Shown here: piece after piece, positions 1-16,600 of the stretch
Layout: each line of letters begins with the position of its first letter
How positions within the stretch are numbered: position 1 is the first letter of the stretch
NCBI GenBank assembly: GCA_026419015.1
Contig: JAOAAF010000033.1
Location: 1-16,600, forward strand
DNA: 16,600 nt
Direction: 5' to 3'
Source of the DNA: Spirochaetota bacterium
GTDB taxonomy: Bacteria > Spirochaetota > UBA4802 > JAGODF01
The notes under the pieces: model-generated
Database searches by the model: none
Seen by the model: only the letters and a program-made list of their open reading frames with translations
Told to the model about the DNA's origin: nothing
Position numbers and translations under genes: made by a program

Positions 1-19
1 AGATGTGTATAAGAGACAG
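1..19. other. Synthetic Nextera/Tn5 mosaic-end adapter, not biological sequence
   Basis: Exact 19-mer AGATGTGTATAAGAGACAG at the window start. Its reverse complement sits at the other end of the window. Confidence 0.9.
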
Positions 20-247
20 GGCTGGGGCAATGCGGCGTTTTTAATTGAACGATTTGAAAAGGAAAAATCAATCCATGTGAAACGCGCCTTGGTCTGGCTT
101 ATGCGATTTTCGCGACAGCCAGAAGAAGTGTTAGAAATGTGCACCCGGTATTATCGTATATCTGATAAGATTGTACAAAAAGCAATGCGCGAAACGTTAT
201 TGCATATAGGAGTGTCCGAACAGGAATTTTTCAATAAATTGAAATAG
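20..247 (+). CDS. C-terminal fragment of a hypothetical protein; the 5' part is lost because the contig begins in the adapter
   Basis: The reading frame runs through the adapter from position 5 to a TAG stop at 245-247. About 76 residues are real (GWGNAAFLIERFEKEKSIHVKRALVWLMRF...EQEFFNKLK), charged and helical in character, with no family recognised. The apparent GTG start at position 5 lies inside adapter sequence and is not a real start. Confidence 0.4.
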   Translation, partial: GWGNAAFLIERFEKEKSIHVKRALVWLMRFSRQPEEVLEMCTRYYRISDKIVQKAMRETLLHIGVSEQEFFNKLK

Positions 248-299
248 TGCAGGGAGTTTTTCGTATTATCCGCAACGATTACAACATCAGAGGGGGAAC

Positions 300-887
300 A
301 TGGGCAAAGTTGCGCTATTTGGTGGGACATTTAATCCCGTACATATGGGACACCTAATCAATGCCCAGTTTTTAATCAACGAGATGGATATTAATGCATG
401 TATTTTTATTCCTGCGCGGTATCCCGTTCATAAATCCATTGAACATGCTGCAAGCGAAGAAGATCGCTTTCAGATGTTGATGCGTGCAATTGAGAAGAAC
501 GTTAATTTCGAGGTATCGCGAATCGAGCTTGACAGCGACATGCCATCCTACACCGTGATTACTCTTGAAAAGCTTGTGCAAAAATATTCGCGCGATGAAA
601 TTTTTCTTGTCATTGGCGCCGATTCGTACAATCAGCTCTCAACGTGGCGTGAATATCGAAAAATTTTCGCCCTTTCAAAGATAATTGTACTTCGAAGGCC
701 TGGGGATGAAATCGATAAAGATCGATATGCAAAGGATGGGGGAAATTTTATTTTTGCGAATAATCCTTTGGTTGGGATCAGCTCGAGCTATATACGCCAG
801 CTCGTTTCGATTGGGAAATCAATTTTGTATTTGGTTCCCGATCGCGTAAGGGAATATATTATACAAAGGGGGCTGTATACGCGTTGA
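300..887 (+). CDS. nadD: Nicotinate-nucleotide adenylyltransferase (NaMN adenylyltransferase)
   Basis: 195 aa. N-terminus KVALFGGTFNPVHMGHL matches the (H/T)xGH nucleotidyltransferase motif and the GGTFDPxHxGH signature of NadD. RBS GAGGGGGA lies 4-5 nt upstream of the ATG. The stop codon overlaps the start of the next gene (TTGA). Confidence 0.9.
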   Translation: MGKVALFGGTFNPVHMGHLINAQFLINEMDINACIFIPARYPVHKSIEHAASEEDRFQMLMRAIEKNVNFEVSRIELDSDMPSYTVITLEKLVQKYSRDEIFLVIGADSYNQLSTWREYRKIFALSKIIVLRRPGDEIDKDRYAKDGGNFIFANNPLVGISSSYIRQLVSIGKSILYLVPDRVREYIIQRGLYTR

Positions 888-2002
888 AGAAAAAAATTGT
901 CATTACCGTTGCGATTCTCATCATTGCGATAATATCGCTTACTGCCTATCGGTATTATTATCTCATCACGCGGAATATCGTTGATGTGCTTATTGCACAA
1001 AAACGATTAATAAATATCCTTGTTGCAGGGAGTAATGTCTATCGGGAAAATCGTCATAGATTTTATTGCATCGTTTCCGTGAATCCTGAAAATGGAAAGA
1101 TTGGCATAACTTTTTTACCCCCTGAATTACAGATCGCGATGGGTTCCCGAGGAACTGATGTGCGTAAATTGTGCGAAATTGATTTTTCAGATTTTACAGA
1201 GTTGCGCGAATCCTTACAGCGCGAAATAAAATTGAATGTTCCTTTCTATGTTGAATTATATGCGGTCGATGTGGAAAGAATTGTGGATTTTGTTCGAGGA
1301 GTGGATATTTTTATCCTCGATCAAATTCCTCTTGGCAAAGGGTATATCTTTGGGCAGAATTATTTTGATGGCAGAAAGGTTTTAAAATATATTAATGAGG
1401 TTCCAGGCGGTTCAATTTTTAAAAAGTTCGATCGCATTCAAGATGTCGCATTTGCAATGTATTCCTCGAAAGAGCGATTCGATGGAGTATTTTCTTATGA
1501 ATTTGTGCAAGAACTAATAAAATTTTGCAAAACAAATATCATGCCACAAGAACTGTATTCTCTCGGGAAATTAGTTTTGAAAAAAGGTGTCCTAAGTTGC
1601 ACCGTTTTACCATGTGAAGTCGATGATTCGGGGCAGTATCGTTTTGATGAGATTTCTTATAAAATATACGAAAAAGAATTTTTAACCTCTCTTGTGAAAG
1701 ATGAAGAAAATGTGAGTGCGATTAAAGTTAAAATCCTCAATGGTACCGATATCCCGGGATTGGCGCGAAAAATGCGCAATCTTCTCATTCGAGAGGGACT
1801 CAATGTAGTCGAATTTGGCACCTCGCCCTATCCAAAATTACCATATTCGATTTTGATTAACCAAAGAGGAAATTACATCAACACAAACAAGACAGCTGAA
1901 TTAACAGGCATTAAACATATTTATCATGTTATCGACAATACTCAGTTGCACGATGTGCTCATTATACTTGGGAAGGAAAGTTTAAAAGGTGAGGAAGAAT
2001 AA
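884..2002 (+). CDS. LCP (LytR-CpsA-Psr) family protein with an N-terminal membrane anchor and a C-terminal LytR_C-like domain
   Basis: 372 aa. TTG start in a 4-nt overlap with the nadD stop. N-terminus MKKKIVITVAILIIAIISLTAY is a single transmembrane helix. The core NILVAGSNVYRENRHRFYCIVSVNPENGKIGITFLPPEL resembles the LCP motif NILLLGSDSR...DTIMLVSVNPK..VTLLSIPRD. The C-terminal block VKILNGTDIPGLARKMRNLLIREGLNVVEFGTSP resembles the LytR_C domain. Called from memory of these families, without a profile search. Confidence 0.65.
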   Translation: MKKKIVITVAILIIAIISLTAYRYYYLITRNIVDVLIAQKRLINILVAGSNVYRENRHRFYCIVSVNPENGKIGITFLPPELQIAMGSRGTDVRKLCEIDFSDFTELRESLQREIKLNVPFYVELYAVDVERIVDFVRGVDIFILDQIPLGKGYIFGQNYFDGRKVLKYINEVPGGSIFKKFDRIQDVAFAMYSSKERFDGVFSYEFVQELIKFCKTNIMPQELYSLGKLVLKKGVLSCTVLPCEVDDSGQYRFDEISYKIYEKEFLTSLVKDEENVSAIKVKILNGTDIPGLARKMRNLLIREGLNVVEFGTSPYPKLPYSILINQRGNYINTNKTAELTGIKHIYHVIDNTQLHDVLIILGKESLKGEEE

Positions 2003-2366
2003 GATTACAGAACGAAAGATATTAAATATTGCAAAGAGATGTGCTGAAAAAATTCATGAAAAAAAAGGAGAAGATATATTACTTCTCGATTTGCGCAAGG
2101 TTCACAATTATCTCGACTATTTTTTAATTGTAACGGGTAATTCGCTCTTGCATTGTCGTGCATTGGCACGTGAGGTTCAACGATTTATGCAAGAAGTTGG
2201 TTTCCCTGAACGCATACGCCCTCGCCTTGATTCGGGATGGATTGTGCTTGACTACAATGAAATTGTGGTACATGTCTTTACAAAGGAGCTTCGCGATCAT
2301 TATCAGTTGGAATACTTATGGGCGGATTCGAAACGCATCGAGTGGAAGTGTGCAGGTGATTCATGA
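1989..2366 (+). CDS. rsfS: Ribosomal silencing factor RsfS (Iojap/DUF143 family)
   Basis: 125 aa. GTG start overlapping the last 14 nt of the LCP gene. The sequence ILNIAKRCAEKIHEKKGEDILLLDLRKVHNYLDYFLIVTGNSLLHCRALAREVQRFMQEVG..WIVLDYNEIVVHVF matches the RsfS pattern (..AEDKKAEDIVVLDVR..S.ITDYFVIASG.S.RQV.AIA..V...G....DW.L.D.G.VVVHIF). Confidence 0.85.
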   Translation: MRKNKITERKILNIAKRCAEKIHEKKGEDILLLDLRKVHNYLDYFLIVTGNSLLHCRALAREVQRFMQEVGFPERIRPRLDSGWIVLDYNEIVVHVFTKELRDHYQLEYLWADSKRIEWKCAGDS

Positions 2367-3001
2367 AGAAAAATTCCGAAATAATGGAAAGATTAATTCG
2401 AAACATCAATCATGAAATAAAAAACCCTCTTACTGTCATACGCGGTTATGCGCAGCTTCTTACGATGAAAGAGGCAAACGCTGAGTTTCAAAAAAAGACT
2501 GGAATGTATATCATAGAAAATGTCGATCTCATCGACGAACGCCTCTCGGGGTTGTATCGTGCTTTTAACCTTCCTTCAGAAGAAAACGTATTGGTTAATG
2601 TATTGGATGAAATATCGTCAATAATCGAAAAGTATGAACCAGAGAAGAAGTCACGCATTCATATTGTTGCTGAACCGAATTGTGAAGTCCAACTGTGCAA
2701 AATGGCATTTCGCAGAACTATCGAGTGCCTAATTGGGGGGTTTAATTGGAATCGGAATCCAAATTCGGTAATTGAAATTTCTATAAAGAAAGTAAATGGC
2801 AACCTTGAGTTTTTTATAACGTATTCAAACACAGATTTTTCGAATTTTTCTCAAGAGTGGTTTTATTTGCCTTTTGTCGATAAAAATGTTTTTTGTTCGG
2901 GAATAGAGATTTTTGAAGTGTATTGTATTTCTGAGGCACAGGGGTGGAATTTTCAGATTATAAACGATGACAATAAAAATGGATTTTCGATTCGGGTATG
3001 A
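2363..3001 (+). CDS. Minimal NtrB-like histidine kinase core (HisKA plus a degenerate HATPase_c-like domain), with no membrane or sensor domain
   Basis: 212 aa. ATGA overlap with the rsfS stop. The H-box NHEIKNPLTVIRGYAQLL starts at residue 16 and closely matches the E. coli NtrB H-box AHEIKNPLGGLRGAAQLL. The downstream region aligns by eye with the NtrB catalytic domain: WFYLPFVDK against LFYPMVSGR, and the C-terminal NGFSIRV strand. The N-box Asn positions (IECLIGGFNW), the G1 box (SNTDFS in place of DNGPGI) and the G2 box (CSGIEI in place of GTGLGL) are not conserved. Confidence 0.7.
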   Translation: MKKNSEIMERLIRNINHEIKNPLTVIRGYAQLLTMKEANAEFQKKTGMYIIENVDLIDERLSGLYRAFNLPSEENVLVNVLDEISSIIEKYEPEKKSRIHIVAEPNCEVQLCKMAFRRTIECLIGGFNWNRNPNSVIEISIKKVNGNLEFFITYSNTDFSNFSQEWFYLPFVDKNVFCSGIEIFEVYCISEAQGWNFQIINDDNKNGFSIRV

Positions 3002-4404
3002 TTGGCGATTATCGAGTACTCATAGCTGATGATGAACCAGGAGTTCGTCAACTTCTGACAGAAGTGTTGGAAAGTACATTCAATGTTGAAAGCGTTGAAC
3101 GGGGCGATATTGTACTAAATAAAATACACGAAGGCCAATACGATATTCTCATTCTCGATTTAGAACTCCCTGGGCTTAACGGTATAGAGATTCTCAAAAC
3201 GATTCATGAAAAGAAAATGAAAATCACTGTGGTAGTAGTCACTGCATCGAATAACATTGAAACTGCAATAACGACCATGAAGCTCGGTGCGTATGATTAT
3301 ATCGTTAAACCGTTCGATACGGAGAAGCTTTTGGTGATAATGAAAAACATTGCTGAAAAGCTCGATTTAGAAAGGGAAGTTGATACGCTACGGGAGCAGG
3401 TTGGCGAGAAATATCGGTTCTCAAATGTAATAGGAAAATCTCCCGCAATGCAGAGAATATTTGCAACGTTAGAACGAGTTATTGATACTGATAGCACAAT
3501 TCTCATTTCTGGCGAAAGCGGCACTGGGAAGGAAGTAATAGCCCGAGCAATTCATTACAATAGCAATCGTCGGCAATACCCATTCAGATCAATCGATTGC
3601 AGCACTATTCCTCAGGATTTAATTGGAAGCGAACTGTTTGGACACGAAAAGGGTGCTTTTACGGGAGCTGTGTCGCGGAAGATTGGAAAATTTGAAGTTA
3701 CATCAAAGGGAACGCTTTTTCTTGACGAAATCAGCAATCTTTCAATTGATATGCAGGCGAAACTTTTGCGCGTTTTGCAAGAAAAAGAATTCGAGCGCAT
3801 TGGGGGAAATCAAATCATTAAAGTCAATACGCGAATTATTGCCGCTACCAATAAAGATTTGCGCGAATTGGTACGCCAAAGTCGGTTTCGTGAAGATTTA
3901 TACTATCGGCTTAACGTTGTTCCAATATACTTGCCTCGTTTGCGCGATCGAAAAGAAGATATTCCGCTTTTTATTGACCATTTTCTGAAAAAGTATAATG
4001 CCGAATATGGAAGGCAGGTCTCGATCGATATAAAAGCGCGTATCTATTTGACCAATTATAATTGGCCTGGGAATGTACGCCAGCTTGAGAATGTAATAAA
4101 GCGACTGGTATTGCTTTCATCGGGAAAGGTTGCTGATCTTGAGCAGGTAAAAATGATATTAGAGTTTGAAGGAGAACATCGCATTGCAACCAATATCGCT
4201 TCTCAAGAATTCAATTTTCCCAGCGAAGGGCGAATTTTAAGCCTTGAGGAAATGGAAAAAGCCTATCTTGAGCGCGTCTTAGAAGATTGCAATTATAATA
4301 TTTCGCTCACTGCGAAGGTGTTAAAAATTTCGCGAAAGACAATGCACAATAAACTTAAAAAGTATGGAATTCTTATTCGAAAGACGACAAATGCATCGTA
4401 TTAA
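2998..4404 (+). CDS. Sigma54-dependent response regulator / bacterial enhancer-binding protein, NtrC-like (REC + AAA+ sigma54 activator + Fis-type HTH)
   Basis: 468 aa. ATGA overlap with the kinase stop. The REC domain keeps its conserved acidic residues (ADDEP, phospho-acceptor D in ILILDLELPGLNG, T in VVVTAS, K in YIVKPF). The AAA+ domain has Walker A GESGTGKEV and the sigma54-contact loop GAFTGA (EKGAFTGAVS). The C-terminus has a Fis-type helix-turn-helix (ISLTAKVLKISRKTMHNKLKKYGI). The length equals that of E. coli NtrC (469 aa). Confidence 0.9.
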   Translation: MIGDYRVLIADDEPGVRQLLTEVLESTFNVESVERGDIVLNKIHEGQYDILILDLELPGLNGIEILKTIHEKKMKITVVVVTASNNIETAITTMKLGAYDYIVKPFDTEKLLVIMKNIAEKLDLEREVDTLREQVGEKYRFSNVIGKSPAMQRIFATLERVIDTDSTILISGESGTGKEVIARAIHYNSNRRQYPFRSIDCSTIPQDLIGSELFGHEKGAFTGAVSRKIGKFEVTSKGTLFLDEISNLSIDMQAKLLRVLQEKEFERIGGNQIIKVNTRIIAATNKDLRELVRQSRFREDLYYRLNVVPIYLPRLRDRKEDIPLFIDHFLKKYNAEYGRQVSIDIKARIYLTNYNWPGNVRQLENVIKRLVLLSSGKVADLEQVKMILEFEGEHRIATNIASQEFNFPSEGRILSLEEMEKAYLERVLEDCNYNISLTAKVLKISRKTMHNKLKKYGILIRKTTNASY

Positions 4405-4544
4405 AGGCTCTTTTCGAGTTCCTCTATCCCTTTTTGGAGAATTGCGTATTCTTTTGAGCCTTTCGGAAAGTTTTTCATGTATTTTTTAAAATATGCAATT
4501 TGCTCTTCTTTCCATTTGCGCATATCAAAATTATTTGTAAGCAT
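4401..4544 (-). CDS. Candidate 47-aa small protein (MLTNNFDMRKWKEEQIAYFKKYMKNFPKGSKEYAILQKGIEELEKSL), antisense to and overlapping the response-regulator stop codon
   Basis: Hand-translated ORF. ATG at 4544-4542 and TAA at 4403-4401. GGGGGA (a Shine-Dalgarno-like run) lies 4 nt upstream of the ATG. The peptide is lysine- and glutamate-rich with amphipathic helix character. It is absent from the ORF track (shorter than 60 aa) and has no similarity I can recognise. Confidence 0.3.
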   Translation of the reverse strand: MLTNNFDMRKWKEEQIAYFKKYMKNFPKGSKEYAILQKGIEELEKSL

Positions 4545-4596
4545 AATTCCCCCAAAAAATATAATAAACTGAAGTTTACTGGTATTTGTATCGGTA

Positions 4597-4628
4597 CAAT
4601 TTGATAATTTGTTAAATTGCTTTTTTTT
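4597..4628 (+). terminator. Candidate rho-independent terminator for the + strand operon (nadD..regulator)
   Basis: AU-rich hairpin CAATTTGATA / TTTGTTAAATTG (about 10 bp including 2 G-U pairs, 3-nt loop), followed by C and then T8 at 4621-4628. The stem is weak. Confidence 0.35.
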
Positions 4629-4664
4629 AAAAAAACGGCAGGAATATTATAATCTTCCTGCCGT
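4621..4664 (-). terminator. Rho-independent terminator for the - strand amt operon
   Basis: Perfect 10-bp stem AACGGCAGGA (4634-4643) / TCCTGCCGTT on the - strand with a 10-nt loop. On the - strand it is followed by T7 and then A8 (the T8A7 tract at 4621-4635 on the + strand). It lies about 40 nt downstream of the amt stop (4703). Confidence 0.6.
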
Positions 4665-4702
4665 CCGCGATTGTGTTAAGGATGTGCTTCACTATCCGTA
4701 AT

Positions 4703-6127
4703 TTATTTCATTGTGTATGATTCAAAATCAGGATATCCTTCCATTCCATGTTCGCCAATGTCGAGCCCTCTCAGTTCTTCTTCTCGACTTACCCGAATGC
4801 CCATCGTCGCATGCAATATGACCCATATGATCCAACTGAGGATAAACACAAATACGCCAACAATAACCACTCCTACTAATTGGTTTGCAAATGAAAGAAT
4901 TCCACCCCCATAGAAAAGTCCTACTGGAGGTTGGTTTTGTCCACCAGCCCATGGTGGTGCTGCAAATAGGCCAACTGCCAACGTACCCCAGACGCCATTC
5001 ACCAAATGCACTGAAATAGCGCCCACGGGATCGTCTATTCCCCATCTATCAATTGCAAGTACGAAGATAACTACCAAAACACCAGCAACGGCACCAATGA
5101 TGATCGCCCCCCCTGGGGAAACCCAGCTACAGGGAGCAGTAATTGCAACCAGACCGGCCAGTGCGCCATTTAATATCATCGAAAGATCTGGTTTCCCTAA
5201 GGTAATCCAGGCAATAATTGTTGCACTGATGGTTCCGGCAGCAGCAGCGAGATTTGTGGTCACAGCAATGCGCGCAATGTCTGTCGCAGATGCTGCCATG
5301 GTTGAGCCAGGATTAAACCCAAACCACCCAAACCAGAGAATAAAAACGCCAAGCGTTGCAAGCGTCATGCTGTGACCTGGAATTGGATTTGGTGAACCAT
5401 CGGGGTTGTATTTGCCAAGTCGAGGTCCCAAAACAATTGCACCAGCCAATGCTGCCCAACCGCCCACAGAATGGACAACTGTTGAACCAGCAAAATCCCA
5501 AAATCCTCTCTGAGCTAACCATCCGCCACCCCAGATCCAATGTCCGGTAATTGGATAGATAATTGCGGTGAGCAATACGGAAAAAATGAGAAATGCGATT
5601 AGTTTTATGCGGCCACCCACTGCTCCAGAAACAATCGTTGCCGCAGTTGCGCAGAATACGAGCTGAAAGAAAAATTTTGCAAATAACGGAACTCCCGCCC
5701 AATTGAGTGCGCTGTACACTCCTTGATATGCACTGCCAGTTGCGGGGCTGTTGTCTGGACCAGATAGCATCCATAATCCTCGATATCCCATAAATGCATT
5801 TCCATCGCCAAACATCAAACCCCATCCAATAAACCAAAAAGAAAGGGAAGCGATTGCAAAGACGATAAAGTTTTTCGCCGATATGTTCACGGAATTTTTT
5901 GCCTGCTGAAGACCTGATTCGACCATTGCAAAACCAAGGTTCATAAAAAACACCAAAACCGCGGCGATGAGCACCCACAGGGTATCGGCAATGATTTGTT
6001 GATTTGCGACTGCCGCTTGGATGTCCGCTAATCGTATTTCCGGTACTGTGGGCTCTTCTGCATACAGCGCGGCGCTGCACATTATCAACATTACGATAAG
6101 TGTGATGAGAGTACTTCGCGTTTTCAT
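4703..6127 (-). CDS. amtB: Ammonium transporter (Amt/MEP family)
   Basis: 474 aa. N-terminal signal peptide MKTRSTLITLIVMLIMCSAALYA, then a typical Amt start (TLWVLIAAVLVFFMNLGFAMVESGL) and multiple Gly/Ala-rich transmembrane segments. RBS GGAGG lies 7 nt upstream. Only 15 nt separate it from the glnA stop. Confidence 0.9.
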   Translation of the reverse strand: MKTRSTLITLIVMLIMCSAALYAEEPTVPEIRLADIQAAVANQQIIADTLWVLIAAVLVFFMNLGFAMVESGLQQAKNSVNISAKNFIVFAIASLSFWFIGWGLMFGDGNAFMGYRGLWMLSGPDNSPATGSAYQGVYSALNWAGVPLFAKFFFQLVFCATAATIVSGAVGGRIKLIAFLIFSVLLTAIIYPITGHWIWGGGWLAQRGFWDFAGSTVVHSVGGWAALAGAIVLGPRLGKYNPDGSPNPIPGHSMTLATLGVFILWFGWFGFNPGSTMAASATDIARIAVTTNLAAAAGTISATIIAWITLGKPDLSMILNGALAGLVAITAPCSWVSPGGAIIIGAVAGVLVVIFVLAIDRWGIDDPVGAISVHLVNGVWGTLAVGLFAAPPWAGGQNQPPVGLFYGGGILSFANQLVGVVIVGVFVFILSWIIWVILHATMGIRVSREEELRGLDIGEHGMEGYPDFESYTMK

Positions 6128-6142
6128 CTATACACCTCCTAG

Positions 6143-7606
6143 TTAAATTTCATAGTATAATGCGAATTCCCACGGGTGAGGGCGTAGTGCAATTTGGTCG
6201 ATTTCATTTCGGCGTTTGTATTCAATATAGGTTTCAATAAGGTCTTTTGAGAACACATCGCCCTTTAATAAAAACTCGTGGTCTCGTTCTAATCCTGCAA
6301 TTACTTCTGCTAAACTGCCTGGCGTGGAACGAATGTGTTTTTTTTCTGCAGGGCTAAGCTCATAGATATCATCATCGATTGGATCCGGCGGTTCAATTCT
6401 TTTTAAAATTCCATCCACTCCCGCCATTACCATAGCTGAAAAAGCTAAATATGGATTTGCCGAAGGGTCAGGGCATCGAAACTCGATTCGTTTTGCCTTT
6501 TCGCTTGTGCTATACATGGGTATGCGAACAGCAGCAGACCGGTTTCGTGCAGAATAAACTAAATTGATTGGCGCTTCATATCCAGGCACCAAACGACGAT
6601 AGGAGTTTGTAGTTGGCGCAGCAAATGCTAATACCGCTTCGATATGTGCAAAGAGTCCACCAATAAAATACCTCGCGGTCTCTGAAAGATCTGCATATTC
6701 CCCAAATTTATAAAATAGATTTCGCCCTTCCTTCCATAAGCTCACATGCACGTGCATCCCTGAGCCATTATCCATGAAAATTGGTTTGGGCATAAACGTC
6801 ACTGTTTTCCCATATCGAAAAGCAACGTTTTTAATTATGTATTTATAATTTACAAGGGTATCTGACATTCTCACCAATTCGTCTACACGAAGCCCGATTT
6901 CCGTTTGACCTGCTGTGGCTACTTCGTGGTGATGGAGATCGACCGCGATGCCACATGCGCGCAGTACTTCTACCATCTTTGAACGCAGGTTGTGGAGTTG
7001 ATCGTGCGGTGCAGTAGGGAAATAGCCTTGTTTGTATGGGATTTTATAACCTCTGTTCTCTAACTCGATGCCAGAGTTCCACGATGCTTCTGAAGAATCG
7101 ATTTCGTGAAATGCGCGATGTTGATTTTGATCATAGCGCACACGATCGAAGATGAAAAACTCCGGTTCTGGGCCAAAATAGGCAATATCGGCAACTCCTG
7201 TTGTTCGAAGGTATTCAATGGTTTTCTCTCCAACATAACGAGGATCTTTATGATAGCGGGCTCTTTTCACCGGATCAATGATATCGCAAAGGAACGAGAG
7301 GGTACGATGATCGTAAAAAGGATCGATGTATGCAGTTGAAGGATCGGGGCGCATCAGCATATCGCTCTGATGGATATGCTGAAAACCGCGGATTGATGAT
7401 CCATCAAAACCAGTTCCTACAGTAAAAAGATCTTCGTCGGCTCTGTCAGCAGTAATTGTGTAATGGTGGAGTCTGCCAAACAGGTCTGTAAACTTCAGAT
7501 CGAGAAATTCTATTTTCTTATCCTTTATGATGCGCAGAATTTCAGCAATCGAAATATGAGTTTTGGGTTCCTTTACCGTGTAGATTTCTTCAAATACCGC
7601 TTCCAT
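6143..7606 (-). CDS. glnA: Glutamine synthetase type I
   Basis: 487 aa. The N-terminal beta-grasp domain (LDLKFTDLFGRLHHYTI...GFDGSSIRGFQHIHQSDMLMRPDPSTAYIDPF) and the catalytic domain motifs are typical of GSI. The length matches GSI (about 470 aa), not GSIII (about 730 aa). The C-terminal region DDDIYELSPAE resembles the adenylylation loop NLYDLPPEE. RBS AGGAGGG lies 4 nt upstream of the ATG. Confidence 0.9.
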   Translation of the reverse strand: MEAVFEEIYTVKEPKTHISIAEILRIIKDKKIEFLDLKFTDLFGRLHHYTITADRADEDLFTVGTGFDGSSIRGFQHIHQSDMLMRPDPSTAYIDPFYDHRTLSFLCDIIDPVKRARYHKDPRYVGEKTIEYLRTTGVADIAYFGPEPEFFIFDRVRYDQNQHRAFHEIDSSEASWNSGIELENRGYKIPYKQGYFPTAPHDQLHNLRSKMVEVLRACGIAVDLHHHEVATAGQTEIGLRVDELVRMSDTLVNYKYIIKNVAFRYGKTVTFMPKPIFMDNGSGMHVHVSLWKEGRNLFYKFGEYADLSETARYFIGGLFAHIEAVLAFAAPTTNSYRRLVPGYEAPINLVYSARNRSAAVRIPMYSTSEKAKRIEFRCPDPSANPYLAFSAMVMAGVDGILKRIEPPDPIDDDIYELSPAEKKHIRSTPGSLAEVIAGLERDHEFLLKGDVFSKDLIETYIEYKRRNEIDQIALRPHPWEFALYYEI

Positions 7607-7621
7607 ATGCCCTCCTTTAAT

Positions 7622-8905
7622 TTAATCGAGTTCCTTTTTAACTGGAAGGCTTTTCTGTTCGCTAATGATACGCGTTAAATCGACACCAGTTGCATTGCGT
7701 ATTTGTTCGAGAAATGTGATGACCGTTGAGGTTACATCGCTTACGTGATTTGGAATACCACCATTACCTAATACCACAAGCTTTTCAATTTTTAGATTTT
7801 CGGCAATTGTGCGCGACACGTTATCTACAATATTGGGAAGAATGTGTAGCATAAACAGTTCCTTGCTTGCGCCATCCTGCCATTCGCTGCGCATTTCCTT
7901 TACCGCATTCGCCATCGCAAGCCCCTGTTCTTTTAAATACGATGCTTTGCCGATTGCTTTCAATTCATCGGCTTTCCTTTCGGCCATTGCCGGTACCACT
8001 AAATCAGCGTTGTATTTCAGCGAGTGCACAGCTTCTCGAATTTCTTCGACCTTTTTCTGTTGCAGAAGCGATTCGATTTGCCGTGCATATTCGGCACGCG
8101 CTTCTTTTGCATTCATTTGTTCATGCAAACTCGCGCGAAGTTCCCGGAATGATGTTTCGTATCGTTCTATTTCTGCTTTTGCTTTAAATTCAGCATCTGC
8201 TGCCTTTTGCTTAGACATCGATTCCACAATTTGTGCTTCTGCTTCAGCTTCTGCTTCTTTAATGCGCGCATCGCGTTTTACGATTGCATTTCGCTGTTTC
8301 CCCACAGCTTCAAGATATCCCTGCGAATCGTAGATTTCTTCGATTTTTACTGAGTCGAGAGTAAAGCCTAACTTAATGAGTTCTTCATGTGCCAATTCGT
8401 AAACTTTTCTTTCAAATTCAAGCCGTTTGTAGTTGGCATCTTCTGGGGTAAACGTTGCAATGACACCGCGCAACACACCCTCGATAGTATTTTTGGCTAT
8501 TGTCTCTATTTCGAGTTGTGGTTTTCCAAGAAGCCTTTCAACGGCATTTTCCAGTCCCGCTCCTTCTCGCGAGGCAATTTTTACGTGTGCAATGGCGCGG
8601 ATGAAAAGCGGTATCATCCCATTTGAAAGGGCACCTTCTATCTCAAGGGTGATTGGGATTGTTGCAAGCGAAAGTCTAGAAACTCTTTCGACTATCGGCG
8701 TTCGAAGTCCTACACCACCTCGAATCACGCGGTACCCCACTACTTCCCCTGTTGGGAGCTTTCTTTTTTTTCCAGAAAAAATGAGGATCTCATTTGGTTC
8801 ACAAATCTTTAAATTCACTTTTAGATAAATGAGAATCGTTGCGAACACAAGAATGATGATTGTACCAACAAGTGGCCAGTCAATGGTCGATAAATTGATG
8901 TTCAT
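7622..8905 (-). CDS. Flotillin-like SPFH/band-7 domain protein
   Basis: 427 aa. N-terminal membrane anchor (WPLVGTIIILVFATILIYL), then PNEILIFSGKK (flotillin-like PNEALVxTG start of the SPFH domain). A long coiled-coil follows, rich in E/A/K with an EAEAEAEA repeat, typical of FloT/YqiK-type flotillins. RBS GGAGG lies 5 nt upstream. It is spaced 26 nt from the PII gene and 15 nt from glnA. Confidence 0.75.
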   Translation of the reverse strand: MNINLSTIDWPLVGTIIILVFATILIYLKVNLKICEPNEILIFSGKKRKLPTGEVVGYRVIRGGVGLRTPIVERVSRLSLATIPITLEIEGALSNGMIPLFIRAIAHVKIASREGAGLENAVERLLGKPQLEIETIAKNTIEGVLRGVIATFTPEDANYKRLEFERKVYELAHEELIKLGFTLDSVKIEEIYDSQGYLEAVGKQRNAIVKRDARIKEAEAEAEAQIVESMSKQKAADAEFKAKAEIERYETSFRELRASLHEQMNAKEARAEYARQIESLLQQKKVEEIREAVHSLKYNADLVVPAMAERKADELKAIGKASYLKEQGLAMANAVKEMRSEWQDGASKELFMLHILPNIVDNVSRTIAENLKIEKLVVLGNGGIPNHVSDVTSTVITFLEQIRNATGVDLTRIISEQKSLPVKKELD

Positions 8906-8931
8906 AGCTACCTCCTATCAAAATACAAAAA

Positions 8932-9273
8932 TTATCCTATGGCACGCGAACCGCGTTCACCAGTTCGAATGCGAATGCATTCTTCAATTGGAATAATAAA
9001 AATTTTGCCATCGCCAATATTTCCCGTTTTTGCGCCACGCATGATCGCCTTAATGGTTGGTTCAACGTAGTCATCGTTTACGGCTATTTGCAGCTCGACT
9101 TTTTTAAGAAGCTTAATTTCGTGTTTTACACCGCGATATGACTCAGGGTATCCTTTTTGCCTTCCCGAACCAATAGCGTTAACAACGGTCATTAAATTTA
9201 CGCTTGCATCGTTTAATTCCTTTTTTACATCGCCAAGTTTTTCTGGTCTAATAATTGCGATTATCAATTTCAT
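8932..9273 (-). CDS. glnB: Nitrogen regulatory protein P-II (GlnB/GlnK family)
   Basis: 113 aa. [20 protein letters not shown]...[19 protein letters not shown]...[20 protein letters not shown] aligns along its whole length with E. coli GlnB (MKKIDAIIKPFKLDDVREAL...GFGRQKGHTELYRGAEY...GDGKIFVFDVARVIRIRTGE). The T-loop keeps a Tyr at the uridylylation position. RBS GGAGG lies 5 nt upstream. Confidence 0.9.
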
Positions 9274-9386
9274 GCTACCTCCTCTGATAGTACTAAAAAT
9301 TATCGTTGCACTTAATTCTTATAAAAAACTTCATTTTATTAAAATACTTTAACATTTAAATATTATAAATAATCACAATCACTTTA

Positions 9387-9415
9387 AAAATAGCGTGGAT
9401 TTGTCACAAGGTCAA
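9387..9415 (-). promoter_or_regulatory. Candidate sigma70-type promoter for the glnB-flot-glnA-amt operon
   Basis: On the - strand: TTGACC (9415-9410), a 17-nt spacer, then TATTTT (9392-9387), about 115 nt upstream of the PII ATG. No GG-N10-GC (sigma54 -24/-12) element lies anywhere between 9274 and 9590 on this strand. Confidence 0.3.
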
Positions 9416-9472
9416 TATTAAAACAAAAATATTGAAGTGATATAAGGAAATTTTACAATTTTGAAATGAAGC

Positions 9473-9490
9473 TGTAACAAATTTGTAACA
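9473..9490. promoter_or_regulatory. Direct repeat TGTAACA-N4-TGTAACA (11-bp phase) upstream of the nitrogen operon; candidate regulator binding site
   Basis: TGTAACAAATTTGTAACA at 9473-9490. Repeats are at 9473 and 9484, about 60 bp upstream of the putative -35 box. It reads as TGTNA-N8-TNACA, one base off the TnrA/GlnR-type TGTNA-N7-TNACA box. Confidence 0.25.
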
Positions 9491-9589
9491 TTGAAAAAAG
9501 ATTTAATTATCTTTGATGCGAAAGAGGAGTTTGTTTAGAATTGTTTCTTTTATGTAAAATTTTAATGTTATTTAAAAATGTTATATAAT

Positions 9590-9621
9590 AAAATAGCCGC
9601 AGAAATTTTTACGGCTATTTT
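9590..9621 (-). terminator. Rho-independent terminator for the enoyl-CoA hydratase gene; a hairpin with U-rich sequence on both sides
   Basis: Perfect 10-bp inverted repeat AAAATAGCCG / CGGCTATTTT with a 12-nt loop, flanked by A/T runs, about 28 nt downstream of the stop at 9649. Confidence 0.55.
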
Positions 9622-9648
9622 ATTATTTTGCAATTTACAGAAATTTTT

Positions 9649-10443
9649 TTATTTATCAGAAAATTTTGGTTCTCGCTTATTTAAAAAAGCATCTATGCCT
9701 TCTTCTTTGTCAGCGGTTTCGCATAGTGATCCAAAAATTTCCCTTTCATGCCGCTGTCCGTCATAGTAGTCCATGAGCAATCCATCTCGAATTGCTTTCA
9801 TTGCTCCTCTAATTGCCATGCGGCTTTTTTTTGCAATATCAGTGGCAAGTTTTTTTGCCTCCTCTACCACTGTGCCAGCAGATACCGCGCGATTCACTAA
9901 CCCATAGAGTTCCGCTTGTTTGCCGGTTAAAAAATTACCGGTTAAAATGAGTTCATACGCACGGCCTCTTCCAATGAGGCGAGGGGTTCGTTGGGTACCG
10001 CCGAATCCTGGGATAATACCCAATTTTATTTCAGGAAGACCCATCTGTGCATTTTCATCGATAAGGCGAATGTGACAGGCCAGAGCAAGTTCAGCGCCAC
10101 CGCCAAGGCAAAAGCCGTTAATCGCAGCAATGAATGGTTTATCCGCTTTTTCGATGAGATTTAGCACCTCTTGGCCATTTGCGAGAAAATTTATACCTTC
10201 TTGTGCAGTTTTTAAATTTTTTATTTCTTTTATGTCGGCACCAGCGATGAATGCTTTCCCTACCCCAGTGAAAACGACTACTCGAACATTATCGTCAGAA
10301 AGTGCTTTCAACACCGTGTCGCGTATATCATCGAGAATCTGAGTGCTTAGGGCATTCATTGGTGGATTGTTGATTTCCATGAGCGCAATTCCTTTTTCAT
10401 CAACAGAATAGTAGCATTTTTTGTCTTGATTAACAACAGTCAT
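9649..10443 (-). CDS. Enoyl-CoA hydratase/isomerase (crotonase superfamily)
   Basis: MTVVNQDKKCYYSVDEKGIALMEINNPPMNALS...VVVFTGVGKAFIAGADIKE...GFCLGGGAELALACH are the oxyanion-hole signatures of the crotonase fold. The start is placed at the internal ATG (10443-10441), which has GGAGG 7 nt upstream. The longest ORF (to 10506) adds 21 residues with no RBS. Confidence 0.85.
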   Translation of the reverse strand: MTVVNQDKKCYYSVDEKGIALMEINNPPMNALSTQILDDIRDTVLKALSDDNVRVVVFTGVGKAFIAGADIKEIKNLKTAQEGINFLANGQEVLNLIEKADKPFIAAINGFCLGGGAELALACHIRLIDENAQMGLPEIKLGIIPGFGGTQRTPRLIGRGRAYELILTGNFLTGKQAELYGLVNRAVSAGTVVEEAKKLATDIAKKSRMAIRGAMKAIRDGLLMDYYDGQRHEREIFGSLCETADKEEGIDAFLNKREPKFSDK

Positions 10444-10571
10444 TATTTGCCTCCATATATAAAATTTCAAAGAATTTAACGAATACATTTTAGCGCATTT
10501 GTGCAACGCGGTGTCAAATATTTTATTGACATATGTAATTTGCCGATAATCATTTGAACAGGAAAATATGC

Positions 10572-10994
10572 ATGGGGATAAAGAAATTACAACATTTAGT
10601 GATTTGTATACAAGCGATTGTAATTGCCAACACTTCGCATCGCGGTGTCTATTCGCAAGAGTTGTTGCTTCGAGATTTATTGCTCGAGAGCGATAAATTT
10701 GTTGGCAAACAAATTACGATGCGATTAAAGTTAAAGCATGTCGATTGGACTTTTGGTAAAGTGTACTTTTACGACAAAAAAAATTTTGATGTTGCTTTCG
10801 ATATTTCACTGCAATTAGAAATGGAAGAATACCGAAATGAAATACGTTCGTTGCGCGAAGGGATGGATTTTGAAGTGACATTTTTGTTTCAGGGAATTGG
10901 CAACGTTGGAATGATTAATGGAGAGCTTATTAAGTTCGTTCCCACAATTTTGCAAAGATTGCCAGAAGGCGAAAGTAGGCAAACTATAAAGTGA
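10572..10994 (+). CDS. Hypothetical protein with a predicted N-terminal signal peptide
   Basis: 140 aa from the ATG at 10572, which has AGGAAA 8 nt upstream. The track's TTG start at 10554 adds 6 residues. KK is followed by the hydrophobic stretch LQHLVICIQAIVIA and then NTSHRG, which looks like a signal peptide or membrane anchor. No family recognised. Transcribed divergently from the hydratase gene. Confidence 0.45.
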   Translation: MGIKKLQHLVICIQAIVIANTSHRGVYSQELLLRDLLLESDKFVGKQITMRLKLKHVDWTFGKVYFYDKKNFDVAFDISLQLEMEEYRNEIRSLREGMDFEVTFLFQGIGNVGMINGELIKFVPTILQRLPEGESRQTIK

Positions 10995-11160
10995 AGAGCA
11001 GAATAGCTGGGCGGCTATCCTGCCCTCCAAAATCTGGTTGAGTAAACACAGTGCACAAGAACAAAGCGGTACAACGTTAGGGAGGGAATTACCACATTGT
11101 TCCCGGCATTTCCTTTATCGGTATAAAAAGTAAAATTCTTGAGCATTTTTTATTAAGAAA

Positions 11161-12087
11161 ATGACGGGTATTGTTCTAAAAGGATATGGATTATATTATG
11201 ATGTTGTGGTAAACGGCAATCGCTTGCGTTGCACGTTAAAGGGGAAGCTTCGCACTCGTCGTGACTTACAAAAATTCTCCAACCCCGTTGCTGTTGGGGA
11301 TGTAGTTAAAGTAGAAATCGGTCCTAATGGCAATGGCGTAATCGTCGATCTTGAGAAAAGGAAAAATACATTTTCACGGAAAGAGAAAGGGAAAAATAGC
11401 CGTGAAGATATAATTGCGGCCAACATCGATTTAGTAATCATCATTCAATCTTTTTATAAACCGCGCCTTAATCTCCGCTTTGTCGATAGGCTCATGGTAC
11501 GTGCGAAAATGGATGCGATTCCCGTGTTGTTGTGTTTTAATAAAATTGATCTCGCCAACAAAGCGGATGAACGGTATGTGCGCGATTATTATGCGCATTC
11601 CCAAGCTGATATCGTTTGTACAAGCGCGGTAACTGGTCAGGGACTTGATGTATTCAAAGCATTTGTGTGCAACAAGATTGCACTTTTAGTAGGCTATTCT
11701 GGTTCGGGAAAAACGAGTATTCTCAATGCTCTTTTTCCTGAAATTAAACTACGCGTATCTGAAATATCCGAAAAAACCGGAAAGGGCAAACATACCACGA
11801 CTAATGTGGAGATGATCGAACCGCAGGTGGGGTATCGGTTAATCGATACCCCCGGTGTTCGTGAATTTGGGATTCTCGATTTGCATCCGAATGAGCTGGA
11901 AGCATTTTTCCCCGATTTTTCCGATGCGCGAAAGAAGTGCACATTTAAACCTTGTACGCACGAACATGAACCAAATTGCCATGTGCAAAAAATGGTTGAG
12001 AAGGGAGCAATTCATCCCGACCGTTATTTATCGTATTTGTATTTGCTTTCATCGTTAAAAGAATATTATTCGAGGATGTATACGTGA
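11161..12087 (+). CDS. rsgA: Ribosome small-subunit-dependent GTPase A (RsgA/YjeQ)
   Basis: 308 aa. N-terminal OB-fold region, then circularly permuted GTPase motifs in the order G4 (FNKIDL), G1 (GYSGSGKTS), G3 (DTPG), and a C-terminal zinc knuckle (KKCTFKPCTHEHEPNCHV). This arrangement is diagnostic of RsgA. Confidence 0.9.
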   Translation: MTGIVLKGYGLYYDVVVNGNRLRCTLKGKLRTRRDLQKFSNPVAVGDVVKVEIGPNGNGVIVDLEKRKNTFSRKEKGKNSREDIIAANIDLVIIIQSFYKPRLNLRFVDRLMVRAKMDAIPVLLCFNKIDLANKADERYVRDYYAHSQADIVCTSAVTGQGLDVFKAFVCNKIALLVGYSGSGKTSILNALFPEIKLRVSEISEKTGKGKHTTTNVEMIEPQVGYRLIDTPGVREFGILDLHPNELEAFFPDFSDARKKCTFKPCTHEHEPNCHVQKMVEKGAIHPDRYLSYLYLLSSLKEYYSRMYT

Positions 12088-12821
12088 TTGACGTTCGGAA
12101 TCTTGTTGTGGATTTCGGAAGCGGCCCGATCTTGGACGGAATAGAGTTTTCTGTCAAGGAAGGCGAAACAGCCGTGGTAATGGGGAAAAATGGTTGCGGG
12201 AAATCGGTGCTTTTGAAAACCATCATCGGGCTGATTCAACCTACAAGCGGTGATGTGCTGATATCAGGTATTTCAGTTGGAAAGGTAATAAAACATGAAA
12301 GGCCACCTGTTGAAGTAGGATATGTGTTTCAAAAGGGAGGGCTTTTCGATTCGATGACAGTGTTCGATAATGTAGCGTTCCCATTAAGGAGAAAACGTAT
12401 TCCCGAATCGGATATTGAAAAGCGCGTTCGGGAGGTACTCGCAATGGTTGGCCTTGAGGGGAACGAATATAAATTCCCGTCTGAATTGTCAGGGGGGATG
12501 CAAAAGCGCGTGGGACTTGCGCGAGCGATTTGTAAAAATCCACAAGTCGTTTTGTATGATGACCCAACGGCGGGACTTGATCCAATACTTACCGATTCAA
12601 TTTGCGAGCTGATGATATCGCTGCGCGAGAGCTACCGCATTACGTCGGTGGTTGTAACGCACGATTTGAAAGTTGCAGAAAAGATTGCAAATAATATTTT
12701 TTTAATCTATCGTGGAAAATTAGTATTTTCCGATTCTGCGGATGCGTTTTTCTCATACACCTCCGAGTACGCGCGGCAGTTTTGTGAAGGCGAAATTGAG
12801 GGACCAATTGATATATATTGA
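12084..12821 (+). CDS. ABC transporter ATP-binding protein, MlaF/Ttg2A-like
   Basis: 245 aa. GTG start in a GTGA overlap with the rsgA stop. Walker A GKNGCGKS, ABC signature LSGGMQKRVGLARA, Walker B VVLYDDPTAGLD. No permease or substrate-binding gene lies within the window. Confidence 0.85.
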   Translation: MIDVRNLVVDFGSGPILDGIEFSVKEGETAVVMGKNGCGKSVLLKTIIGLIQPTSGDVLISGISVGKVIKHERPPVEVGYVFQKGGLFDSMTVFDNVAFPLRRKRIPESDIEKRVREVLAMVGLEGNEYKFPSELSGGMQKRVGLARAICKNPQVVLYDDPTAGLDPILTDSICELMISLRESYRITSVVVTHDLKVAEKIANNIFLIYRGKLVFSDSADAFFSYTSEYARQFCEGEIEGPIDIY

Positions 12822-12942
12822 ACGCAGAGAACACACCGAATTGCGAAATTGTCGGGTTGAAGAACGCCATCCCCATGAAATATTGTTGACAAAATGCAGG
12901 CATGATGATGTGATCTTTACTACTTTACTATATCTTCGCAAG

Positions 12943-12957
12943 AATTGTAACACAATT
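12943..12957. promoter_or_regulatory. Perfect 15-bp palindrome AATTGTAACACAATT upstream of ilvE; candidate operator
   Basis: Arms AATTGT and ACAATT around the centre AAC. It contains the same TGTAACA heptamer found twice upstream of the glnB operon. It lies 30 nt upstream of the ilvE ATG, between a TTGACA hexamer (12886-12891) and the RBS GGAG (12972-12975). Confidence 0.25.
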
Positions 12958-12987
12958 TTTTAGCCGATACTGGAGTGATGTGTATTA

Positions 12988-14025
12988 ATGAATAAAGCAA
13001 AAGTGCAAAAGGCGAATATCGATTGGAAGAATCTTCCATTTGGATATGTAAAGACGGATTACAATATCCGGTATTACTACAAAAATGGGCAATGGTCTGC
13101 AGGTGAACTCTCCTCTGATGAAATCATTCCCCTCCATATGGCTGCTCCCTGCCTCCACTATGGGCAGGAGGCGTTTGAAGGGTTGAAAGCGTTTGAGACT
13201 GTTGATGGAAGAATTGTCGCTTTTCGTCCCGATGAGAATGCAAAACGACTGGAAAGAAGTTGCGAACGAATATTTATACCAAAAATATCGGAGAATATGT
13301 TCCTCGATGCAATCAAACGCGTAGTTGCTGCCAATGCGCGTTTTGTTCCTCCTTTTGGCACAGGTGCTTCCCTTTATATTCGTCCACTTGTAATTGGTAC
13401 GGGTGCAAAGGTTGGACTTGGACCTGCGGAGGAATATTTGTTCATCGTATTTGTCACGCCAGTTGGACCGTACTATAAAGGGGGGTTTAAGCCGGTACGC
13501 GCATTAGTCATCGAAGAATTCGATCGCGCTGCTCCCCAGGGTGTTGGCGATTGCAAAGTGGGTGGAAATTATGCGGCTGGCCTTCGAGGAAGCGAATACG
13601 GCCACAAGAGGAATTTTCCAATAGTGTTATATCTCGATCCCAAAGAGAAACGTTATATCGATGAATTTAGTACGTCGAATTTTGTTGCAATAAAAGGCTC
13701 CACATATATTTCGCCTGATTCTCCTACAATTTTGCAGAGCATTACGAACAAAAGCCTGGGAGTAATTGCTGAAGAATTAGGAATGAATGTGGAGCGCCGA
13801 CAAGTCGATATTGCAGAATTGGAATTGTTCGATGAGGTAGGTGCGGTGGGAACAGCTGCGGTCATCACACCGGTTTATTCAATAACTTATCGAGAAAAAG
13901 AATATATATTTGGGACTCCGGATGCTGCTGGTCCAGTGATTACGAAATTATACGATCGATTAACAAAAATTCAAACGGGAGAAGTTGAAGATACGCACGG
14001 GTGGTTGTTTGAAATAGAAGTGTAG
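12988..14025 (+). CDS. ilvE: Branched-chain amino acid aminotransferase (PLP fold type IV, long form)
   Basis: 345 aa. NLPFGYVKTDYNIRYYYKNGQW..., YGQEAFEGLKAF, ASLYIRPLVIGTG and VGTAAVITPV match the long-form IlvE proteins of about 340-365 aa (Bacillus YbgE/YwaA, mycobacterial IlvE). Confidence 0.85.
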   Translation: MNKAKVQKANIDWKNLPFGYVKTDYNIRYYYKNGQWSAGELSSDEIIPLHMAAPCLHYGQEAFEGLKAFETVDGRIVAFRPDENAKRLERSCERIFIPKISENMFLDAIKRVVAANARFVPPFGTGASLYIRPLVIGTGAKVGLGPAEEYLFIVFVTPVGPYYKGGFKPVRALVIEEFDRAAPQGVGDCKVGGNYAAGLRGSEYGHKRNFPIVLYLDPKEKRYIDEFSTSNFVAIKGSTYISPDSPTILQSITNKSLGVIAEELGMNVERRQVDIAELELFDEVGAVGTAAVITPVYSITYREKEYIFGTPDAAGPVITKLYDRLTKIQTGEVEDTHGWLFEIEV

Positions 14026-14058
14026 CGATCAAAGGCAATTAAAACATGATCGGTTTTG
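14026..14058 (+). terminator. Weak candidate terminator after ilvE
   Basis: CGATCA (14026-14031) / TGATCG (14047-14052) with a 15-nt loop, followed by GTTTTG. The large loop and short stem make it marginal. Confidence 0.2.
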
Positions 14059-14667
14059 CCAAACTTGTGCTTTAAGAAAAATCATAAATTATAATTCTTT
14101 TTTCATTGATTGAGATTATTAACGGTGTGGTGATGGATTTCACGATTGCTTCTCTCTATTTTTCAGCAGGGAAAAATTATAAAAAGGATTTTACAAACGA
14201 AAATTTCCGCAGCAATATTTTTGATCTAATATAATGATCGCTTAAATCCCCCTCTTGAAAAACTCCAAAGTGATATTGGGATTTGGCCAATATTATATCG
14301 TTATGTTCACAATAAACATCTTAACGTGGTAATTTGGATGTTGTTGCATTCATGATGCGGTTATCAGGATATTTCACGTCCTTGCGTGCGGAAATTCCAG
14401 ATGTACTAAAGCTCAGATTTCCAAATACTATTTGTAATCATAATCCATATATGAAGGGCAAAAGTTCTTCGATAGAATGGTTGTGGCAAAAATGGAGAAC
14501 TTGCGAAAAATTAGAATTATTAAAGCTAAATAATTGCATGTTTTTGCAATTGAAGTTTTTTCCCAAGATTTTGTACAAACAAAATGAAAAAAAGTTGATG
14601 AAAGGATTAAGTGTATTTGATTTAATAATTCGCAAATGGTAGAAGTCAGATCGTAGAAGAATTTTTA

Positions 14668-14696
14668 TTGAAAATTACAATCTATGGCAATACAAT
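14668..14696 (+). promoter_or_regulatory. Sigma70-type promoter for lon
   Basis: TTGAAA (14668-14673), a 17-nt spacer, then TACAAT (14691-14696). The predicted transcription start is about 14703. RBS GGAAGG (14708-14713) lies 5 nt before the ATG at 14719. Confidence 0.5.
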
Positions 14697-14718
14697 TGGC
14701 TTATAAACGGAAGGTATT

Positions 14719-16579
14719 ATGGAACAACAAACAGAACAGCAAACGACGCTCATTATCCCATCGGAGAAAATCCCAGAATTTATTCCAATAATTCCAATTT
14801 CTCACAGGCCGCTTTTTCCGGGAATGATGATTCCACTCGTGCTGACGGGCGATCGGATGTTAGCGACGGTAAAGGATATAGTGGATTCACCTTCCAAAGT
14901 TGGCGGTGCGGTGTTGGCAAAAGCTAATGCCGTAGGGCAGAATATTTCCGATTCTCTTTATTCAGTTGGAGTATCTGTCAAAATTTTACGGCTTGCGCCA
15001 ATCGATGATGTAACAGTACAAATCATGGTCAATGCGATTGGGCGTTTTCGACATGTGAAAACAGTTCAAGAAGAGCCAATACTTCGCTGGCAGGTTGCAC
15101 ACCATGTCGATGTGCCGTTGCAGGGAAATGAAGCGAAAGCATACTCTATGGCTATCATTTCTCTTGTAAAAGAATTAATAAAATCGAATTCGCTTTTTCA
15201 AGAAGAATTAAAATTATTTTTAAATCGATTTACTGCAGAAGATACGGGGAAGCTTTCGGATTTTGTTGCTTCAATGACGTCTGCAGAGCCGCAAGAACTT
15301 CAAGATATTTTAGAAACGTTTGATGTGAAAAAGCGCGTTGAGAAAGTATTGCAGCTTTTGAAAAAAGAACTTGAACTCAGCAAATTGCGTGAAAAGATTA
15401 CTAAACAAATTGATGAGAATATTGCAAAAAGCCAGAAAGAATTTTTCCTTCGCCAACAATTAAAAGAAATAAAAAAGGAACTTGGTCTTGAAAAGGATGA
15501 AAAAACCTCCGAAGTAGAAAAATTTCAAGAACGCGCATCGAAATTAAAGTTTAGCGAGGAAGCAAAAAAGAGATTCGAAGAAGAAATTGAAAAGCTTAAA
15601 GTATTAGAACCTCATTCAGCGGAATACGGAGTAAGCCGAAATTATCTCGATTGGCTCACATCTCTTCCTTGGGGTATTTTTTCTGATGATAATTACGATA
15701 TAAAAAAGGCAAGCCGCATATTAGATCGCGATCATTTTGGGCTTGAAGATATAAAGGAAAGAATACTTGAGTTCATCAGCACAGGGAAGATGAAAGGCAA
15801 ATTAACAGGTTCCATTATTTGTTTTGTCGGTCCGCCCGGAGTAGGGAAAACATCAATCGGAAAATCTGTTGCAGAAGCATTGAATAGGAAATTTTTTCGT
15901 TTTTCCCTTGGCGGGATGCGCGATGAAGCAGAAATCAAAGGTCATCGCCGCACATATATAGGCGCGATGCCTGGAAAAATTATTCAGAGCCTTAAGATGG
16001 TGGGCACTGCCAACCCCGTTATCATGCTTGATGAAATCGATAAAATTGGAGCAAGTTACCAAGGAGATCCTGCCTCTGCGCTTCTGGAAGTGCTCGATCC
16101 CGAACAGAATTCTGCCTTCTTAGATCATTATCTCGATGTACCATTTGATCTTTCGAATATTCTTTTTATCGCCACAGCGAATCAATTGGATACCATTCCG
16201 CTCCCTCTGTTGGACAGAATGGAGATTATGAAACTGTCGGGTTATATATTGGAAGAAAAATTGCAAATTGCAAAAAAATATCTCATCCCGAAACAATTGC
16301 GAGAACATGGTTTTAAAAAAGGTCAAGTGAATATTAATCATAACGCGTTAAAGAAAATTATCGATGGATATGCCCGAGAAGCTGGAGTTCGCAGTTTGGA
16401 AAATTGCATTAAAAAGATCATGCGAAAATCTGCCCGGCGATTTGCCGAAGGCGATATGCGGCCTATCACAGTAACACCGGAAAATTTGGAAGAATTCCTG
16501 GGAAAACCTCGATTTCAGGATGAATCGAAGTATTTAAAAAAGATTCCCGGGGTGGTGATGGGCCTTGCATGGACAAGCC
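14719..16579 (+). CDS. lon: ATP-dependent Lon protease, N-terminal 620 residues; truncated by the adapter at the contig end
   Basis: Not in the ORF track because there is no in-window stop. Hand translation from the ATG at 14719 gives MEQQTEQQTTLIIPSEKIPEFIPIIPISHRPLFPGMMIPLVLTGDRMLATVKDIV, a Lon N-domain like [23 protein letters not shown]. It continues through Walker A ICFVGPPGVGKTSIGKSVA, Walker B VIMLDEIDK and sensor regions to ...IPGVVMGLAWTS at the adapter junction. Confidence 0.9.
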
Positions 16580-16600
16580 CTGTCTCTTATACACATCTCC
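16580..16600. other. Synthetic Nextera/Tn5 mosaic-end adapter (read-through)
   Basis: CTGTCTCTTATACACATCT followed by CC, which is the start of the Nextera adapter continuation CCGAGCCCACGAGAC. Confidence 0.9.

Follow-up and report, generated by a model that had tools for sequence, protein, structure and literature searches.

The locus described here raises the question of what role a histidine kinase core can have without an input domain and without the residues that bind ATP, and whether that role lies in nitrogen control. The window, which is the whole stretch of 16,600 nucleotides analysed from a Spirochaetota contig, encodes a 212-aa protein (2363..3001, + strand) made of a HisKA DHp hairpin and a domain of the CA fold that lacks the ATP-binding residues. 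Its gene is followed by that of a partner response regulator with REC, sigma-54 AAA+ and HTH_8 domains (2998..4404, +) and preceded by a conserved gene string (300..2366, +) comprising nadD (300-887), the gene of a LytR_C membrane protein (884-2002) and rsfS (1989-2366). The rsfS stop and the start of the 212-aa protein are joined by an ATGA overlap, and the same overlap joins the stop of this protein to the start of the regulator. Convergent with the regulator is a conserved 47-aa ORF (4401..4544, -) without a Pfam match, which keeps its place next to the pair in most relatives. A PII-flotillin-glnA-amt block (4703..9273, -) lies outside the system, as a neighbour in this contig only. In our best reading, the 212-aa protein is what is left of a GAF-PAS sensor kinase after loss of its sensor and its ATP binding, with the phospho-histidine helix of HisKA and the catalytic fold retained.

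Concerning the N-terminal part, the structure model predicts helices at residues 2-35 and 40-68, which form the DHp helical hairpin (residues 1-68; 2363..2566, +). The H-box (2408-2428, +) is intact: its histidine is the 17th residue of the protein (codon 2411-2413), within NHEIKNPLTVIRGYAQLL, and Glu18, Asn21 and Pro22 are retained. HisKA (PF00512) is the sole Pfam domain (residues 8-58, 40.1 bits against a cut-off of 26.9), and PAS, HAMP and HATPase_c are absent from the protein at E<=0.1. The first-pass annotation, made from the letters of this DNA, had described a sensor-less kinase beginning almost at the H-box, and this description stands: the protein is soluble and has no input domain. 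HisKA was found in all 48 aligned family members, where the H-box columns hardly vary (His17 and Asn21 in 48/48, Glu18 and Pro22 in 47/48). A hidden N-terminal sensor, missed through a mis-called start, was considered and rejected; the in-frame upstream sequence is the end of rsfS, and the relatives share the start Met.

The rest of the protein (about residues 75-212; 2585..2998, +, delimited by hhalign mapping and column counts) is a CA-like alpha/beta domain. A profile-profile alignment (hhalign) of the 48 family members with 40 genuine kinases gave a probability of 99.8 % and an E-value of 2.6e-29 over 217 columns, and shows that the domain is homologous to the kinase catalytic domain. In this alignment the N box (NlxxNaida) corresponds to L123-I-G-G-F127-N-W, where F127 takes the place of the Mg-binding Asn, or G126 if the HMMER alignment to KinB is followed, while N128 of GFNW is out of register with it. 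The G1 box (DxGxG) corresponds to Y154-S-N156-T-D158, and the Asp of DFS occupies the position of the second G1 glycine, not that of the adenine-binding Asp. The G2 box (GxGxG) corresponds to C178-S-G180-I-E182, and the F box (FYLPF..K) is retained. The remodelled boxes are located at 2735-2749 (GGFNW), 2822-2842 (YSNTDFS), 2861-2875 (FYLPF) and 2894-2917 (CSGIEIFE), all on the + strand; in the predicted structure residues 156-181 are coil. Across the family, the G1 Asp is replaced by Tyr or Phe (47/48), the second G1 Gly by Asp (32/48) and the third G2 Gly by Glu (39/48), and new conserved residues are present at the former ATP site, namely F127, W129, Y/F154, F159, E182, F/Y184 and W195. These results bear out the degenerate N, G1 and G2 boxes that had first been read by eye, since the proper alignment shows the boxes replaced instead of restoring intact ones, and the strings GGFNW, SNTDFS and CSGIEI had been correctly placed. 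The combination that marks a class I kinase, which is HATPase_c with the Mg-binding Asn, DxGxG in G1 and GxGxG in G2, is absent from the 212-aa protein.

Canonical ATP binding would be lost, so the protein very probably does not phosphorylate itself from ATP, an absence of autokinase activity that we infer from the sequence together with the predicted fold. A kinase that is still active through non-canonical binding of ATP or of another phosphodonor seems very unlikely. This possibility could find support in the retained F box with its following Lys, in a G1-to-G2 spacing only about 2 residues below that of genuine kinases and in the one G2 glycine, G180, kept in 46/48 members. However, replacements affect the Mg-binding Asn, the adenine-binding Asp and most glycines of the lid, and being aromatic or acidic they would fill the pocket or repel phosphate. 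Moreover, HATPase_c is barely found in the family (2/48 members at E<=1, best E 0.013); in equally short genuine kinases it scores 72-94 bits.

The family comprises about 45 clusters at 50 % identity, all of 183-220 aa and from uncultured Spirochaetota, and these pseudokinase clusters are set off from ordinary kinases by a step. The same ATP-site substitutions are present in all 48 aligned members, which is more than chance would produce. Decay into a pseudogene was rejected because of the constant length, the invariant residues in the 48 members and the coupled gene junctions; the protein is under selection and hence a pseudokinase, not a pseudogene. In every family locus read, the gene order is nadD, LytR_C, rsfS, pseudokinase and REC/sigma-54/HTH regulator, and the upstream order nadD-LytR_C-rsfS was found in every relative read. 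It should be noted that naming such proteins "histidine kinase" from a HisKA match alone may mislabel non-kinases.

Two relatives suggest how this state was reached. In the outgroup locus L071, the same slot is occupied by a 542-aa GAF-PAS-HisKA-HATPase_c kinase with canonical boxes, and in the locus L070 the slot is empty and the REC domain of the regulator is still intact. A path from sensor kinase to ATP-blind remnant and then to loss is likely. The family profile gives 69 bits with the full kinase of L071, no better than with many unrelated kinases, so the ancestor-descendant link rests on synteny and on the gradient in the response regulator and the flanks, not on the kinase sequence. Since the L070 regulator keeps an intact REC domain without the pseudokinase, another donor must be able to serve it.

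Regarding the partner, the regulator carries D11/D12, D54 (codon 3157-3159), T82, K104, the Walker A motif GESGTGKE (3511-3534), GAFTGA (residues 219-224; 3652-3669) and HTH_8. Its Pfam matches are PF00072 (101 bits), PF00158 (239 bits) and PF02954 (50 bits), and it thus has the REC domain, the sigma-54 AAA+ domain with GAFTGA and the HTH_8 by which enhancer-binding proteins of the NtrC family are recognised. The REC residues are kept in 12/12 partner regulators, one of which has DG instead of DD. The partner had been annotated as intact in its REC residues, Walker A and GAFTGA, and all of them are indeed present. The nearest solved structures are regulators of the Aquifex NtrC1/NtrC4 type. 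Homologues of the regulator with 47-50 % identity (L074-L076) are found in unrelated contexts and were left out. A search for sigma-54 promoters with TGGCAC-N5-TTGCW and up to 3 mismatches gave 82 matches against 68 expected. A GG/GC-anchored scored scan of the window and the loci of 10 relatives returned no convincing or positionally conserved sigma-54 site, nor did the intergenic regions yield a convincing one when scanned for bare GG-N10-GC.

The position of the pair beside nitrogen genes had led to the proposal of a PII-controlled, phosphatase-only NtrB that governs the adjacent nitrogen operon through NtrC. The H-box is indeed of the HEIKNPL type found in the enteric NtrB (NRII), and the partner, like NtrC (NRI), has GAFTGA and HTH_8. 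In this contig amt, glnA and PII are found downstream of the regulator at distances of 0.3-4.9 kb, with the PII gene (8932-9273, -) on the convergent operon as described, 4.5 kb past the regulator stop where about 5 kb had been given, and the T-loop Tyr of PII is normal. Furthermore, amtB of Leptospira interrogans is under a sigma-54 activator, but this activator, EbpA, has a GAF domain and is no response regulator (PMC12655853). Against the proposal, the 212-aa protein lacks the PAS domain and ATP boxes of NtrB, and both proteins are far below the equivalog cut-offs. The NtrB model (NF008293) gives 27.5 bits with a cut-off of 240, matches only the H-box region (residues 9-58) and is outscored by the AtoS and PhoR models; the regulator reaches 428.5 against 558.6 for NtrC (TIGR01818) and 444.6 against 714 for AtoC (NF008469). 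Nor is the neighbourhood conserved: amt, glnA and PII are absent beside the pair in 18/18 relatives' loci with downstream neighbours read, and the 4.7-kb nitrogen block lies between the conserved 47-aa ORF and ECH in this contig only. In the 375 bases upstream of PII there are sigma-70-like hexamers and no GG-N10-GC, and no intergenic region of the window has a strong -24/-12 site. A PII-controlled NtrB is therefore extremely improbable here, and the nitrogen framing is abandoned. The pair has no conserved tie to nitrogen genes and belongs to the housekeeping string nadD-LytR_C-rsfS, not to nitrogen control; for annotation, proximity to glnA and PII in a single contig is no evidence of NtrBC function.

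Considering how the protein could act, the pseudokinase would be dedicated to an NtrC1-like sigma-54 activator, as a partner translated together with it. If it does not autophosphorylate, it probably acts on the regulator, in either direction, and this action on Asp54 would be by DHp chemistry alone. Within that frame, the leading reading, which we hold tentatively, is that of a net phosphatase or phosphate sink: phosphate may leave Asp54 by hydrolysis, for which the H-E-x-x-N motif would serve, or by transfer back to His17; phosphorylation of the regulator may fall to an unlinked kinase or to a small-molecule donor, and the remodelled catalytic domain may provide a surface for docking or regulation. 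What we infer at this point is the direction in which phosphate flows and its donor. A role as phosphatase only, with the regulator phosphorylated by another donor, was already contemplated in the first-pass annotation and stays plausible once PII is removed from it. In its favour, loss of the kinase half would leave a bifunctional kinase as a phosphatase with no need of a new partner, and the ChrS pseudokinase made in the laboratory is listed as a case of this kind (PMC9491836). For EnvZ and NtrB, moreover, the DHp domain by itself keeps phosphatase activity. On the other hand, the His17 column (48/48) is stricter than a purely hydrolytic phosphatase requires, and EnvZ and NtrB mutants without the His are still phosphatases. 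Phosphatase activity is stimulated in many kinases by nucleotide in the CA domain, which is impossible here, and the L070 genome may encode a relocated partner elsewhere. Moreover, all three studied proteins of this build, Spo0B, ChpT and PhyT, are phosphotransferases, and PhyT, despite its prediction as a phosphatase, had no such activity in vitro (PMC5898713).

These cases make a histidine phosphotransferase the close rival of the phosphatase or sink, possible if somewhat doubtful. The protein would then be a positive relay step, in which phosphate passes from the receiver of an unlinked hybrid kinase or from a single-domain regulator to His17 and on to Asp54. The 212-aa protein has the architecture of Spo0B (Bacillus) and ChpT (Caulobacter), where a DHp four-helix-bundle hairpin with a phosphorylatable His is combined with a non-ATP-binding domain of the Bergerat fold (PMC3433190), and this is a resemblance only. 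The ATP lid of ChpT has become extra helical turns, whereas the 212-aa family has a near-normal G1-to-G2 spacing and its loss is by substitution. To our knowledge, the ChpT and Spo0B genes are not beside those of their target regulators, unlike the gene of the 212-aa protein. PhyT (formerly PhyP), which occurs in Sphingomonas melonis and related alphaproteobacteria, was taken for a phosphatase before it proved to be a phosphotransferase. It too derives from a histidine kinase, its His being conserved and its ATPase domain degenerate, and its gene also adjoins that of its target regulator (PMC5898713). It differs in being membrane-anchored with a periplasmic domain, in its H-box (HRxxN, of the HWE/HisKA_2 type, where the 212-aa protein has the HisKA HExxN) and in its target, the anti-anti-sigma regulator PhyR and not a sigma-54 activator. 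The practically invariant His17 and Glu18 would also suit a relay, as would a weak match to SPOB_a (PF14689) in 27/48 members (best E 2.7e-4). However, SPOB_a gives 18.8 bits with the 212-aa protein against a cut-off of 28.1, which none of the 48 members reaches, and HPTransfase (PF10090, ChpT) is neither among the matches of the 212-aa protein nor in the list of 25 families for the 48 members. In addition, the conserved gene string contains no receiver-only gene or hybrid kinase, L070 has lost the pseudokinase gene with its REC domain still intact, and a relay, unlike a phosphatase, requires a newly acquired upstream partner.

A phosphorylation-independent binder is decidedly unlikely. As an anti-activator or scaffold, it would use the DHp and the remodelled CA surface to hold or release the regulator or to read whether it is phosphorylated, and the new conserved residues listed above suggest a new binding surface. 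PhyT too restrains its regulator through complex formation (PMC5898713). DivL of Caulobacter, a described histidine pseudokinase in which the kinase fold is reused without kinase activity (PMC4211667), is among the best fold matches of the 212-aa protein. It has Tyr in place of the phosphorylatable His as well as PAS input domains, whereas the conserved H-box of the 212-aa family, with invariant His, Glu and the Asn at +4, points to phosphoryl chemistry. The first-pass annotation, which named no described example of such proteins, has to be corrected here, because Spo0B, ChpT, PhyT (PMC3433190, PMC5898713) and DivL (PMC4211667) were already known. The studied ATP-blind proteins of the kinase fold are few, namely these four, and each altered the view of its pathway.

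Returning to the phosphatase or sink, its spirochaetal precedent for alternative donors is Hk2-Rrp2 of Borrelia burgdorferi. There, a kinase gene is directly upstream of that of a REC-AAA+-HTH sigma-54 activator. Hk2 is longer than the 212-aa protein and has an N-terminal PAS-type input region. It autophosphorylates in vitro and hence has a working ATP site, unlike the 212-aa protein, but phosphotransfer to Rrp2 in vitro is inefficient and an hk2 mutant is viable, and other kinases or acetyl-phosphate have been proposed as alternative donors (PMC1976401). Hk2, non-cognate kinases and small molecules have been examined as candidate donors of Rrp2, with AckA-derived acetyl-phosphate ruled out (PMC4683003).

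The family is unstudied, independently derived and minimal; it spans about 45 clusters and is fixed beside one sigma-54 activator. With natural "before" (the full GAF-PAS kinase) and "after" (the gene lost) states within one genomic slot, it could be a clean system for the role of a histidine kinase core without ATP, and it bears on the phosphate donor of spirochaete sigma-54 activators, including Rrp2. A more far-reaching proposal, which seems unlikely, is that in a large Spirochaetota branch the kinase beside a highly conserved and possibly essential activator became an ATP-blind module, whose former nucleotide pocket would read a metabolite or partner tied to the growth-state genes nadD-rsfS and gate the flow of phosphate to or from the activator. 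Under this proposal, if the pair described here is orthologous to Hk2-Rrp2, it would provide a natural genetic explanation for the elusive phosphate donor of Rrp2 and a minimal system for tracing the true one.

As for the rest of the window, the Rfam and tRNA scans gave no RNA genes in it. The stretch from 14.7 to 16.6 kb, which seems free of ORFs, corresponds to a lon gene running off the end of the contig.

The 212-aa ORF (2363-3001, +) lies between rsfS (1989-2366, +) and the gene for a 468-aa response regulator (2998-4404, +), downstream of nadD (300-887, +) and a gene encoding a LytR_C-domain membrane protein (884-2002, +). It overlaps both neighbours by ATGA, and a ribosome site (AGGTGA) is located just 5' of its start. 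His17 of its product lies within NHEIKNPLTVIRGYAQLL. HisKA was the sole Pfam domain found (40 bits); at E<=0.1, neither PAS nor HAMP nor HATPase_c was matched, which bears out the first-pass annotation of a protein that starts near the H-box and carries no PAS or HAMP input domain. When the first 12 homologues were built into a profile and compared with all PDB sequences, the whole protein (residues 3-195) aligned to KinB and HK853. The AlphaFold model (pLDDT 87.9, pTM 0.82) presents a two-helix DHp (phospho-His) hairpin and an alpha/beta domain, with residues 156-181 as coil.

To map the motifs of the catalytic ATP-binding (CA) domain, a profile built from 48 family members was aligned with one built from 40 genuine kinases (probability 99.8 %, E 2.6e-29, 217 columns). 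The column of the Mg-binding Asn corresponds to F127 (G126 in a HMMER alignment), the G1 columns D-x-G-x-G to Y154-S-N156-T-D158 and the G2 columns G-x-G-x-G to C178-S-G180-I-E182, while the F box is kept intact (FYLPF..K). The Asp in "DFS" falls in a glycine column and does not represent the Asp that binds adenine. Hence, the replacement of the N, G1 and G2 boxes, previously proposed by eye, is confirmed, and the strings had been correctly placed.

This protein is a member of a family under long-term selection. A word-indexed search retrieved 12 proteins of 212-216 aa, all 12 HisKA-only. When 1.84 billion representatives were searched exhaustively with HMMER, about 45 clusters were retrieved whose proteins measure 183-220 aa (E 1e-104 to 5e-15), ordinary long kinases beginning a step below, at E 3e-13. 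Spirochaetota metagenome bins are the source of the named members, whose protein names are generic throughout. Among the 48 aligned members, the H-box is conserved at H17 and N21 (48/48 each) and at E18 and P22 (47/48 each), and the former ATP positions hold new conserved residues: F at 127 (36/48), W at 129 (39/48), Y or F at 154 (47/48), D at 158 (32/48) and E at 182 (39/48, with G in just two). Only two of the 48 match HATPase_c at E<=1 (best 0.013), whereas five genuine kinases of comparable size (218-254 aa) reach 72-94 bits. A decaying pseudogene was rejected, given the constant size across some 45 clusters and the invariant H17 and N21.

The order nadD, LytR_C, rsfS, HisKA-only gene and REC/sigma-54/HTH_8 regulator was present in every family locus read (L001-L015, L067-L069, L072 and L073, homologous loci from 59 % down to about 25 % identity to the window protein). 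A convergent 47-aa ORF usually comes after the regulator; beyond the pair, the neighbours differ by locus (ECH, GidB/SpoU methylase, CLC channel and others). Walking outward through regulator homologues revealed three states of the slot between rsfS and the regulator. Where regulators are 55-91 % identical, it holds a pseudokinase of 205-216 aa. In L070 (Spirochaetota MAG GCA_035367765.1, 5666-7380; regulator 54 % identical), only two bases separate the rsfS end from the regulator start, so the kinase-like gene is absent; the regulator keeps all receiver residues and the small ORF still lies 3' of it. In L071 (JGI metagenome 3300028029, 4376-6004; regulator 50 % identical), a 542-aa GAF-PAS-HisKA-HATPase_c kinase occupies the slot, its boxes being canonical (NLILNAIQA, DSGIGI, FNPFFTTK, GTGLGL). 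Along a 48-residue stretch of the H-box and DHp, the window protein is 50 % identical to it; in the CA domain, the two do not match. The family profile scores this kinase no higher than other kinases, so the argument for descent rests on synteny. The nadD, LytR_C, rsfS and regulator of L071 are the most distant from the window among the four loci compared (L068, L070, L071, L073), and its full-kinase slot is probably the ancestral state. The simplest reading is a path from a sensor kinase through a sensor-less, ATP-blind remnant to loss, L070 being a natural deletion of the pseudokinase.

The partner is much better conserved than the pseudokinase across relatives, with paired identities of 88, 75, 68 and 52-59 % versus 52, 36, 33 and 25-29 %. 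As previously annotated, it is intact: D11/D12, D54, T82, K104, Walker A, GAFTGA, Walker B and HTH_8 are retained, also in 12 of 12 orthologues (one with DG for DD). Its nearest solved structures are Aquifex NtrC1/NtrC4-type regulators, and it scores under the NtrC and AtoC model cut-offs.

The first-pass annotation had also suggested, as one possibility, a PII-controlled, phosphatase-only NtrB paired with NtrC and facing the nitrogen operon, and this part does not hold. The convergent side encodes amt (4703-6127, -), glnA (6143-7606, -), a flotillin-like SPFH protein (7622-8905, -) and PII (8932-9273, -), but these genes adjoin the pair in the window alone: amt, glnA and PII were not found beyond the pair in L001-L015, L067-L069, L072 or L073. 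In L001, the closest long relative, ECH-x-rsgA-ABC-aminotransferase comes right after the 47-aa ORF, which is the window order minus the 4.7-kb nitrogen block. No GG-N10-GC was found in the 375 bases upstream of PII, only sigma-70-like hexamers, nor any convincing -24/-12 site in the other intergenic regions of the window. Moreover, the NtrB equivalog model gave the 212-aa protein 27.5 bits (cut-off 240), matching the H-box only. Considering the failed NtrB and NtrC scores, the context in relatives and the missing sigma-54 promoter, the pair is not NtrBC; the proximity of PII is an accident of this one genome, and control by PII is very improbable.

The pseudokinase thus retains the phospho-His helix in full and a kinase fold that lacks the ATP-binding residues, and it is translationally coupled to a fixed partner whose receiver is intact. 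It should be unable to autophosphorylate from ATP, so it would work on Asp54 of the regulator solely via DHp chemistry. We tentatively prefer a net phosphatase or phosphate sink, since no new partner is needed for a bifunctional kinase to become one on losing its kinase half, the H-E-x-x-N motif is invariant and the L070 lineage retains an intact receiver without the gene. The latter implies that another phosphate donor must exist, for which Borrelia offers a spirochaete precedent: Hk2 to Rrp2 phosphotransfer is inefficient in vitro, alternative donors have been proposed and the Rrp2 donor is not pinned down (PMC1976401, PMC2940757, PMC4683003).

The main rival, a relay protein of the Spo0B/ChpT/PhyT type, is only somewhat less probable than the phosphatase or sink: every studied protein of such build is a phosphotransferase and PhyT had been wrongly predicted to be a phosphatase (PMC5898713, PMC3433190). 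The invariant His17 also suits phosphotransfer more than pure hydrolysis; however, the conserved nadD-LytR_C-rsfS string has no receiver-only donor gene, which argues for the phosphatase or sink. Binding of the regulator independently of phosphorylation is unlikely, and non-canonical kinase activity more unlikely still.

By function, this protein is one of the degenerate histidine kinases, although it stands outside their families: it falls under the cut-offs of their Pfam models, its fold is far nearer to genuine HisKA kinases, and its G1-G2 spacing is nearly normal, whereas in ChpT the lid is replaced. The protein is an independent and minimal example of a degenerate kinase, HisKA-derived and linked to a sigma-54 activator; with the nitrogen story set aside, the family and its three-state slot series provide a clean, unstudied system.

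Regarding other features, the 47-aa ORF (4401-4544, -; MLTNNFDMRKWKEEQIAYFKKYMKNFPKGSKEYAILQKGIEELEKSL), convergent with the regulator and without a Pfam family, is preceded by a strong ribosome site and is also found at L007-L011, L067, L068, L070 and L073, distant relatives included. A CCGATA-type motif, similar to a sigma-28 -10 element, lies 30-80 nt upstream in 7/7 loci read. The LytR_C membrane protein (~370 aa) sits between nadD and rsfS throughout the clade, and its L071 copy additionally has a LytR_cpsA_psr domain. In the nitrogen block (4703-9273, -; PII, flotillin-like SPFH, glnA, amt), 15-26 nt separate the genes, which suggests a single operon; it is unusual for a flotillin gene to lie between glnB and glnA. 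In the region 5' of PII, TGTTACAAATTTGTTACA (9473-9490, -) precedes a sigma-70-like TTGACC-17-TATTTT by about 60 nt and differs at one base from the GlnR/TnrA-type consensus TGTNA-N7-TNACA.

After PII come ECH (enoyl-CoA hydratase), rsgA, an ABC ATPase, a class IV aminotransferase and lon. The ECH ORF (9649-10506, -) has 285 aa from its listed TTG, but its Pfam match begins only at residue 37 and its orthologues are annotated with 264-265 aa; translation probably starts some 20 codons further downstream. The window is an entire 16.6-kb contig of an uncultured "Spirochaetes bacterium", and lon (about 14720-16600, +) continues past its 3' end, the seemingly ORF-free stretch being coding. Both termini carry the Nextera transposase mosaic-end adapter (AGATGTGTATAAGAGACAG at 1-19, CTGTCTCTTATACACATCT at 16580-16598), and therefore the terminal bases are a library artefact and not genome.

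Follow-up and report, generated by a model that had tools for sequence, protein, structure and literature searches.

Why should a flotillin gene lie inside an operon for ammonium uptake and assimilation? The Amt-GlnK-GS (glutamine synthetase) module is among the best-studied microbial regulatory systems and is regarded as complete, and bacterial flotillins have been widely studied yet have, to our knowledge, no agreed specific clients. The locus that raises the question is found in a 16,600-nt stretch of contig JAOAAF010000033.1 from a Spirochaetota bacterium (assembly GCA_026419015.1), hereafter the window. Four genes follow each other on its reverse strand, namely those for a PII signal protein of the GlnB/GlnK family, the first gene of the operon (8932-9273; 113 aa; PF00543, E 7e-27), a flotillin-family SPFH protein (7622-8905; 427 aa; PF01145, E 1.8e-18), a type I glutamine synthetase, GlnA (6143-7606; 487 aa), and an ammonium transporter, Amt (4703-6127; 474 aa; PF00909, E 4e-125). 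The intergenic gaps are only 26, 15 and 15 nt, in this order, and all three contain a GGAGG sequence 6-8 nt ahead of the ATG, as read from the sequence; our analysis reproduced exactly the four genes, coordinates, strand, lengths, gap sizes and GGAGG sites of the initial annotation of this DNA.

The boundaries of the block are well delimited. Downstream of amt, an intrinsic terminator on the reverse strand (4626-4666) closes the operon; its GC-rich stem of 12 bp (4633-4666) leads into a U7 tract, and this hairpin (dG -18.7 kcal/mol, z -4.7) was matched in stability by none of 200 shuffled sequences. On the other side, the 5' boundary is marked by the intrinsic terminator that ends the enoyl-CoA hydratase gene upstream, also on the reverse strand (9585-9626; 17-bp stem, then a U-rich tract; dG -21 kcal/mol, z -7.7 vs. 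shuffles). The three gaps, in contrast, were no more stably folded than their shuffles (z -0.3, -0.6 and +0.2), and consensus matches inside the block were at chance level for both promoters (14 observed vs. 12.8 expected) and terminators (7 observed vs. 4.9 expected). The earlier proposal that terminators flank only the two ends therefore holds, and no promoter or terminator isolating the flotillin gene from glnA and amt was apparent at the sequence level. Judged by this layout, the block would be transcribed as a single unit; however, to describe the flotillin as co-expressed in a "stoichiometric context", as was done initially, reads too much into operon membership.

How the operon may be regulated is suggested by the region upstream of PII. 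Three candidate activator-binding boxes on the reverse strand (9452-9490), TGTTAC (9490-9485), N5, TGTTAC (9479-9474), N16 and TGTAAA (9457-9452), are spaced by 11 and 22 bp, that is, in helical phase, and the identical layout is found upstream of PII in the related Spirochaetota loci L001, L002, L004, L014-L017 and L038. These boxes presumably bind an activator, for which a response-regulator-type factor would be our guess. A sigma-70-like promoter candidate lies at 9387-9415 on the same strand (TTGACC, 17 nt, TATTTT; a consensus match only), from which the leader would be roughly 105-110 nt, and the same related loci have a TTGAC(A/C) -35 element about as far downstream of their boxes. No riboswitch or leader RNA was matched anywhere in the window at Rfam gathering thresholds. 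We also considered the adjacent sigma-54 activator gene (2998-4404) as the driver of the operon and dropped it because the window has no match to a sigma-54 promoter upstream of PII (regex TGGCAY-N4-6-TTGCW); such a match is present at the related loci L013 and L018. Nitrogen limitation is probably the condition that induces the operon.

The 427-aa protein is a true flotillin, homologous over its full length to flotillin-1/2, which bears out its initial assignment to the SPFH proteins and, within these, to the flotillins. Specifically, Band_7 (PF01145) scored 67.7 bits over residues 34-222 (cutoff, 23.6), and a profile of the protein's family matched human flotillin-1 (9l3g_A) with an E value of 1.3e-58 over positions 31-416 and flotillin-2 with 3.6e-48, vs. 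just 4.5e-5 for stomatin. The AlphaFold2 (AF2) monomer model (mean pLDDT 73) gave the same picture, the best Foldseek matches being the flotillin complexes 9l3g and 9bq2 (E ~1e-19, 422 columns), with prohibitin and HflK/C at ~1e-10 (12% identity for HflK/C) and the stomatin structures 9zd2 and 9z7u also among the fold matches. Although in the flotillin family, the protein is not a FloT orthologue, since it scored 141 bits against the FloT equivalog NF058507 (cutoff, 700), covering model positions 4-283 of 477. Two further matches, to NCBIfam ZorA (E 0.004) and Pfam FTA4 (E 0.005), were rejected as coiled-coil noise. In the AF2 model, a single hydrophobic transmembrane helix (about residues 10-31) precedes the SPFH domain (residues 32-193), one continuous EA-rich helix of ~147 residues (197-343) that contains EAEAEAEA, and a C-terminal region. 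From the basic residues that follow the transmembrane helix (K29, K33 and KKRK at 46-49), the positive-inside rule predicts that the SPFH domain and the bulk of the protein face the cytoplasm, that is, to lie on the same side as PII and GS.

The usual companion of a flotillin, NfeD, is missing beside this gene, as had been noted: the 26- and 15-nt gaps leave no room for it, and no match to PF01957 was found among the window ORFs scanned, the unscanned long frame at 14707-16599 running off the contig end. Its absence is a trait of the whole nitrogen-linked clade. NfeD is not a strict requirement, since SPFH2 genes without it do occur (PMC2636767). Distant relatives in the Rhodothermales have an NfeD-like ORF between PII and flotillin, directly upstream of the latter; at ~200 aa these ORFs are short, and the similarity they show is weak and confined to the C-terminal partner-binding domain (E 2e-4, under the gathering threshold).

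GlnA scored 632 bits against TIGR00653 (cutoff, 429) and has both GS domains (PF03951, PF00120), and Amt scored 428.6 bits against TIGR00836 (cutoff, 343.3) and carries an N-terminal signal-like segment. Two histidine motifs are visible in the Amt translation, …STVVHSVGGW… and …AISVHLVNGVWG…, and the histidines within STVVHSVGG and AISVHLVNG we take, from an alignment to E. coli made by eye, to be the twin-His pore motif. PII scored only 105 and 104 bits against the NCBIfam GlnB and GlnK equivalogs, far below their cutoffs (202 and 181). In its T-loop, Arg47 is present (YRG), the residue with which GlnK plugs the AmtB pore in the E. coli complex of the two proteins, and this arginine was invariant in all 56 cluster PIIs compared. 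Position 51, in contrast, is His rather than Tyr; the Tyr51 uridylylation site of proteobacterial GlnB/GlnK was found in just two of the 56 proteins and was absent from the other 54.

Is this arrangement an accident of one genome? All nine metagenomic homologues that we looked up, at 43-72% identity, belong to Amt/PII/GS clusters that have four different gene orders and unrelated flanks. Among 80 GTDB species representatives, the flotillin is linked to nitrogen genes in 62, or in 65 if a 1.4-kb gap is allowed, and the ~15-18 without linkage are the most distant relatives. Linked loci occur in Spirochaetota, Syntrophales, Desulfobacterales, Acidobacteriota, Gemmatimonadota, Rhodothermales and others, and the gene orders among the representatives include Amt-PII-GS-flotillin (28), Amt-PII-(NfeD)-flotillin (13), PII-flotillin-GS-Amt as in the window (9) and Amt-PII-flotillin-GS (3), among others. 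Overall, this amounts to at least seven lineages and at least five gene orders with unrelated flanks, which is far beyond chance. Within the NfeD-less clade (clade A), a nitrogen gene is on the same strand in 49 of 49 evaluable loci, at a median extrapolated gap of ~25 nt from the flotillin. Clustering of flanking ORFs from 50 clade A loci (including the truncated L044) recovered only four recurrent families, flotillin, GS, Amt and PII, and no fifth partner (protease, NfeD or GATase) since no other family occurred in more than seven loci; the ORF caller was a naive one, which gives rise to antisense shadow ORFs in GC-rich genomes.

The persistence of the linkage across phyla, in shuffled orders and between unrelated flanks argues for selection rather than one inherited accident. 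The best explanation is that the flotillin belongs to a widespread, NfeD-less bacterial subfamily dedicated to the ammonium uptake/assimilation module, and these data point to the flotillin as an undescribed fourth component of this textbook system. In our full-text searches of the literature, no description of flotillin linkage to Amt, PII or GS came up, the few co-occurrences of these terms being irrelevant; every member that our look-up recovered came from a metagenome-assembled genome (MAG) or another metagenomic source, and the linkage has probably been overlooked for this reason.

As to what the flotillin does, we lean toward a dedicated cytoplasmic-face scaffold that corrals or stabilizes Amt, possibly together with PII. 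Under this hypothesis, the flotillin would form a ring- or dome-shaped oligomer at the cytoplasmic face, like flotillin-1/2 and stomatin; the assembly would corral Amt trimers in a defined membrane patch, stabilizing or assembling them, and the patch may shape the access of the Arg47-bearing PII and of GS to Amt. Amt and PII are the common denominator of the clusters, and they are likelier clients than GS because the Rhodothermales clusters (at least 13 of the 80 representatives) keep Amt-PII-NfeD-flotillin with no GS nearby. The linked Amts share 29-79% identity with the window Amt and belong to different subfamilies; hence, any interface with Amt must be generic or lipid-mediated. Such a scaffold would be a candidate for a missing component that stabilizes or insulates ammonium transport and couples it to PII and GS.

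Alternatively, it is possible, although we regard it as unlikely, that the flotillin is a general membrane-state factor that is co-induced with nitrogen-starvation genes and acts generically, either on the fluidity or order of the membrane or by stabilizing many of its proteins, with no specific contact to Amt, PII or GS. The divergence of the linked Amts fits this alternative, as does the comparison of nitrogen-linked with NfeD-linked flotillins, which revealed no obvious clade-specific surface patch or interface; the differences were limited to conservative substitutions at scattered positions and a coiled-coil indel of 11 residues. Known bacterial flotillins also count against the scaffold hypothesis, since those studied to date, FloT and FloA, either serve many clients or affect membrane fluidity in a general way; for instance, the B. 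subtilis flotillins work largely via fluidity (PMC7360373) and S. aureus FloA stabilizes many unfolded clients (PMC11222466). However, a general factor would not be expected to stay beside Amt and PII through at least five orders and at least seven lineages at such short distances, and the clusters contain no other recurrent gene for starvation or membrane functions.

It is less probable still that the flotillin is a turnover or quality-control adaptor, whose cage would control Amt proteolysis when nitrogen returns, in the manner of HflK/C-FtsH, prohibitin-mAAA or the stomatin-NfeD protease. Regulated turnover of Amt had also been proposed in the initial annotation, HflK/C-FtsH structures are among the fold matches, and SPFH1, SPFH3 and SPFH4 proteins are linked to FtsH (PMC2636767). 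Yet no protease gene is recurrent in the clusters, the nitrogen-linked clade has lost NfeD, and the Rhodothermales NfeD-like ORFs, being short and matching the partner-binding domain only weakly, do not suggest a protease either. Further, we know of no flotillin-type (SPFH2) protein that serves as a protease partner, which counts against an adaptor role.

A role centered on GS, in which the flotillin would hold GS at the membrane beside Amt, by tethering or enclosing it, and incoming ammonia would be captured as glutamine (metabolic channeling), appears similarly doubtful. GS is immediately upstream of the flotillin in the commonest gene order (28 of 80) and immediately downstream in the order of the window, the predicted location of the SPFH domain is the cytoplasm, and Javelle et al. 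2005 reportedly argued for metabolic coupling of AmtB and GS in E. coli; the Rhodothermales clusters without nearby GS, however, speak against it. A more elaborate version, to which we would likewise give little credence, is a nitrogen-assimilation nanocompartment, that is, a ~30 nm cytoplasmic-face flotillin cage around Amt trimers, PII and the GS dodecamer. In such a cage, imported NH3/NH4+ would be converted to glutamine where diffusion is restricted, which would keep ammonia from leaking back (futile cycling), and PII would gate Amt from the inside; if true, no bacterial flotillin before it would have had a defined set of metabolic clients, and the long-debated Amt-GS coupling would gain a physical basis. 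Finally, that the flotillin is a passenger inserted by a neutral, lineage-specific rearrangement is highly implausible and effectively refuted by the linkage, which holds for 62-65 of the 80 species, in several phyla and with varied orders and flanks, and which also disposes of the concern, raised at the outset, that homologues in related genomes might never be linked to nitrogen genes.

The scaffold hypothesis can be set against several known systems. As in classical amtB-glnK and glnB-glnA operons, PII, Amt and type I GS are co-oriented here and PII Arg47 is conserved, but all three nitrogen genes are combined in one operon and a fourth conserved gene, that of the flotillin, is added. In HflK/C-FtsH, too, the bacterial SPFH cage has a membrane protein as its dedicated client, although this client is a protease, the SPFH subfamily a different one and the cage periplasmic. 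The NfeD-flotillin operons (B. subtilis yuaF-floT, E. coli yqiJ-yqiK) encode flotillins of like architecture (anchor, SPFH domain, EA-rich coiled coil and C-terminal region), but they include the NfeD that the window and the whole nitrogen-linked clade lack, and the window flotillin lies between PII and glnA instead; a 2009 survey of SPFH proteins that covered the SPFH2/p-flotillins (Hinderhofer et al., PMC2636767) mentions no nitrogen-gene neighbors. A closer parallel is offered by the flotillin-associated rhodopsin (FAR) clusters of SAR11, HIMB59 and Pseudothioglobus, in which flotillin and rhodopsin are co-transcribed (PMC10308929). There too, a flotillin consistently adjoins one polytopic membrane protein, the association was found by synteny and a dedicated client is suggested; the client, however, is rhodopsin and not Amt, the FAR flotillin, considerably larger at 1,977 bp, falls into a clade of its own, and the taxa and habitat are different.

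The closest mechanistic precedent, by analogy, may be human stomatin, whose domes enclose AQP1 tetramers and trimers of the urea channel UT-B, the UT-B trimer being central in the dome and lipid-bridged (PMC12407830). Such a cytoplasmic-face SPFH oligomer around one oligomeric channel, whose substrate is water or a small neutral nitrogenous solute, provides a plausible geometry for an Amt trimer, although stomatin (SPFH1) is a eukaryotic 16-mer, much smaller than the flotillin dome (a 44-mer of 32 nm for flotillin-1/2; 10.1101/2024.05.09.593390), with no genetic linkage to its client. The linkage of flotillin to Amt also echoes an unexplained link in human red cells between stomatin and RhAG, a homologue of Amt, for which the work cited in PMC12407830 sets stomatin loss beside RhAG (Amt/Rh family) mutations in overhydrated stomatocytosis as a correlation only. 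The flotillin subfamily described here offers a natural, genetically defined flotillin-client pair with which the model of an SPFH cage corralling a channel can be tested in bacteria.

On the - strand of the window, which spans an entire 16.6-kb Spirochaetota MAG contig, genes for PII (8932-9273; 113 aa; PF00543, E 7e-27 by profile search), an SPFH/Band 7 protein (7622-8905; 427 aa; PF01145, E 1.8e-18 by profile search), a type I glutamine synthetase (GlnA, or GS; 6143-7606; 487 aa; TIGR00653, 632 bits vs. a cutoff of 429) and an ammonium transporter (Amt; 4703-6127; 474 aa; TIGR00836, 428.6 bits vs. a cutoff of 343) follow one another with gaps of only 26, 15 and 15 nt, each gap holding a GGAGG a few bases 5' of the ATG. 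Hairpins lie outside the block, i.e., a strong one at the end of the preceding enoyl-CoA hydratase gene (9585-9626; dG -21, z -7.7) and, GC-rich and followed by U7, downstream of amt (4626-4666; dG -18.7, z -4.7). None of the three internal gaps folds above the level of shuffled sequences, consensus promoter and terminator matches within the block are in no excess over chance, and no NfeD was found among the scanned window ORFs. The initial annotation had described just this arrangement (four closely spaced genes with their own GGAGG sites, terminators at the two ends only, NfeD absent), and its observation is confirmed in full, since gene calls, profiles, hairpins and the absence of NfeD all agree. 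Judging from this layout, the flotillin gene is almost certainly co-transcribed with the genes for ammonium uptake and assimilation.

The middle gene of the block is a bona fide flotillin. A profile built from 24 family members (A1) matched human flotillin-1 with an E-value of 1.3e-58 (profile positions 31-416 of 428), flotillin-2 with 3.6e-48 and stomatin with 4.5e-5, and the top Foldseek ranks for the window protein were two cryo-EM flotillin complexes (E ~1e-19, ~422 aligned columns, 26-27% identity), followed by prohibitin, HflK/C, stomatin, erlin and vault. Together with the PF01145 match, these results bear out the earlier assignment of the 427-aa protein to SPFH/flotillin; its score against NCBIfam FloT is 141 bits, far under the equivalog cutoff of 700. 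The AlphaFold2 model (mean pLDDT 73; >85 in the SPFH core and coiled coil, low over the last ~60 residues) comprises an N-terminal hydrophobic helix (residues 10-31), a β-rich SPFH domain (32-193) and a single unbroken helix (197-343). Basic residues follow the transmembrane helix (K29, K33 and KKRK at 46-49), so that, by the positive-inside rule, the bulk of the protein should be cytoplasmic. Directly past this helix, residues 31-39 (window 8789-8815) form the motif N31-x3-C35-x-P37-N38-E39, which is invariant in 24 diverse members and, with its conserved juxtamembrane Cys, aligns to CGPNE at the extreme N-terminus of human flotillin-1. Every member found is of MAG or metagenome origin, with annotations that go no further than 'SPFH domain-containing' or 'flotillin family'; the sampled sites include sulfidic caves and, to judge by 'AnMBR' in the isolate name of L012, an anaerobic membrane bioreactor. 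The window protein itself is 100% identical to the NCBI entry 'MAG: SPFH domain-containing protein [Spirochaetes bacterium]'.

The linkage to nitrogen genes recurs well beyond this contig. All nine metagenomic homologues looked up adjoin co-oriented Amt, PII and GS genes; the genes flanking these clusters are entirely different, and four gene orders occur: PII-Flot-GS-Amt (P0009, P0005 and P0012; 68-72% identity to the window flotillin), GS-Amt-PII-Flot (P0027; 57%), Amt-PII-GS-Flot (P0028, P0030, P0042 and P0059; 43-52%) and Amt-PII-Flot-GS (P0046; 48%). A GTDB scan with one genome per species found 538 relatives, and linkage was assessed at the best 80 of these using tblastn with the window PII, GS and Amt as queries and a 1.2-kb chain. 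Among these best 80, 28 were arranged Amt-PII-GS-Flot, 13 Amt-PII-Flot, nine PII-Flot-GS-Amt and three Amt-PII-Flot-GS, several more being truncated or compound; 18 had no nitrogen gene in the chain, including three whose nearest Amt-PII is at ~1.3 kb and two where the relevant side is too short for a decision. Linkage occurs in, among others, Spirochaetota, Syntrophales/Smithellaceae, Desulfobacterales, Zymogenaceae, Acidobacteriota/Vicinamibacteria, Gemmatimonadota/Longimicrobiales and Rhodothermales. The neighborhood survey proposed earlier, in which a lone occurrence would have meant an accident of one lineage, has thus come out strongly in favor of linkage (nine of nine homologues and most of the best 80), and the data show that selection has held the flotillin beside ammonium genes through deep divergence. 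The interpretation in the initial annotation accordingly stands on each point that it had itself named as refuting: the SPFH score, the linkage of homologues and the lack of an isolating promoter or terminator.

A rough NJ tree splits the family into two clades. Clade A, which is without NfeD, has a same-strand nitrogen gene at 49/49 evaluable loci (median extrapolated gap 25 nt; ≤139 nt in 48 of them), and clustering of its flanking ORFs recovered flotillin, GS, Amt and PII as the only recurrent families, with no conserved protease or other partner. Members of clade B (Rhodothermales, Latescibacterota) carry a ~200-aa ORF immediately 5' of the flotillin gene, with weak similarity to the NfeD C-terminus (PF01957, E 2e-4, under the gathering score, in two of four tested); in Rhodothermales relatives it sits between PII and flotillin (L063 6174-6788; L083 6335-6913; L072 6302-6898; L080 6302-6946). 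Amt-PII precede in about half of the clade B loci, and GS is adjacent in none. In evolutionary terms, the Amt-PII-NfeD-flotillin arrangement looks intermediate, standing between the classic pairing of NfeD with flotillin and the NfeD-less nitrogen operons. Because the recurrent families of clade A are so few and clade B lacks an adjacent GS, Amt and PII are the common denominator, with GS frequent yet dispensable. Some loci of the Amt-PII-GS-Flot type have a gene for a class I glutamine amidotransferase (PF00117) immediately 3' of flotillin (L007 7306-7998; L008 7330-8010), and glutamate synthase (GOGAT) genes occur nearby in L004, L007 and L010; such loci are larger nitrogen-assimilation islands.

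With respect to regulation, phased direct repeats (TGTTAC-N5-TGTTAC-N16-TGTAAA; 9452-9490, - strand) lie 5' of PII, and a promoter candidate (TTGACC-17-TATTTT; 9387-9415, - strand) follows ~40 bp past them; the repeats and TTGAC(A/C) -35 layout are kept at eight related Spirochaetota PII-Flot-GS-Amt loci (L001, L002, L004, L014-L017 and L038). The 11-bp phasing resembles that of response-regulator direct repeats, and the element looks like a candidate activator site of the response-regulator (OmpR/GlnR-like) kind; at L001, an OmpR-type Trans_reg_C gene lies divergently upstream. L013 (~-65) and L018 (~-96 from the PII start) have a sigma-54-type TGGCAT-N5-TTGCT instead of TGTTAC boxes, and control of the operon seems to have shifted between sigma-70 plus an activator and sigma-54 among Spirochaetota loci. 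No sigma-54 promoter was found 5' of the window nitrogen operon, and Rfam gave no known RNA element anywhere in the window. Elsewhere on the + strand, a gene for a 212-aa protein with HisKA as its sole domain (no HATPase match) overlaps at its stop the start of a receiver/sigma-54-activator/HTH_8 response regulator gene, the pair (2363-4404) being convergent with amt; two ORFs without Pfam match (10554-10994, 146 aa; 14334-14642, 102 aa) are putative genes; and a 631-codon open frame running off the contig end (14707-16599) has an N-terminus (…PLFPGMMIPLVL…) that looks, by eye, like a Lon protease substrate-binding domain.

The PII partners (window 8932-9273; L006-L091) share a characteristic T-loop end, YRGV-HE-LLKK. 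Arg47 is present in 56/56 cluster PII proteins and Tyr51 in 2/56, the residue otherwise being His, Glu, Val or Gln; hence, the cluster PII is not of the GlnD-uridylylated type. E. coli GlnK reportedly puts its T-loop into Amt (Conroy 2007; Gruswitz 2007), and by analogy the cluster PII could presumably still do so. It appears to be a distinct subgroup that travels with flotillin, and its His/Glu/Val51 type suggests that flotillin-linked Amt and PII may make up subclades of their own. In a Desulfobacterales MAG (L032 11356-13126), another PII, whose T-loop (YRGAEYVVDF) has the canonical Tyr51, lies directly downstream of PII-Flot-GS-Amt together with another GS, and therefore the two PII types coexist. 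Linked Amt proteins share 29-79% identity with the window Amt and belong to different Amt subfamilies; consequently, if flotillin contacts Amt, it must do so generically or through lipids.

A functional link of flotillin to the Amt-PII module is very probable. As for how it might work, flotillin would form a ring- or dome-shaped oligomer on the cytoplasmic side of the membrane, comparable to that of flotillin-1/2 (a 44-mer of 32 nm; 10.1101/2024.05.09.593390), and the assembly could corral Amt trimers as stomatin corrals the UT-B trimer and AQP1 tetramer (PMC12407830), which may stabilize or assemble Amt and shape the access of PII (and GS). Physical corralling has by itself a little under an even chance, and we lean toward the combined statement of functional link plus corralling. 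A generic role of flotillin in membrane state during nitrogen starvation is rather unlikely. Control of Amt proteolysis by flotillin is improbable, there being no protease among the conserved clade A partners, and to the same degree so is tethering or channeling of GS, which clade B shows to be dispensable for the linkage. That flotillin is a passenger gene is very improbable and effectively refuted.

According to a 497-genome SPFH survey (PMC2636767), which does not mention nitrogen genes, canonical bacterial flotillins are encoded in NfeD-flotillin operons, whereas the window gene sits in a PII-GlnA-Amt block with NfeD absent. Our full-text literature search, whose coverage mostly excludes subscription journals, returned no paper tying flotillin, SPFH or band 7 to amtB, glnK, glnA or NtrC, and because of that coverage "not described" is only provisional. 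With this proviso, the novelty is twofold: a scaffold family already known has a dedicated genomic partnership that is conserved, and the classical nitrogen operon has a fourth member not previously described. As a conceptual precedent, the flotillin-associated rhodopsin cluster (PMC10308929) comes closest; there, another flotillin clade is paired with another membrane protein.
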